Source of the DNA: Nannocystis bainbridge | GTDB lineage: Bacteria > Myxococcota_A > Polyangia > Nannocystales > Nannocystaceae | Direction of reading: 5' to 3' | Assembly: GCF_028368995.1 (NCBI RefSeq) | Contig: NZ_JAQNDL010000003.1 | Coordinates: forward strand, 2,336,001 to 2,400,000 | DNA: 64,000 bases | Shown: in pieces, positions 1 through 64,000 of the stretch | Numbering within the stretch: position 1 is the first letter of the stretch | How the letters are laid out: every line of letters starts with the position of its first letter | Program-made: the position numbers and the translations under genes | The notes under the pieces: model-generated | Databases searched by the model: none | Told to the model about the DNA's origin: nothing | Seen by the model: only the letters and a program-made list of their open reading frames with translations

Positions 1-955
1 GTCCGAACAGCGCGCGCCACACCTCCTGATCGCGCTGCCGACGCTCGCGCTGCTGCCTGTCCATCGCCTCCTGCTCGGCCGCGACCTGCTCCCAGCGCGC
101 GATGTCCTCGGCCGGCGCCCCGTGCTCGCGCAGCCGCTGCAGCTCCTGCTCCGCCCAGCTCGTCGCCTTCTCCTCGCTGCGTCGGCTCGCCTCGATGTCC
201 GCGCGCAGCCGGCCGGCGACGTCGACGAACGCGATCAGGTCGCGCGTCAGCACCGGCGTCATCGCCTGCTGCCAGCGCGGCGACGCCGACAGGCCGCGCG
301 CCGGGTCGACGCTCGCCAGCTCGCGGGCGAAGTCGTAGGGCGCGAGCTGCGGGCTGGAGACGAGCACCAGGAACGCGAACTCGTCGCGCAGCACCAGCTG
401 ATGGGGTGCACCTGGCTCATGGGCCAGGACGATCCCGCGGTCCTCGAACACGAGGTCGACGGACCCGCCGAGCTTCGTCCCGGCGCGGTCGACGAATTCG
501 CGGAACCGCAGCGGGTCGGTCAGCGAGAAGAAGTAACAGCTCGCGCCGCTGCCCGCGTCGAGCAGCGCCATGCCGATCGGCCGATCCGGGTCGACCCCGA
601 TCTCCGGCCAGCGCCCCGGGTCGAGCAAGTTCACCCCCAACATCTGTTCGAGGTACGCCGACGCCTGCTCGTAAAACGGCCGGTAGGTCCCGATCAGCGC
701 CGCCACGTCGACCACGCGCAGCAGGTGGCGCACGCTCGCCGCGCTCACCACCACACCTGTCCTTTCGGGCAGCAGATCGATCGGCGCCCGCGCCAGCGCC
801 ACGGCCGGCGGCCCCGCCGGCTTGCGCGTCGTCGGCGGCGCGGCCACGGGCGCCGTCGTCGGCGACGCGGTCGGCGTCTCCGGCCTCGGTCGACAACCGG
901 CGACGACCAGCCCCGCCGCCAGCACCCCGGACCACCACCGCGAACTTTCGCGCAT
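1..955 (-). CDS. Hypothetical lipoprotein (partial, runs off the window start)
   Basis: Not in the ORF track. Read by hand from ATG at 955: MRESSRWWSGVLAAGLVVAGCRPRPETP, a lipobox (VAGC) then a Pro/Thr/Ala linker; frame stays open to position 1. Confidence 0.7.
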   Translation of the reverse strand, partial: MRESSRWWSGVLAAGLVVAGCRPRPETPTASPTTAPVAAPPTTRKPAGPPAVALARAPIDLLPERTGVVVSAASVRHLLRVVDVAALIGTYRPFYEQASAYLEQMLGVNLLDPGRWPEIGVDPDRPIGMALLDAGSGASCYFFSLTDPLRFREFVDRAGTKLGGSVDLVFEDRGIVLAHEPGAPHQLVLRDEFAFLVLVSSPQLAPYDFARELASVDPARGLSASPRWQQAMTPVLTRDLIAFVDVAGRLRADIEASRRSEEKATSWAEQELQRLREHGAPAEDIARWEQVAAEQEAMDRQQRERRQRDQEVWRALFG

Positions 956-1008
956 ATCCCATCGTAGCACCGGGCTCGTGCCCCGGCGGTCGCCCGCGCG
1001 CGCCCGAT

Positions 1009-1521
1009 TCATGGCGACGCCGGCACCCGCTCCCACGCCTCGTACTTGCTCGCCGGCTCCGGCCCCGCGAACACCTGGATCGCCACCAGCGGCTCCGCCC
1101 CGTTCTCGAAGCTGACGAGCGCGCCCGGCGGCATGTAGATCGTCGTCCCCGGGCCCACCTCGTGCGATTGCCCGTCGATCATGAAAATGCCCGCGCCGCT
1201 CAGGATGTGAATGTACTCCTCGGTCGGGTCGCGGTGCTCGGGCACCTTACCCCCCGGGGCCATCTCGAGCTTGCCGATGAACGCGTTGCGGCCCCGCGCC
1301 AGCGTCCAGATCTGCGCCGCCCCGCCGCCCTTCTGCCGGTGCTCCGCCTGCGCCAGCGACGTCACCGCCGCCGGCAGCGGCGTCTCTTGCTTCGCCGCAT
1401 CCTGCTTCGCCGCGTCCTGCTTCGCCGCCGACGCCTGCGGCTCGCTCTTCGGCGCCGGCGCGCGGTCGCAGCCGATCGTCACCATCATCGCAAAGAGGAT
1501 CGAAGCGCCGCGGCGTGGCAT
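1009..1521 (-). CDS. Cupin-domain lipoprotein
   Basis: Cupin motifs PEHRDPTEEYIHILSGAG and VGPGTTIYMPPG; N-terminal hydrophobic stretch with TIGC lipobox; short AAKQD repeats. Start trimmed to MPRRG. Confidence 0.8.
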   Translation of the reverse strand: MPRRGASILFAMMVTIGCDRAPAPKSEPQASAAKQDAAKQDAAKQETPLPAAVTSLAQAEHRQKGGGAAQIWTLARGRNAFIGKLEMAPGGKVPEHRDPTEEYIHILSGAGIFMIDGQSHEVGPGTTIYMPPGALVSFENGAEPLVAIQVFAGPEPASKYEAWERVPASP

Positions 1522-1686
1522 CGCGCCGCAACGTACATCACCCCGCGCACGCCTCGCAACGCCTCTCGCCACATTTGCCGGGACTCGATACGCGCCGACG
1601 ACCTCGAGCTCGACGCGGCAGATCCAGCCACCGCGCCGTCGCTGTCGCGAGCAGACGCGGCGAGGTCCGTATTACGCCCCGTCACG

Positions 1687-1898
1687 CGCCCTCACTGCAC
1701 TCGAAAGTCGAACCCGAGGCTCTCTCGGCGCGACGGCGGCCCTGCGTCAGCCGGCGCACCTCGCCGCCCACGCAGTCACGCGTCACGACGCCCCCGCCTC
1801 ACAGCACCGGGAAGTCGAACTCGAGGTTCTCGCGGCGCGACGTCGGCGTCTGAGCGCCCTGCGTCAGCCGTCGCACCTCGCCGACCACGTAGTCGCGC
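1687..1898. repeat. Degenerate tandem duplication of the 3' end of the caspase gene
   Basis: 1687-1781 resembles 1795-1898 (aagtcgaac.cgagg.tct..cggcgcgacg.cggc...cctgcgtcagccg.cgcacctcgccg.ccacg.agtc), including the stop codon, with a ~10-nt deletion. Confidence 0.75.
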
Positions 1899-4800
1899 AG
1901 CTCGGACACGCGGATCGTGCCGTCGCGGTCGAGGTCGGCCAGACCCGAAGTCAGCCCTTGCAGCACGCTGAACGTGAACACCCCGTTTTGCCACTGCGGC
2001 GACTCGAGCGCGAACTCGGCCCCGCTGGCCGACGAGATCACCGCCGCCCCCGAGCCGCGGCGCAGATCGGCGAACAGCTGCGCCAGCAGCTCGTGCGTGC
2101 TGTCCGGGCTCTGGATCGCCCCGCTGTAGCTGAACGAGCGGAAATCGGTCGCCAGCTTGACCTGCCCGCCGCCGCGGACCGCCCCGCCCGGCACCGGCGG
2201 CGGCGTGCGGATCGCGTCCTCGTCGACCTCGCCCGAATGGCAGGTGTCCATCATCATCAGCTTGCGCCGCGCCGGGATCCCGTCGAGCAGGCTCTCGAGC
2301 TGCTCGTACGACAGCCCGCGCTTGCCCGGCGCCTCGCGCTCGAAGTCGTGGGTCACGAAGTAATAATCGAGGTTGGTGTCGAGCATCCCGTGCCCGGCCA
2401 CGAACACCACCACCTGATCGTCGATCTTGGTGTTTTGAAGCGCCTGCCGGGCCGCCAGGATGTTCTCGCGGCGGGCCTCACCGTCGAGGATCTGCAGCAC
2501 CTCGACCTTGCCGAACCGCTTGCCGCGGGCCTTGAACAGCCCGGCGACGTCGCGCGCGTCCTTGGCCGCGTACTTGAGGTTCAGCTTCACGTCGGCGTAC
2601 TGCGACACCCCGACCGCCAGCACGTAAAGATCCGACGCGCGCGCCGACGCCGTCGACACCACCTCGACCGTGTCCTTGCGCGACTCGGTGCCGGCCGCGT
2701 TGAGCGTCGACACCTGGATCTTGTTGCGCCCCGGCAGCAGCTCGATCGCCAGCGAGCGCTCGTGGCGGCGCGAATTCTCCGGCCGCAGATCGATGCCCGC
2801 CGAGCCGTGGATCGGCACGTCGTTGACGTACACCAGCAGGCGGTCGAGCTCGAAGCGATCGTCGGTGGCCGTCAGTTGCAGTTGCAACGTCCGCTCCGGC
2901 GTGCTGACCGGCACCTCGCTCGTGATCTTCGCCGTCGGCAGGTGGTACTCCGGCCGCAGCGACGCCTCGTCGATGCGCATCTTCTTCAGGCGCTTCTTGT
3001 AGGCCTTCTCGTACAGCCCCAGCAATTCCGGCGGCGCGTAGCCGAACCGCCGCAGCACCAGGTCCGGGCGATTGAGCCGCAGGTCGAACAGCTCGACCGG
3101 CACGATCGTCTCGCCGAGCCGGAACGACACCGACTCGAACCCCTGACGCGACGCCGTGTAGTAATGATCGGGCGTCTCGATCACGTAGCCGTCGGCCCCG
3201 ATCGTCACGATCGTCGCCACCTCGGCCTTCGTCGCCAGGTCCCACACCTTGACCGTCAGGTCATAGCTCGCGGTCGCCACGAAGCGGTCGTCGTGGCTGA
3301 ACGCCACCGAGTCGACCTCCGCCCCGTGGCCCGCCAGCGTCGCCACCAGCGAGCCCGTGCGCATGTCCCACAGCCGCGCCGTGCGGTCGGCGCTGGCCGT
3401 CGCCAGCAGGTTTCCGTCGCGGCTGAAGTCGGCCCCGAGCACCGCCAGCGAGTGGCCCTTCAGGCGGTGCAGCAGCGGCATCTCGCCCGCGAGCCCGAAC
3501 ACGTGGACCGCGTTGTCGCCGAAGCTGATCTCGCTGATCGTCTGCGCCAGCATGTGCGTCCCGGCGCCGATCGCCACCTTGTCGCGCGCGTCGGACCAGG
3601 TCACCCCATTGATGCTGTCGCGGTGGGCGCAGCCGCCCTTGCCGAGCGCGAACGTCTTCGCGTCGAACTCGACGAACGTCGAGGTGTCTTTGAACACCAC
3701 GTAGATCGTCTTCGCGTCGGCCGACCACCCGAGCCCCGACACCGTCGCCATCGTCGAAAGCGTCTGGCGGCCCATGCTCTCCTGACAGCCCGCCTCGAGC
3801 CCCCCGCCCTTGCTGCTGCGCAGGCGCTTGCCCGTGGCCACCTCGTACACCGACACCACCGCGTCGCCGTGGGCGATCGCCAGCGAGTTGCCGTCGGGCG
3901 CCATCGACTGGGCCGTCGCGCCCTCGGCCGCGAACCGGCGCACCAGCGTCAGCGTGCGCGCGTCCCACATCGACACGCCGAGGCCGTCGCGCGTGATCAG
4001 GTGACGCCCGTCGCGCGAGAACTGCACGTCGTCGACCAGCCCGACCTTGGCCCACTCGAACCCGAGGAAATTCTCCTCTGCCGGATCGCGCTCGACCTTG
4101 GGCCCCGCCGGCACCGACTTCGGCGCCGCCCCGCGCCGCAGGTCGATCACCCGCAGCAGCCCGTCGAAGCCCGCCGTCGCGATCACCGGCGCGTTCGGGC
4201 TCCACGCCACGTGCAGCAGCTTCGCGTCGTTGCCGAACGCCCCGCCGACAGTGTTCCAGAACGTGCTGCGGAACGTCCGCAGCTTGGCCCCCGTGGCCCC
4301 GTCGTAGAGGTCGACCTGCATGTCGTCGATCGCCGCCGCCACGCGCCCGCCCGGCGACAGCTCCGCGCGCGCCAGCCCCGAGTCTTGCGCGGCCGCGAAC
4401 CCGCTGATGCGCCGCCCGCTGCGCGGCTCGACCCGCAGCAGCTCACGCCCGCGGTGGACCGTCAGCTCGCCATCATTCGCCCACCCGACCAGCGTGCCCG
4501 GCACCCGCGCGGCCTCGGCCCACGAGCCCGCGTCGTAGACGTGGACCGCCTCGCCGGCGTCGATCGCCACCAGCTTGCCGTCGGGGCTGAAGCGCAGACG
4601 CTTGCCGCCGGCGCCGCCCGCCGCGACCGCGATCGTGCCGAGCAGCCCGCCCGCCTCGGCGTTCCACACCTGGACCTCGTCGGTCACCGTCAGCAGCGTC
4701 TTGCCGTCGCGCGACCACGCCAGGTCCTTGACCTCCTGGGTGTGCATCAGCGCGTGCTTGACCGCCTTTTGCTCGAGGTCCCAGATAGCGACCACCTGGT

Positions 4801-5287
4801 CCTGGATCTGCGCCGCGCTGGCCAGCCGCTTGCCGTCGGGTGAAAACTCGACGCTGCCGACCCACCCGCTGTGGCCCGGCAATGTCGCCACCTCGACCCC
4901 GCTCGCCACCTCCCACACGTGAATCGCCTTGTCGAAGCCCGCGGCCGCCAGGCGCTTGCCGTCGCCGCTCCACGACAATGCATGGACCGGCCCGGTCGCG
5001 CCGGTGAGCGTGCGCCACTCCTTGCCCATGCGCACGTCGTACAGCTTGACCAGCCCGTCGACGCTGGCCACCGCCAGCCACCGGCCGTCGGGCGAGAACT
5101 TGGTGTCCCTCACCCAGTGGCTCGATCCGGCCTGCACCACCAATTCCGGCTGCGGCCCCGCCTCCACGCCCGCCGTCGCCGCCGGCTCCTCCGGCGCGCG
5201 CACCGTCGGGCGCTTGCAGCCAACCGCCCCGAGCGTCGCGCACACCAGCCCCGCGAGGCCCCAGGCCCGAATCGTCGCAGCCCTCAT
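1799..5287 (-). CDS. WD40-repeat lipoprotein with C-terminal caspase-family (peptidase C14) domain
   Basis: Many WD40 repeats (GH...FSPDG..LA.AS.D..V..WD); caspase His/Cys dyad in FVAGHG and MDTCHSG; NGVFT motif; AVGC lipobox; ATGA overlap with the upstream gene at 5284-5287. Confidence 0.9.
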   Translation of the reverse strand: MRAATIRAWGLAGLVCATLGAVGCKRPTVRAPEEPAATAGVEAGPQPELVVQAGSSHWVRDTKFSPDGRWLAVASVDGLVKLYDVRMGKEWRTLTGATGPVHALSWSGDGKRLAAAGFDKAIHVWEVASGVEVATLPGHSGWVGSVEFSPDGKRLASAAQIQDQVVAIWDLEQKAVKHALMHTQEVKDLAWSRDGKTLLTVTDEVQVWNAEAGGLLGTIAVAAGGAGGKRLRFSPDGKLVAIDAGEAVHVYDAGSWAEAARVPGTLVGWANDGELTVHRGRELLRVEPRSGRRISGFAAAQDSGLARAELSPGGRVAAAIDDMQVDLYDGATGAKLRTFRSTFWNTVGGAFGNDAKLLHVAWSPNAPVIATAGFDGLLRVIDLRRGAAPKSVPAGPKVERDPAEENFLGFEWAKVGLVDDVQFSRDGRHLITRDGLGVSMWDARTLTLVRRFAAEGATAQSMAPDGNSLAIAHGDAVVSVYEVATGKRLRSSKGGGLEAGCQESMGRQTLSTMATVSGLGWSADAKTIYVVFKDTSTFVEFDAKTFALGKGGCAHRDSINGVTWSDARDKVAIGAGTHMLAQTISEISFGDNAVHVFGLAGEMPLLHRLKGHSLAVLGADFSRDGNLLATASADRTARLWDMRTGSLVATLAGHGAEVDSVAFSHDDRFVATASYDLTVKVWDLATKAEVATIVTIGADGYVIETPDHYYTASRQGFESVSFRLGETIVPVELFDLRLNRPDLVLRRFGYAPPELLGLYEKAYKKRLKKMRIDEASLRPEYHLPTAKITSEVPVSTPERTLQLQLTATDDRFELDRLLVYVNDVPIHGSAGIDLRPENSRRHERSLAIELLPGRNKIQVSTLNAAGTESRKDTVEVVSTASARASDLYVLAVGVSQYADVKLNLKYAAKDARDVAGLFKARGKRFGKVEVLQILDGEARRENILAARQALQNTKIDDQVVVFVAGHGMLDTNLDYYFVTHDFEREAPGKRGLSYEQLESLLDGIPARRKLMMMDTCHSGEVDEDAIRTPPPVPGGAVRGGGQVKLATDFRSFSYSGAIQSPDSTHELLAQLFADLRRGSGAAVISSASGAEFALESPQWQNGVFTFSVLQGLTSGLADLDRDGTIRVSELRDYVVGEVRRLTQGAQTPTSRRENLEFDFPVL

Positions 5288-6669
5288 CGCGACCCCTGAA
5301 ACCCGATCTTCAGGCCCACGTGCCAGCGCCACGCCCGGCCGAACCCGCGCTCGCCGTCGATGTGCCGCTCGGCCGCCGGGAAGTCGTTGCTATAACGATA
5401 GGCCGGCAGCGTGATCCCGGCGTACGGCGCCAGCTCGAAGCCGCGGGTCACGCGAATGTGCAGCGCGAAGTCACCGCCGAAGATCCCGCCGATCCCGATC
5501 GCCCGCCCCTCCTTGACCATCGGCAGCGGCGCCGGCAAGTTCGGATCGGCCTCGCCCACCAGTGAATCGGTGCGGCCGAAGCCGAGCCCGAACCCCAGCA
5601 GTGCCATCAATGCCGGGCGTACCCGCCAGTCGGGCGGCAGCGCCAGCAGGTCGAATCCGTAGATGATCTCGACCCGCCGCACCAGCAATTCCTCGACCTT
5701 CGGCACCTGCCACACGTCGCGGTGGAACGTGAACTGCACATAGGCCCGCGGGTGCAGCAGCGCCCCGATCGAGATGTCGAACCCGTTCTTCTCCGTCAGC
5801 TTGAGGCCCGACAGCGTGTAGTCGCCGAACGCCTTGCTGTAGTTGCCGCCGACGAACACGTAGGACTTGTGCGAGCCGCCGCGCCAGTAATCCTTGATCT
5901 CCCTGGCGAGCCGCCCCTTCGATCGCTCGGGCGCGGGCTCGGGCGCCGGCTCGGGCGTCGGCGCGACCGGGACTGACTCGACCGGCGCCGACGGGGCCGG
6001 CACGGGCTCGACTGGTTGCGGCTGCGGCTGCACCGGCACCGGCGCCGCAGCGACCCCGCGCGGCTCGGCGGCCCGGATGCGCTCGACCGCCTTCTGCCCC
6101 AACGCGGCGACCATCAGCGGCGTCAAGATCTTGCGCTGCTTGGCCTCGGGCCCCTGGGCGACGAACAGCTTGACCACCACGTTGTCGACCCGGAACACGA
6201 GGTTGTACATGATGACCTCGATGCCGATGCCGTAGGTGTCGCCCTGCGCGGTGAACATCCGCGTATCGGCCCCGACCGCCGGCGGCGTGTTGACCGGCGG
6301 CAGGCCCTCGGCCAGCTCGTCCATCGCCGAGGGCATGAACCGCGCCGCCGCGTCGGCGCTGGGGAACACCCACCGCAGATCGTGGACCTGCCACATCGCC
6401 GTCGAAGCGTCCTTCGCCGTCCACAGCTTCTTCCCCCAGTGCGTGCAGCCGAACTGCGCCGCGCCCGGCTCACAGCCGGCCTTGGCCCAGTCCCCCGTCA
6501 TGTCCGACGGGCTCGCGAGATCGCCGGCCTGCAGGTACGTCGCCTGAAAGCTGCCGTCGTCGGTGCCCCACGGCGGCCCCGCGTGGGCCACCCGCGCGAA
6601 CGCCAGCGTCGCCGCCAATACACACACAGCTCGGACACCCACGCGACCCGGCGTCGACATTGCGCGCAT
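5284..6669 (-). CDS. Secreted protein with C-terminal outer-membrane beta-barrel-like region
   Basis: Signal peptide (AHA cleavage), Pro-rich linker, C-terminal alternating hydrophobic strands ending WHVGLKIGF. Confidence 0.6.
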   Translation of the reverse strand: MRAMSTPGRVGVRAVCVLAATLAFARVAHAGPPWGTDDGSFQATYLQAGDLASPSDMTGDWAKAGCEPGAAQFGCTHWGKKLWTAKDASTAMWQVHDLRWVFPSADAAARFMPSAMDELAEGLPPVNTPPAVGADTRMFTAQGDTYGIGIEVIMYNLVFRVDNVVVKLFVAQGPEAKQRKILTPLMVAALGQKAVERIRAAEPRGVAAAPVPVQPQPQPVEPVPAPSAPVESVPVAPTPEPAPEPAPERSKGRLAREIKDYWRGGSHKSYVFVGGNYSKAFGDYTLSGLKLTEKNGFDISIGALLHPRAYVQFTFHRDVWQVPKVEELLVRRVEIIYGFDLLALPPDWRVRPALMALLGFGLGFGRTDSLVGEADPNLPAPLPMVKEGRAIGIGGIFGGDFALHIRVTRGFELAPYAGITLPAYRYSNDFPAAERHIDGERGFGRAWRWHVGLKIGFQGSR

Positions 6670-6761
6670 CGTATCACTTCCTCGCTGCGGCGATATCCGC
6701 CGCGCCGGAGGGCCGCCGATCCGCGGCGGCCGAAATCACCCCAACGAAATCACCCCATCGA

Positions 6762-7739
6762 TCAGGGCGTGTGCTGGAACGCGAAGATCTGGTGGATGCT
6801 GGTCGCACCCGCCGTGTTGGCGGCCTTCATCGACACACCCGGCGCGTCGCCGGGCTGGGCCAGCCCGAACGTGCGCGCCTGGGTCCCGCCGCACGGCGTG
6901 CCCGGGTTGTACGAGAGATCGCGGGCTCCGCAGGCCAGCTCGTCGGCGTTCGTCTTCTGCTTGCCGAGCGCCGTCTCGAGCCGGGTCAGCGGCTCGACCG
7001 ACGCGACGACGTGGACCTGCTCGAGCCCGACCCCGTCGGCCTCCAGCGTGAAGAAGCCCGGCTGCGGCGGGATCCGCAGGTCCTTGCCCGCCGGCAGCGG
7101 ATTGGCCATGGGCATCTGCGGATGCGGGAACATCACGTTGATCCCGCCCGACGGCGTCTCTTGATATAGATACACGTGCGCCTGCGCGCTGGTGCGGAGC
7201 GTGAGGTACACGTTGGTGCCGGTGGCGATCGCGGCGTTCGGCGGCACCACCGAGTATTGCGACTCGCCTGGCCGTTGCGCCAGCACCCCGAATTCGAGCT
7301 GGAGGTCGACCGCCTGCTCGGCGGGCACCATCGCCACGTAGATCTGCTTCAGCGCCTTCTGATACGACTCCGCGTCGGGCGCGTGCTCGAGCACCAGCAG
7401 CAGGCTCTCGAGCTTCTCCATCCGCTCGCGCAGCGATCGCGCCTCGCCGCGGTACTCGTCCGGCGACATCGCGCCGTTCTTGTAATCCATGCACAGCGTC
7501 CGCCAGCGCGACAGATAGCGCTCGACCGCCGAGTCGACCTCGCGGACCGCCGCCACCGACGTCTCGGCCTCGGCCCCGAACTTGCCGACGTTGACGCGGC
7601 CCTCGACCTTGCGCGCGTCGTAGCGGATCTCGGTGTCGCAATCGGGGCTGCCGCTGCCGCCCGATTTTTTGCAGCTGCCCAGCGCGAAACCGAGCGCCAC
7701 TGCGACGAATGCTACTCCAACCCTCGAGCCAGCGCGCAT
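6762..7739 (-). CDS. DUF4384-domain lipoprotein
   Basis: LGSC lipobox; C-terminal AHVYLYQETPSGGINVMFP...RIP...GLEQVHVVAS typical of DUF4384. Confidence 0.7.
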   Translation of the reverse strand: MRAGSRVGVAFVAVALGFALGSCKKSGGSGSPDCDTEIRYDARKVEGRVNVGKFGAEAETSVAAVREVDSAVERYLSRWRTLCMDYKNGAMSPDEYRGEARSLRERMEKLESLLLVLEHAPDAESYQKALKQIYVAMVPAEQAVDLQLEFGVLAQRPGESQYSVVPPNAAIATGTNVYLTLRTSAQAHVYLYQETPSGGINVMFPHPQMPMANPLPAGKDLRIPPQPGFFTLEADGVGLEQVHVVASVEPLTRLETALGKQKTNADELACGARDLSYNPGTPCGGTQARTFGLAQPGDAPGVSMKAANTAGATSIHQIFAFQHTP

Positions 7740-7800
7740 GTGCGTGAGCAACCTGCCCGCACCGGCCCGGGGCTGTCAATGGTCATGTTTGACCGGGCGC

Positions 7801-8289
7801 TTATGCGGACAGTGCCCGCTCGACGGCCGCCATCACCTCGGGCGCGAGCGGCTCGACCTGCGGCTCGAAGCGGTGCGTCACGTGGCCGTCCTTGTCGACC
7901 AGGAACTTCGTGAAGTTCCACTTGATCTCGCCGCGCAGGCCCTCCGGCAGCTCCTCCGTCAGGGTGCGATACAGCGGCGACTTGTCGCCCTTGGCCTGGA
8001 CCTTCTCGAACAGCGGAAAGTTGAGCGAGAACCGCGTATCGCAGAACTGCTGGATCTCCTCCGGCGAGCCCGGCTCCTGCGCGCCGAAGTCGTTGCACGG
8101 GAACCCGAGCACCGTAAAGCCGCGATTGCGGAAGCGCTGGTGCAGCGCCTCGAGCGCTTGGTACTGCGGCGTCAGCCCGCACTGGGAGGCGGTGTTCACG
8201 ATCAGCAGCACCTGGCCGCGATAGTCGGCGAGCGAGCGGGGAGCGCCGGCGAGGGTCCGGACTTCGTGGTCGAGCGCAGGGCCTTGCAT
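7801..8289 (-). CDS. Glutathione peroxidase (Cys-type)
   Basis: LIVNTASQCGLTPQY, LGFPCNDFGAQEPG and KWNFTKFLVD motifs; start trimmed to MQGPALD. Confidence 0.95.
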   Translation of the reverse strand: MQGPALDHEVRTLAGAPRSLADYRGQVLLIVNTASQCGLTPQYQALEALHQRFRNRGFTVLGFPCNDFGAQEPGSPEEIQQFCDTRFSLNFPLFEKVQAKGDKSPLYRTLTEELPEGLRGEIKWNFTKFLVDKDGHVTHRFEPQVEPLAPEVMAAVERALSA

Positions 8290-8370
8290 GGCCGGCACCC
8301 TACCACGCCCCTGCCTGCGCGCGCACCTCCGCCGCGTGCGCGCGGCCCGACGTGTGGCACCCTCCTGGCG

Positions 8371-9534
8371 ATGCCGGAAGTCCCAGCCCGCGTCCACAAC
8401 CTCCCGGCCGCGCGCGCCCAGTTCGGCGACCTCATCGGCCGACTCCTGCCCGCCTTCGAGCGCGCCGACCCGCTCGCCGACGCGGCCGCGGCCTGGCTCT
8501 CGACCTGTCCCGAAGGACATGCCGTCTTCGCCGCCGCGCTGACCGACCCCGGGCGCGCCCCCGAGCCCGTCGCTGCCTTGCTCGAGTCGGTCGCCGGTCT
8601 GCCCGCGTGGGTCGAGCCCGACCGGCTCGCGCGCGCCAGCCACCTGTTCTCGCGGGCGGGTGTGGTCGGCGGCTTCGTGCTCGGCCTGCGCTCGCTCGTC
8701 CTTGGCTACGCCGCCCCGGCCGGCAACAAGCCGCTGGCCTTCAGCGGTCGCCTGCGCGAGGCCGCCCCGCGGCGGCTCGCCGAGACCGCCCGCTTCGTCA
8801 CCGCCGTGTGCGAGCCTGGCGGCCTGCTGCCTGGCGGCGAGGGCCGGGCCATCGCCCTGCACGTGCGCCTCATGCACGCCCAGGTGCGGCGCCTGCTGCT
8901 CGCCACCGGTCGCTGGGACAGGGCCGCCTGGGCCGTGCCGATCAACCAGCACGACATGCTCGCCACCAGCCTCCTCTTCAGCCACACCTACCTCGACGGC
9001 CTGCGCCTGCTCGGCCTCCAGATCGGCGCTGACGAGGCCGACGACTACGTCCACCTGTGGCGCCTGGCCAGCTGGATCCTCGGCGTCGACGACGAGCTCG
9101 TGCCTGACCGCGAGCCTGCCGCGCGGCGCCTCGCCGAGTGCATCTTCCTCACCCAGGGCCCGCCTGACGCCGACTCCCGGGCCCTCACCGCGGCCCTGCT
9201 CCAGGCCCCGCTGCAGGCCGCGCGCACCCCTCGCGAGCGGAAGATCGCCGCCGCGCGCGTGCGCATCAGCGGCAGCCTTTGCCGCCACCTCGTCGGCCAC
9301 GGCGTCGCCGACGCGCTCGGCGTCCCCTCCGAGCGCCACCCCTTCTCGATCCCCTTGCTCGCCTCCGTGTTCGGCGGCCTCGACCGCCTGCGCGCCGTCC
9401 TCCCCCCGCTCGACGCCTCCGCCGTCGCCCTCGGCCGCCGCTACTGGGACCTCGTCGTCGAGGTCGGCCTCGACGGCGAGCGCCCGACCTACCCCATGCC
9501 CGAGCGCCTCGGTCGCCGCCCCACCGCCGCCTGA
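8371..9534 (+). CDS. Oxygenase MpaB/DUF2236 (Lcp-like) family protein
   Basis: RRLAETARF, VRLMHAQVRR, WAVPINQHDM and DYVHLWR...LGV motifs. Confidence 0.85.
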   Translation: MPEVPARVHNLPAARAQFGDLIGRLLPAFERADPLADAAAAWLSTCPEGHAVFAAALTDPGRAPEPVAALLESVAGLPAWVEPDRLARASHLFSRAGVVGGFVLGLRSLVLGYAAPAGNKPLAFSGRLREAAPRRLAETARFVTAVCEPGGLLPGGEGRAIALHVRLMHAQVRRLLLATGRWDRAAWAVPINQHDMLATSLLFSHTYLDGLRLLGLQIGADEADDYVHLWRLASWILGVDDELVPDREPAARRLAECIFLTQGPPDADSRALTAALLQAPLQAARTPRERKIAAARVRISGSLCRHLVGHGVADALGVPSERHPFSIPLLASVFGGLDRLRAVLPPLDASAVALGRRYWDLVVEVGLDGERPTYPMPERLGRRPTAA

Positions 9535-9635
9535 CCCTTTTTAAAACATGTCCTTTGGGTCATTGTCATGACATGACCCGAGGGACATCCGATGCTCCCC
9601 GCCCCGACGTTCCCCGCCCGTCCCCGAGCCTCCCC

Positions 9636-11087
<1,452 letters not shown>

Positions 11088-11243
11088 ACCTGGCCGCGGG
11101 CCCGTTGCGACGATCCCTGCGACTCGCTCGCGCGGGCAAGGAGCGACGGCGAGTGCGCGCCGCATCCGGAGCGAGGTCAGCCTCGCCTCGTCCCGAGATG
11201 GCCGTCGAGTTACTTCGAGTCACGTGACTCGCCGTGACGCCGT

Positions 11244-11311
11244 CGCCCTAAAGGACATGTTTTAATAGACATGTCTTTCGGAGCACGCCCTTAAGAGCAT
11301 GTCCTTTAGAC
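11244..11311. repeat. 14-bp periodic CATG-N10 array (TGTCCnnnnGGACA family)
   Basis: CATG at 11256, 11270 and 11298; CACG at 11284. Confidence 0.85.
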
Positions 11312-11970
11312 TAGTCGCAGGCGACCGTCACCAGCGCGGCCTCGCCCTCGATCGTCGGCGCCGCCCCGCTGGTGCACACCGTCACGCTCGCCGATTCGCC
11401 GTCGACCGTCACGCTCGCATGCTCGGCCGTCAGGCGTGACGCGCCGACGTGGGCCATGTCGGACGCCGCGATCGTCACCTCCGGCCCTGCGCCGGCCAGC
11501 GTCACCCGGCTCGCGTCGCGGGCGACCACCGTCGCCGCGATCTCGGTCAGTTCGCTCGCCTCGACCAGGCTCGCCAGCTCGGCCTCGATCGCCAGCGCTC
11601 CGCTGGCCCCGAGCACGCGCACCACCGCACGGTCGGACGCGAACACCCCGACCAGCGCCGGCACCTCGAGCGTCACCGTCGGCTTCAGCGTCAGCTCCTG
11701 ACGCAGGTTGGGATCGGCCGCGATCGACAGCACCCCGTCGCCGTGGACCTCGGTGAACAGCCGCCCGAGCGCGTTTGCGTCGCCGGTCACGCGCAGCGTC
11801 ACGTCGGCCTCCGGGTCGAGCTCGGGCCGCACCGTCACCGTCACCTCGAAGTCGTCGAACACCTCGATCTGGGCCAGCGGCGGCACCGTGCGCTCCGCCT
11901 CCGCGGGGGTCCCGTCGCCCTTCAGTTCACAGCCCGCCAGCAGCGCGAGCGTCGCGATGGTCCTGCGCAC
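11311..11970 (-). CDS. DUF2807/GIN-domain-like lipoprotein
   Basis: LAGC lipobox; LRVTGDANAL...GVLSI followed by a repetitive beta-helix-like pattern; GTG start inferred. Confidence 0.6.
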   Translation of the reverse strand: MRRTIATLALLAGCELKGDGTPAEAERTVPPLAQIEVFDDFEVTVTVRPELDPEADVTLRVTGDANALGRLFTEVHGDGVLSIAADPNLRQELTLKPTVTLEVPALVGVFASDRAVVRVLGASGALAIEAELASLVEASELTEIAATVVARDASRVTLAGAGPEVTIAASDMAHVGASRLTAEHASVTVDGESASVTVCTSGAAPTIEGEAALVTVACD

Positions 11971-12089
11971 GGCCGGCACCGTAGCGCGTCCCGGTGGCCC
12001 CCGGGCGCCCCTCGGGCTCGTGCGGAACCGCCCGCCGCCCGCCACAGCAGGCGTGGACGGCCTCGCGGCCCGCGTGGCAGCATCCTGCG

Positions 12090-13559
12090 ATGGTCTCCGT
12101 CCAGCGCAGCTCCCTGCTCGTCACCTCGCTCGTCCTCGCCGCCTGCGGCGACTCGCAAGCGGGCACCGACACCGCCGCCACCACCGCCGAGACCGAGGCC
12201 CCCGGCAGCAGCGAGGCGAGCGGCGGCAGCGAGGCCACCGGCACCCCGACCACCAGCGAGCCCGCGCCGACCACCAGCACCACTGACGGCGGTGAAGCCG
12301 TGCGGCCCAACTGGCATCAGGACATCGCCCCGCTGGTCACCGCCAGCTGTCAGAGCTGCCACGTCGCCGGCGGGATCGCCCCGTTCGCGCTGACCGACTA
12401 CGAGGAGTCGAAGCAGTGGGCCGGCGTCATGGCCAGCAGCGTCGCCCTCGGCCTCATGCCGCCGTGGCACGCGCTCGAGACCGACGTCTGCCAGCCGCCG
12501 CTGCCCTACCTGCACGACCCGCGGCTGTCGGACGAGCAAAAGGCCATGTTCCAGGATTGGGCCGATCTGGGCGCGCCCGAAGGCGATCTCGCGCTCGCGG
12601 CCCCGCTGCCGTCGCCGCCCTCGCTCGACCTGGCGAACCCGACCAAATCGATCACGATGGCCACCCCGCTGACCGTCGACAGGGTCGGCAACACCACCGA
12701 TTTCTTCCACTGCCTGAGCCTGGACCCGGGCAACGACGCCCCGGTCTACGTCGACGGCATCCAGGTGCTCGCGGGCAACCCGAAGATCGTGCATCACGTG
12801 CTGATCTACGTCGACGCCGGCGCCGACTCGGCGAGCTGGCCCGGCGGGGTCAAGCAGAACTGCGGCGGCGGGTCCGGCATCGGCAACGCGCAGCTGATCG
12901 GCGGGTGGGTCCCCGGCGGCATGCCGATGATCGCGCCCGCGGGCGTGACGACCGAGCTGCCGGCCGGCGCGCGGCTGATCCTCAACGTCCACTATCACGC
13001 CACCGGCGGCGGCCCCGAAGAGGACAAGGCGACCGGCCTCGCCCTGCGCTGGAGCGACACCGCGGCCGAGTGGTCGACCCTCTTCACCCTCATCGGCGCC
13101 CCCGGCATGGGCACGTCGTTGAACGGCCCGCTGATGATCCCCGCCGGCGCGTCCGGACACGTCGAAGAGTACGAGTACACCGTGCCCGCCGAGATCCCCG
13201 TGTTCGCCGACGTGCGCGTCTGGACCGTCCTCAATCACATGCACAAGGTCGGCGTCGACATGCGCGTATGGGTCGAGAGCGGCGACACCGAGACCTGCCT
13301 GCTGCACACCCCGAAGTGGGACTTCAACTGGCAGCGCTCCTATCAATACGACGCCCCGATCGGCTCGAGCTTCCGCGTCCGCGCCGGCGACAAGGTCCGC
13401 CTCCGCTGCGTCTACGACAACACGATGGCCAACCCCGGCGTGGTCGAGATGCTGGCCGAGGCCGGCCTCGACGCCCCGGTCCCCGTCGGCCTCGGCGAGG
13501 GCACGCTCGACGAGATGTGCCTCACCGGCGTCGGTGTGGCCATCAAGGGCGGACTCTGA
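12090..13559 (+). CDS. Copper type II ascorbate-dependent monooxygenase-like lipoprotein with heme-c motif
   Basis: LAAC lipobox, CQSCH, MPPW, VHHVL, HYH, NHMH, WDFNWQ and DEMC copper-site motifs. Confidence 0.85.
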   Translation: MVSVQRSSLLVTSLVLAACGDSQAGTDTAATTAETEAPGSSEASGGSEATGTPTTSEPAPTTSTTDGGEAVRPNWHQDIAPLVTASCQSCHVAGGIAPFALTDYEESKQWAGVMASSVALGLMPPWHALETDVCQPPLPYLHDPRLSDEQKAMFQDWADLGAPEGDLALAAPLPSPPSLDLANPTKSITMATPLTVDRVGNTTDFFHCLSLDPGNDAPVYVDGIQVLAGNPKIVHHVLIYVDAGADSASWPGGVKQNCGGGSGIGNAQLIGGWVPGGMPMIAPAGVTTELPAGARLILNVHYHATGGGPEEDKATGLALRWSDTAAEWSTLFTLIGAPGMGTSLNGPLMIPAGASGHVEEYEYTVPAEIPVFADVRVWTVLNHMHKVGVDMRVWVESGDTETCLLHTPKWDFNWQRSYQYDAPIGSSFRVRAGDKVRLRCVYDNTMANPGVVEMLAEAGLDAPVPVGLGEGTLDEMCLTGVGVAIKGGL

Positions 13560-13748
13560 GGGCAGATGCCCGCCGGCTCGAGCCGGCGACCGGCGCAGGT
13601 CGAGCGGCATGCGGGCGAGACACTCTCGCCACGCATGACACGTGCTGTGAAGCCTCGCGACTCGCACGACTTCCGCCCCGCGCGCCGAATACGGCGAACC
13701 GCCAATCGCCCGCCCCCGACCCCTCGGGGAGTGGTAAGAATCCGCGCC

Positions 13749-14156
13749 ATGCTCGACGAGTCGCAGAGGATCCCCGCCTTCGAAGCCGCCCTCAGGCACG
13801 GCTTCGGCCTCGACCCCGCCGCCCTGCTCGAGTCCGAGGGCTGGTGGCGCTTCGAGATCGAGGGCATCAAGTTCCAGGGCGGCATCCACTCGCGCGATGT
13901 CCAGGTCTCCGCGCTGATCTGCAACCTCGACCCGGGCTGCGACTTCGACGCGTTCTACGAGGACATGAACCAGGCCGCGTGCCCCGAGGGCCTGGCGCGC
14001 TTCGCCGAAGCGGACTGCTACCTCTACGCCAAGGCCGCGCTGCCCTTCGGATCGGTGTCGCAGGCGCAGATCGAGCAAGCGATCCGCGACTGCATCACGG
14101 TCAAGCGCTCGCCCGGCGCGACCGGGCTGCGCGCGAACTGGGCCTGGTACGGCTGA
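13749..14156 (+). CDS. Hypothetical protein, possibly YbjN/type III chaperone-like fold
   Basis: 135 aa with strong GC3 bias; alpha/beta pattern (EDMNQ...LARFAEADCYLYAK) reminiscent of YbjN. Family call is weak. Confidence 0.55.
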   Translation: MLDESQRIPAFEAALRHGFGLDPAALLESEGWWRFEIEGIKFQGGIHSRDVQVSALICNLDPGCDFDAFYEDMNQAACPEGLARFAEADCYLYAKAALPFGSVSQAQIEQAIRDCITVKRSPGATGLRANWAWYG

Positions 14157-14165
14157 CCCGCGAAT

Positions 14166-15620
14166 CTACACGACCCTGCGCCGACGGCGGAAGCCGAGCA
14201 GCGCGAGCAGCCCGAGCGCGGCCGCAGGGCCGTTCTGCTGCCGGCAGCCGCAACCGCCGTCGTCATCGGTGCCGGCCGCGGTCGTGGCGCTGTCCTCGCT
14301 CGTGCCGCCGCTGCTCGAAGTCTCGCCTTCCCCGCCAGTCGTGTCGGCGCCGGTCGTCGGCTGCTCGCCGGTCGTCTCCGATTCGCCGGTCGTCGACAGC
14401 TCGCCTGTGGTCGACTCGTCCGGCAGCTCGGGCGCCGGCTTGTTGACGCCGATGGCGATCGGCGCGGCGTAGGCCTCGTTGCCCGCATGGTCGACCGCGA
14501 TGGCGCTGATCACATAACCGCCCGCCGGTAGTCCGACGCTCCAGGTGTACGGCCCGGCCTCGCGCTTGCCGTTCGGGACCTCCTTCTCGTTGAAGACGAG
14601 CCGCACCTCGGCGATACCCCAGCCGTCCGGCTTGCCCGCGCCGTCGCTCGCCACGGCGGTGATCTTCAGCGGCAGCGGGCCCTCGGACTCATACGTATGA
14701 CCCTGCATCAGCCCGACGATCTCGACCTGCGGCGGTTCGTCGTCGACAATTTCACCATAGGCCGGACCGCAAGCCGCGCTCGCCTCCGAGACCGGCGCGT
14801 CGGCCTGGCAGCCGGTCGCCCAGGTCCCGGCAGGCACCCCGGGCTGCAGGGCGAAGCCGCCGCAGTCGGGGCTCGGATCCCACGTGCCATCGGGCGTATG
14901 GCAGGGCGTGATATCGACGTTGAGGTAGGACTCGAATTTCTCGATGTGCTTGTGCATCATCGAGAAGTATTGCTCGGCTCCGCAGCCGCCGATGACATAC
15001 GAGGCGATGCCGAACACCCGCCAGCCGCCGTCGGGCAGCTGCAGCATCACCGGACCGCCGGAGTCGCCGTAGCAGATGCTGTGCATGTCGTCGCCCGTGA
15101 TCAGCATCTCCTCCCCGGGGAAGCCGGCGATCTTCGCCGTCGTCTCGCGCTTGAGCCCCGTCGGGCCGTTGTCGGCCTGGCCGAAGCCGATCAGCGACAC
15201 CTCGGCGCCGACCTGCAACGCGTCGAGCTCGCAGCCCATCAAGATCGGCACGATCGGGACATCGGTCACCGGCTCCGCGAGCCGGCACCCGCCGATGTCG
15301 CTCCCGAAGGTGATCCCGTCGGGGACCATGAAGCAGTCCTCGGTCTCGACCACTCGCGCCTGCGGGTCGGCGCGGTCCTCTCCGAACAGAGCGAACTTGA
15401 AGTCGGCCCCGCAGTGACCCGCGAAGATCACCACCTCCGGGTGGACGAGCGTGCCGGTGCAGCTGTTGCCGCCGTCGTCCAGATAGACGGTGGTCGGCCA
15501 GCCGCACTCCTGGACCTCGGTCCCCTGATAAATCCCCTGCGGGAGCTGCGGGTCCGCGGACGCGAGGCCCGGCGTGAAAAGGAAGATGGATGCGAATGGG
15601 TAAAGATAGATGGAAAACAC
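14166..15620 (-). CDS. Trypsin-like serine protease with Ig-like domain and MYXO-CTERM sorting signal
   Basis: FAGHC, SDIG and ICYGDSGGP catalytic triad; Thr/Gly/Glu linker; GCGCRQ...hydrophobic...RRRRR C-terminus. Confidence 0.9.
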   Translation of the reverse strand: MFSIYLYPFASIFLFTPGLASADPQLPQGIYQGTEVQECGWPTTVYLDDGGNSCTGTLVHPEVVIFAGHCGADFKFALFGEDRADPQARVVETEDCFMVPDGITFGSDIGGCRLAEPVTDVPIVPILMGCELDALQVGAEVSLIGFGQADNGPTGLKRETTAKIAGFPGEEMLITGDDMHSICYGDSGGPVMLQLPDGGWRVFGIASYVIGGCGAEQYFSMMHKHIEKFESYLNVDITPCHTPDGTWDPSPDCGGFALQPGVPAGTWATGCQADAPVSEASAACGPAYGEIVDDEPPQVEIVGLMQGHTYESEGPLPLKITAVASDGAGKPDGWGIAEVRLVFNEKEVPNGKREAGPYTWSVGLPAGGYVISAIAVDHAGNEAYAAPIAIGVNKPAPELPDESTTGELSTTGESETTGEQPTTGADTTGGEGETSSSGGTSEDSATTAAGTDDDGGCGCRQQNGPAAALGLLALLGFRRRRRVV

Positions 15621-16031
15621 CGAATCATCCTAGCCATGATTCGCGGCTCGCGGCGAACGCCCCCATGCTCCATGCAGCGAGCGGACCATGAGCTTGGAGC
15701 GATCGACGCCGATCGGAACCGTGAAACATCGGCAAATCGCCGACGGTCGGCGCCAGAAAGCCGCGGCGCCCCTGTGTGAGTACGACTGCGACCCGATCGA
15801 CCGGCTCCGCCGATTCTTGGAGAATGTTCGGTGCGAGCATCACGGTCTCGCCGAGGCGCGCACGGGGAGACGCCATCAGGAGGTCGCCATCGAAGTCACG
15901 CCTTCATGGTTTCACGCGGCGACGATCTTGCGCAATCGTAAACTCTCGGCCCGTGACACACGCCGGGACAGCGCGTGGCCCGGCATGCCCGGCAAGCTCC
16001 TCGACCTCGATCGGGCGCGAGGCCCGTCGAC

Positions 16032-16268
16032 TCAGCCGGCCCGCGCCTGCGCCAGCTTGAACAGCAGATGGCTGACCTGGGCGAACTTCAGCACCTGGGG
16101 ATTGCGGGTGCGCGCCGACATCTCGTGACACACCAGCTTGAACTGCACCACGTCGAACAGCACGTGGACGGGATCGGGGTCCTCTGCGACTCGCCGGCGC
16201 AGCTCGATCACCTGGTCTCGCAGACCCGGCGGGATACTCGATAGATAGGGCGCGAGATCGTCGAACAT
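16032..16268 (-). CDS. Small hypothetical helical protein (78 aa)
   Basis: MFDDLAPYLSSIPPGLRDQVIELRRR..., coding-like codon usage. Confidence 0.55.
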   Translation of the reverse strand: MFDDLAPYLSSIPPGLRDQVIELRRRVAEDPDPVHVLFDVVQFKLVCHEMSARTRNPQVLKFAQVSHLLFKLAQARAG

Positions 16269-16432
16269 GGGCTGCAGGATCCTCGCAGTCGCCGCTCGAG
16301 TCGAATGCAAACGGCTGCACCCCGCCGGCGCCCGCGCTGCGGCATCCGGGGCTCGCCGGGCGGCCTCCGCGAGCGCGCGGAAAGGATCCGCACCGTTGAC
16401 AATCTTCGCGCCCTCACCGCACAGTCTCGCGC

Positions 16433-19261
16433 ATGAGCCCACCGATCTCGCGGCGCGGCATCCTGCGCGGAACTCTCGGCGGCGGCACAGTCCTCGTCGG
16501 TGAGAGCTGCGCCCCGAAGATCGTCGGCGAGCGCGCCGAGGCGCCCTCCCTGCCCGCTGTCGGCGATGCCGGGCCCGCCTCCCACGCGCTCGAGTTCACC
16601 GTCAACGGCGCCGCCAGGTCGATCACCGTCGACCCCGAGCGCACCGCCCTCGAGCTCGTGCGGCGCGACCTCGGCCTCACTGGTTGCAAGGAGGCCTGCG
16701 GTCACGGGGCCTGCGGCGCCTGCAGCGTGCTGCTCGACGACGTCCCGGTCGCCGCCTGCCTGCTCCCCGCCGTCGCCCTGCACCGCCGCAAGCTCGTCAC
16801 CGTCGAGGGACTCGCCCCCGCTGGCGAGCTGCACCCGGTGCAGCGCGCCTTCATGGCCGAGGACGCCCTGCAGTGCGGTTTTTGCACCCCCGGCTTCGTC
16901 GTCGCCGCCAGCGCCTTTTACACGCGCTGGCGCGCCGAGCACGGCGACGCCGAGCCCGACCGCGACACCGTCGCCGCCGCGCTGGCCGGCAACCTGTGCC
17001 GCTGCGCCGCCTACGACGGAATCATTCGAGCTGTCCAAAAGGCCAGCTCCGGCGCCTACGAAAAACCACCCGGCCCCGAGCCCGCGCCGCCGCGCTACGA
17101 CGCCCGCGACAAGGTCACCGGCGCCGCCAAGTACACCGTCGACGTCCAGCTCCCCGGTCAGCTCGAGGGCAAGATCTTGCGCTCCCCGCACGCCCACGCG
17201 CGCGTGCGCAAGGTCGACTGGTCGAAGGCCCTCGCGCTGCCCGGCGTGTTCGGGGCGGTCGATCTGCTGCACGGCGGCACCACCCTGCGCTTCGTCGGCC
17301 AGGAGATCGCCGCCATCGCGGCGATCGACGCCCGCACCGCCGAGGCCGCCCTCGCCGCGATCGAGCTCGACCTCGAGGTCCTGCCGCCGCTCGTCGGCAT
17401 GGACGCCGCGCGGGCCCCCGGCGCCGCCCCGGTCTACCCGACCCGCAACACCCGTAAATCGGCCCCCAACGCCAGCGAGGGCCCGCTCCTGCCGCTCGGC
17501 TGGGACGGCAACGTGCGCGGCCCGTTCCAGCTGTTCAGCACCGCCAAGCTCAAGGCCCGCCGCGCCGTCGCCCGCCTGCGCGAGGCCCCGGCCGAGGGCG
17601 TCCTGGTCGAGGGGACCTACAAGACCCAGGTCCAGTGCCACACGGCCCTCGAGCCCCACGCCTGCGTCGCCCGCTGGACCGACGACGACGCCGTCACCGT
17701 CCACCTCTCGACGCAGGGGGTCCACGCCGTGGCCGAGGACATCGCCGAGCGCTGGGGCCTGCGCCGCGACCGCGTCCGCGTGCTCGCGCCGTACGTCGGC
17801 GGCGGCTTCGGGGCCAAGGTCACCCTGCAGCTCGAGTGCGTCGCCGCGGTCGAGCTGGCGCGCATCACCGCGAGGCCGGTGCGGGTGGTGCTCGAGCGGC
17901 GCGAGGAGCTGACGACCGGCGGCCTGCGCCCGGCCCAGGAGATCGAGCTCGCGGTCGCGACCGACCGCGACGGCTACCTGCAGGGCGTCACCGCCCGCGC
18001 CTTCGCCGACGCCGGCTGCAGCGTCGGCTCGACCAGCACCGTGCTCATGCGGCTGATGTACGCCAAGGCGCCCAAGGACATCGCCGACTGGGACGTCGTC
18101 AACCACGCCCCGCCCGGCAAGCCGTTCCGCGGCCCCGGCGGCCCGCCGGTGTTCTGGGCCCTCGAGCAGGCCGTCGACATCGCCGCCGAGCGCCTCGAGC
18201 TCGACCCGATCCTCCTGCGCAAGCGCTTCGACCCCAACCCCGCCCGCAATCACCTCTACGATTGGGCCCTGTCCCTCAAGACATGGCGCGAAAGACAGCC
18301 CGCACAGAGCGACCGCGGCCGGTTCCGCCGCGGCATGGGCCTGGCCGTCGGCGGGTGGTTCTACTTCGTCCAGCCGAGCGCGCGCGTGCAGATCGACGCC
18401 GGCCCCGACGGCATCGTCGCCTCGACGGCCTGCCAGGACATCGGCAACGGCACCCGCACCGTCATCGCCGCCACCGTCGCCGCGGTCCTCGGCCTCGCCC
18501 CCGCCGACATCAAGGTGGAGATCGGCGACTCCTCGCTGGTCCCGGGCCCGACCTCGGGCGGCAGCCGCACCACCGCCTCGCTGGTCCCGGCCGCGACCAT
18601 GGCCGCCGAGCAGCTGCGCGACGAATTGCTGGAGCGCGCCGAGCAGCTCGTCGGCGCCCGCGGCGTCGCCGTACCCGGCGGCGTCCGTCACCCGCGCGGC
18701 GTCGTCACCTGGCAGCAGCTCCTCGCCGGCTCGCCGCCGCTGCGGTTCGTCGGCACGCGCAAGCGCGACAAGGGCGGCTATTTCTTGCCGCCGATGGCCG
18801 ACATCGCCCCCGGCCGCTACGTCGCCGGCTCGCTGCAGATCATCGAGGTCGAGGTCGACACTCGCCTCGGCAAGATCCGCGTGCTGCGCTCGCACACCGG
18901 CATCGCCGCCGGCCACATCGTCGCGCCCGCGCTCGCGCGCAGCCAGGCCCTCGGCGGCGTGATCCAGGGCATCGGCTACGCCCTCTACGAAGAGCGCCGC
19001 CTCGACCCGAACACCGGCGCCCTCCTCACCGGCGGCCTCGAGGATTACCGGATCCCCGGCATCGGCGACATCGGCGAGCTCGACGTCCACTTCGTCGAGG
19101 ACGGCTACGAGCGCGTCAACGGCCGCAGCGTCGGCCTCGCCGAGCTCGTCACCCTCGCCCCCGCCGCCGCCATCGGCAACGCCGTCGCGCACGCCACCGG
19201 CTTCCGCCCGCGCGAGCTGCCGCTACGCCCCGACCGCGTCCTGCAAGGACTCCGCGGATGA
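16433..19261 (+). CDS. Xanthine dehydrogenase/aldehyde oxidoreductase family: Tat signal + 2x[2Fe-2S] domain fused to molybdopterin-binding subunit
   Basis: SRRGILRG twin-arginine motif; GCKEACGHGACGACSV, QCGFCTPG, GNLCRC; GGGFGAK, FRGPG, GGSRT; C-terminal GLAE catalytic Glu. Confidence 0.93.
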   Translation: MSPPISRRGILRGTLGGGTVLVGESCAPKIVGERAEAPSLPAVGDAGPASHALEFTVNGAARSITVDPERTALELVRRDLGLTGCKEACGHGACGACSVLLDDVPVAACLLPAVALHRRKLVTVEGLAPAGELHPVQRAFMAEDALQCGFCTPGFVVAASAFYTRWRAEHGDAEPDRDTVAAALAGNLCRCAAYDGIIRAVQKASSGAYEKPPGPEPAPPRYDARDKVTGAAKYTVDVQLPGQLEGKILRSPHAHARVRKVDWSKALALPGVFGAVDLLHGGTTLRFVGQEIAAIAAIDARTAEAALAAIELDLEVLPPLVGMDAARAPGAAPVYPTRNTRKSAPNASEGPLLPLGWDGNVRGPFQLFSTAKLKARRAVARLREAPAEGVLVEGTYKTQVQCHTALEPHACVARWTDDDAVTVHLSTQGVHAVAEDIAERWGLRRDRVRVLAPYVGGGFGAKVTLQLECVAAVELARITARPVRVVLERREELTTGGLRPAQEIELAVATDRDGYLQGVTARAFADAGCSVGSTSTVLMRLMYAKAPKDIADWDVVNHAPPGKPFRGPGGPPVFWALEQAVDIAAERLELDPILLRKRFDPNPARNHLYDWALSLKTWRERQPAQSDRGRFRRGMGLAVGGWFYFVQPSARVQIDAGPDGIVASTACQDIGNGTRTVIAATVAAVLGLAPADIKVEIGDSSLVPGPTSGGSRTTASLVPAATMAAEQLRDELLERAEQLVGARGVAVPGGVRHPRGVVTWQQLLAGSPPLRFVGTRKRDKGGYFLPPMADIAPGRYVAGSLQIIEVEVDTRLGKIRVLRSHTGIAAGHIVAPALARSQALGGVIQGIGYALYEERRLDPNTGALLTGGLEDYRIPGIGDIGELDVHFVEDGYERVNGRSVGLAELVTLAPAAAIGNAVAHATGFRPRELPLRPDRVLQGLRG

Positions 19262-19455
19262 CCCTCTCCTCACGAGCCCGAAGCCCGCGCATGACCTCTC
19301 TCGTCGCCGCAGCTCGGCCCGGGCGCATCGCCGAACAGCCCTCGCGCATGACCTCTCCCGTCGCCGCTGCTCGCCCCGGGCCCATCGCCGAACAGCCCCC
19401 GCGCATGACCTCTCTCGCCACCGCACTTCGCCGCTCCGCACGAGGTGCCCGATGA
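19258..19455 (+). repeat. 57-bp tandem repeat forming a 65-aa bridging ORF between the molybdoenzyme subunits
   Basis: CGCGCATGACCTCTC unit with ATGs at 19291, 19348 and 19405 (period 57); ORF 19258-19455 overlaps both neighbours by ATGA. Confidence 0.75.
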
Positions 19456-20465
19456 CCGCGCTCGAGCTCCCGACCACCCTCGACGCCGCGCTCGGCCGCC
19501 CCGGTGAGCTGCGCGCCGGCGGCACCGACCTCACCGAGCGGCGCCGGCTCGACCTGTCCCGGGGGACAGTCATCGACCTGCGCGACGTCCCCGGCCTCGA
19601 CGCCATCACCTGGCGCGAAGGACAGCTGCACCTCGGCGCCCTCGTCACCCTCGCCGCCGTCGCCGCGCACCCCGACGTGCGCGCCCGCTACCCGGCCGTG
19701 GCTGCCACCGCGGCCGCCGTCGCGACCCCGCAGATCCGCGCCCGCGCGACTGTCGGCGGCAACCTGCTGCAGCACGTGCGCTGCTGGTACTACCGCCGCC
19801 CCGGCGCCGACTGCCTCAAGAGCGGCGGCAGCGGCTGCCCGGCCCGCAGCGGCGACCACCTGTTCCACGCCTGCTTCGACCTCGGCCCGTGCGTCGCGCC
19901 GCACCCGTCGTCGCTGGCGACCGCGCTGCTGGCCTACGAGGTCCGCGTCGAGGTCGCCGGCGACCGCGAGCACACCCTCGCCAGCCTCTACGGCGACGGC
20001 TCCGATGCGCGCCGGCACCACATGCTGCCGCCCGGCGCGCTGCTCACCGGCGTGCTGCTCGGCCCGCCCCTCGCCGGCGAGCAGGCGGCCTACGTGCGCG
20101 CGACCAGCCGGGCCCGCGCGGAGTGGCCGCTGGTCGAGGTGGTGGTGCGCCTGGCGGTGGCCGCCGGCCGCATCGACACCGCCCGCGTCACCGTCGGCGG
20201 GGTGGCCAACCTCCCGCTCCGCCTCGCCGCGGTCGAGGCCCTGCTGGTCGGCAAACCCGCGCACGAGGCGACCCTGGCCGCCGCCGCCGCGGTCGCAGCC
20301 GAGGGCGCGAAGCCGCTGACCCACACGGCCTACAAGCTCGACCTCCTGCGCGGCGCGGTCCTCGACGCGCTCGAGCGCGCGCTCGCCCACACGCCGACCG
20401 CCGCGACGCCCGCCAAGACCCCCGAGCCATCGCCCGATAAACCCGCGACCGCCGAGCCGACCTGA
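19452..20465 (+). CDS. FAD-binding subunit of molybdoenzyme (PaoB/YagS-like, with Fe-S cysteines)
   Basis: AGGTDL, ATPQIRARATVGGNLLQ, RCWYYR...CLKSGGSGC...CVAPHPS, VGGVA and AYK motifs. Confidence 0.92.
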   Translation: MTALELPTTLDAALGRPGELRAGGTDLTERRRLDLSRGTVIDLRDVPGLDAITWREGQLHLGALVTLAAVAAHPDVRARYPAVAATAAAVATPQIRARATVGGNLLQHVRCWYYRRPGADCLKSGGSGCPARSGDHLFHACFDLGPCVAPHPSSLATALLAYEVRVEVAGDREHTLASLYGDGSDARRHHMLPPGALLTGVLLGPPLAGEQAAYVRATSRARAEWPLVEVVVRLAVAAGRIDTARVTVGGVANLPLRLAAVEALLVGKPAHEATLAAAAAVAAEGAKPLTHTAYKLDLLRGAVLDALERALAHTPTAATPAKTPEPSPDKPATAEPT

Positions 20466-20480
20466 CCTCGAGGACAGCCC

Positions 20481-20699
20481 ATGCAACTGTGCCGCCACCT
20501 GCGCTGGAAAGGCCACTCGCACGACGCGACCGAGCTGGCCGAATTCATGCTGACGTTCGCCCGCAACCAGGTCCCCTACTCGTGCCTCCACACGTGCCAA
20601 CCATGGGGCCCCGACGACGAGCTCGCCGCCCCGGAGGCCTGCAACGACAGCCGCCCGTGCTACAAGCCGTCCCCGCTGGTCACCCTCCGCCTGAGCTGA
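20481..20699 (+). CDS. Small Cys-rich protein in the molybdoenzyme operon
   Basis: 72 aa: CRHLRWK...YSCLHTCQPWGPDD...PEAC...RPCY; GAGGA RBS. Confidence 0.75.
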   Translation: MQLCRHLRWKGHSHDATELAEFMLTFARNQVPYSCLHTCQPWGPDDELAAPEACNDSRPCYKPSPLVTLRLS

Positions 20700-20726
20700 G
20701 ACGCCGCTCAAAAAAACAAATGTAGA

Positions 20727-20812
20727 TGCGCAGGGAGGGACTCGAACCCTCACGCCCCTCGCGGGACCTGGCCACCTCAAGGCCAGCCGTCTACCAATTC
20801 CGTCACCTGCGC
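20727..20812 (-). tRNA. tRNA-Leu(GAG), non-canonical (A10-G25 mismatch, C26-G44 pair)
   Basis: GCGCAGG/CCTGCGC acceptor, A73, loop TTGAGGT, long variable arm, GAGGG-TTCGAGT-CCCTC T arm; no encoded CCA. Confidence 0.88.
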
Positions 20813-20842
20813 GCGCTGCCGCTGCTCGTCGTGATTCCCTGA

Positions 20843-20928
20843 TGCGCAAGAAGGGACTCGAACCCTCACGCCCCACCCGGGGCCCGGCGTTCTGAGCGCC
20901 GTACGTCTGCCAATTCCGCCACTTGCGC
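20843..20928 (-). tRNA. tRNA-Leu(CAG)
   Basis: GCGCAAG/CTTGCGC acceptor, CGGCG-CTCAGAA-CGCCG anticodon arm, long variable arm, A73. Confidence 0.92.
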
Positions 20929-20952
20929 CTGTCGCTCCCCAGTTCAAAAGAA

Positions 20953-21038
20953 TGCGCAGGGAGGGACTCGAACCCTCACGCCCCATCCGGAGCCTGGCGT
21001 TCTGAGCGCCAGCCGTCTACCCATTCCGTCACCTGCGC
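20953..21038 (-). tRNA. tRNA-Leu(CAG), non-canonical D stem
   Basis: TGGCG-CTCAGAA-CGCCA anticodon arm, Leu-type body, A10-G25 mismatch. Confidence 0.88.
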
Positions 21039-21052
21039 GTCTCTCAAAAAAG

Positions 21053-21135
21053 TCCGCGGGGCAGGGATCGAACCTGCCCGCGCCGAAGCGCCGTCGGTTT
21101 ACAGCCGACTGCCCCACCATTGAGGCGTCCCGCGG
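21053..21135 (-). tRNA. tRNA with Tyr anticodon (GTA), atypical body
   Basis: CCGCGGG/CCCGCGG acceptor (C1-G72), A73, GTCGG-CTGTAAA-CCGAC, variable arm GCGC-TTCG-GCGC, GCAGG-TTCGATC-CCTGC. Confidence 0.82.
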
Positions 21136-21172
21136 AAAATTCCCCCGTCCTCTTCTCCTCATCACAAAAGCA

Positions 21173-21259
21173 TGCGCAGGGAGGGCCTCGAACCCTCACG
21201 CCCCTCGCGGAGCCCGACGTTTTGAATGTCGGTTGTCTACCGAATTCCAGCACCTGCGC
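21173..21259 (-). tRNA. tRNA-Leu(CAA), non-canonical
   Basis: Leu-type body, loop TTCAAAA, A31-C39 and C10-A25 mismatches. Confidence 0.82.
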
Positions 21260-21299
21260 GAATCACTCGTCGACCTCTTCCTTTCTTAAAAAGATACGA

Positions 21300-21382
21300 T
21301 GCACAGGGAGGGACTCGAACCCTCACGCCCGACGGGCCTGGCGCTCTCGAGGCCAGTTGTCTACCAGTTCCAGCACCTGCGC
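21300..21382 (-). tRNA. Leu-type tRNA with ambiguous anticodon (GAG with C33, or 9-nt loop) and G3-U70
   Basis: GCGCAGG/CCTGTGC acceptor, CTGGC-CTCGAGAGC-GCCAG anticodon arm, standard Leu T arm. Confidence 0.7.
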
Positions 21383-21433
21383 GTATTCGTGTCACTCGTA
21401 CCCCTCAGGCCGTCCGTGGCCTGATATGGGGGA

Positions 21434-21508
21434 TCGGGGCAGCGGGATTCGAACCCACGACCTTCTGTGCCCAAGACAGACGCTCTGACCAGGCTGAGCT
21501 ACGCCCCG
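21434..21508 (-). tRNA. tRNA-Pro(TGG)
   Basis: CGGGGCG/TGCCCCG acceptor with C1-G72 and A73; TCTGT-CTTGGGC-ACAGA anticodon arm; GGTTCGAATCC. Confidence 0.92.
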
Positions 21509-21697
21509 AAAGCGTAAATGACGAGACCCCACGCGAGAGACACTGTCACAGTGCCATCGAACATTCGCCCGTCGGGCCGATCCGACGATCGAACCTTCAC
21601 GTGCGCAAGCCGACGCGGACTCGCGGAGGTGCAACGATTCGGATGTCTCCCCGCGCTCGTTGCAGCGCTCGCCTGCACTCCGACCGGAGCGCCCCGT

Positions 21698-21775
21698 TTA
21701 CCGGGGTAGATACGGCAGCAGGCGTAGATACGGCCGCGGGTCCAACAGCTCGGGGAGCAGCAAGAGCCCCGCCAT
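21698..21775 (-). CDS. Putative Leu/Pro/Tyr-rich leader peptide of the tRNA array (MAGLLLLPELLDPRPYLRLLPYLPR)
   Basis: ATG at 21775, TAA at 21698-21700; 10 Leu, 5 Pro, 2 Tyr; in-frame GTG at 21835 would give 45 aa; same strand and upstream of the array. Confidence 0.6.
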   Translation of the reverse strand: MAGLLLLPELLDPRPYLRLLPYLPR

Positions 21776-21852
21776 AAGCGGCTGGCCCTGGAGCTTCGTC
21801 CCGATGATGTGCTGATGGTTCGCCACGACGTTCACCCTGACTCGGTCCGGGG

Positions 21853-21881
21853 TATGTACAGCAGGCCGATTCGCCGGTCAA
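21853..21881 (-). promoter_or_regulatory. Possible sigma70-like promoter for the leader/tRNA transcript
   Basis: TTGACC-17 bp-TACATA on the minus strand; the -10 match is poor. Confidence 0.3.
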
Positions 21882-22082
21882 GTCCCTCGCACGATTTTTC
21901 CGCGGGCCGCCGGCAGTGCCCACATTCGCCGCGCGCCCGCGTCACGCTCCGCGAATCCGCGCACCACACTCCTGCCATTGCCGCGCCGCGCCGCTCGTCC
22001 CCCGCCCGGCGGACCCCCGCGGCCGGCGCCGCTCGCCGCCGCCCTCGCGTCCGCGCGCCGCTCGTGTATCCTGGCGCCCGCC

Positions 22083-22730
22083 GTGTCCCCGACCTCGCCG
22101 ACCTCCTCGGTCCTGCGCCCACGCCTGCGCGGCGTCGCCGACATCTACGTCGCCTCCGTCGCGGTCCCGGCAGTGGTCGCCCTGGTCCTCTATGCCCGCG
22201 ACGGCGCCGCCACCCTCTCGGCCCTGGTCTACGGCACGTCCCTGGTGGTCCTGCTGGTCGGCAGCGCGGTCTACCACCTGCCCGGCTGGCCGCTGCGCAC
22301 CGCCCTGTGGCTGCGCAAGCTCGACCACGCCAACATCTACCTGCTGATCGCCGGCACCGCGACCCCGCTGGCCCTGGCCCTCGACAGCTCCGCCAGCGTG
22401 TGGCTGCTGTCGGCCATGTGGCTCGCCGCCGGCCTGGGGGTGGTCAAGACCTTCGCCTGGCCCCGAGCCCCGCGCAAGCTCAGCGCCGCGCTCTACGTGC
22501 TCATGGGCTGCTTCACGCTGCCCACCGCGCCAGCCCTCCGCAGCGCCGCCGACGAGGTGTTCCTGCTGTTCGCCACGGGCGGGTTGCTCTATTTCTGCGG
22601 CGCGGTGATCTACGCCCTCCGCTGGCCCAACCCGGTCCCGCTGGTGTTCGGCTACCACGAGCTCTTTCACGTGTTCGTCTTCAGCGCCGCCCTGGTCCAT
22701 TACCTGGCGATCTGGGTCCTCGTGACCTGA
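22083..22730 (+). CDS. Hemolysin III / PAQR family membrane protein
   Basis: RPRLRG, SAVYH, LRKLDHANIYLLIAGT.TP, LYVLMG, GGLLY..GA.IYA and FGYHELFHVFV motifs; start uncertain. Confidence 0.9.
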   Translation: MSPTSPTSSVLRPRLRGVADIYVASVAVPAVVALVLYARDGAATLSALVYGTSLVVLLVGSAVYHLPGWPLRTALWLRKLDHANIYLLIAGTATPLALALDSSASVWLLSAMWLAAGLGVVKTFAWPRAPRKLSAALYVLMGCFTLPTAPALRSAADEVFLLFATGGLLYFCGAVIYALRWPNPVPLVFGYHELFHVFVFSAALVHYLAIWVLVT

Positions 22731-22876
22731 AGCGATCTGCGCCCACCGCTGGGCCCGCTGGCCCACACGCCGCGGCGCTCGCACCAATTCGCGCGCCTCA
22801 TGGTCCGCCGGACCCGGGTCTGTGATCGATCGAGCAGGCAGTATTCTCCCCAAAGCCTGAACAGTCTCTACGCCGC

Positions 22877-25639
22877 TTGACTACGGTGGAGGATCGGGCC
22901 CTCTTAGCAAAGCGCCTCGTGTCGAAGTCGCATCCAGCCCCGCATGCGCCCGATGGCAGCGGTCCCGGCCCCGTCGGCGGCCAGGGCAGGGCGGCCGCGT
23001 CGACCCGCAAGACCCCCGTCTCTCCGACCTCGCCGGACCCGGTCACGCTCGAGCCCGGCCGCGAGATCGGTCGCTTCACCGTGCTCTCGTACCTCGGCGC
23101 CGGCGCCATGGGCATCGTCTACGCCGCCTACGACCCCGAGCTCGACCGCAAGGTCGCGCTCAAGGCCCTGCGCCCGCAGGGCCGCCCCGAGAGCCACGGC
23201 CGCGTGCGCCTCCACGACGAGGCCCAGGCGATGGCCAAGGTCTCGCACCCCAACGTCGCCGTCGTCCACGAGGTCGGCCTCCACGACGACGGCATCTTCA
23301 TCGCCATGGAGTTCGTCCACGGCGAGACGCTCCAGGCCTGGCTCGAGAAGCAGCCGCGCCCGTGGCCCGAGGTGCTCGACGCGTTCATCCAGGCCGGCCG
23401 CGGCCTCGCTGCGGCCCACGCCGCCGGCCTGGTCCACCGCGACTTCAAGCCCAACAACGCCATGATCGGCGACGACGGCCGGGTCCGCGTCCTCGACTTC
23501 GGCCTGTCGTGCACCCCTGAAAAGGCCCGCCGCGAGATCGTCGGTACGCCGGCCTACATGCCCCCGGAGCAGTTCCTCGGCCTCCCGGTCGGCCCCGCCT
23601 CCGACCAGTTCAGCTTCTGCGCCTCGCTGTACCAGGGCCTGTTCGGCCAGCTGCCGTTCCCCGGCGACAGCGCCGAGGAGCTGCGCGTCACCATCACCGG
23701 CGGCCAGGTCCGCGCGCCGCCACGGCACGTCCGCGTGCCCTCGTGGCTCAGCTCCGCGATCCTGCGCGGGCTCCGACAGAACCCCGAGGACAGGTTCGCC
23801 AGCATGGAGGAGCTGCTGCGCAACCTCGACCACCACCGCAGCCGCGGCCGTCGCACGCTGCTCGGGGCGGTCGCCGCGGCGGCGCTCCTCGGTCTCGGCG
23901 GCGGCTACCTCGGCGCGCGCCCGCTGGCGGTCGAAACCTGCAGCGACGGCGCCGCGCAGATCGATCCGGTGTGGCACCGCGACGCGCAGGCGGCGATCGA
24001 GCGCACCTTCGCCAAGTTGCCGCCCGCGTTCGCCACCGAGTTCTGGCCGCAGGTCCGCGCCAAGCTGGGCGCCTGGACCCTCGACTGGAAGACCCATTAC
24101 CGGGCCGCCTGCGAGGCCCGCGAGCGCCACGAGTTCTCCGAGGAGCTGGCGCTGCGCAGCTCGGCCTGCTTCGAGCGGGCCCGCGCCGCGCTGGCCTCGG
24201 CCGTCGTCGTCCTGCGCAAGGCCGACGCCGGCGTGGCCTTGCACGCGCTCGAGGTCGCGACCTCTTTGCCCGACCCCGCCGAGTGTCGCAGCAGCGCCAG
24301 CCTCGTCGCGCACACCCGGGCCTCGCGCGACATCGGCACCACCCTGCGTCGCCGCAAGGTCATGGCCGAGCTCGAGGACGTCAAGATCCACGCCCGGGCC
24401 GGACGGATCCGGACCTCCCGCCAGCTCGCCGAGTGGACCCTGCGCGAGGCCCACGCGCTCGGCGACCGGGCCACCCTGGCCGAGGCGCTGCTCCTGCGCG
24501 GCCGCCTCGACATCGAGATCGACCCGACCCGCGCCGAACCATTCCTCACTCGCGCCTATCTCGTGGCCCTCGGCGCCGGCGAGGACAACCGCGTGGTCGA
24601 GGCGCTCGCGCTGCGCCTCTACGCCCGCAGCCACGCCCCGCACGGCCTGCCGCGCGCCTTCGAGGACCTCGAGGTCGTCACCGCCTTGTTGCCCCGGATC
24701 GGCAACCCGCCGAGCCTGCAGGCGCTCGCCTTCAACAACGCCGGCTCGCTGTACCTCACCGCTGGCGACGGCGCCAAGGGCGAGCCGTACCTGCGCGAGT
24801 CCTTGCGCCTGCGCCGGGCCGCCAGCGAGGACGACGTCGAGGTCGCCAAGACGCTCGGCAACCTGGCCCTGCTGGCGCGAGATCCCGCCCGCACCCGCGA
24901 GCTCGTCGGCGAGTCGCTGACGATCCTCGAGAACAACCTCGGCCTCGCCCACCCCGAGGCCATGGCGGTGCGGATCCTCGCCGGCGCCCTCGCCGAAGAT
25001 CCCCAGGAGGCCGTGCAGCTGCTCGAGCGCGGCTGCGACGCCCTCGACTTGTACCGCCCCGACGATTCGCGCGCCCGCGCCGAATGTCTACAGCACCTGG
25101 CCGCGCACGCGCGCGACGCCGGCGAGCCGGCGATCGCCGACGACGCGATCGTGCGCGCGCGCGCGCTGATCGAGCGAATGGCGGATACGGAGCCCGATTC
25201 ACCGTTCCGCTTCGACAACGCCCTGATCCGCGGCTACGCCGGCCTGGTCGACGGCGCCCACGCTGACGCCCTGATCTACCTCGGGCGCACGCTCGACGAG
25301 CTGCGCGGCGGCGAATGGTGGCAGCGGCGAAAGGTCGCCGAGATCGAGCTGTGCATCGGCCTGCACCTGCTCGCCGACGGCGACATCCCGGGGGCCCGGC
25401 GCGCGCTCGCGGCCAGCGTCGCCATCTTCGAGCAGGTCGCGGCCAAGGCCCACGACAACGTCCTGCCGCGGACCCTCGCCGGCGCCCGGCTGGCCTACGC
25501 CGACGCCCTGCGCGCCAGCTTCGACCCGGAGGCCGCCGCGCACGAGCTCGCTGTCGCCGAATCATGGTACCGCGAATCCGCGGGCGATTTCGCATGGCGC
25601 CTGCCGACAATCGCCCAACGCCGTCAGCGACTGGAGTAA
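22877..25639 (+). CDS. Membrane Ser/Thr protein kinase with extracytoplasmic TPR-like region
   Basis: LGAGAMGIVY, VALK, HRDFKPNN, DFG, GTPAYMPPEQ; TM segment; Cys-containing helical domain and TPR-like repeats; start uncertain. Confidence 0.92.
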   Translation: MTTVEDRALLAKRLVSKSHPAPHAPDGSGPGPVGGQGRAAASTRKTPVSPTSPDPVTLEPGREIGRFTVLSYLGAGAMGIVYAAYDPELDRKVALKALRPQGRPESHGRVRLHDEAQAMAKVSHPNVAVVHEVGLHDDGIFIAMEFVHGETLQAWLEKQPRPWPEVLDAFIQAGRGLAAAHAAGLVHRDFKPNNAMIGDDGRVRVLDFGLSCTPEKARREIVGTPAYMPPEQFLGLPVGPASDQFSFCASLYQGLFGQLPFPGDSAEELRVTITGGQVRAPPRHVRVPSWLSSAILRGLRQNPEDRFASMEELLRNLDHHRSRGRRTLLGAVAAAALLGLGGGYLGARPLAVETCSDGAAQIDPVWHRDAQAAIERTFAKLPPAFATEFWPQVRAKLGAWTLDWKTHYRAACEARERHEFSEELALRSSACFERARAALASAVVVLRKADAGVALHALEVATSLPDPAECRSSASLVAHTRASRDIGTTLRRRKVMAELEDVKIHARAGRIRTSRQLAEWTLREAHALGDRATLAEALLLRGRLDIEIDPTRAEPFLTRAYLVALGAGEDNRVVEALALRLYARSHAPHGLPRAFEDLEVVTALLPRIGNPPSLQALAFNNAGSLYLTAGDGAKGEPYLRESLRLRRAASEDDVEVAKTLGNLALLARDPARTRELVGESLTILENNLGLAHPEAMAVRILAGALAEDPQEAVQLLERGCDALDLYRPDDSRARAECLQHLAAHARDAGEPAIADDAIVRARALIERMADTEPDSPFRFDNALIRGYAGLVDGAHADALIYLGRTLDELRGGEWWQRRKVAEIELCIGLHLLADGDIPGARRALAASVAIFEQVAAKAHDNVLPRTLAGARLAYADALRASFDPEAAAHELAVAESWYRESAGDFAWRLPTIAQRRQRLE

Positions 25640-25771
25640 ACAGATCGCGGCATCTTCGCACTCGCGAGTGCGAGGCCTGCGCGCCCCCGTTCTCGTCGAA
25701 TACGATTCAACAATCGCCGTCGTTCCTCCCTCTTGGGTTGCACATCACACAATCCCGGGACCGGAGGCTAT

Positions 25772-26734
25772 ATGCGACACTGGCGAATCTGCGCAGCTAT
25801 CATGGTTTCGTCTCCTCTCTTCGCGGGGTGTGACGACCCCGAGATCGAGGACACCCGACTCCGCCCCTACAATTGCCCCACATGGCAATGTGGATTTAAC
25901 GCCGCCGACCTCAATGGTCGCTCGATCCGCGAGCTCAACCTCGACGGCGAGCCCAACAGCGACGGCGTGCGCATCGTCGGCTTTGTCGCGCCGCTGGGCC
26001 TGCTGGGCGGCTACAAGCTCGACACCGACGGTGACGCGCTGATCGCCCGAAACGCCCAGGGCAAGACGCTCAAGGGCGCGCAGCTGTTCGGCGCAATCAT
26101 CTTCGTCCGCAAGGACGGCCCGCTCGAGCTGCCGATCCCGCTGACGGTGCTCGGTTATCAGGAGGTCGACGCCTGGGCCGACGGCGCGGCCAAGGTCCCG
26201 ACGTACACCATCGTGTACCCCGACGTCGGCGCGCTGCTGGGAGTGCGCAATGTTTGCAGCGGCGACCTGGTCGACGCCCTCGCCAGCGCGGTCACGGTCA
26301 TCTCCGACGAGACCTATGATTTGACGCAAAAAACCGTCAATCCCGGGCAGCGGCGCTGGCTCACCCTCGCGTGCGCGGGCTCGGCCGCCGCCAAGATGCG
26401 GCTGATGAACTACAGCCCGCACACCGACTTCGACGGCCAGGGCCACGCCTCGAGCGTGGCGCAGCGCCAGGCGACCCTCAAGATGATCACCGCCGACTAC
26501 TGCGGCACCGGGCACAGCTATACCGCCAACGGCACGCCGCTGCAGTGGGAGAACCAGGACGGCACCGTCGCCTCGCCTGGCCCCTACGGCGCCGTCGAGG
26601 CGATCTGGACCGCCTCCGGGGCGGCGTGTCTCGACGCCACGCGCCTCCCCGACGTCGAGGTCCCGTGTGCCCTGCCCTCGTGCTCCGAGTACGACGGCCC
26701 GGCCGGCGAGTGGTCGACCTTCGTGCCCGACTGA
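25772..26734 (+). CDS. ADYC-domain lipoprotein (paralogue 1)
   Basis: GGAGG RBS; FAGC lipobox; ACAGSAAAKM and KMITADYCG motifs; EAIW...GA.CL...R. Confidence 0.85.
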   Translation: MRHWRICAAIMVSSPLFAGCDDPEIEDTRLRPYNCPTWQCGFNAADLNGRSIRELNLDGEPNSDGVRIVGFVAPLGLLGGYKLDTDGDALIARNAQGKTLKGAQLFGAIIFVRKDGPLELPIPLTVLGYQEVDAWADGAAKVPTYTIVYPDVGALLGVRNVCSGDLVDALASAVTVISDETYDLTQKTVNPGQRRWLTLACAGSAAAKMRLMNYSPHTDFDGQGHASSVAQRQATLKMITADYCGTGHSYTANGTPLQWENQDGTVASPGPYGAVEAIWTASGAACLDATRLPDVEVPCALPSCSEYDGPAGEWSTFVPD

Positions 26735-26897
26735 CGTCTCTTGCGCGCACGCTCGCAGCCGGCACCCCACAATCGACCGGGCCCGGCGGCGGCTTCGCAC
26801 CTCGACGCACGTCTCGCGGGCCGCCGCGGCGCCCGCCACAGACACCCCCCGTGGCCGCCGTTCGCCCGCATCCTCCGGCGGGCCTCACAGTGGGAGC

Positions 26898-27902
26898 ATG
26901 ACATCAGCGACCATCCCGCTCCGGCGGTTATGCGGTGGCGTCGGCGCGATCGCGGCGCTCGTCGCCGGCTGCGTCGAACCCGGGCTCGAGGCTGACATCG
27001 ACGCCGACATCGACGCCGACATCGAGGCGCGCCCGTATCATTGCCCTGTCTGGCAGTGCGGCTTCAACTCGGCCGAGGTCAACGGCCGATCGATCCGCGA
27101 GCTCAACCTCGACGGCCTCGCCAACGCCGACGGCGTGCGCATGATCGGCTTTATCGCCCCCGCCGGCCTCTTCGGCAATTACAGGCTCGATTTCGCCGGC
27201 GACGAATTGATCGCCCGCAACGCCGGCGGCAAGGTCCTGCGCGGTAATCAGTTGGTCGGCGCGACGATCCTCGTCAAGAAGCCGGGCCTCCTGTCCTTGC
27301 CGCTGCCGATCACCATCATCGACTATCAGGAGATCGACGGCTGGGCCGCGGGCGCCGGCAAGGTCCCGGCCTACGCGATGCTCTACCTCGACCTCGAGTC
27401 GCTGCTCGGCGTGCGCAACGTGTGCAACGGCGACCTGCTCGACGTCCTCACCACCGCGGCCACCGTGCTCGGCGGCGAGACCTACGACCTCGACGCCAAG
27501 ACCGTCGAGCCCGGGCGCGACCGGTGGTTGACGATCGCCTGCGCCGGCTCGGCCGCGGCCAAGATGCGGCTGATGAACTACGGCCCGCACGGCGACTTCG
27601 ACGGCGACGGCCACCCTGCCAGCGTCGCCCAGCGCCAGGCCACCCTCAAGATGATCACCGCCGACTATTGCGGCCACGGCGACAGCTATACCGGCAACCA
27701 TATTCCGCTGCAGTGGGAGAACAGCGGCGGCACCGTCGTCTCGCCCGGCCCGTGGGGCCTCCCCGAGGCGATCTGGGGCCCTGGCGGCGCGCTCTGCCTC
27801 GACGCCACCCGGCTCGACGACGCCGACGTCGCCTGCCCCCTCCCGGCCTGCGACGCCTTCACGCTCGACGACGGCGAGTGGGCGACCTTCGTCCCCGACT
27901 GA
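26898..27902 (+). CDS. ADYC-domain lipoprotein (paralogue 2)
   Basis: VAGC lipobox; CPVWQCGFNS, KMITADYCG; collinear with paralogue 1. Confidence 0.85.
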   Translation: MTSATIPLRRLCGGVGAIAALVAGCVEPGLEADIDADIDADIEARPYHCPVWQCGFNSAEVNGRSIRELNLDGLANADGVRMIGFIAPAGLFGNYRLDFAGDELIARNAGGKVLRGNQLVGATILVKKPGLLSLPLPITIIDYQEIDGWAAGAGKVPAYAMLYLDLESLLGVRNVCNGDLLDVLTTAATVLGGETYDLDAKTVEPGRDRWLTIACAGSAAAKMRLMNYGPHGDFDGDGHPASVAQRQATLKMITADYCGHGDSYTGNHIPLQWENSGGTVVSPGPWGLPEAIWGPGGALCLDATRLDDADVACPLPACDAFTLDDGEWATFVPD

Positions 27903-28132
27903 CGCACCGATCGCCCGGGTCCGCCCAAAGATCTCGCCAGCGGGCGAGCGGAGGGCAATGTCATGACATGTCCTTTACGCCATGTCTTGGACACGGAGCC
28001 GCCCGCGCACGCTCGCCTGCGATCGCGCCGCGCGGACCGCCCGCCGGCCGCGGGCGGGCTGGACGGCGCGCAGGCGCATCTGCGATCCGGGCCACATGGC
28101 ACCGCGGCGCGAATGCGGCCACCCCTCCGGCC

Positions 28133-28798
28133 ATGCACCACCGCAAACCTTCTCCGATCGCGCTGACGCTCGTGCTCGCCGCCGCCGCCTGCTCGCGCAC
28201 GAACCCGGACACGAGCCCCCCGACCCCGATCTCGTCCGACCTGCCCGCCACCAACACCCGGACCGACGACCCGGCGGCGGTCGCCGTCGCGGCGATGCCG
28301 GAGGACGCCAAGGTCAAGGCGCCGCCCGAGTACATGACCAACGACGACGAGATCTTCGGCGTCCTCAGCATCATGAGCGAGGAGGAGATGAAGATGGCCG
28401 AGTACGCCAAGAAGTGGGCCAAGGGCACCCGCGTCAAGGAGTTCGCGGCGCTGATGATCAGCGACCACGGGGCCATGAAGGCGCGCGAGGAGGAGACCCG
28501 CGACCGCCTCGGCCTGCGCAAGACCGACAGCCGGCTGCGCGACGACATCAAGAACGACGCCAAGCAGAAGATGGAGGTCCTGGAGAAGGTCGGCAAGGGC
28601 GACGACTTCGACAAGACCTACGTCGACATGCAGGTCGACACCCACGCGATGTGGATCAACTTCATCGACACCAAGCTGCTGCCGCACGCCCAGATGCCGG
28701 ACCTTCGGGTCGAGCTGAACAACTTCCGCGCCACCCTCGAACGCCACTACGACACCGCCAAGCAGCTCCAGGCCAGCCTCACCGCGCCCAAGAGCTGA
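28133..28798 (+). CDS. DUF4142-domain lipoprotein
   Basis: AAAC lipobox; VKEFAALMISDH and FDKTYVDMQVDTH ferritin-like motifs. Confidence 0.85.
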   Translation: MHHRKPSPIALTLVLAAAACSRTNPDTSPPTPISSDLPATNTRTDDPAAVAVAAMPEDAKVKAPPEYMTNDDEIFGVLSIMSEEEMKMAEYAKKWAKGTRVKEFAALMISDHGAMKAREEETRDRLGLRKTDSRLRDDIKNDAKQKMEVLEKVGKGDDFDKTYVDMQVDTHAMWINFIDTKLLPHAQMPDLRVELNNFRATLERHYDTAKQLQASLTAPKS

Positions 28799-28874
28799 CG
28801 CCCCGGCAGGCGAGCCGCCGCCGCCGCCGCCGCGGTTTGCTCGCCGGCGCGCCGGCGTGGCATCATGGCGAGGC

Positions 28875-29444
28875 ATGCAAGCCGTCCGCGACATCGAGGT
28901 CCCCGTGGTCCCGGCCTCCCGAGAGGCCGTGGCCGACTATGGCCTCTACATCGGCACCGAGGTCCCCCAGGCCGGCCTCGGCATCCCCTTCTACAAGGGG
29001 GCCGTCGAAGAGGGCCATAACTTCGCCTTCAAGTGCAACGGCCGCTGCGTCATCCGCTCGGCCCGCATCCACCGCCGCCAGCCCGAGATCACCTGGCTCG
29101 AGCGGCACATGAACATGACCCAGCTGTTCGTCGGCCTCGGCGACCAGCCGTTCGCCATGGTCCTCGGCAAGCCGACCCACCAGCGCGGCATGGACACCCC
29201 CGACCTCGACGACGTGCGCTGCTTCGTCCTCCCGCCAGGCAGCGGCGTCATGATCCACGAGGGCACCTGGCACGACTTCCCGCTCGCCGTCGAAGGCCCC
29301 GTCACCGTGCTCACCGCCAACTCCGAAGAGGTCGTCGAGGCGCTCGCCAGCATGCGCGAGCCGGCCGAGATGGCCCACGGCGACGTGTTCAAGCTCGACA
29401 TCCGCAAGCGCCTCGGCGCCCAGCTGCGCGCGGTGCTGTTCTGA
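28875..29444 (+). CDS. Ureidoglycolate lyase (AllA)-like cupin
   Basis: LERHMNMTQLF and GVMIHEGTWH.FP motifs. Confidence 0.8.
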   Translation: MQAVRDIEVPVVPASREAVADYGLYIGTEVPQAGLGIPFYKGAVEEGHNFAFKCNGRCVIRSARIHRRQPEITWLERHMNMTQLFVGLGDQPFAMVLGKPTHQRGMDTPDLDDVRCFVLPPGSGVMIHEGTWHDFPLAVEGPVTVLTANSEEVVEALASMREPAEMAHGDVFKLDIRKRLGAQLRAVLF

Positions 29445-30538
29445 TGCGCGTCGACGCCTTCAAGCTGCCCACCGACGGCCCCGCCGACGTGCGCGGGCTG
29501 CAGGCCCTGCTCGACGACGGGGTCGTGCGCGCCGACCGGCTGGTGTGCGTGCTCGGCAAGACCGAGGGCAACGGCGGCCGCAACGACTTCACCCGCGACC
29601 TCGCCATGCGCGCGCTCGAGGACCTGCTGGCCCCGCGCCTCGGCCTGCCGCCGGCGCGCGTGCAGGACCGCGTGGTGTTCTCGCTGTCGGGCGGGACCGA
29701 GGGGCTCGTCTCGCCGCACGTGGTGGTGTTCGCCCGCTCCGGCACCTGGTCCAAAGAACCTGGCCCGAAGCGCATGGTCGTCGGGACAGCTCACACGCGG
29801 CCGTTCACGCCGGCGGAGATCGGGCGCACGCCGCAGATCGAGGAGACCGCGCGCGCGGTGGCCGAGCTGGCGAGCGAGCTGCGCCTGGCGCCGGCCGACG
29901 TCCACCTCGTGCAGATGAAGGGCGCGATCCCGAAGGCCGACCACGAGGCCACGCTGGCCGCCCGCCGCGCCGGCGCCCCGCTGCGCAACGACATGGTCCA
30001 CTCGCGGGCCGCCAGCGCCCTCGGCGTGGCCCTCGCCCTCGGCGAGGTCACCCGCGCCGACCTCTCCGACGACGTCGTCTGCGACGACTGGTCGCTCTAC
30101 TCCGGCGTCGCCTCGTGCTCGGCCAAGCCCGGCCTACAGCGCACCGAGATCCTCATGTTCGGCAACAGCGACCGCGCGAGCGGCGACCTGGTCGTCGGTC
30201 ACACTGTCCTCAAGGACATCCTCGACGTCGACGCCGTGCGCGCCCTGCTCGCCGAGCTCGGCCTGCCCGTGGCCGGCGGCCAGCTAACCCCCGAGCAGCG
30301 CGCCCGCGTCGTCGGCGTGTTCGCCAAGAGCGAGGCCGACCCCCGCGGATCGATCCGCGGCCGCCGCCACACCATGCTGTCCGACGACGACATCGACGAC
30401 ACCCGCCACTCCCGCGCCGCCCTCGCAGCCGTGCTCGCCAGCGTCGTCGGCGACCCCTGCATCTACGTCAGCACCCGCGCCGAACACCACGGCCCCCTCG
30501 GCGGCGGCCCGCTGGCGATCATCGCCCGCGCCCCGTGA
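29444..30538 (+). CDS. Ring-opening amidohydrolase, AtzD/barbiturase family
   Basis: GKTEGNGGRNDFTR, SGGTEG..SPH, VHLVQMK, SRAASALGVALALGE, RHTMLSDDDI and AEHHGP.GGGP motifs; TGATG overlap with the upstream gene. Confidence 0.92.
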   Translation: MRVDAFKLPTDGPADVRGLQALLDDGVVRADRLVCVLGKTEGNGGRNDFTRDLAMRALEDLLAPRLGLPPARVQDRVVFSLSGGTEGLVSPHVVVFARSGTWSKEPGPKRMVVGTAHTRPFTPAEIGRTPQIEETARAVAELASELRLAPADVHLVQMKGAIPKADHEATLAARRAGAPLRNDMVHSRAASALGVALALGEVTRADLSDDVVCDDWSLYSGVASCSAKPGLQRTEILMFGNSDRASGDLVVGHTVLKDILDVDAVRALLAELGLPVAGGQLTPEQRARVVGVFAKSEADPRGSIRGRRHTMLSDDDIDDTRHSRAALAAVLASVVGDPCIYVSTRAEHHGPLGGGPLAIIARAP

Positions 30539-30592
30539 GCTCGGCGCGCCGACTCACCCGCGCCGCGGAAGCGCCGGACCGGCGGCGACGGC

Positions 30593-30674
30593 AGTCCTCA
30601 GGGACATGCCCGACAGAACATGCCCGACAGGACATGACCGATCGAGCATGCCCGATCGGTCATGTCCTTCGCGC
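30593..30674. repeat. 14-bp periodic CATG-N10 array
   Basis: CATG at 30605, 30619, 30633, 30647 and 30661, between convergent genes. Confidence 0.9.
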
Positions 30675-30676
30675 CA

Positions 30677-31645
30677 TCAGTCGGCCACGTACGTGACCCA
30701 CTCGCCGTCGTCGACGTCCCGCCCCGCGCAGCTCGGCAGGCCACAGTCGGTGACGGTGCCGGCGACCCGCGGGCTGCCGAGGCACAGCGCCCCGTCCTCG
30801 TTCCACACCGCCTCGACGTCGCCGAGCTCGGCCGTCGACCCCGGCGCCACCGTGCCGCCAGCGTTGGCCCAGTGGACCTCGGTGCCGTTCTGCGTGTAGC
30901 TCACGCCTTCGCCGCAGTAGTCCGCGGTGACCATCTTGAGCGTCGCCTGGCGCTGCGCCGGCGTGGTCGCGCTCGACTGCGGCCCGTAGCCGAGCAGGCG
31001 CATCTTGGCGGCGGCCGAGCCGGCGCAGGCGATCGTCAGCCAGCGGTTGCGGTTCGGGGTCACCGTCTTGGCCGCGAGGTCGTAGGTCTCGCCGCCGAGC
31101 ACCGTCGCCGCGCTGGCGAGCGTGTCGAGCAGGTCGCCGCTACAGACGTTGCGGACCCCGAGCAGCGCCCCCAGGTCGGGGTACAGCAGCGCGTAGGTCG
31201 GCACCTTCGGCGCGCCCGCGGCCCACGAATCGACCTCCTGATAGCCGAGCACCGTGATCGGCACCGGCAACGACAGCAGCCCCGACGCCTGGACCAGGAT
31301 CGTCGCCCCGATCAACTGCGCCCCCTTCAGGGTCTGACCGCCCGGGTTGCGGGCGACCAGCGCGTCGTTCTCGACCTCGAGGCGATAATTGCCGAGCAGC
31401 CCCAGCGGCGCCAAAAAGCCGGTGATACGCAGGCCCTCGCTGTTGGCGACGCCGTCGAGGTTGAGCTCGCGGATCGCTCTGCCGTTGACGTCGGCCGAGT
31501 TGAAGCCGCAGCGCCAGACCGGGCACGCGTGGGGCCGCAGCGCGACTTCGTCGCCGCCGCCGACCTCCTCGACGCTCTCCCCGTCGCAGCCCGCCGTCAT
31601 CGCCGTGACGGCCGCGAAGATCCAGTGATATGTCTTTTGGTACAT
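30677..31645 (-). CDS. ADYC-domain lipoprotein (paralogue 3)
   Basis: TAGC lipobox; CPVWRCGFNS, ACAGSAAAKM, KMVTADYCG; start trimmed to MYQKTYHW. Confidence 0.85.
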   Translation of the reverse strand: MYQKTYHWIFAAVTAMTAGCDGESVEEVGGGDEVALRPHACPVWRCGFNSADVNGRAIRELNLDGVANSEGLRITGFLAPLGLLGNYRLEVENDALVARNPGGQTLKGAQLIGATILVQASGLLSLPVPITVLGYQEVDSWAAGAPKVPTYALLYPDLGALLGVRNVCSGDLLDTLASAATVLGGETYDLAAKTVTPNRNRWLTIACAGSAAAKMRLLGYGPQSSATTPAQRQATLKMVTADYCGEGVSYTQNGTEVHWANAGGTVAPGSTAELGDVEAVWNEDGALCLGSPRVAGTVTDCGLPSCAGRDVDDGEWVTYVAD

Positions 31646-31674
31646 GTTACTTCCACTCCCGAGTTCGTACTGCT

Positions 31675-34515
<2,841 letters not shown>

Positions 34516-34564
34516 CCTCGCATGGTTTGCCCACCTTCGCCTACCGCATTACCCTCGCGGGTCG

Positions 34565-37075
34565 ATGCCCCGGATCCACACCGCGCTCACCCAGGGCGGC
34601 GATGAACTCGTCGTCTTCCTCCACGCCGTCGGCGGCGACCACAGCTCGTGGAGGCCCCAGGTCGAGGCTCTGCGGGCGCGCTACAGCACGCTGACCTTCG
34701 ACATGCGCGGCCACGCCCGCAGCTTCAGCGCCGACCGGCCCGAGATCTCGATCCAGAACTTCGCCGACGACGCCATCGACCTGGTCGAAGAGGCAGGTTT
34801 TTACCGCGCTCACTTCGTCGGCCTCTCGATGGGCGGGGTCGTGGCCCAGGAGATCTTCTCGCGCGCGCCGGAGCGGGTCCAGTCGCTGACGCTGGCCGCC
34901 ACGTGGTGTTTTCACCCCGAGGCAGAGGCTCGGCGAACGTGGATGGAGGACAAGCTCGGCCGCATGTCGATGGCCGAGAGCGCCGCCATGGACATGCCGA
35001 ACCTCTACGCCGCCGACGCCCCGCGCGCCCTCATCGACGCCGCGATCGCGGTCGAGGGCGGCAAGGACAAAGAGGTGTTCTTGCAGTCATGGCACGCGAT
35101 GATGCAGGTCGACTACCGCGAGCTGCTGCCGCGCATCGACGTGCCGGTGCTGCTGCTCGGCGGCAGCGACGACCGCATCACCCCCGTCGATCCGCTGCTG
35201 CTCGACCTCTTCGCCCGCATCCCGATGGCCGAGCTGCGGGTGCTCGCCGGCGGCGGCCACTTCTGCAACCTCGACCGCGCCGAGGCCTTCAACGCCGCCC
35301 TCGCGCCGTTCCTCCGCCGCGCCCGCGCCCGCGCCCCGCAGGCGCTGGCCCTGCCGCCCGCGTCGCCGGCCCCGAGCAGCGCCACCACCGTCGCCGAGGC
35401 CCTGCTCGAGCAGTTGCACCGCCGCGACGTCCCGTGCCTGTTCAGCAACTCGGGCACCGACTTCACGCCGATCATCGAGGCGCTGGCCCGCCCCGGCGCC
35501 GCGGCCCCGCGCATCGTCGCCGCCGCCCACGAGAACACCGCGATCGCCATGGCCCATGGCTATCAATTGCTCTCGGGACATGTCCCGGCGGTCATGGCCC
35601 ACGTCAATGTCGGCACCGCCAATTCGGGCCTCGGCCTGATCAACGCCCGGCGCGCGCGCGTGCCGATGCTGGTGATGGCCGGCCTCACGCCCTACACCGA
35701 TTCGCCCGCGGTCCCCGGCCACCGCACCAACTTCGTGCAATGGGGCCAGGACAGCTTCGACCAGGCCGCCTACTTCCGCGAGTTCACCAAGTGGGACTAC
35801 CGGCTCGCCACCGCCGAGCACCTCGAGGTCGCGGTCGACCGCGCCCTGGCGATCGCCGACAGCGACCCCGCCGGCCCGGTCTACCTCACCCTGCCGAAGG
35901 AGGTCCTGTGCGCGCCGGCCAGCAGCGCCCCGGTGACCCCGCGCCCGCGGCTGCGCGCCAACCCGCCGGCCCGGCCCGACGCGGTCGCCCTGGCGCGGGT
36001 CGCCCACGCGCTGCGCACCGCCAAGCGGCCGCTGATCCTCACCGCCGAGCTCGGGCGCTACCGCGGCGGGCCCGAGGCGCTGTGGCAGCTGGCGACCCGC
36101 CACGGCATCGGCGTGGTCGAATTCGGCAAGCGCAACTTCTTCAACCTGGCGACCGACTGCCCGGTCCACCTCGGCTTCGACCCGACCTCGCAGGTCCCGC
36201 AGGCCGACCTGATCCTCGCGGTCGAGGACCCGGTGCCGTTCATCCCCGCGTTCGTCGCCTTGCCCCACGGACAGGTGCCGCCGATCGTGCAGATCGGGGT
36301 CGACCCGCTGTTCGCCGACCTGCCGCTGCGCGGGTTCCCCAGCGACCTGGCGCTGCCCGGCGATCCGGCCGAGAGCCTGCGCCTGCTCACCCGCCTGCTC
36401 GACGCCGACCCCGCGCCCGACGTCGCCGCCCGCCGCGAGGCGCTGCGCATCGAGCACGGGGTCGCGTTCGCCAACGCCCGCGTGGCCGCCGACATCGACG
36501 CCCACCGGTCCGCGATCACCAAGCGCTGGCTGTCGCGCTGCATCGGCCAGGCGATCGACGACGAGGTCGTGATTTTTAATGAGTACCCGCTCGACCCGGT
36601 GCTGGTCCCGCGCCGGCTGCCCGACAGCTGGTTCGAGAACTCGATCGCCAGCGGCCTCGGCTGGGCCCTCGGCGCGGCCCTCGGCGGCAAGATGGCCCGT
36701 CCCGACCGCACGATCGTGGCCACCGTCGGCGACGGCAGCTTCCTCTTCAACACCCCCCTGTCGGCCCTGCACGCCGCCGCCGCGCATCGCCTGCCGATCG
36801 TGGTCGTGGTGTTCAACGACTGCGCCTGGAGCACCATCCGCAAGTCGACCCGCGGCGATTTCCCCGGCGGCCACGCGCAGGCGACCGACAACTTCGCGCT
36901 GTGCGACCTCGGGGCCGACCCCGCGTACGACCAGATCGCCAGCGCCTGCGGCGGGATCGGGGTGCGCGTCGAAAAGCCCGACGCGGTCCCGGAGTCGGTG
37001 CGCCGCGCCATCGAGCAGGTCCGCAGCGGCGACCGCCTGGTCCTGCTCGACGTCCGCTGCGAACGCGACGCCTGA
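34565..37075 (+). CDS. Fusion: alpha/beta hydrolase + thiamine-diphosphate-dependent enzyme
   Basis: N-terminal FLH, DMRGHA, GLSMGG, GGH; C-terminal NSGTDF, HE..A..MAHGY, GPVYLTLP and VGDGSF...VFND ThDP motif; one uninterrupted frame. Confidence 0.88.
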   Translation: MPRIHTALTQGGDELVVFLHAVGGDHSSWRPQVEALRARYSTLTFDMRGHARSFSADRPEISIQNFADDAIDLVEEAGFYRAHFVGLSMGGVVAQEIFSRAPERVQSLTLAATWCFHPEAEARRTWMEDKLGRMSMAESAAMDMPNLYAADAPRALIDAAIAVEGGKDKEVFLQSWHAMMQVDYRELLPRIDVPVLLLGGSDDRITPVDPLLLDLFARIPMAELRVLAGGGHFCNLDRAEAFNAALAPFLRRARARAPQALALPPASPAPSSATTVAEALLEQLHRRDVPCLFSNSGTDFTPIIEALARPGAAAPRIVAAAHENTAIAMAHGYQLLSGHVPAVMAHVNVGTANSGLGLINARRARVPMLVMAGLTPYTDSPAVPGHRTNFVQWGQDSFDQAAYFREFTKWDYRLATAEHLEVAVDRALAIADSDPAGPVYLTLPKEVLCAPASSAPVTPRPRLRANPPARPDAVALARVAHALRTAKRPLILTAELGRYRGGPEALWQLATRHGIGVVEFGKRNFFNLATDCPVHLGFDPTSQVPQADLILAVEDPVPFIPAFVALPHGQVPPIVQIGVDPLFADLPLRGFPSDLALPGDPAESLRLLTRLLDADPAPDVAARREALRIEHGVAFANARVAADIDAHRSAITKRWLSRCIGQAIDDEVVIFNEYPLDPVLVPRRLPDSWFENSIASGLGWALGAALGGKMARPDRTIVATVGDGSFLFNTPLSALHAAAAHRLPIVVVVFNDCAWSTIRKSTRGDFPGGHAQATDNFALCDLGADPAYDQIASACGGIGVRVEKPDAVPESVRRAIEQVRSGDRLVLLDVRCERDA

Positions 37076-37366
37076 TTCTTGCCTCCACGACGAGCGGCCC
37101 GGACTGTCCTTCGGGACAGAACGCGCCGCGCCCGTGAGCAGGCCCGCTCCGTCCTGCTCGACGCCCCCGCGAACGCGACGCGTGATCTCCTAAAAGAAGC
37201 CTGAACCGTCTTCAGGGCGGAACGGGTTCACAGCGGCCCCGGGCGGTCCCACGGCCGCCGCACCGCCTCTGCAAGTCCGCTGCGAACACGACGCCTGAGT
37301 CTTGCTTCCACGACGAGCGGCCCGACTGTCCTTCGGGACAGGACGCGCCGCGCCCGCGAGCAGGCC
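37052..37366. repeat. Direct repeat (~93 bp) duplicating the 3' end of the hydrolase-ThDP gene and its downstream hairpin
   Basis: 37052-37144 and 37275-37366 are near-identical (gtccgctgcgaac.cgacgcctga.tcttgc.tccacgacgagcggccc...ctgtccttcgggacag.acgcgccgcgcccg.gagcaggcc). Confidence 0.9.
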
Positions 37367-37711
37367 GCCGGCCACGACGCTCCCGAACCGATCGCCCGAA
37401 CATCGGGAGCACAATTGGCGCGACCCCGCCAAATCGGCGAGGTCACGATTGCTTCGAGCCTGCAGCGGCGGGCAGCACCGCGAGCGCCATCACGGCCCCC
37501 GCACGCCCGACTCGGCAGCTATGTCGACTCCTTCGACCAGTGAAAGCCAGGGAAGGTCAATGTATGGCAATGTTCGGCGCCGGCCCTCGATACCGCGATC
37601 GATCATCCATCTCGCGCCACGCGTGCGCGGGAGGAACAGCCGGCTCTTCTTTACTCTCTTTTTAACAGGGGCTTTCTAAGCCAAGGGTGGGCGCGGATCT
37701 GCGCGCCCGGT

Positions 37712-37912
37712 TCAGCTGGCAGACACGACCGGCGCGGTCACGCGGCGCGGCCAGTCGATGCCGAGCTTGATGATGCGGCGCTTCATCGCGTGGCGCGTGA
37801 TCCCGAGCAGCTGGGCCGCCCCGACGATGTTGCCCGCGCGCTCGAGCGCGGTGGTGCAGAGGCGGCGCTCGGCGGCGCCCAGATTGAAGTCCTCAAGGAT
37901 GAGCTGTTGCAT
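37712..37912 (-). CDS. Stand-alone Fis-family HTH protein (66 aa)
   Basis: NLGAAERRLCTTALERAGNIVGAAQLLGITRHAMKRRIIKLGI matches the Fis/NtrC HTH_8 pattern. Confidence 0.8.
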   Translation of the reverse strand: MQQLILEDFNLGAAERRLCTTALERAGNIVGAAQLLGITRHAMKRRIIKLGIDWPRRVTAPVVSAS

Positions 37913-38755
37913 GCGAAGTCTTTTACGACACGAGCTTGTTCCAGCGCGGATCAACGCCGGTTGAATAAGCGCCGCGCACCGTCGTACGCCCGCCTGGTGC
38001 TGCTCCGCGCGCTTCTGCGCGCGCCTGCCCGCCGGCCTCGCCCCGCACCGGCGCCCACGGCCCATCGTCCGGGCATTGGGTGAGGTCGATGGATCGCCGC
38101 GTCCTCGCGAGTCGCGAAGATGCTCGATTCGATGCGCCGCCCCTCGCGGTGTCGCTGCGAACGATTGAGCCGTCATCGTCGCGCGGATTGGGATGGAGAC
38201 CGTGGCGGTCGCCGGTCCAATTCGCGCGAGGCCCTGGCGACCCGTCGAAACCGCGACGCCTGTCGCTGCGATTCGCGTCGTACACGGTAAGCGCGCCATA
38301 AGGTCTCGGCATTCGCCGACGGGTCCAAGCAGAGCGAGCTGTGCGCAGCGGCCTCGACCGCCCAGAGAGGGTTCAAAGAACGCCAACAAATCCGCGCCCG
38401 CCATTCCTCAACGGTCACGCTATTCGAAGATCGGGACTCGCCGACACCGATCTCATCCATAATATCGCGGCTGACTCGTCATGGCCGATTCGGCGTCTGC
38501 GATCGCCGAGAACAATGCACGAACGCCGTACTGTCCGCCTCCGACGGAATGCATCGCCGACGGCGATCGCGCGCATCTCTCGGACGGCGCATGAACCATC
38601 GTGCATGCGCTTGCGCGGGGTCCTTGCCTTATCGACGTTCACCATCGGATGACGCGAAAGCGAAAATCCGCCCACTCATTTTTAACTTCCATCGGTCAAC
38701 GCCCATGGTCTATAACCAAAACCTCTCGTCACAATCGGAATCGAAAGGGGCAGAC

Positions 38756-39859
<1,104 letters not shown>

Positions 39860-39880
39860 GCCCGGAGAGAGGGAGGCCGT

Positions 39881-40426
39881 ATGCTCGAAGCCGCTGTCGT
39901 GCTGGTGTTGTGCGCCTGGGGGATCGCCACGATCTTCTATCAGTTCAAGGCCACGTCCGACGCCGTCGCGCGCTGGAACTTCCTCTCGCTGATCCCGAAA
40001 TGGACGTTCTTCGCGCCCCGGCCGAAGACGACCGACTATCAGCTCCTCTATCAGGACCGCCGGCTCGGCGCCGATTCGATGGCCGAGCCGGTCGAGATCT
40101 CGCTGATGCCGAAGGGCCGGGTCGCGCCGGTGCTGCGGTTCCTGTGGAACCCGTGCAAGCGCAACACCAAGGCCATCAACGACATCACCGGCTTCATCAC
40201 CAACTACAAGGCGCGGCACCGGCGACGGATCGCCCGCAACGCGCTCGCGCTCGAGATGTACGTGCCGTACCTGGTGATGCTGAACTATGTGTCGTCGCGC
40301 GCGCGCGCGCCGACGGCGGATTGCCGGCGCCGGTTCATCGTCCGCAAATCGTTCGGCCACATCCGCCGCGATCCGCCGGTCCCGGTGCTCGAGTCGAACT
40401 TCCACCGCGTCGAGGCGCTGTCATGA
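39881..40426 (+). CDS. SdpA/DUF5819-like protein
   Basis: GGAGG RBS; N-terminal TM followed by IPKWTFFAPRP, a W-x-x-FAP motif typical of HTTM partner proteins. Confidence 0.6.
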   Translation: MLEAAVVLVLCAWGIATIFYQFKATSDAVARWNFLSLIPKWTFFAPRPKTTDYQLLYQDRRLGADSMAEPVEISLMPKGRVAPVLRFLWNPCKRNTKAINDITGFITNYKARHRRRIARNALALEMYVPYLVMLNYVSSRARAPTADCRRRFIVRKSFGHIRRDPPVPVLESNFHRVEALS

Positions 40427-41274
40427 GCGAATTCATGGAAGTGGCCACCGTCGCGCGGGTGAGCGGCCTCGTCGTCGGCGCCGGCATGGCGATCTCGACG
40501 CTCGAGTTCCTCGCCAACCTCCGCGAGTGCCGCAGCGACGGCCTGTTCTCGTGGGAGTTCTGGCGAGAGACGAAATGGCGGCGGCTGCCCGCGCTCAAGC
40601 GGCTCACGCACCCGCTGTTCGCCTACCCGGGCGTGCTGACGGTCCTGCTCGCGCGCCTCGGCCTGATCGCGCTGCTACTGGTCGAGCTGGCCCGCGGCGG
40701 CCCGCTCGACCCCGCGGTCCTGACGGCGCTGGTGGCGACCCAGCTCTACGTCAACTTCCGCTACCCGGTCGGCAAAGACGGCTCCGACCAGATGTCGACG
40801 ATCGTCCTGTTCATGCTGGCCGTCATCGCGTGGTTCCCGGACCGGCCGGTCATCACGGTCGCCTGCGTCGTCTTCATCGCCTTCCAGTCGCTGCTGTCGT
40901 ACCTCACCGCCGGCGTCGCCAAGCTGGTCTCGCCCGACTGGCGCTCGGGCGACATCATCCTCGGCGTCATCGCCACCGAGACCTACGGCAGCCGGTTCAT
41001 GGCCGGCCTGCTGCGCGACCACAAGCTGCTGCGCCGGACCATGAACCACTCGACGATCGTGTTCGAGTCGCTGATCGTGCTGGTGCTGGTGCTGCCGCCG
41101 CCGTGGAACGCCTACTTCCTCGTCATCCCGCTGATCTTCCACGCCGCGTGCGCGGCGATGATGGGGCTCAACATCTTCATCTTCGCGTTCGCGGCGACCT
41201 ACCCGGCGCTGCTGTTCGTGTCCAACCACCTGCACGAGATCGCGGCGATGCTCGGCCGCAGCGACTGCGGGTGA
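40423..41274 (+). CDS. HTTM-domain (SdpB-like) membrane protein
   Basis: DGSDQM, Q....Y..AGVAKL.SPDWRSG, IVFE and FH...A..MGL..F motifs; ATGA overlap with the upstream gene. Confidence 0.8.
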   Translation: MSEFMEVATVARVSGLVVGAGMAISTLEFLANLRECRSDGLFSWEFWRETKWRRLPALKRLTHPLFAYPGVLTVLLARLGLIALLLVELARGGPLDPAVLTALVATQLYVNFRYPVGKDGSDQMSTIVLFMLAVIAWFPDRPVITVACVVFIAFQSLLSYLTAGVAKLVSPDWRSGDIILGVIATETYGSRFMAGLLRDHKLLRRTMNHSTIVFESLIVLVLVLPPPWNAYFLVIPLIFHAACAAMMGLNIFIFAFAATYPALLFVSNHLHEIAAMLGRSDCG

Positions 41275-41291
41275 GCGCCAGGAGCTCCGCC

Positions 41292-42344
41292 ATGAGTGTA
41301 TCCATCGCCGGCAACTACTTCACAAGCTGGGCGTACGACACCAGCGCGAGCGCCTATCAGCTGGGCCCGATCGTCGTCGTCGGCGCGAGCGGCCAGGTCA
41401 CCGTCGACGGCGTCGTCATCCAGGGCGCGACGCTGATGGGCGTGCAAGTGGCGTGGTCCGCCGCCTCCGGCAACCCTTCGAGCGCGATGCTCGTGTTCGC
41501 GGCCTCGTCGACGTTCGGGGCGATGACCTTCGTCGGCCTTTACTGGCCCGCGGATACCAGCCAGCCGACCGAGCCCAACTTCTACGGCTTCGCCACCCAG
41601 CCCGCGGCCGCTCTCTCGACCTGGAACGACACGTACTATTGCTACGAGGGCACCACGAGCCAGGGCGAACAGTCGGACGGCCAGCTCGTCATCGCCGCGC
41701 CGACCGTCACCTTCGCAGGCAAGACCATCAACAACCCGATCTACACCGGGCTGAATACCAACGGCAGCGACACCAACGAGCTGGCGTGGTTCACCGCCGA
41801 CGGCAACGAGAACAACGTCGCCATCTCGTTCTCGCCGTCGTCGACCTCCGGCGTGATGCTGTTCAACGGCAACGTCTGGGGCGCCGGCGAGTCCCGCCCC
41901 GAGGGCGCGGCGTCGGCGGTGAACAACTTCTACGGCACGACGCAGTCCGAGGCCGACGCCGACGCCATCGATCAGGCGGCCCAGCTGGCCCAGGCGGCCG
42001 AGCACATGGCCGTCAACTACGCGGTGCAGCAGGCCCTCCACGACGCGCCCGCCGAGCAGGCGGCCGAAGAAGAGGCGCAGGAGGACCAGGCCGCCGACGA
42101 CCAGGCCGCCGACGAAGAGGCCGCCGACGACGCCGCCGACGACGCCGCCGACGACGACGCCGCGGACGCCGTCGCGGACGCCGTCGTCGACACGCTCGAG
42201 GACGTCGCGGAGGTGCTCATCGCCGCCCTGCTGGCCGTCGAGGAGACCCCCGACGCCGACAAACCGGTCCGCACGCCGCGACGCTCGAAGCAGGCGACCG
42301 GCCTGAGCGCGAAGCAGCTCCTGCGCATGGCGAACAAGGCGTGA
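41292..42344 (+). CDS. Hypothetical protein: duplicated beta-rich domain + acidic tail (paralogue B)
   Basis: AGGAG RBS; close paralogue of 38756 (SIAG.YFTSW.YD...SAYQLGPI, NPIYTGLN.NG.DTNELAWFT, NNFYGTTQSE). Confidence 0.8.
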   Translation: MSVSIAGNYFTSWAYDTSASAYQLGPIVVVGASGQVTVDGVVIQGATLMGVQVAWSAASGNPSSAMLVFAASSTFGAMTFVGLYWPADTSQPTEPNFYGFATQPAAALSTWNDTYYCYEGTTSQGEQSDGQLVIAAPTVTFAGKTINNPIYTGLNTNGSDTNELAWFTADGNENNVAISFSPSSTSGVMLFNGNVWGAGESRPEGAASAVNNFYGTTQSEADADAIDQAAQLAQAAEHMAVNYAVQQALHDAPAEQAAEEEAQEDQAADDQAADEEAADDAADDAADDDAADAVADAVVDTLEDVAEVLIAALLAVEETPDADKPVRTPRRSKQATGLSAKQLLRMANKA

Positions 42345-42654
42345 TTGCTTTTCACGAACGCCGCAACTCTAATAGTTGCAGTGCGGTGATTGGAGCGTGT
42401 GCACTTGTGCTTCGCGCTCGCCCACGATTGTCAGATCGCAGAAATGCCGACTGCAAGGCGACCTCCGACTCGCATCGATTCCCATGCGCAAAATGACTCG
42501 CCGCCCTCGGCAGGCACGGCATCGCGATCATTCATAGACGAGCATCGAGCCCCCAGCGACCGCCGGGCGCTCGGCATCTCGCTTCTGTTTCTAACCAGAG
42601 GAACCGAGGGACATGTACCTTCGTGCATGTCCTTCTTTTTTCTTAAAAAAAACG

Positions 42655-43866
42655 TCAACCTGGCTCGCGCGGCAGCGTCAGCGTGAACGTCGAGCCGCGG
42701 CCGGGTTCGCTGTCGGCGACGATGTCGCCGCCCATCAGGCGGGCGTAGCGGCGGCTGATCGCCAGGCCCAGGCCGGAGCCGCGCAGCTCGGCCTCGTGGT
42801 CGCCGTGGACCTGGGAGAAGTCGCGGAACAGCAGCGCCAGCTTGTCCGTGGGGATGCCGATGCCGGTGTCTCGCACCCTGACCGCCAGCGTGCCCTCGCC
42901 GGCCTCGATCGTGACATCGACCCCGCCGCGCTCGGTGAAGCGGATCGCGTTGGCGACCAGGTTGTAGACGATCTGGCGCACGCGGGTCGGATCGGCCACG
43001 ATCGGCGCCGGGCCGCGGGCGACCTTCAGCGTCAGCGAGCGGCCGCGCAGCAGCGGGCGCACGGTCGCCTCGACGTCGGCCAGCAGCTCGCCGACATCGA
43101 ACGGGCGCGGGCGCAGGCGCGGCTGGTCGAGCTCGAGCTGGGCGAATCCGAGGATGTCTTCGACGACCTCGAGCAGGTGCGTGCCGGCGCGGTGGATCGC
43201 CCGCAGGTCGTCGCCGCCGGCCGCTGGTGCGCCGGCGGGGCCCTCGAGCAGGAGCTCGCTGAGGCCGAGGATCCCGCCGAGCGGGGTGCGCAGCTCGTGG
43301 CCCATCGTGGCCAGGAACACGTCCTTGGCGCGCACCCCGGCGAGCGCCTGGTCGCGCGCGTGGGCCAGGTCGACCAGCTTGCGCCGCAGCTCGAGCTGCG
43401 CGATCACCTGCCGGCCGAGCACCGCCAGGCCCTGGCGCTGCACCGGATCGAGGCTGCGCGGCACCCGGTCGATCACGCACAGCGTGCCGAGCGGGAACCC
43501 GTCGGCGTTGACCAGCGGCGCCCCGGCGTAGAAGCGGATGTTCGGCTGCGACGCCACCAGCGGGTTGTCGGCGAAGCGCGGGTCGCAGCTCGCGTCTTCG
43601 ACCTCGAACACCCCGCGCTGCAAGATCGCGTGCGAGCAGAACGCGATGTCGCGCGGCGTCTCGGGCGCGTCGAGCCCCACCCGCGCCTTGAACCACTGCC
43701 GCCCCGCGTCGACCAGGCTCACCAGCGCGATCGGGGTGCCGCACAGCTCCGAGGCGAACCGCGTCAGCTCGTCGAAGTCGACCTCGGGCGCGCTGTCGAG
43801 GACCGCGTAGCTGCGCAGCGCCGCCAGTCGCTCGAGTTCGTCCTGCGGGAGCGGTGCGACCTTCAT
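42655..43866 (-). CDS. GAF-sensor histidine kinase
   Basis: ERLAALRSY.VLD, FCSHAI, RFYAGAPL GAF; FLATMGHELRTPL, NLVANAIRFT, DTGIGI, GSGLGL. Confidence 0.93.
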   Translation of the reverse strand: MKVAPLPQDELERLAALRSYAVLDSAPEVDFDELTRFASELCGTPIALVSLVDAGRQWFKARVGLDAPETPRDIAFCSHAILQRGVFEVEDASCDPRFADNPLVASQPNIRFYAGAPLVNADGFPLGTLCVIDRVPRSLDPVQRQGLAVLGRQVIAQLELRRKLVDLAHARDQALAGVRAKDVFLATMGHELRTPLGGILGLSELLLEGPAGAPAAGGDDLRAIHRAGTHLLEVVEDILGFAQLELDQPRLRPRPFDVGELLADVEATVRPLLRGRSLTLKVARGPAPIVADPTRVRQIVYNLVANAIRFTERGGVDVTIEAGEGTLAVRVRDTGIGIPTDKLALLFRDFSQVHGDHEAELRGSGLGLAISRRYARLMGGDIVADSEPGRGSTFTLTLPREPG

Positions 43867-43963
43867 GCATCTCAGCGTAGGCGAGCCCCCAGGGCCGCAG
43901 CAACACCGGGCCCGCGGCCTCGCGTCGCGCCGTCTGCGCCTGCGCTTCGGGGCGCACCGGAGC

Positions 43964-44080
43964 TGACCCTTGGGACATCTGATTTCGGCGCGCGCGCGGA
44001 CAGCCGTCCGAGCTGTCCCATGAGACATGTCCCCCGAGCGTTCACGGACACGCGTCCGAACATGTCTCTGAGGACATGTT
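43964..44080. repeat. TGTCCnnnnGGACA family cluster
   Basis: TGACCCTTGGGACA at 43964, TGTCCCATGAGACA at 44014, TGTCTCTGAGGACA at 44063. Confidence 0.8.
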
Positions 44081-44087
44081 CGAACGG

Positions 44088-46988
44088 CTAGCCGCGCTTG
44101 TGCGCGAGCAGCCAGGCCTCGACGGCTTCGACCATGCGGACATCGCTGGCGGCCGCGGCGAGGGCGCGGGCCTCCTCGGCCACGTGTTCGGCGCGCTCGC
44201 TCTGGCCGGCGGCGGCCAGCGAGCGGGCCAGGCGGAACCCGCTGGCGTAGCGCAGCGACGGCTGGACCAGCTCCCCGCGGGCGCTGGCGACCGCGTAGGC
44301 GCGCTCGGCGACGGTGACCGCCTCCGGGGCCTGGCCGGCGCCGGCCAGGATCTCTGCCAGCACCTCGAGCGCGCTGGCGACGTAGGGCTCGTCGTCGCCC
44401 CACGCCCGCTCCGCGTCGACGATCGTCGCCCGGATCTCCGCCTCGGCCCCGGCGAGATCGCCCTGATGCAGCAGCGCCTTGGCCAGCCACACCCGCAGGC
44501 GGAACAGCTCCGGGTGCAGCGGGCGGGCGTCGATCGGCAGGCCCACGCTCGCGCGGCTCGCCCCCGCCAGCGCGCGGCGGACCAAACGTTCCGCCTGCGC
44601 CAGCTCGCCGCGCTGCATCAGCGCCTCGACCGCGCCGTTCGTCAGCTGCAGCGCGAGGTGGCTGTCGTCCGGCACCAGCCCGGCGACGCCTCGCTGCGCC
44701 CGCTCGAAGATCGCCGCGGCCGCGTCGGCCTCGCCGTGGCGCAGCGCCAGCATCCCGGCCGAGCGCAGGCTGCCGGCGAACTCCGGGTGGCGCTGGCAGC
44801 AGCCGGTGTCGGCCGCCGGCGCCGCGTCCTTCGTCGCGACCAGGCTCGCGTAATCGATCGCGGTCGCCATCGTCGCGCCCGGGTCGCACAGGCGGTCGCG
44901 CAGGGTCACGAGGGCGCGGTCGACGTGCTCCTGGGCCTTGTCGAGCAGGCCGAGGCTGGTGGCCGCGTCGGCGGCCAGGCGGAACAGCACGCTGACCTCG
45001 GGCAGGTGCGACGAGCCGGCCTGCTCGTGCATGGCGATCGCGCGCTCGAAGTGGCCGAGGGCCTCGGCGTAGCGGCCGGTGGCCAGCGCGACCTGGCCCT
45101 GGGCCTCGGCCAGGGCCGCGCGCTGGGGCGGCGCGCCGCCGCGGGCCAGCAGCGCCTCGACGTGGCGGACCCACCGCTCGGCGGCGTCGAAGTCGGCCAG
45201 GTGCACGCCGGTGACCTCGACCAGCTCGGTCGCCGCGGCGATCGCCACCCGCTCGCGGGCCGCCTCGAGGGCCGCGAAATAGGCGGTCTGAAGCGACAGC
45301 AGCGCGTCCTTCGGCCGGCCGCTGCTGACGAGCACGCGGCCGCGGGTCAGCTCGTAGTCGGCGCGCAGCGGCAGCCGGCCGTCCGGCAGCGTCAGCCCGT
45401 CGAGCACCGCCAGCGCCTCGGTGAACTTGCCGGCGCGGCGGTGGGCCTCGGCGGTGGCGATCGCCGCGTGCTGCCCGGCCAGCGCGCGCGCCAGCTCCGG
45501 GTCGTCCGGCGGCGCCGGGCGGCGCTGCAGCTCGAGCGGGTCGGCGCACGACTCGGGCGTCTCGAGCCCGGCCACCAGGTCGGAGGCGTGCACGGCGAAC
45601 GCGGTGTCGGGGCGGCCGAACAGGTCGAGCACCGCCTCGAAGTCGCGCAGGCGATCGCCGAGGCAGGCCCGGCGCTGCTCGTAGAGCCCGCTCGACTGCT
45701 CGTGGCGGACCTCGGCGGCGACGCAGGCCTCGGCGGCGACATCGGCCCAGCGCTCGGCGTAGGCGTCGTACTGGCGGCGCGCCACCGTCCACGACTGCGC
45801 CACCGTCGGGTCGACCGCGCGCAGCGACGCGCCGACGCCGGCGAAGCGGGCCGGGTTCCACACCGCCGCGACCTCCTGACGGGCCCGATCTTCGCACACG
45901 CGAATGTCTACACCTGTCTGATAGGACAGGCCGGCACCGACCGCGGCCAGCCCCACGGTGAGGCCGGCGGCGGCCAGCCACGTGCCGCGGCGCGGCTCGA
46001 CCACGCGGTCGATGGCGGCGATGAACGCGTCCATCGACGGGTGGCGGTGCTCGGGGCGGACCTGCAGCCCGCGCAGCACCGCGGCCCGCAGCGAGCGCGG
46101 GACCTTGGCGCTGCCGGGGTCGCGCAGGTGGCCGGCCAGCACCGCGCGCATCAGCTCGGCCAGGTTGTCGCCGGGGAACGGCCGGCCGCGGAACAGCGCC
46201 TCGTAGAGCGCCACGCACAGCGCGAACTGGTCGGAGCGGGCGTCGGCCCGGTCGCCGCGGAACTGCTCCGGGGCCATGTACGCCGGCGTGCCGATCAGCG
46301 AGCCGGTGACCGTCAGCGACGCGTCGAGCGCCCGCAGGCTGGCGGCGGCGAAGCTGCCGTCGCGGTCGCGGGTCCGCTCGAGGTCGGCGAACAGCTGCGG
46401 GTCGCTCTCGGCCCGGGCCAGGCCGAAGTCGAGCACGCGGACCCGGCCGTCGTCGCCGACCATCGCGTTCTGCGGCTTGAAGTCGCGGTGGACCAGCCCG
46501 GCCTCGTGCGCGGCGGCCAGGCCCGAGGCGGCCTGGCGGAACACGTCGACGACCTCGCGCCAGCTCCGTTGCTGTCGCTTGAGCCATGTACTCAAGGTCA
46601 CGCCGTGCACGAACTCCATGGCCACGTAGACCTGGTCGAGGTGGGTCCCGACCTCGTGCACGCTGACGATGTTGGGGTGCGACAGCCGGGCCATCGCCTG
46701 GGCCTCGCGCAGCAGGCGGGTCCGCGCGTCGGCCTGCGAGGCGACGGTCGCCTCGGGGTGCAGCAGCTTGACCGCGACCTTGCGCTCGAGCTCCTCGTCG
46801 TAGGCGGCGTAGACCACCCCGGTGCCGCCGCGCCCGAGCTCGCGCAGGACCGTGAAGCGGCCGATCTTGGCCGGCGCCAGCGGCTCGTCGAACAGGCTGG
46901 CCATGATCGCCTGCTTGACGCGCTCGTTGGCGAAGTCGCCCTCGACCTGCGGGCGCAGGGCCTCGGGCGCGATCGTCGGGCCGATCAT
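44088..46988 (-). CDS. Membrane Ser/Thr protein kinase with TPR repeats
   Basis: LGRGGTGVVY, HRDFKPQN, DFG, GTPAYMAPEQ; ATGA overlap with the upstream kinase at 46985-46988. Confidence 0.92.
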   Translation of the reverse strand: MIGPTIAPEALRPQVEGDFANERVKQAIMASLFDEPLAPAKIGRFTVLRELGRGGTGVVYAAYDEELERKVAVKLLHPEATVASQADARTRLLREAQAMARLSHPNIVSVHEVGTHLDQVYVAMEFVHGVTLSTWLKRQQRSWREVVDVFRQAASGLAAAHEAGLVHRDFKPQNAMVGDDGRVRVLDFGLARAESDPQLFADLERTRDRDGSFAAASLRALDASLTVTGSLIGTPAYMAPEQFRGDRADARSDQFALCVALYEALFRGRPFPGDNLAELMRAVLAGHLRDPGSAKVPRSLRAAVLRGLQVRPEHRHPSMDAFIAAIDRVVEPRRGTWLAAAGLTVGLAAVGAGLSYQTGVDIRVCEDRARQEVAAVWNPARFAGVGASLRAVDPTVAQSWTVARRQYDAYAERWADVAAEACVAAEVRHEQSSGLYEQRRACLGDRLRDFEAVLDLFGRPDTAFAVHASDLVAGLETPESCADPLELQRRPAPPDDPELARALAGQHAAIATAEAHRRAGKFTEALAVLDGLTLPDGRLPLRADYELTRGRVLVSSGRPKDALLSLQTAYFAALEAARERVAIAAATELVEVTGVHLADFDAAERWVRHVEALLARGGAPPQRAALAEAQGQVALATGRYAEALGHFERAIAMHEQAGSSHLPEVSVLFRLAADAATSLGLLDKAQEHVDRALVTLRDRLCDPGATMATAIDYASLVATKDAAPAADTGCCQRHPEFAGSLRSAGMLALRHGEADAAAAIFERAQRGVAGLVPDDSHLALQLTNGAVEALMQRGELAQAERLVRRALAGASRASVGLPIDARPLHPELFRLRVWLAKALLHQGDLAGAEAEIRATIVDAERAWGDDEPYVASALEVLAEILAGAGQAPEAVTVAERAYAVASARGELVQPSLRYASGFRLARSLAAAGQSERAEHVAEEARALAAAASDVRMVEAVEAWLLAHKRG

Positions 46989-49861
46989 CGCCCGCCCCCC
47001 CGCTTCATCGCCTGCTTGGTCAGGAACTCGTCGATCTCCGACACCCACTTCTTGCTGTCCTTGCGCTGCTTGACCGCGAACGCGCGGGCCTCGTGGGCCA
47101 GCGCCAGCGCCCGCTGCTGCTCGCCGGTCTCGGCCAGCGCGGCCGCCAGGTGCCAGATCGCGTAGTAGTGCCAGTGCTCGTTGGCCGGGTTGGGGTCGCG
47201 GCGGGTCAGCGCCAGCGCCCGCTCGGCGAACGCCACCGCCGCCTCGGGCCGGCCCTCGAGGCGGCTCAGCTCGGCCAGGTTGAGCAGCGCCTGCGTCAGC
47301 CGCGGGTCGGTCGGGCCCCAGCTCTTCTCGGCGCGCGCCAGCGTGGCCGACAGCACGACCTCGGCCTCGTCGGGGCGCTTCGTCACCCGCAAGATCATGC
47401 CGAGGTAGTTGTGCATGTCGTAGTTGTCGCCGAGCAGGCGGTCGCTCGAGCGCTCGAGCACCGCGATCGCCTCGCGCAGCGGCTGCTCGGCCAGCTCCGG
47501 CTGCTTCATCGCCTCGTAGGCGAAGCCGGTGTTGGCCCACAGGGTCATGTACACGTGGTTGCGCTGGTTCGGCAGGTCGACCGCGGCGTCGAGCGCCTCC
47601 TTGAAGACCTTCAGCGCGCGCTCGTACTGGCCGTCGATGCGCAGCACCAGGCCGAGGCTGTTGTGGATCATCGCCACGTCGGGGTGCTGCGGCCCGAGCC
47701 TGGCCCGCATGATGGCGAGCGCGCGCTCCTGCTGGGCGATGGCCTCGCGGGTCTCGCCGGCGTTGACCAAATGGTCGCCGTAGAAGCGCAGCGCCCGGGC
47801 GAAGTCGGTCGTGTCCTCCTGACCGGCCGCGTGATAGAGGCGCAGCGCCTCGGTGAGGGCCTTGCGCGCCTCGCCGAGCTCGCCGGCCAGGTTGGCGATC
47901 GCCCCGCGGACCGTCAGCGCGCGGGCGCGGCGGATCGGGTCGTCGCTGCGGGCGGCGTAGATCTCGGCGTGCTTCAGCCAGTCGCGGCTGGCGAACGCGT
48001 CGTGCAGGCGGCGGCCGACCAGGTAGGCCAGGCGGGTCGCGGCGTCGATCGCAAACTCGTGGTGGCCGGCGGCGATGGCGACGAAGAACGCGTCCTCGAA
48101 GCTGCTGCGCGCCCCGAGGTAGTCGCCCTCGTTCTCGCGCACCGAGCCGCGGCGGAACGACAGCTCGGCCTGCACCGGCGAGTAGCCGGTCCCGGCCACC
48201 AGCGCCTCGGCGTCGCCCAGCAGCTTCAGCGCCTCGGCGAAGCGGCCGCCCAGCTCGAGCGCGTCGGCCCGCGTCAGCTCGGAGCGGGCCGCCGCGACCC
48301 GCTCGGCCACCGCGGCGTCGGGCGGGCGCACCTTGGCCCGCAGGTACTTGTCGTCGCTGCAGCTGGCGATCCGCGGCAGGCTGGCGGTCAGCTCGTCGAC
48401 CCGCGTCACCAGCACGTCGTCGGGCCGCTGGAACATGTCGATCGCCGCCGCCAGGTGGTCGCGCCGCTCGCCCAGGCAGGTCATGCGCAGGTCGAGCTGC
48501 TCGGCCGACTCCTGCCGGCACGCCGCGCCGTACGCCTCGGCCCACTCGGCCCCGTAGGCGTCGAACGCCGCGGCCGCGCGCGACCAGGCGGCCGGCGCCT
48601 GGGCCACGCCCGACGCCGCCGCGACCTCGGCCAGGTGCTCGCGCCGCTGGTGGTTCCACACCGCCGACAGCCGCTCCTCGCCGCTGCACGCCTCGGCGAA
48701 CGCACCTGTCTGCCAGGCCAGGCCGAGGCCGGCGCCGCCGACCAGCGTCGCCGCCACGGCGGCGATCGCCCAGCTGCGGCGCGCCGGCGGGCGGGCGAAC
48801 GCGGCCAGCTCGGCCAGCAGCGGGCGCATGCTCGGCCAGCGCGCCGCGGGGTCACGGGCCAGGCCGCGCAGCAGCAGCGCGCGCACGGCTCGCGGCACCC
48901 CGGCCGGCGCCGGCAGGTCGCGGACCTGGCCGGCGAGCACGCTCGACATCAGCTCGGCCAGGGTGTCGCCCTTGAACGGCCGCTCGCGGTAGGCCGCCTC
49001 GAACAGGGCGACGCAGAACGCGAACTGGTCGGCGCGGGCGTCGACGCGGCCGCCCAGGAACTGCTCGGGGGACATGTACGCCGGCGTGCCGAGCATGACG
49101 CCGGTGACGGTGATCGAGGCGTCGAGCGAGCGCAGGTTGGCGACCGCGGACGCGTGCTCCTCGGCGGGCCGCATGTCCCCGAGGCCAGGTGCCGGCCCGG
49201 GCTCGAGCTCGGCGCGGGCCAGGCCGAAGTCGAGCACGCGCGCGCGGCCGTCGCTGCCGACCATCACGTTGGCCGGCTTGAAGTCGCGGTGGACCAGCCC
49301 GGCCTCGTGCGCGGCCTGCAGCCCGGCGCCGGCCTGCACGAACGTCGCGGCGATCTCGGCGAAGCTGCGCCGCTGCCGCTTGAGCCACGAGTGCAGCGTC
49401 ATCCCGTGGACGAACTCCATCGCCACGTAGACCTGACGCCCGAACGTCCCGACCTCGTGCACGCCGACGATGTTGGCGTGCGACACCCGGGCCATCGCCT
49501 GCGCCTCGCGCATCAGCCGGAGCCGCGCCACGTCCTCGCGGGTCTCGGAGTGCAGCAGCTTGACCGCGACCTTGCGGTCGAGCTGCTCGTCGAAGGCGGC
49601 GTAAACCACCCCGGTGCCGCCGCGCCCGAGCTCGCGCAGGACCGTGAAGCGGCCGATCTTCGCCGGCGCGGGCACTTCCTCGAGGCGCGGCGAACGGGCG
49701 AGCGGCCGGGTGTCGGCCGGGACCAGCGGGATCAGCGTCGGCGCGTTCGGATCGATCTGCCGCCCGTCCGGCGTGGCCCCGGCCGGCGTGTGCTGCAGCG
49801 TCTGCTCGCCCGACGAGGAGGACGACGACAACGCGCGGATTCGGTCTCGAAACGCTGGCAT
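46985..49861 (-). CDS. Membrane Ser/Thr protein kinase with TPR repeats
   Basis: LGRGGTGVVY, HRDFKPAN, DFG, GTPAYMSPEQ; TM; TPR (LGPQHPDVA). Confidence 0.92.
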   Translation of the reverse strand: MPAFRDRIRALSSSSSSGEQTLQHTPAGATPDGRQIDPNAPTLIPLVPADTRPLARSPRLEEVPAPAKIGRFTVLRELGRGGTGVVYAAFDEQLDRKVAVKLLHSETREDVARLRLMREAQAMARVSHANIVGVHEVGTFGRQVYVAMEFVHGMTLHSWLKRQRRSFAEIAATFVQAGAGLQAAHEAGLVHRDFKPANVMVGSDGRARVLDFGLARAELEPGPAPGLGDMRPAEEHASAVANLRSLDASITVTGVMLGTPAYMSPEQFLGGRVDARADQFAFCVALFEAAYRERPFKGDTLAELMSSVLAGQVRDLPAPAGVPRAVRALLLRGLARDPAARWPSMRPLLAELAAFARPPARRSWAIAAVAATLVGGAGLGLAWQTGAFAEACSGEERLSAVWNHQRREHLAEVAAASGVAQAPAAWSRAAAAFDAYGAEWAEAYGAACRQESAEQLDLRMTCLGERRDHLAAAIDMFQRPDDVLVTRVDELTASLPRIASCSDDKYLRAKVRPPDAAVAERVAAARSELTRADALELGGRFAEALKLLGDAEALVAGTGYSPVQAELSFRRGSVRENEGDYLGARSSFEDAFFVAIAAGHHEFAIDAATRLAYLVGRRLHDAFASRDWLKHAEIYAARSDDPIRRARALTVRGAIANLAGELGEARKALTEALRLYHAAGQEDTTDFARALRFYGDHLVNAGETREAIAQQERALAIMRARLGPQHPDVAMIHNSLGLVLRIDGQYERALKVFKEALDAAVDLPNQRNHVYMTLWANTGFAYEAMKQPELAEQPLREAIAVLERSSDRLLGDNYDMHNYLGMILRVTKRPDEAEVVLSATLARAEKSWGPTDPRLTQALLNLAELSRLEGRPEAAVAFAERALALTRRDPNPANEHWHYYAIWHLAAALAETGEQQRALALAHEARAFAVKQRKDSKKWVSEIDEFLTKQAMKRGGGR

Positions 49862-50290
49862 GACGGCCGCTTTCAGGGTGCTGTCCCAAAGTCGGGGCCC
49901 TGGATCGCGGCCCTTGAACTTTTTTCGCTACGGCAGACCCGGAGGATGGTGACGGGGCTTTCCCGGGCGAGGAAGTCCTCGTTCGCAGAGAACCGGCCCG
50001 GTGATAGGCCTCTCAACGCGCAAGAACGCGCCGCTCTTCCCGCCAGCAGCGCCGATTCAGCGAATGGCGCCAGGTTTGCGGCGAACGGGCGAACCCTCAT
50101 GGACCGAAGCGAAACCGCGCATCCATGGTTGGGGCCGGAAAACCCCAGACCAAATCGCCGTGCGTGCGAATTCGCGCCGACGAGCAAGCCCCCCGCTGGC
50201 CGGGCCGATCTCCCCGGGGACCGACCTGCAGCCGCGAGCCCCGGCCCCGCGAAGCGCCGGGGCGCGGCTCCCTGTTAGCATCGCGGCCCG

Positions 50291-50920
50291 GTGGTGGACG
50301 ACAGCGACACGGCGCTCGTGGACGCCTGGCGCGGCGGCGACCGGGAGGCCGGAAAGCGCCTGTTCTCGCGCCACTACGCCGCGATCGCCCGGTTCTTCCG
50401 CAACAAGGTCGGGGAGGCCGGGCCGGACCTGATCCAGCGGACCTTCCTCGCCTGTCTCGAGGGCCGCGAGCGCTTCCGTCACGAGGCGGCCTTTCGCAGC
50501 TACCTGTTCGCCATCGCCTACAAGATCCTCTGCAAGCACTACCGCGAGCAGCGGCGCGACGAGGCGCGGGTCGATTTCGCGGAGGACTCGGCGCACGAGC
50601 TGTCGTCGCCGATCAGCGCGGTCGAGGCGCGGCAGGAGCAGCGGCTGCTGCTCGAGGGTCTGCGGCGGCTCCCGGTCGACTATCAGGTCGTGCTCGAGCT
50701 GCACTACTGGGAGGGCATCACCGCCGCCGAGCTGGCCGAGGTGTTGGCGATCCCCGTCGGCACCGCCAAGACCCGCCTGCGTCGCGGCCGCGAGCTGCTC
50801 GAGGCGCGCCTGCACGAGCTCAGCACCTCGGCGGAGCTGCTGCGCAGCACCCTGGCCAACCTCGACGCCTGGGCCGCCCGCCTGCGCGTCCAGGTGCTCG
50901 GCGACGATCCGGATCTTTAA
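50291..50920 (+). CDS. ECF sigma-70 factor
   Basis: D..L..AWR.GD..AG..LF.RHY, DLIQRTFLAC, FRSYLFAIA; region 4 ELAEVLAIPVGTAKTRLRRGR. Confidence 0.92.
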   Translation: MVDDSDTALVDAWRGGDREAGKRLFSRHYAAIARFFRNKVGEAGPDLIQRTFLACLEGRERFRHEAAFRSYLFAIAYKILCKHYREQRRDEARVDFAEDSAHELSSPISAVEARQEQRLLLEGLRRLPVDYQVVLELHYWEGITAAELAEVLAIPVGTAKTRLRRGRELLEARLHELSTSAELLRSTLANLDAWAARLRVQVLGDDPDL

Positions 50921-51056
50921 CCTGTCCTTTGGGACATCTTGCGCATCGGCGGTCGGCGACGAACTTGGCGACCTGTCCTCAGGGACAGCCGCCTGGAATG
51001 CGCGTGCAGCGAGGCTTGACCGGCGCTCGGGCTGCCGATAAGAGCTGAAGTCGACG

Positions 51057-51855
51057 ATGTTCGCCGTCGCCTTGGGCCTGTGTTTCCTCGTCTCTGCCGT
51101 CGAGCCGGCCCCTGCTGGCGAGGCTGCGGGGACGGACGCCGAGGTTGCTCCCGCGCCTGCCGATGCGCCGCAGACCGGCGACGCCGGGCCCGCGCCGCGC
51201 CTCGACGACGAGCGCGCCCCGGCTGCGCCGCAGACCGGCGACCCTGCGCCCGCGCCGCGCCTCGACGACGAGCGCGCCCCGGCTGCGCCGCAGGCCTTCG
51301 ACGACGAGCGGCCCGGGCCGGCGCGGCGGACCGACGCACGCGACCTCGCGCCTCCCGCTCCGGAGCCGAGCGGGCTGCGCCTGCCGGGCACCTACTTGCA
51401 CGTCGCTCCCGGGATCGCCGCCTTCAACGTGCTCGATCCGGACTTTCGCTTCTATGCCTGGGGCATCAGCGGCGGCCGTTCAGTGGTCCGTGGCCGGCGC
51501 TTCGCGGCGCAACTCGGCGGGTTCTTCGAGCACCTGGTCGGCCCGCGCCAGCCCGCCGTCGACCTGGTGCGCTTCGGCGGCGAGTTCCGCGTCGGCGCGA
51601 GCAACGAGCGGGTGTTCGGCTACGGCCTGGCGCGCGCGGGGCCTCGACATCCTGGTGGTCCCCAAGGACATGTTCGCCGGGCCAGGTCGACGAGCCCCGC
51701 TGTTCTTCCTGGTCTCGCTCGGCGCCGGCGTACAGGGGGCGCTCGGGCCGCGGAGGCGGCTGCTGCTGGGCGTGGAGCCCTCGTTCGAGTTCACCTGGCC
51801 GGGCGTGCTCGTGCTGTTCAGGACGCGGGCGTTCGTCGGCTGGCGGTTCGGATAG
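51057..51855 (+). pseudogene. Frameshifted outer-membrane beta-barrel-like protein (+1 G at 51638-51641)
   Basis: First frame gives signal peptide...FGYGLARAG; the shifted frame continues LDILVV...SLGAGVQG...FVGWRFG*; removing one G of GGGG joins them. Confidence 0.7.
51164..51293 (+). repeat. 60-bp coding tandem repeat (about 2.2 copies)
   Basis: Encodes APQTGD(A/P)(G/A)PAPRLDDERAPA twice. Confidence 0.9.
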
Positions 51856-51985
51856 TGGCAGCATTGCCACGGCCCGCGCGGGTGACCTGTCCTCCGGGAC
51901 ATCTAGGGCCGCGGCCCGATTCGCCGGCCCCGCTCCTACTGGTTTGACGATTGTGCGGGCGGCCCGCGGACCGTCCCCGCTCCTA

Positions 51986-52756
51986 CTATGTTGGCACCGC
52001 CGGCTCGCCGACCGCCACGGTCACCAGCGTCTCGTGCTGTTCCGGGGTCAGCAGGACCGGCGGCAGCGTGCGGTACAGCTCGGCGATGTCGCGGTGCTCG
52101 GGCTCGTCGTTGTAGGCGGCGGCTGGCACGTCGGCGGTGTGCGGCGGCAGCTTGACGAAGTCTGTCTCGAGGGCCAGGTTCAGGCGGCCTTCGCAATAAC
52201 AAGGGTTGTGGCGGTCGATGTGGCCGCAGCGGGGCGCCAGGTAGTCTTCGAGGCGGCGGCGGGCGCGGGTGAGGCGGACGCGGAAGGCGCTCTCCTTGAT
52301 CCCCAGCAGCTCGGCGGCGGCCGCGGGCGGGAAGCCGAACAGGTCGGTGACCACGAACGAGACCCGCACGCCCGGCGGCAGCGCCCCCAGCACCGACGCC
52401 AGGCAGGTCCGCTTGAGCTCCCACAGCAGCACCGGCACGCGCGCCAGGTCGCCCTCGATCGGCGGCTTGTCGGGGTCGATCGGCTGCGTCTCCTCGCTGC
52501 GCAGCATGTTGTCGAGGATGACGAAGCTGTGGTCGGCCTTGCGGCCCAGCGTGTCCTCGATCCCGCGGGCCAGCCTGCCGAGCAGGTAGTCGCCGGGGCG
52601 ACCGGCGGCCAGCAGCGCCTCGCGGTCGACGTTGCGCAGCGCCTCGCGGACCTGGACGAATGCCTCGTCACGCGCGCCGCACATCACGTATGCGAATGCG
52701 TAGAGGCGCGGGATCGCGGCGCGAACCAGGGTCGCGAGCTCGGTCGGGTTTGACAT
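51986..52756 (-). CDS. ECF sigma factor with Cys-rich C-terminal extension
   Basis: RLYAFAYVMCG; region 4 AAELLGIKESAFRVRLTRARRRL; tail RCGHIDRHNPCYC. Confidence 0.8.
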   Translation of the reverse strand: MSNPTELATLVRAAIPRLYAFAYVMCGARDEAFVQVREALRNVDREALLAAGRPGDYLLGRLARGIEDTLGRKADHSFVILDNMLRSEETQPIDPDKPPIEGDLARVPVLLWELKRTCLASVLGALPPGVRVSFVVTDLFGFPPAAAAELLGIKESAFRVRLTRARRRLEDYLAPRCGHIDRHNPCYCEGRLNLALETDFVKLPPHTADVPAAAYNDEPEHRDIAELYRTLPPVLLTPEQHETLVTVAVGEPAVPT

Positions 52757-52810
52757 CGGGGGGCGAGTTCAATCTAGCATCATTCGCTCGGCTTGGGTCG
52801 CGGGGCGGTG

Positions 52811-53785
52811 CTAGCGCAGCTGCGGCTCGAGGGCGGCCCAGAACCTCGCCTGCATCGTCTCGTCGCCGGTCAGCCCGCCGAGGCGATTGATCTCCTGCAT
52901 GCCGGTCGGGCTGGTCACATTGATCTCGGTGAGGAATTCGCCGAGCACGTCGATGCCGACGAAGAATTGGCCCCGATCGCGCACGAAAGGCCCCACGGCG
53001 GCGCAGATCTCCCGGTCGCGGGCGCTGAGCCGGGTCAGCGCCGCGCTGCCCCCAGCATGGAAATTGTTGCGCAGCTCGCCGTCGGCCGGCACCCGCATCA
53101 CGGCCCCGATCGCCTCGCCGTCCACCAACAAGATGCGTTTGTCGCCGTGCTTCGCGGCGGGCACAAACTCTTGCGCGATGGTCCACGTGCGGCCGTCGTG
53201 GGTCGCCAGTTCGAACAGCGTGCTGAGGTTCGGATCGCCGTCGCGAGCGATCAGCACCTCGCGTCCGCCGAATCCGAACACCGGCTTGAGAATCATCTGC
53301 CCGCCGAGTTCGGCGAGCGCGTCGCGGAGGTCGCCGATCGTGCGCAGCAAGAAGGTGCGCGGGATGAACTGCGGGAAGTCGAGGATCGCCAGCTTCTCGC
53401 TCAGGTCGCGCAGGCCCTGCGGTTGATTGATCACCAGCGTGTGGCTGACCGCCCGGTCGAGGCACCACGTCGCGGTCACGAAATCGGGGTCGACCGGCGG
53501 GTCCTTGCGCATCACCACCACCCGGAAGCTGGCCAGCGCGCGCACCTGCGGGTCGCCGGTCGGGGCGAGCGGCGCGCCGGGCTCGTGCAGCCCGAGCGGG
53601 GTGGCCCGGGCGACGGCGTCGGCGCCGCGCAGCAGCAGCCCCGGCAGCTCGACCGACCACGGCTGGTAGCCGCGCCGCAGCGCCTCGGCGATCATCAGGT
53701 ACGAGCTGTCCTTCTTGGGGTGGATCGTCTCGAGCGGGTCGAGGACGAAGAGCACGTCCCCCCGGGCATGCTTGGCGGTCGGCAT
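52811..53785 (-). CDS. gshB: Glutathione synthetase
   Basis: KDSS, MRKDPP, N.PQGLRD..EKL, ILKP..G.GG, GDKRI, R.N...GG, GIDVLG..LTEINVTSPTG. Confidence 0.95.
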   Translation of the reverse strand: MPTAKHARGDVLFVLDPLETIHPKKDSSYLMIAEALRRGYQPWSVELPGLLLRGADAVARATPLGLHEPGAPLAPTGDPQVRALASFRVVVMRKDPPVDPDFVTATWCLDRAVSHTLVINQPQGLRDLSEKLAILDFPQFIPRTFLLRTIGDLRDALAELGGQMILKPVFGFGGREVLIARDGDPNLSTLFELATHDGRTWTIAQEFVPAAKHGDKRILLVDGEAIGAVMRVPADGELRNNFHAGGSAALTRLSARDREICAAVGPFVRDRGQFFVGIDVLGEFLTEINVTSPTGMQEINRLGGLTGDETMQARFWAALEPQLR

Positions 53786-53870
53786 GGCCCCAGGATACCC
53801 GCTCGGGGGCGGTCCCGCGCCCGCAGGAAATTTGGAGGTGCATGTCCTACATGCACATACTTGTGGACCC

Positions 53871-54374
53871 ATGGCCGCCCGACAACCGCGAGCTGCATCC
53901 GCGCCCAAGGCGCAATTGCCCGAACCGGGCTGGGCGAAGGTCCAAAAGGTCCAGCTCATCCGGCGGGAGATCCGCGAGGTGCTGGCCCCCAGCGCGCTCG
54001 AGCTGCTCTTCAAGTACGGCGAGCTAGTGATCGAGGCCGGGCCGGAGCTCGGTCGCGGCAGGCGCGCGCCAGGCCAGCGGTTCTACGCGACGGTGATGGT
54101 GACGGTCGACCTGCGCCGCTGCGCCGCCCACTTCTGCGAGCCGGCCGACGTGGCGACCGCGGACAAGCTGGCGGAGCTGATGCTGGGGAGCGCGCGGGTG
54201 CGGCAGAAGCTCGTCGTCCTGGCACGAGGTGAGCTGGCGCGACTGGCGGGTGTGCCAGCCGCGCAGCTGCTGGTGGAGATCGATCATCACGTGCGCAGCG
54301 AGGGGCCGCGCGTCTTCATCGACGGCGATGCCATGGTATCGCTGGAGACCGCACGCGAGGCGAGCAAGCGATGA
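53871..54374 (+). CDS. Hypothetical protein
   Basis: 167 aa with GC3 bias; ATGA overlap with the next gene. Confidence 0.7.
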   Translation: MAARQPRAASAPKAQLPEPGWAKVQKVQLIRREIREVLAPSALELLFKYGELVIEAGPELGRGRRAPGQRFYATVMVTVDLRRCAAHFCEPADVATADKLAELMLGSARVRQKLVVLARGELARLAGVPAAQLLVEIDHHVRSEGPRVFIDGDAMVSLETAREASKR

Positions 54375-55363
54375 GCGAGACGAACGAGACCAGCATGGCA
54401 TCGGACCCGTCGGCGCCGTCGGCGTACGCGGTGCGCGACGTGTCGCGCCTGTTCGAGCTGCCCGAGAGCCGCCTGCGCTACTGGGCCCAGACCGGCTTCA
54501 TCAGCCCTTCGATAAGGGTCCGCGGCCGCACCTTCTACAGCTTCCGCGACCTCATCGCCATCAAGGTCGCGCGCGAGCTGCTGGGCGCCGGGATGCCGCT
54601 GCAGCGGGTGCGCCGCAGCCTCGACTCGCTGCGCGTCAAGCTGCCCGAGGTCGACCAACCGCTGTCCCGCCTGCGCGTCCGCTGCGAGCACGAGCGCGTG
54701 GTGGTCGAGGACCAGACCCACAGCTTCGAGGCCGCGACCGGCCAGGTGCTGCTCGACCTCAACGTGCAGACGCTGCATCAAGAGGTCGCGCAGGTGCTGG
54801 CGATGCCGCGCCTGCACGGGCCGACGCCCGAGCGCAGCGCGTACGAGTGGTTCCTCCACGCGTGCGACCGCGAGGCCGCGTGGAGCGGCGACGACCCCGA
54901 CGACCCGGCGTTCACCGAGGCCCGCGAGGCCTACGACCGCGCGCTCGACCTCGACCCCGAGTTCGCCGCGGCCTACACCAACCTCGGCGCGCTGCTGGCC
55001 GCCGTCGGCGACCTCGACGGCGCCCGCGACCACTTCGACCAGGCGCTGCGCTGCGACCCGGGCCAGCACGAGGCCCAGGCCAACCTGGCGGCCCTGGCCC
55101 TCAGGACAGGTGACCCGGAGACGGCGATCGCCGGCTACCGCCAGCTGCTGCGCACCGCGCCCGACTCGCTCGAGGCCCACTACGGGCTGGCCCGCGCGCT
55201 GCTGGCCGTCGGCGGCAAGGGCCAGGCGCTGGCCCACCTCGAGCGCTTCATCGCCGGCGTCGACGGCCTGGCCACCGCCCAGCAGGCCGGCTCGCTGCGC
55301 GAGCGCCGACAACACGCGACCCGGGTGGTCGCCGCCCTCCGCCGCGAGCTCGGCTCGGGCTGA
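54371..55363 (+). CDS. MerR-family HTH + TPR protein
   Basis: YAVRDVSRLF.LPESRLRYW...G.I.P...YSFRDL; TPRs (AYDRALDLDPEFAAAYTNLG). Confidence 0.88.
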   Translation: MSETNETSMASDPSAPSAYAVRDVSRLFELPESRLRYWAQTGFISPSIRVRGRTFYSFRDLIAIKVARELLGAGMPLQRVRRSLDSLRVKLPEVDQPLSRLRVRCEHERVVVEDQTHSFEAATGQVLLDLNVQTLHQEVAQVLAMPRLHGPTPERSAYEWFLHACDREAAWSGDDPDDPAFTEAREAYDRALDLDPEFAAAYTNLGALLAAVGDLDGARDHFDQALRCDPGQHEAQANLAALALRTGDPETAIAGYRQLLRTAPDSLEAHYGLARALLAVGGKGQALAHLERFIAGVDGLATAQQAGSLRERRQHATRVVAALRRELGSG

Positions 55364-55374
55364 CCGGAGCGCCG

Positions 55375-56778
55375 ATGTCCGAGTCCCCGCGGCCGCTGCG
55401 AGCACCCGGACGCGAGCGCTGCCTCGAGCGCCTCGTCGACCAACTCGGCGGCGGTGAGCTCGGCCGCACGTTCGGCCTGCGCCGCCTCGCCGGCCTGCCC
55501 GACCTGCGGGCCCAGGTCCCGCTGCACGACGCCCGCGCCCACGCGGCCCGCGTCGAGCCGCTGCTCGACCTCGACGGCCCGGCCGACGCCGGCGCGGCCG
55601 CCGAGCGCGAGGAGGTCGTGCTGGTCTGGAAGACATGGCTCTCCGAGCATGTCCGATCGAGCATGTCCCCGGGGGCACCCCTGCGCGCCGGCCTGCTGCA
55701 GGCCCGCCGGGCCGACCCCGCGGTCGACGCGATCGCCGAGGACGACCTCGCGGCGCTCGGGGCCGAGGTGCTGCGCCTGCACGCGATCGACGACCCGGCG
55801 GCGGCGCTGGAGCGGCTGGCCGCGTTCGCACCTGGCCTTTTGGTCAGCCCGAGCGCGGCCGCGTTCGCCTGCCTCGAGGAGCAGGTCCGCGGGCCGCTCG
55901 AGCGCCGCCTGCCCGACCTGCGGCTGCTGCTGGCCAGCTTCGACGTGCGCCTGCAACTGCGCGCCCGCGCCGAGCTGCACGCGGCCGGGTGGATCGATCC
56001 GCGCGCGGGCCGGCTCGGGCTGCCGTCGCTGCGCCCGCCGGCCCGCGGCTTCACCCTGGCCCTGGCCAGCGCGATCCTCGAGCTGCTGCCGCCGAGCGAC
56101 GACCGCCGCGGCTCGGCCGAGGCGGCGGCGCTGTGGCCCGAGCACGCGATCGTCGGCGAGCGCTACGAGCTGGTGGTGTCCTCGGGCACAGGTTGCCTGC
56201 GCCTGCGCACCGGCGAGTTCGTGCGCGTGGTCGGCTTCGACCCGCCGACGGCCCTGGTCCCGTTCCCCCGCCCCCGCGTGGTCCGCCTGCCCGCGCCCGA
56301 CCCGGCGGTGCCGCTGGCCGGGCTGTCGCTGCCGGGCGCCGAGCTGGCCGCGAGCGTGCGCGCGGCGTTCCGCCCGGAGGACCCGGCCCTGGTGGCAGCG
56401 ACGGTCCGGCCCGACCCCCAGAGCGTGGCCGACGACCCGTCGCCGGCAGAGTCGCGCCCGAACCACTTCGCCGACACGGAGCTGGGCTCGGCCGACGTGT
56501 CGGGCGTCCGCCAACCACTGCGCGCGACGGGATTGCACGTGCAGGTCGAGGTGCAAGGCGTGGCGCGAGCCGACTTCCGCGCCCGCCTCGGCCGCTCGAT
56601 CGACGACGACCTGATCCGCCGCAGCCCGGCGTACGCCCACCTCCGCGCCGCCCGCCAGCTACGCCCGCCACGGGTCGAGCTGGTCCCGCCGGGCGCGTTC
56701 AAGGAAGCGTGGGACCAGGCAGCGCGCCGCCTCGACCACAAGGTGGCCGGACCCGTCGTGCGAGTGCTCGAGCACTGA
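55375..56778 (+). CDS. GH3 (auxin-responsive acyl-amido synthetase)-like protein, divergent
   Basis: GERYELVVSSGTGCLRLRTGEFVRVVGF and SPAY..LR...QL.PPRV..VPPGAF resemble GH3 C-terminal motifs. Confidence 0.65.
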   Translation: MSESPRPLRAPGRERCLERLVDQLGGGELGRTFGLRRLAGLPDLRAQVPLHDARAHAARVEPLLDLDGPADAGAAAEREEVVLVWKTWLSEHVRSSMSPGAPLRAGLLQARRADPAVDAIAEDDLAALGAEVLRLHAIDDPAAALERLAAFAPGLLVSPSAAAFACLEEQVRGPLERRLPDLRLLLASFDVRLQLRARAELHAAGWIDPRAGRLGLPSLRPPARGFTLALASAILELLPPSDDRRGSAEAAALWPEHAIVGERYELVVSSGTGCLRLRTGEFVRVVGFDPPTALVPFPRPRVVRLPAPDPAVPLAGLSLPGAELAASVRAAFRPEDPALVAATVRPDPQSVADDPSPAESRPNHFADTELGSADVSGVRQPLRATGLHVQVEVQGVARADFRARLGRSIDDDLIRRSPAYAHLRAARQLRPPRVELVPPGAFKEAWDQAARRLDHKVAGPVVRVLEH

Positions 56779-56780
56779 GA

Positions 56781-56810
56781 TGTCCCATGGGACATGTCTA
56801 ACAAGACATG
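56781..56810. repeat. TGTCCnnnnGGACA family array
   Basis: Perfect palindrome TGTCCCATGGGACA followed directly by TGTCTAACAAGACA-TG. Confidence 0.85.
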
Positions 56811-56871
56811 CCCGCCAGGCGCGCGATCTCGACACCTCGCTGCCGCCTGTCGACCGGGCTACGCTGCGGCC

Positions 56872-57495
56872 ATGCACGAGGACGACGCGGTGCTCCTGAG
56901 CGCCTGGGGGGCCGGCGACGGCGAGGCTGGCAGCCGCCTGTTCACCCGCCACTACCGCTCGGTGTACCGCTTCTTCAGCAACAAGCTGGCCAGCCTGGCC
57001 GCGGTCGAGGACCTGGTCCAGCAGACCTTCACCGCCTGCGTCGAGGCTCGCGCGCGCTTCCGCGGCGACGCCAGCTTCCGCACCTTCGTGCTGGCGATCG
57101 CCCGCAACCTCCTGCTCAAGCACCTCCGCGACCGCCGCAAAGACCCGGACATCGACGCCGACGCGGTCTCGCTGGCCGACTGCGGCCTCGGGGCCAGCAC
57201 CGTCGTCGGCATGCGGCGCGAGCAGCAGCTCCTGCTCACCGCCCTGCGGCGGATCGCCATCGACTCGCAGGTCGTGTTCGAGATGACCTACTGGGAGCAG
57301 ATGCCGGCCAGGGAGATCGCCGCGATCCTCGGCGAGACCGAGGCCGCGATCCGCGGCCGCCTGCGCAAGGCCAAGCTCGAGCTGCGCGGCGCGATCGAGG
57401 CCCTCGCGCGCACCCCCGACGAGGTCTCGTCGACGATCGACGGCCTCGACCGTTGGGCTGACGGCCTTCGCAATTACTGGGACGCCGGGCGCTGA
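56872..57495 (+). CDS. ECF sigma-70 factor (paralogue of 50291)
   Basis: D..LL.AW..GD..AG..LF.RHY, EDLVQQTFTAC, EIAAILG....IRGRLRKAK; shared LD.WA..LR tail. Confidence 0.92.
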   Translation: MHEDDAVLLSAWGAGDGEAGSRLFTRHYRSVYRFFSNKLASLAAVEDLVQQTFTACVEARARFRGDASFRTFVLAIARNLLLKHLRDRRKDPDIDADAVSLADCGLGASTVVGMRREQQLLLTALRRIAIDSQVVFEMTYWEQMPAREIAAILGETEAAIRGRLRKAKLELRGAIEALARTPDEVSSTIDGLDRWADGLRNYWDAGR

Positions 57496-57687
57496 GCCGA
57501 GGCGCTCACGCGCCACACCCCGAGGTCACCGTGAAGGCGGCGCCCGAGGCCAGCATCGGCTCGGCGCTGAGGCCCGTGCATCGCGCCAGCGCGGCGCTGG
57601 GACCGCGAAACCGACGATCCGTCTCATTCCATACCGTTCGCACGAATGGCACGAGTCTCGACATGATCGCTGGCGCAGCAATGCACA

Positions 57688-57719
57688 GGGCGCCCATTGG
57701 GCGCCCATTGGGCGCCCAT
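57688..57719. repeat. 11-bp tandem repeat GGGCGCCCATT x3 with palindromic core
   Basis: gggcgcccatt gggcgcccatt gggcgcccat; TGGGCGCCCA is self-complementary. Confidence 0.85.
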
Positions 57720-57791
57720 CGCATTCATCGCATTCGCCAGCGCGATCTCGGCAGTATCCGCCGTCTCGAAGCCTGTGATAGAGAGATTGCC

Positions 57792-58064
57792 ATGGCTGTC
57801 TACATCATCATCTTCGAGGCCAACGACCAGGTCCAGGGCCGGCCGTCCATCCCCGACGAGATCCATCAATACGGCTCCTGGCAGCAGGTCACCGAGCAGA
57901 CCTTCATCCTCATCACGGATCAATCGCCCGGCGACATCTACGACCACCTCAAGGCCGCCCTCGACGGTCACCACAAGCTCTACATCTTCACCCAGAGCGG
58001 GAGCTGGTTCGGCTTCGGCCCGGACGACCTCAACAAATGGGTGTACGACAACGTACCCGGCTGA
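57792..58064 (+). CDS. Small hypothetical protein, possible Cas2/VapD-like ferredoxin fold
   Basis: MAVYIIIFE...EIHQYGSWQQVTEQTFILIT...IYDHLK...KLYIF...W.G....KW; fold call is by pattern only. Confidence 0.6.
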   Translation: MAVYIIIFEANDQVQGRPSIPDEIHQYGSWQQVTEQTFILITDQSPGDIYDHLKAALDGHHKLYIFTQSGSWFGFGPDDLNKWVYDNVPG

Positions 58065-58118
58065 TGCGCTCGATGGGCGTGCTCGACCGAGCATGAATGC
58101 TCATTCTTCATGAGCATG

Positions 58119-58172
58119 AAAAAAGCCGCCGGCGCGCCGCCTCGAGCTCGAGGCAGGCGCGCCGGCGCGGTT
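58119..58172 (-). terminator. Intrinsic terminator downstream of the VOC gene
   Basis: Long GC hairpin (cgccggcgcgcc-gcctcgag/ctcgaggc-ggcgcgccggcg) followed by T6 on the minus strand. Confidence 0.75.
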
Positions 58173-58188
58173 CAGGCGTGGAGCCCGA

Positions 58189-59322
58189 TCAGGACTGCGG
58201 CTTCTGCTTGGCCATCTCGGCCTTCATGCGCTCGGCCATCTGCTCGGGGGTGACATCTTCCTTGTGGGTGGCGATGCCCCAAGCCATGCCCGCGGGGTCG
58301 AGGATCATGCCGTAGCGGTCGCCCCAGAACTGGTCGCCCAGCGGCATGAGCGGCTTGGCGCCGGCCGACTGGGCCCTGGCGAACACCGCGTCGGCGTCGG
58401 TCACGTAGTGGTGGAAGGTCAGCGGCGTGCCCTTGAAGTCGGCGATCGACTTGCTGCCCATCTCGGGGAAGGCGTCGGACAGCATGACGACGCTGTCGCC
58501 GATCGCCAGCTCCGCGTGCATCACCTTCTTGCCGTCGTTCGAAAGCATGCGCGGCGACTTCTCGGTCGCGCCGAACGCGGCCTTGTAGAACTCGATCGCC
58601 GCGTTGGCGTCGGCCACCACGAAGCTCGGGGTGATCGCGTGGTACTCCTTCGGCATCTTCTCGGTCGCCGGGGTGCCGGCGATCTTCTTCCACGCCGGGG
58701 CCGCGCCCTTCTTCGGCTTCTTCTTGGTCGGCGCGAGGGCGATCTTGGCGCGCTCGGCGATCTGCTCGGGCGTCAGGTCCTCGACGTGGCTGGCGATCGC
58801 CCAGCGATGGCCGAACGGGTCGGTGACCTCGCCCCAGCGGTCGCCCCAGAACTGGTCCTCGGCGGGCATCCCGACCTTGGCGCCGGCGGCGGTCAGGGCG
58901 GCGATGGTGGCGTCGACGTCGGGCGAGTACATCAGCAGCAGCGCCGGCGAGCCGCCGAGCGACTGCGGGCCCTTCATGTCGCCCGACTCCTCGTCGATCA
59001 TGAGGATCGAGTCGCCGATCTTGACCTCGGCGTGGATCGCCTTGCCGCCCTCGCCGGGGATCGTCAGCACCTTCGTGGCGCCGAGGTTCTTGGTGTAGAA
59101 CTCGACCGCGTCGTCGACGCCCTTGACGATGATCTGCGGGGTGATCGCGTGGAAACCCTCGGGGATCGGCTTGACCTCGGCCTTGGGCGGCTCGGGTGCC
59201 GGCGCCGGCGGAGCGGAGGCCGTCGAATCAGGGATGGCGGTGTCGGTCTTCGGCGAATTGCTGCAACCCAGGGGGAGCAGCGTCAACGCGATGAACAGGA
59301 CTGAGGGGTGGGTCTTGGTCAT
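58189..59322 (-). CDS. Lipoprotein with tandem VOC/glyoxalase (PhnB-like) domains
   Basis: PLGC lipobox; twice the pattern HAITP...A.EFY...GAT...HAE..IGDS..M..D...DQFWGDR.G...DP.G..W.IA.H. Confidence 0.9.
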   Translation of the reverse strand: MTKTHPSVLFIALTLLPLGCSNSPKTDTAIPDSTASAPPAPAPEPPKAEVKPIPEGFHAITPQIIVKGVDDAVEFYTKNLGATKVLTIPGEGGKAIHAEVKIGDSILMIDEESGDMKGPQSLGGSPALLLMYSPDVDATIAALTAAGAKVGMPAEDQFWGDRWGEVTDPFGHRWAIASHVEDLTPEQIAERAKIALAPTKKKPKKGAAPAWKKIAGTPATEKMPKEYHAITPSFVVADANAAIEFYKAAFGATEKSPRMLSNDGKKVMHAELAIGDSVVMLSDAFPEMGSKSIADFKGTPLTFHHYVTDADAVFARAQSAGAKPLMPLGDQFWGDRYGMILDPAGMAWGIATHKEDVTPEQMAERMKAEMAKQKPQS

Positions 59323-59520
59323 GGGGTGGGGAACCTTGCAAAGCGGCGCGCAAATGTCCAGCGACCTGATCCGTGTTCTTTACGCAAACCCGCATAATTC
59401 GAGCGAAACCCCAGTCGCTGGGGGCCTCGTTGCCCACGGCGAATCGCCGCTGGCCCGAGCATTCGGATTTAACTCTCACGCCGGGCCCAGCCCCGGGGAC
59501 AAACGATATGGCACCGAGAA

Positions 59521-59564
59521 CATGTCCCACGAGACATGTTGAAAATCATCTGTCCCTCGGGACA
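59521..59564. repeat. TGTCCnnnnGGACA family array
   Basis: TGTCCCACGAGACA at 59523 and TGTCCCTCGGGACA at 59551, 28 bp apart. Confidence 0.85.
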
Positions 59565-59739
59565 TCTCACGGGGCATCCCCGACTGCCATCAATCGCGGC
59601 GGTCGCGACCTCGGGTCGCGCGGATGCAGAGGCGCGAACGCGCGAGCTCCCGATCGCGCGCCGCCGGGCCCTGCGCGCCCCCGCGGCGCGGCTTGACGCG
59701 CGCGCGCGCGGCGACGTAGCGTGACCGTGGAGGTCTCTC

Positions 59740-61425
59740 TTGCTGCGCAGCACGTCGCGTCCGCTCCTCTCTCCTGGCGCCCTGGCGCTCGTCCTCGCCG
59801 GCTGCGGCGAACCTGGTGGCCGCGACTCGAGCAGCGATTCGGCGGGCATCACCTCGGTCGCCAGCAACAGCAGCCCCACCGCCGCCACCACCGTCACGCC
59901 GCCCGCCACCACCGGCGAGACCGGCGCCGGCACCAGCAGCACCGGCGACATCACCCCGACCACCGACGGGGTCGACACCACCGGCAACCTCCCCAAGCTC
60001 GACATCGGCGGCGTGCCCGACTTCGCCGGCGACGACACCGAGGGCCCGCCGCTGCCGCTGACCTGCGAGAACATCGCCATGCAGCCCGCGACCAGCGTCG
60101 GCTGCGAGTTCTGGGGCGTCGACCTGCCGATGCTGCAGTACAACGAGCTGGCCTACGGCATCAGCGTCGGCAACATGTCCGAAGAGCCAGCCATGATCAC
60201 GATCGAGGACCTGCGCGGTCCGGGCGGGACCTTGCGGGTGATCACGCAATTGGAGGTCGCGCCCAAGCAGAGCCAGCTCGTCAAGATCAACGGCCTCGAC
60301 GGCGTGGCCCCCGGCGACAACCAGGTCGCCAAGCAAGGCATCACCCCGGCGGCGGCGTTCCGCGTGACCTCGACGGTGCCGGTCACGGCGATGCAGATCA
60401 ACCCGGTCGGCGGCGGCCCCTCGCACGTCGCCGAGGCCAGCCTGCTGCTGCCGCGCCAGGCGCTGGCGACTTCCCACTTCGCGACCTCGTACGCGTGGAT
60501 GTTCGGCACCTGGACGGTGGTGGTCGCGGTCGAGGACGATACGACGATCACCACCTCGAACGGCGACGCCGCGCTCGACGCCTTCGGCGCCTGGACCTTC
60601 ACGCCCGGCAGCGACACCACCGCGTTCTTCGTCGGCTCCGACAAGCCGGTGGCCGTGTTCTCGGGCACCGACTGCGTGCTGATCCCCGGCGACCCGTGGT
60701 ACGCTTGCGACCACCTCGAGGAGCAGATGGTGCCGCTGGCCTCGTGGGGCACCAGCTACGTCGGCGCCCGCCACCCGCAGCGCGTGCCCGGCATCAACCC
60801 CGCGCCCGAGGAGGTCCGCTGGCGGATCGTCGGCGCCGTCGACGGCACCTCCGTCAACCTGCAGCCGCCGCAGCCCGGCGTCGGCGGCACGCTCAACATC
60901 GCCAAGGCCGGCCAGATCGTCGAGTTCGCCAGCACCGAGAGCTTCGTCGCCACCGGCGACCAGCCGTTCCAGCTGCTGCAATTCATGACCGGCTGCTACA
61001 ACGTGATCAAGCAGACCGGCGATCCGAACAATTGCAGCCAGGGCCCGACCGGCGACCCGTACATGATCCAGGTGCCGCCGATCGAGCAATGGATGACGGC
61101 GCTGCCGTTCCTCACCGATACCTCGTACCCCCGCGATTTCGCCATCCTGATGCGCGAGGCCGGGACGACGATCGAGCTGGCCTGCCTCGGCGTGGTCTCC
61201 GACGACCACTTCACCGCGATCCCCGGCACCAACTACGAGGTCGGCTACGTCGAGCTCGACGACAACAGCGGCGAGGGCGACTGCGGCGACGGGGCCCACT
61301 TCATCAGCGCCGACGCCCCGATCGGGGTGATGGTGGCCGGCCTCGACTGGGCCACCTCCTACGGCTACCCCGGGGGCCTCAACTTCAAGTCGCTGTGGGT
61401 CCCGCCGACCGAGCCGCCGGGCTGA
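59740..61425 (+). CDS. IgGFc-binding-protein N-terminal domain lipoprotein
   Basis: LAGC lipobox; Thr-rich linker; GCEFW.VDL, EASLLLP, SDKPVAVFSG..C, CDHLEEQM.P...WG..Y, GDP.M and SYGYPGG. Confidence 0.85.
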   Translation: MLRSTSRPLLSPGALALVLAGCGEPGGRDSSSDSAGITSVASNSSPTAATTVTPPATTGETGAGTSSTGDITPTTDGVDTTGNLPKLDIGGVPDFAGDDTEGPPLPLTCENIAMQPATSVGCEFWGVDLPMLQYNELAYGISVGNMSEEPAMITIEDLRGPGGTLRVITQLEVAPKQSQLVKINGLDGVAPGDNQVAKQGITPAAAFRVTSTVPVTAMQINPVGGGPSHVAEASLLLPRQALATSHFATSYAWMFGTWTVVVAVEDDTTITTSNGDAALDAFGAWTFTPGSDTTAFFVGSDKPVAVFSGTDCVLIPGDPWYACDHLEEQMVPLASWGTSYVGARHPQRVPGINPAPEEVRWRIVGAVDGTSVNLQPPQPGVGGTLNIAKAGQIVEFASTESFVATGDQPFQLLQFMTGCYNVIKQTGDPNNCSQGPTGDPYMIQVPPIEQWMTALPFLTDTSYPRDFAILMREAGTTIELACLGVVSDDHFTAIPGTNYEVGYVELDDNSGEGDCGDGAHFISADAPIGVMVAGLDWATSYGYPGGLNFKSLWVPPTEPPG

Positions 61426-61442
61426 TCGCCGCGTCCTCGATC

Positions 61443-61496
61443 TGTCCTGAGGGACATGTCACCCGTGCATTGTGGGGACATGTCCTTTCGGACATG
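61443..61496. repeat. TGTCCnnnnGGACA family array
   Basis: TGTCCTGAGGGACA at 61443 and TGTCCTTTCGGACA at 61481. Confidence 0.85.
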
Positions 61497-61574
61497 CCGT
61501 CCTCGCCGGCCCCGCGCCAGATCACGCCGCGCAAATTTCGCAAGCGCGGCGCCGCTCTGCTACTCTCTGCCCCG

Positions 61575-63407
61575 ATGCAGCCGGAAGTCTACGCCTGGGA
61601 GTTCGACATCCCCGTCGCCCGACCCTCGCTGTGGGCCTTCGTGTCCGACACCGAGCGGCTCAACCGGCTGGCCGGGGTGTTCCCGGTCCACTATCAATAC
61701 AAGCCGCTCGACAGCGGCGGCAGCGAGGTCGTCGCCGAGGCGCGCACGGCGGGCATGCTGCTGCGGTGGGTCGAGCGCCCGTGCGAATGGGTCGAGCCGG
61801 AGTACTTCCGCTTCACCCGCGATTACAGCAAGGGCCCGTTCGTGCGCCTGGTGTCCGAGGTCCGCCTGCGCGACGGCGACCGGCCCGGCACCACCCGGTT
61901 GACGCACACGATCACCGTGACCCCGCGCCACTTCGTCGGTCGCATGCTCGCGCGGGTGGCCATCGGCGTGCAGACGAAGGCCGGCTTCGCCCGCGCCTAC
62001 GCCCTCGCGCCGCAGTGGGCGGCCGGGCAAGAGCTGCCGGCGATCGGCAGCGAGCGCCTGCCGCCGCGCGGGTTCGCGGCCCGCGAGCTGCGGCGCGTGC
62101 TGGTGCCGCTGGCCCATCGCCTCGGTGAGCCGCAATTGGCCGAGCTGCTGACGCATCACCTGCTGAGCAAGCCCGACAGCGAGCTCGACAGCCTGTCGCC
62201 GTACACGCTGGCGCGCGCGTGGCAGGTCGAGCGCGGGCCGCTGCTGCGGCTGTTCCTCCACGCCACCAAGGCCGGCCTGTTCGACCTGCAGTACCACCTG
62301 ATCTGCCCGTCGTGCCGGCGCAGCAAGGCCAACGTCACCAGCCTGGCCGACCTGCGCGAGGAGGGCCACTGCCCGAGCTGCAACATCCGCTTCGGCGTCG
62401 ATTTCGACCGCGCGGTCGAGGTCCGCTTCTCGCCGCGCCCGCTCGGGGTCGGCGAGGACGCCGCGGAATACTGCCACGCCGGTCCGCGCAACACGCCGCA
62501 CCGCGTCGCCGGTTGGAACTTCGAGCCAGGTACTTCGAGACAGGTCGAGACCACGCTCGAGCCCGGCCGCCACCAATTGCTGTCGCCGCAGGCCGGCTCG
62601 GTCTACTTCGAGGTCGTCGACGACGCCGACGCGCCGCGCGAGGCAGCGCTGACCCTCGCCGCCGACGGGCTGTCGGGCGCGCCCGAGCGGGTGCGCGCGG
62701 GCACGGTCCGCTTCGCCGTCGAAAGCCGGTTCGCCGCGCTCGCCGAGCTGATGATCGCGCGCGCCAAGTGGGCCGACGACGCGGTCACCGTGGCCGAGCT
62801 GACGGCCATGCAGGAGTTCCGCGAGCTGTTCGGCAGCGAGCTCCTGGCCCCCGGCGCCGAGTTCTCGATCCAGAACATGGTGTTCCTGTTCACCGACCTG
62901 GTCGGCTCGACCGCGATGTACGAGCGGCTCGGCGACGCGGCGGCGTTCGACCTGGTGCGCCGCCACTTCGACCTGCTGTCCGACATCTATTCGCAGCACG
63001 GCGGCGCGCTGGTCAAGACGATCGGTGACGCGATCATGGCGGTGTTCCGCCGCGGCGACGACGCCCTCCGCGCGGCGCTGGCGATGCACGCCAAGGTCCC
63101 TGCGCTGCGCGAGGCCGAGGGCGGCGCCGGCCTGGCCCTGCGCATCGGCCTCCACCGCGGGCCCTGCATCGCCATGACCGCCAACGAGCGCATCGACTAC
63201 TTCGGCACCACGGTCAACACCGCCGCCCGCGTGCAGGGCATCGCCGGCGGCCACGAGGTCGCGCTCAGCCCGGCCATGCTCGAGCTGCCCGAGGTCCGCG
63301 CCGCCCTCGCCGCGACCAGGCTGCCCGCCCGCACCGAGGAGCTGAAGCTCAAGGGCCTGTCCGGCCGCCACGCGATCTCGATCGTCGAGGTGCCGCAGGG
63401 CGAGTGA
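61575..63407 (+). CDS. Class III adenylate/guanylate cyclase with N-terminal SRPBCC-like and CxxC (DUF5939-like) domains
   Basis: W.FVSDTERLNR; CPSC x2; LFTDLVGST.MY, VKTIGDAIMA, RIGLH.GP, DYFG.TVN.AAR. Confidence 0.92.
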   Translation: MQPEVYAWEFDIPVARPSLWAFVSDTERLNRLAGVFPVHYQYKPLDSGGSEVVAEARTAGMLLRWVERPCEWVEPEYFRFTRDYSKGPFVRLVSEVRLRDGDRPGTTRLTHTITVTPRHFVGRMLARVAIGVQTKAGFARAYALAPQWAAGQELPAIGSERLPPRGFAARELRRVLVPLAHRLGEPQLAELLTHHLLSKPDSELDSLSPYTLARAWQVERGPLLRLFLHATKAGLFDLQYHLICPSCRRSKANVTSLADLREEGHCPSCNIRFGVDFDRAVEVRFSPRPLGVGEDAAEYCHAGPRNTPHRVAGWNFEPGTSRQVETTLEPGRHQLLSPQAGSVYFEVVDDADAPREAALTLAADGLSGAPERVRAGTVRFAVESRFAALAELMIARAKWADDAVTVAELTAMQEFRELFGSELLAPGAEFSIQNMVFLFTDLVGSTAMYERLGDAAAFDLVRRHFDLLSDIYSQHGGALVKTIGDAIMAVFRRGDDALRAALAMHAKVPALREAEGGAGLALRIGLHRGPCIAMTANERIDYFGTTVNTAARVQGIAGGHEVALSPAMLELPEVRAALAATRLPARTEELKLKGLSGRHAISIVEVPQGE

Positions 63408-63486
63408 CCGTTCGGGAATGTCCTCTAGGGCATGTTCTTCGAGACATGCACCAAAGTGCATGCCCCTTCGGACATGCTCCGAGACC
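63405..63486. repeat. 14-bp periodic CATG-N10 array
   Basis: AATG at 63417; CATG at 63431, 63445, 63459 and 63473, between convergent genes. Confidence 0.9.
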
Positions 63487-63489
63487 GCG

Positions 63490-64000
63490 TCACAGCGAGA
63501 CGCCGAGCACGAAGCCGGGCCACACGCGCATCTCGTAAGGATCGATCGGGACCCGCTGCAGGGTCCACCCGTAGCCCATGCGCTGACGCCCGCCCTGGAG
63601 GTCGACGTCGAGGTTGAGGGTCGGGCCGCCCCACACCGCGAGGCGACGGTTGTCCTGCCAGCCGAACATCACGCGCAGGCTGCCAAGCACCGAGGGGTTG
63701 TCGCGGAACTTGAACTTCGGCTGCTGCCAGTAACTGCCGAGGTCGATGTCGAGATAAAACCGCTGCTTGATCGGGATGTGGCCGCCGAAGCCGAGGCCCG
63801 ACATGAAGCCGCGGCCCTCGCCGCCCGGGTGCAGGCCGATCGCCAGGAACGAATAGGTGTACTTGGCGCGGAACTTGACCGCGAGGTTGAAGGCCGCGAT
63901 GTCCGAGGTCCAGATGTCGGCATAGATGCCGCCCTTGCGGGTGATGTTGAGGACGCCGATCTGCGCGTCAGCCTCGTCGGCGTAGTTGAACACGCCGACC
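63490..64000 (-). CDS. Outer-membrane/surface-repeat protein, C-terminal part (LA_2272-like; partial)
   Basis: VFNYADEADAQIGVLNI repeat followed by beta-barrel strands ending WPGFVLGVSL; open beyond the window end. Confidence 0.7.
   Translation of the reverse strand, partial: VGVFNYADEADAQIGVLNITRKGGIYADIWTSDIAAFNLAVKFRAKYTYSFLAIGLHPGGEGRGFMSGLGFGGHIPIKQRFYLDIDLGSYWQQPKFKFRDNPSVLGSLRVMFGWQDNRRLAVWGGPTLNLDVDLQGGRQRMGYGWTLQRVPIDPYEMRVWPGFVLGVSL

What the first reader, a model, noticed from the sequence alone, without database searches (positions are those of the whole stretch)
20727..21881. tRNA array preceded by a leader peptide whose codons mirror the tRNAs: candidate translation-sensing attenuator of a backup tRNA operon
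Seen: seven minus-strand tRNA genes (Pro-TGG, Leu-type GAG?, Leu-CAA, Tyr-GTA, Leu-CAG x2, Leu-GAG). About 190 nt upstream on the same strand lies an ORF too short for the ORF track, 21775-21698: ATG GCG GGG CTC TTG CTG CTC CCC GAG CTG TTG GAC CCG CGG CCG TAT CTA CGC CTG CTG CCG TAT CTA CCC CGG TAA = MAGLLLLPELLDPRPYLRLLPYLPR. It has 10 Leu, 5 Pro and 2 Tyr in 25 residues. The first four Leu codons (CTC, TTG, CTG, CTC) are exactly those read by the array's GAG, CAA and CAG anticodons. TTG, CTA and TAT look rare in the surrounding high-GC genes, and Pro-Tyr-Leu is repeated (GCCGTATCTAC x2). Established: leader peptides of this kind control amino-acid biosynthesis operons (leuL, trpL, hisL) by ribosome stalling. 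Inference: stalling caused by depleted or cleaved Leu/Pro/Tyr tRNA (starvation, anticodon nucleases, antibiotics) switches on replacement tRNAs. I do not know of a described leader-peptide-controlled tRNA array.
Basis: partly seen in the sequence, partly recalled or inferred. Interest (0 to 1): 0.92.

Follow-up and report, generated by a model that had tools for sequence, protein, structure and literature searches.

The report
Leader peptides that mirror tRNA arrays
A conserved short reading frame in front of a cluster of proline, leucine and tyrosine tRNA genes is packed with codons for those three amino acids, and other tRNA clusters in related soil bacteria show the same match, which points to an undescribed way for a cell to tune tRNA supply by sensing its own translation.

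Summary
Seven minus-strand tRNA genes (Pro-TGG, Leu-GAG, Leu-CAA, Tyr-GTA, Leu-CAG x2, Leu-GAG; 21509-20727) lie 188 nt downstream of a short ORF whose tail is 16 of 20 Leu/Pro/Tyr.

The conserved frame starts at GTG 21835 (45 codons, stop 21698), behind a conserved TTGACC-N17-TACATA element.

Genome-wide, only 2 loci in 17.9 million stop-free 20-codon windows reach this composition with at least 2 Tyr.

The ORF, its frame and its stop are kept in all 5 congeneric orthologs, with only in-frame indels. In relatives, leader ORFs before other arrays track each array's amino acids:
- Thr/Val/Ile/Met/His/Phe
- Ser/Tyr
- Met/Phe
- Arg/Pro/His
- Pro/Tyr

Shuffled leader-array pairings reached the observed match in 0 of 200,000 trials (20 arrays) and in 14 of 200,000 in an independent replication set (17 arrays). 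Housekeeping tRNA clusters lack such ORFs.

Not shown: transcription, translation, a terminator, or the direction of control. The match is at amino-acid level and only partly at codon level.

The seven searches of the held paper library found no report of leader-peptide control of tRNA genes. Best reading: a translation-sensing cis-regulator of supernumerary tRNA arrays.

The parts
21895..21899 (-). A-tract (AAAAA) upstream of the -35 element
   Evidence: The block AAAAAATCGTGCGA.GGAC is invariant or nearly so in 6 of 6 congeneric loci. The same AAAAAATCGTG precedes the -35 of an unrelated array in L007. An UP-element-like role is inferred.
21853..21881 (-). Promoter-like element: TTGACC (21881-21876), 17-nt spacer, TACATA (21858-21853)
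   Evidence: Conserved in 6 of 6 orthologs, with TACAAA in two. Analogous TTGAC(A/G/C)-N17-TA-rich hexamers precede the other leaders. It was not called by the consensus scan, which found 0 promoter-like sites. The inference rests on conservation only, and no 5' end has been mapped.
21698..21835 (-). Leader ORF, 45 codons plus stop: MNVVANHQHIIGTKLQGQPLMAGLLLLPELLDPRPYLRLLPYLPR (GTG start read as Met)
   Evidence: Listed by the ORF listing. The frame is open, with start and stop at the same alignment columns, in 6 of 6 orthologs; the stop alternates TAA/TGA and lengths are 45-47 codons. The only gap run inside the ORF is 6 nt, against 13 runs downstream of which one is a multiple of 3. No Pfam family matches.
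21773..21775 (-).
   Evidence: ACG in L002-L005; ATG only in L001 and L006.
21701..21766 (-). Leu/Pro/Tyr-rich tail (codons 24-45), the presumed sensing segment
   Evidence: The best 20-codon window has 16 L/P/Y, with a score of 8.9. That ranks 1 of 23 amino-acid sets tried on this upstream region, and the composition is near-unique in the genome. It uses the rare codons TTG x2, CTA x2 and TAT x2.
21701..21736 (-). Tandem 18-nt direct repeat encoding (R/L)-P-Y-L-x-x twice (CCG TAT CTA at 21733-21725 and 21715-21707)
   Evidence: the repeat finder family D1, copies 21701-21718 and 21719-21736, 83% identical. L006 carries a third P-Y unit through an in-frame 6-nt insertion.
21692..21706 (-). Hairpin CCCCG-GTAAA-CGGGG with the stop codon in its loop
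   Evidence: Predicted. L006 has the compensatory pair CCCTG/CAGGG. At least 5 consecutive pairs bracket the stop in 7 of 8 family-1 leaders, with different stem sequences; background per position is 0.5-13%.
21675..21692 (-). Second hairpin GCGCTCC-GGTC-GGAGTGC (GGTC loop)
   Evidence: RNAalifold pairs at columns 163-181, with one compensatory change. Homologous hairpins have covarying stems in other genera: ACGCCCC/GGGGCGT in L007, L008 and L033, and ACGCTCTA/TAGAGCGT in L010.
21631..21663 (-). Third hairpin (GCAACGA...TCGTTGC) followed by the invariant GCACCTCCGCG
   Evidence: RNAalifold columns 193-225, with 2 sequences changed on both sides at one pair. Its loop segment 21657-21647 can alternatively pair with ORF codons 27-30 at 21757-21747 (inverted repeat I4, 11 nt, 91%). 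No U-tract follows it.
21542..21550 (-). Conserved TGTGACAGT motif about 35-45 nt before tRNA-Pro
   Evidence: Invariant TGTGACAG in 6 of 6 orthologs. Similar motifs occur at the same relative place in L007, L008, L010, L030 and L104. Function unknown.
21431..21509 (-). tRNA-Pro (TGG)
   Evidence: ARAGORN; Rfam tRNA, 65 bits.
21300..21382 (-). tRNA-Leu (GAG)
   Evidence: ARAGORN; Rfam, 30.5 bits.
21173..21259 (-). tRNA-Leu (CAA)
   Evidence: ARAGORN.
21052..21135 (-). tRNA-Tyr (GTA)
   Evidence: ARAGORN. The acceptor stem reads C1-G72, unlike the non-array copy.
20953..21038 (-). tRNA-Leu (CAG)
   Evidence: ARAGORN; Rfam, 47.5 bits.
20843..20928 (-). tRNA-Leu (CAG)
   Evidence: ARAGORN; Rfam, 50.8 bits.
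20727..20812 (-). tRNA-Leu (GAG)
   Evidence: ARAGORN; Rfam, 43.8 bits.
20710..20720 (-). T-run (TTTGTTTTTTT) 6 nt after the last tRNA, the likely end of the transcription unit
   Evidence: Read directly. Not called by the terminator scan. Inference.

Best explanation
The 45-codon ORF at 21835-21698 is a translated regulatory leader, co-transcribed with the Pro/Leu/Tyr tRNA array from the conserved promoter-like element at 21881-21853. Its last 22 codons are almost all Leu, Pro and Tyr, several of them rare (CTA, TTG, TAT). The speed at which a ribosome crosses them therefore reports the supply of charged Leu, Pro and Tyr tRNA. The ribosome's position then decides which of the conserved RNA hairpins at and after the stop codon can form. 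That in turn sets how much transcript continues into, or survives as, the tRNA genes. The favoured direction is slow decoding giving more array expression, a per-array negative feedback on tRNA supply. It is one member of a set of such leader-array modules in this bacterial family. Shown here: the ORF, its conservation in frame, its near-unique composition, and the statistical tracking of leader content with array content. Inferred: transcription start, translation, the RNA switch, and the direction of control.
For: ORF conservation:
- Frame, start and stop are kept in 6 of 6 congeneric loci, with TAA/TGA interchange.
- Indels inside four G000 leader ORFs are 6; 3; 3, 3 and one 2-nt run at a stop; and none. 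Downstream runs are mostly 1-2 nt.

Composition:
- 16 of 20 codons are L/P/Y, found at only 2 loci genome-wide.
- L/P/Y ranks 1 of 23 amino-acid sets on this upstream region.

Homologous family-1 leaders change their tails with the array:
- Pro/Arg/Leu arrays have L/P/R tails without Tyr (L007, L008).
- A Pro/Tyr array has a P/Y tail with almost no Leu (L069).
- An Arg/Pro/His array has an R/P/H tail (L104).
- An Arg/Pro/Leu/Tyr array has an L/P/Y/R tail (L110).

Unrelated leaders do the same:
- Thr/Val/Ile/Met/His/Phe: 22 of 32 residues.
- Ser x4 + Tyr.
- Met/Phe, Asp/His, Thr/Phe/Asn/Lys.
- Arg/Leu, Thr/Val/Ile/Met.

Permutation of leader-array pairings:
- Observed 77.0 against 41.9 +/- 4.9, with 0 of 200,000 reaching it (20 arrays).
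- Replication set chosen only by tRNA clustering: 54.6 against 34.8 +/- 4.5, with 14 of 200,000 reaching it (17 arrays).

Negative controls: the housekeeping Thr-Tyr-Gly-Thr clusters of 5 genomes score at background.

Rare codons are as expected for a starvation-sensitive leader.

Covarying hairpins bracket or follow the stop codon.
Against: - No canonical intrinsic terminator lies between the ORF and tRNA-Pro: 0 terminator-like sites, and the hairpins have no U-tract. The operon's own end does have a T-run.
- The leader's fold energy is not unusual (z = -1.2).
- The consensus scan calls no promoter, and no transcript 5' end or ribosome data exist.
- Substitutions show no third-position excess: 9/17/9 variable sites of 46 per codon position.
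- Codon-level matching is incomplete. The two conserved CTA codons need a tRNA that the array lacks. In other leaders ACC, GTC and GCC codons are not readable by the array's anticodons. Feedback through the array's own tRNAs therefore cannot be the whole story.
- Among the 13 non-housekeeping arrays of the replication set, no leader was evident by eye in 5 (L039, L040, L041, L070, L072), and 2 more are only candidates (L044, L068).
Confidence: 0.55

Rival explanations
1. Same translated leader, opposite direction. Efficient translation to the stop codon melts the hairpins that overlap the end of the ORF and lets transcription continue. The array is then made only when the matching charged tRNAs or amino acids are plentiful. 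This is supply-driven, like ribosome-RNA polymerase coupling at pyrBI-type attenuators.
For: - The last sense codons form the 5' arm of a hairpin that holds the stop codon in its loop in 7 of 8 family-1 leaders.
- In the Glu-Glu-Asn leader of the same genome, a 9-bp stem (CTGCGCGGG/CCCGCGCAG) encloses the stop and is followed by a U-rich stretch in 4 orthologs. A terminating ribosome would prevent that hairpin from forming.
- Codon-level mismatches fit a sensor of amino-acid sufficiency as well as one of tRNA shortage.
Against: - Rare-codon enrichment is, by established work on biosynthetic leaders, the design that maximises the response to shortage.
- Positive feedback on tRNA supply has no obvious stabilising logic.
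- In the window, neither the stop hairpin nor the next hairpin is followed by a U-tract.
Confidence: 0.2
2. The conserved block is a non-coding element and the open frame is incidental. It would be a promoter-proximal DNA operator or a structured 5' leader RNA. The duplicated GCCGTATCTAC would be a protein-binding repeat, as at the cyanobacterial trn operon.
For: - A third copy of the 18-nt repeat (83% identical) overlaps the -10 hexamer at 21864-21847.
- In Anabaena, direct repeats overlapping the -10 and the start site control the tRNA operon (passages read in PMC8421152).
- The nucleotide sequence is highly conserved without a third-position excess.
- Open frames are common at 71% GC.
Against: - A non-coding element does not explain why amino-acid content read in one frame follows the downstream tRNA identities across unrelated leaders.
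- It does not explain why indels in the ORFs keep the frame.
- It does not explain why the stop codon is kept through TAA/TGA changes.
- By my count from the alignment, the third repeat copy drops to about 12 of 18 matches in L002 and L006.
Confidence: 0.08
3. The ORF encodes a small protein with a function of its own, acting in trans. It is merely co-transcribed with the tRNAs that its unusual composition requires.
For: - The N-terminal half (N-x-H-x-I-x-G-S/T-x-L-Q) is conserved across genera at the peptide level, with synonymous differences such as CAT/CAC and ACG/ACA.
- Leader peptides with trans roles are on record, as in the abstract of 10.1101/864512 seen in the listing.
Against: - The tails differ completely between arrays while always matching the array. 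That fits a sensing cassette, not a folded product.
- No Pfam family matches.
- The peptides are 24-47 residues of low complexity.
Confidence: 0.07

Closest known systems
Leader-peptide (ribosome-mediated) transcription attenuators of amino-acid operons (trp, leu, his, thr, ilv, phe) and of the pheST synthetase operon (named from established knowledge, recalled; only the abstract of PMC3082878 on pheL was seen, in the listing)
   Same: Both have a short ORF in the 5' leader on the same strand. The ORF is enriched in codons for the amino acids tied to the downstream genes and uses rare codons. Conserved hairpins lie at and after the stop.
   Different: The downstream genes here are tRNAs, not enzymes, so the sensor reads the product class it controls. 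No terminator hairpin with a U-tract was found. The leaders are modular, with conserved ends and an exchangeable codon cassette covering up to 11 or more amino acids (23-tRNA array).
Inducible long tRNA array (trn operon) of Anabaena sp. PCC 7120, under a repressor acting on promoter direct repeats (PMC8421152 passages; PMC10272220 abstract in the listing, term search)
   Same: Both are supernumerary tRNA genes in an array, separate from the housekeeping set. Both are proposed to respond to impaired translation.
   Different: Control there is by direct repeats at the -10 and start site and by the repressor TrcR. The words leader, attenuat-, uORF and stalling occur 0 times in PMC10272220, and leader and attenuat- occur 0 times in PMC8421152. 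Here each array carries its own codon-matched ORF.
T-box riboswitches
   Same: Both are cis-acting leaders that sense the charging state of a specific tRNA to control translation-related genes.
   Different: T-boxes bind the tRNA directly and need no translation. No T-box or other riboswitch model matched 20300-22300, even at E <= 1.
tRNA array units of prokaryotes (PMC4758250; PMC5966550)
   Same: Both are dense same-strand tRNA clusters with paralogous, duplicating members.
   Different: By the definition in the abstract of PMC4758250 (at least 20 genes, at least 2 per kb), the window's 7-gene array is too short; the 23-gene array of the same genome qualifies. Sorangium, Myxococc-, Deltaproteobacteria, leader and ORF occur 0 times in that text.

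Membership tests
Leader-peptide transcription attenuator | Short ORF between the promoter and the regulated genes, on the same strand | tested here: met
   ORF 21835-21698, 188 nt upstream of tRNA-Pro and about 18 nt downstream of the -10-like hexamer.
Leader-peptide transcription attenuator | ORF enriched in codons for the amino acid(s) related to the controlled genes | tested here: met
   16 of 20 codons are L/P/Y, found at 2 loci genome-wide. Permuted pairings reached the observed match in 0 of 200,000 and 14 of 200,000 trials.
Leader-peptide transcription attenuator | ORF and frame conserved in relatives | tested here: met
   6 of 6 congeneric loci; only in-frame indels.
Leader-peptide transcription attenuator | Mutually exclusive antiterminator and terminator hairpins, the terminator followed by a U-tract | tested here: not met
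   0 terminator-like sites. Hairpins at 21706-21631 lack a U-tract. One candidate alternative pairing, I4, is unproven.
Leader-peptide transcription attenuator | Translation of the leader and stall-dependent read-through | not testable with these tools
   No RNA run holds the locus. The contigs laid give no ends or levels.
T-box riboswitch | Match to the T-box covariance model (specifier loop, T-box sequence) | tested here: not met
   Rfam scan at E <= 1 returned only tRNA-clan hits plus two chance hits: CcsR1 at E 0.15 and UCA1 at E 0.57.
tRNA array unit (definition in the abstract of PMC4758250) | At least 20 tRNA genes at 2 or more per kb | tested here: not met
   7 genes in 783 bp: the density criterion is met, the number is not. 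The 23-gene array at C2:2556665-2559233 meets both.
Repressor-controlled tRNA operon (Anabaena trn/TrcR type) | Tandem direct repeats overlapping the -10 and the start site | tested here: inconclusive
   One 18-nt copy overlaps the -10 (21864-21847) and two lie inside the ORF about 130 nt downstream. There is no tandem pair at the promoter. The promoter copy is weaker in L002 and L006 (my count).

The most novel reading that the evidence does not exclude
In a family of large-genome myxobacteria, each supernumerary tRNA array carries its own programmable leader peptide. The leader has conserved end-frames around a codon cassette that is rewritten as the array gains or loses tRNA species. Every array would then autonomously match its transcription to the cell's decoding capacity for its own amino acids. 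This would be the first case of ribosome-mediated leader control of tRNA genes, a closed loop in which translation measures tRNA supply and corrects it. It would also be a natural defence against loss of specific tRNAs to starvation, anticodon nucleases or synthetase inhibitors.
Probability: 0.5. Interest if true: 0.95.

Novelty: new variant of a known kind. Interest (0 to 1): 0.9.

Why it matters
Bacterial tRNA genes are usually described as controlled at promoters, by growth rate and the stringent response, not species by species. A codon-matched leader in front of each array would give a direct, amino-acid-specific feedback on tRNA supply. It would extend leader-peptide control from enzymes to the decoding machinery itself.

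The modules are short and modular: about 25-45 codons with conserved ends. They could therefore be rewired as synthetic sensors of decoding capacity.

They would also give a testable function to supernumerary tRNA arrays, whose role is still debated. The abstracts seen in the listings propose responses to translational stress or anti-defence roles.

The claim can be tested directly with standard reporter and northern experiments in a culturable myxobacterium.

Tried and rejected
- **Consensus scan of 20300-22300.** It found 0 promoter-like and 0 terminator-like sites. The promoter is therefore inferred from conservation only.
- **Rfam at E <= 1.** Nothing came back besides tRNAs and two chance hits.
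- **Fold of the 338-nt leader.** z = -1.2, with 11 of 100 shuffles folding as well, so thermodynamics adds nothing. RNAalifold on six close orthologs gave 107 pairs, only 9 with a compensatory change. That is too little divergence to fix a structure.
- **Third-position test for coding.** No excess was seen.
- **Codon-versus-anticodon matching.** 180 of 212 codons are readable. I computed no null for this figure, so it is descriptive only.
- **Stop-in-loop hairpin.** It holds for family-1 leaders and the Ser leader but not for family-2 leaders, which have stems of 3-4 pairs.
- **RNA evidence.** No RNA holder is listed for the stretch. Laying four runs showed only contigs. One is a 705-nt contig of a relative in X1, spanning 21304-21509 and 21593-21981, with a 3-nt deletion at 21715 and a CGG insertion at 21730. 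This gives no information on expression, ends or strand.
- **Breadth.**
  - The exact two-motif pattern for family-2 leaders over genome contigs gave 6 hits. Only 2 lie next to tRNAs, and these are the same contigs as G002:C63 and G024:C27. The other 4 have no tRNA, in line with my rough prior estimate of about 4 chance hits.
  - The metagenome scan with alignment A3 matched 16 stretches, none confirmed by tblastn.
  - A profile of family-1 leaders over 401 genomes of the class gave strong hits only in the window's own family: 6 genomes at E <= 1e-16 in genera g1, g2 and g4. All out-of-family hits have E >= 6e-4. Of the two I inspected (L107, L108), both lie in longer open frames with no tRNA nearby.
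  - One genome of another family (G104, 46 tRNAs) and one of genus g4 (G013, 49 tRNAs) have no arrays.
  - The candidate counts turned out not to measure tRNA number.
- **Arrays with no evident leader within 450-500 nt.** These are L039 (17 tRNAs), L040 (Lys x7), L041, L070, L072 and the Cys x3 array of G000, whose ORF has a single Cys codon.
- **Second promoter-like copy at 21589-21563.** It is 70% identical to the promoter. I rejected it because that stretch is poorly conserved.
- **Supplementary files of papers** were not opened.
- **Literature.** Seven searches of the held library and term searches in three papers found nothing that links a leader peptide or attenuation to tRNA arrays. Subscription journals outside the library were not searched.
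Full report
**What is there**

The window is G000:C2:2336001-2400000, from an 11.05-Mb, 71-72% GC genome in 5 contigs. ARAGORN finds seven tRNA genes in the window, all on the minus strand. In order of transcription they are Pro-TGG (21509-21431), Leu-GAG, Leu-CAA, Tyr-GTA, Leu-CAG, Leu-CAG and Leu-GAG (20812-20727). Rfam agrees.

The array sits between chromosomal genes:
- Upstream, a divergently oriented HlyIII-family gene (21978-22730, +), and beyond it a Ser/Thr kinase gene (22877-25639, +).
- Downstream, a convergent unassigned 72-codon ORF (20481-20699, +) and a molybdopterin-dehydrogenase FAD subunit gene (19452-20465, +).

A T-run follows the last tRNA (20720-20710).

Sequence, translation, residue counts and the duplicated GCCGTATCTAC are all correct.

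**Is it more than chance?**

At 71% GC, open frames are cheap, so I measured how rare this composition is. The whole genome holds 17,875,121 stop-free 20-codon windows in six frames. Of these, 340 have at least 16 Leu/Pro/Tyr. Only 5 windows, at 2 loci, also hold at least two Tyr: this ORF and a Pro-rich stretch without Leu. One of the genome's two such loci thus lies 188 nt upstream of its only Pro/Leu/Tyr tRNA array.

The codons are unusual too. TTG (4.9% of Leu codons), CTA (0.49%) and TAT (12.5% of Tyr codons) are each used twice.

**Conservation and the true extent of the ORF**

A DNA search of 41 related genomes found the orthologous locus in 5 congeners with near-complete assemblies, L002-L006. 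In each it starts Pro-Leu-Leu-Tyr and then runs into 9-13 tRNAs by Leu/Tyr duplication.

The upstream alignment is nearly invariant from AAAAAATCGTGCGA.GGACTTGACC through a TACATA/TACAAA hexamer 17 nt further on, and then through the whole ORF.

The GTG at 21835 is invariant, and the frame from it is open in all six loci (45-47 codons). It ends at the same column, with TAA in two loci and TGA in four.

The only gap run inside the ORF is 6 nt; it adds a third Pro-Tyr unit in L006. The 188 nt downstream carry 13 gap runs, of which one is a multiple of three.

Against ordinary protein constraint, variable sites are 9, 17 and 9 of 46 at codon positions 1, 2 and 3. This is a frame that is kept, not a fold that is kept.

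**The decisive comparison**

Other tRNA arrays in relatives have their own short ORFs behind similar TTGAC-N17-TA-rich elements. The ORF content follows the array.

| Locus (genome) | Array | Leader peptide or note |
|---|---|---|
| L007, plus strand (G002) | Pro, Arg, Pro, Pro, Leu, Leu | MNTASNIHGSTLQLQPRAGLLLPVRPLRLRLLPLPTR (no Tyr) |
| L007, convergent array on the same contig | Thr, Val, Ile, Met, His, Phe | MFRFTDHTTTTTTTTVVRGIIVAFMGVDMRPR (22 of 32 residues from exactly those six) |
| L011 (G024) | Ser x4 + Tyr | MVAHESLAHVFEFCHATAYDSSSSYAYVLGSRSSSRC |
| L010 (G011, another genus) | Pro/Arg/Ser/Leu/Tyr | Homolog of the window's leader with an L/P/Y/R tail |

I then fetched 34 further tRNA-cluster regions from G011, G024, G019 and G076. 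They were chosen only by the clustering of tRNA hits.

| Locus | Array | Leader peptide |
|---|---|---|
| L043 | Met/Phe | MIRFTNMMYMYTPGARFMCVMAPC |
| L049 | Asp/His | MNRSAQTHRHHHVVIVHSMHDICPC |
| L050 | Thr/Phe/Asn/Lys | MKRTTTKTHTTTNPVAMGSFTASNSRKFGSC |
| L048 | Ser/Ala/Trp/Cys/Val/Ile | MERFTNISTPASAQAAALWSLVRLAGEIVAC |
| L064 | Arg/Leu | Leader rich in R and L |
| L066 | Thr/Val/Ile/Met | MDRITTVTVTTTTTPIAAVRGVIVRS |
| L069 | Pro x3 + Tyr | Family-1-like leader; tail SPYPRVRVAPRPYPSPAEG has no Leu |

A profile search added two more:
- L104: array Arg, Pro, Arg, Pro x4, His x3; tail VVLRRLPMRSYRRPHPRR.
- L110: array Arg, Pro, Pro, then Leu/Tyr; tail TLPSLPLPLRLYPYRRRLPRLAL.

**Statistics**

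For every array with at least 3 tRNAs, I scored the best stop-free 20-codon window in the 450 nt upstream on the sense strand. The score measures enrichment of the array's amino-acid set (binomial, pooled background). I compared true pairings with shuffled ones.

| Set | Arrays | Observed sum | Shuffled mean +/- sd | Shuffled max | Shuffles reaching observed |
|---|---|---|---|---|---|
| First set: G000 plus L007, L010, L011, L038-L057, including the loci that suggested the idea and four housekeeping clusters | 20 | 77.0 | 41.9 +/- 4.9 | 66.1 | 0 of 200,000 |
| Replication only: L038-L057 and L064-L077 | 17 | 54.6 | 34.8 +/- 4.5 | 57.6 | 14 of 200,000 |

Rows dropped before these counts:
- clusters of 2 tRNAs
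- one array at a contig start with no upstream sequence (L040:34)
- the close orthologs L002-L006 and L008, to avoid counting one event many times

The genomes are related, so the p-values are not exact. The amino-acid sets involved are, however, largely different from one another.

By eye, the 13 non-housekeeping arrays of the replication set divide as follows:
- 6 have a clear leader (L043, L048, L050, L064, L066, L069).
- 2 have a candidate (L044, L068).
- 5 have none evident (L039, L040, L041, L070, L072).

The Thr-Tyr-Gly-Thr clusters of G000, G011, G024, G019 and G076 score at background (1.6-2.3). I call these housekeeping because of their shared order, with a tRNA-Trp a short way beyond. 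That label is my inference.

**The window's genome has more of them**

All of the following are conserved in the congeners, with in-frame changes only.

- **23-tRNA array, C2:2556665-2559233.** A leader lies 268 nt upstream: MAPIAVTTKDTHQPVARDAMGKRIQTWRRGRGC. It is built from AAA, AAG, AGA, CAA, CAG, ATT, ATC, GAT and TGG, that is, the array's own amino acids in a 71% GC genome. In G003 the peptide has diverged (my reading of the aligned DNA: MAPITTTPKHTEEPAKDTQGQRMGSMWRIPRRRR) but keeps its frame, its stop and the array-type composition.
- **Glu-Glu-Asn array, C1:1430433.** Preceded by MSRLNPNTSNPARFRVLGNEERELERILRGG.
- **Ser x3 array, C3:526095.** Preceded by MLPRRTDRTRSPRSVSGFGRSSSSSR, whose last Ser codons are TCC AGT TCG AGT TCA.

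**Anatomy and two leader families**

*Family 1.* Members are the window type in 6 genomes, plus G002, G009, G011, G057, G054, G058, G062 and G076, covering genera g1, g2, g4 and g14.
- They share an N-terminal N-x-H-x-I-x-G-S/T-x-L-Q-like segment.
- A short hairpin holds the stop codon in its loop. Stem sequences differ: CCCCG/CGGGG, CCCTG/CAGGG, CGTCGC/GCGACG, CGCCGC/GCGGCG, TCGTCG/CGACGA and CTGGCGCTG/CAGCGTCAG. Seven of the 8 leaders tested have at least 5 pairs.
- In most members a second hairpin has a GGTC loop and covarying stems.

*Family 2.* Members are L007-minus, L043, L048, L049 and L050.
- They share cgccATG-x-CGN-TTC-ACG-AAC (M-x-R-F-T-N/D). This N-terminal motif is present in L007-minus, L043 and L048 only.
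- They end YGT-TGA-GCG followed by a conserved Y-rich/CGG motif.
- The variable cassette lies between the two ends.

In the window, a further hairpin (21663-21631) follows. An 11-nt segment in its loop can instead pair with ORF codons 27-30. That is the kind of alternative pairing an attenuator needs, but it is unproven.

**How it most likely works**

Shown: a conserved, frame-preserved ORF in cis, with content that follows the tRNAs downstream.

Inferred from established knowledge of ribosome-mediated attenuation: the ribosome's progress through the Leu/Pro/Tyr cassette reports the supply of the matching charged tRNAs. Its position then controls the RNA structures at the end of the ORF, and through them the amount of array transcript. 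I favour 'slow decoding switches the array on' for two reasons. The leaders are enriched in rare codons, which is the known design for sensitivity to shortage. Negative feedback is also the stable logic.

The opposite sign cannot be excluded. The ORF end overlaps the first hairpin, so a terminating ribosome would melt it. No U-tract terminator is present, although the array's own end has one. Rho-dependent termination or processing is therefore as likely as intrinsic termination.

**What is sensed**

The match is at amino-acid level. In 15 leaders, 180 of 212 codons for array amino acids can be read by array anticodons under simple wobble rules. The conserved CTA codons (window x2, L007, L064) and runs of ACC, GTC or GCC cannot. 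The leader may therefore read the charged pool for an amino acid as a whole, not only the array's own species.

**Are the tRNAs 'backup'?**

The genome has 102 tRNA genes. Every array species also exists elsewhere, at 59-76% identity, with one exception. Leu-GAG is found only in the array; a Leu-AAG gene lies elsewhere. The five array Leu genes are 83-88% identical to each other across three anticodons. This indicates tandem duplication with anticodon change.

**Known systems**

The nearest are leader-peptide attenuators of amino-acid and synthetase operons, the repressor-controlled tRNA array of Anabaena, T-boxes, and tRNA array units. No searched paper connects a leader peptide or attenuation with tRNA arrays. 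The two Anabaena papers and the array survey do not contain the relevant words. Only the held library was searched, and no supplements were opened.

**Verdict**

It appears to be a new use of leader-peptide sensing, present as a family of modules in at least five genera of one myxobacterial family (g1, g2, g4, g14, g15). Record titles of two member contigs read 'Nannocystis sp.' and 'Myxococcota bacterium'.

Noticed in passing
G000:C2:2556665-2559233 (outside the window; L078, L082): A 23-tRNA array about 200 kb from the window. Its own conserved leader ORF lies 268 nt upstream (MAPIAVTTKDTHQPVARDAMGKRIQTWRRGRGC) and is built from low-GC codons for the array's amino acids.
   Followed up: partly
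G000:C1:1430433-1430676 (L079, L089) and G000:C3:526095-526398 (L080, L095): The Glu-Glu-Asn and Ser x3 arrays of the same genome also have conserved leader ORFs rich in Asn/Glu and Ser codons. In the first, the stop codon lies in the loop of a 9-bp hairpin only 36 nt from the first tRNA.
   Followed up: partly
window 20727-21382: The five array tRNA-Leu genes (anticodons GAG, CAA, CAG) are 83-88% identical to each other but only 69-74% identical to non-array Leu genes. This suggests tandem duplication followed by anticodon switching. Orthologous arrays vary from 9 to 13 genes by Leu/Tyr unit duplication.
   Followed up: partly
window 21052-21135: The array tRNA-Tyr reads C1-G72 at the top of the acceptor stem, whereas the non-array tRNA-Tyr (C2:2134591-2134676) has G1-C72. 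Whether the host tyrosyl-tRNA synthetase charges it was not examined.
   Followed up: no
window 21847-21864: A third copy (83% identical) of the 18-nt Pro-Tyr-Leu repeat overlaps the -10-like hexamer of the promoter. It may be a relic of duplication or a DNA site. It is weaker in two orthologs.
   Followed up: partly
L010, L110, L066, L064 (arrays in G011, G054, G076): ARAGORN assigns anticodons that are unusual for bacteria (Leu-AAG, Ser-AGA, Thr-AGT, Arg-GCG) to several array tRNAs. G000 also has a lone Leu-AAG at C1:3087156.
   Followed up: no
window 21039-21051, 21136-21172, 21260-21299 and other inter-tRNA spacers: Most tRNAs inside the array are followed within a few bases by a short T-run (4-6 T), as the last one is. 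These could be leaky terminators or processing signals.
   Followed up: no
G000:C1:3057514-3058200 (L081): About 100-160 nt upstream of the Cys x3 array lies a tandem repeat of a 10-nt unit (GCGTGCCTGC, about 6 copies). Further upstream, a short ORF behind a TTGACG-N17-TATTTC element holds a single Cys codon near its end.
   Followed up: no
L007 / L058 (G002:C63): Two arrays with their own leaders converge tail to tail on one 5.5-kb contig (Pro/Arg/Leu and Thr/Val/Ile/Met/His/Phe). Two more tRNAs (Asp, Lys) lie on the minus strand about 1.2 kb upstream of the Pro/Arg/Leu array.
   Followed up: partly
run X1, record 6, laid on window 21304-21981: A 705-nt contig from a soil library is about 91% identical to the leader and the first two tRNAs. 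It carries a 3-nt deletion and a 3-nt insertion inside the ORF, the same in-frame pattern as the genomic orthologs.
   Followed up: no
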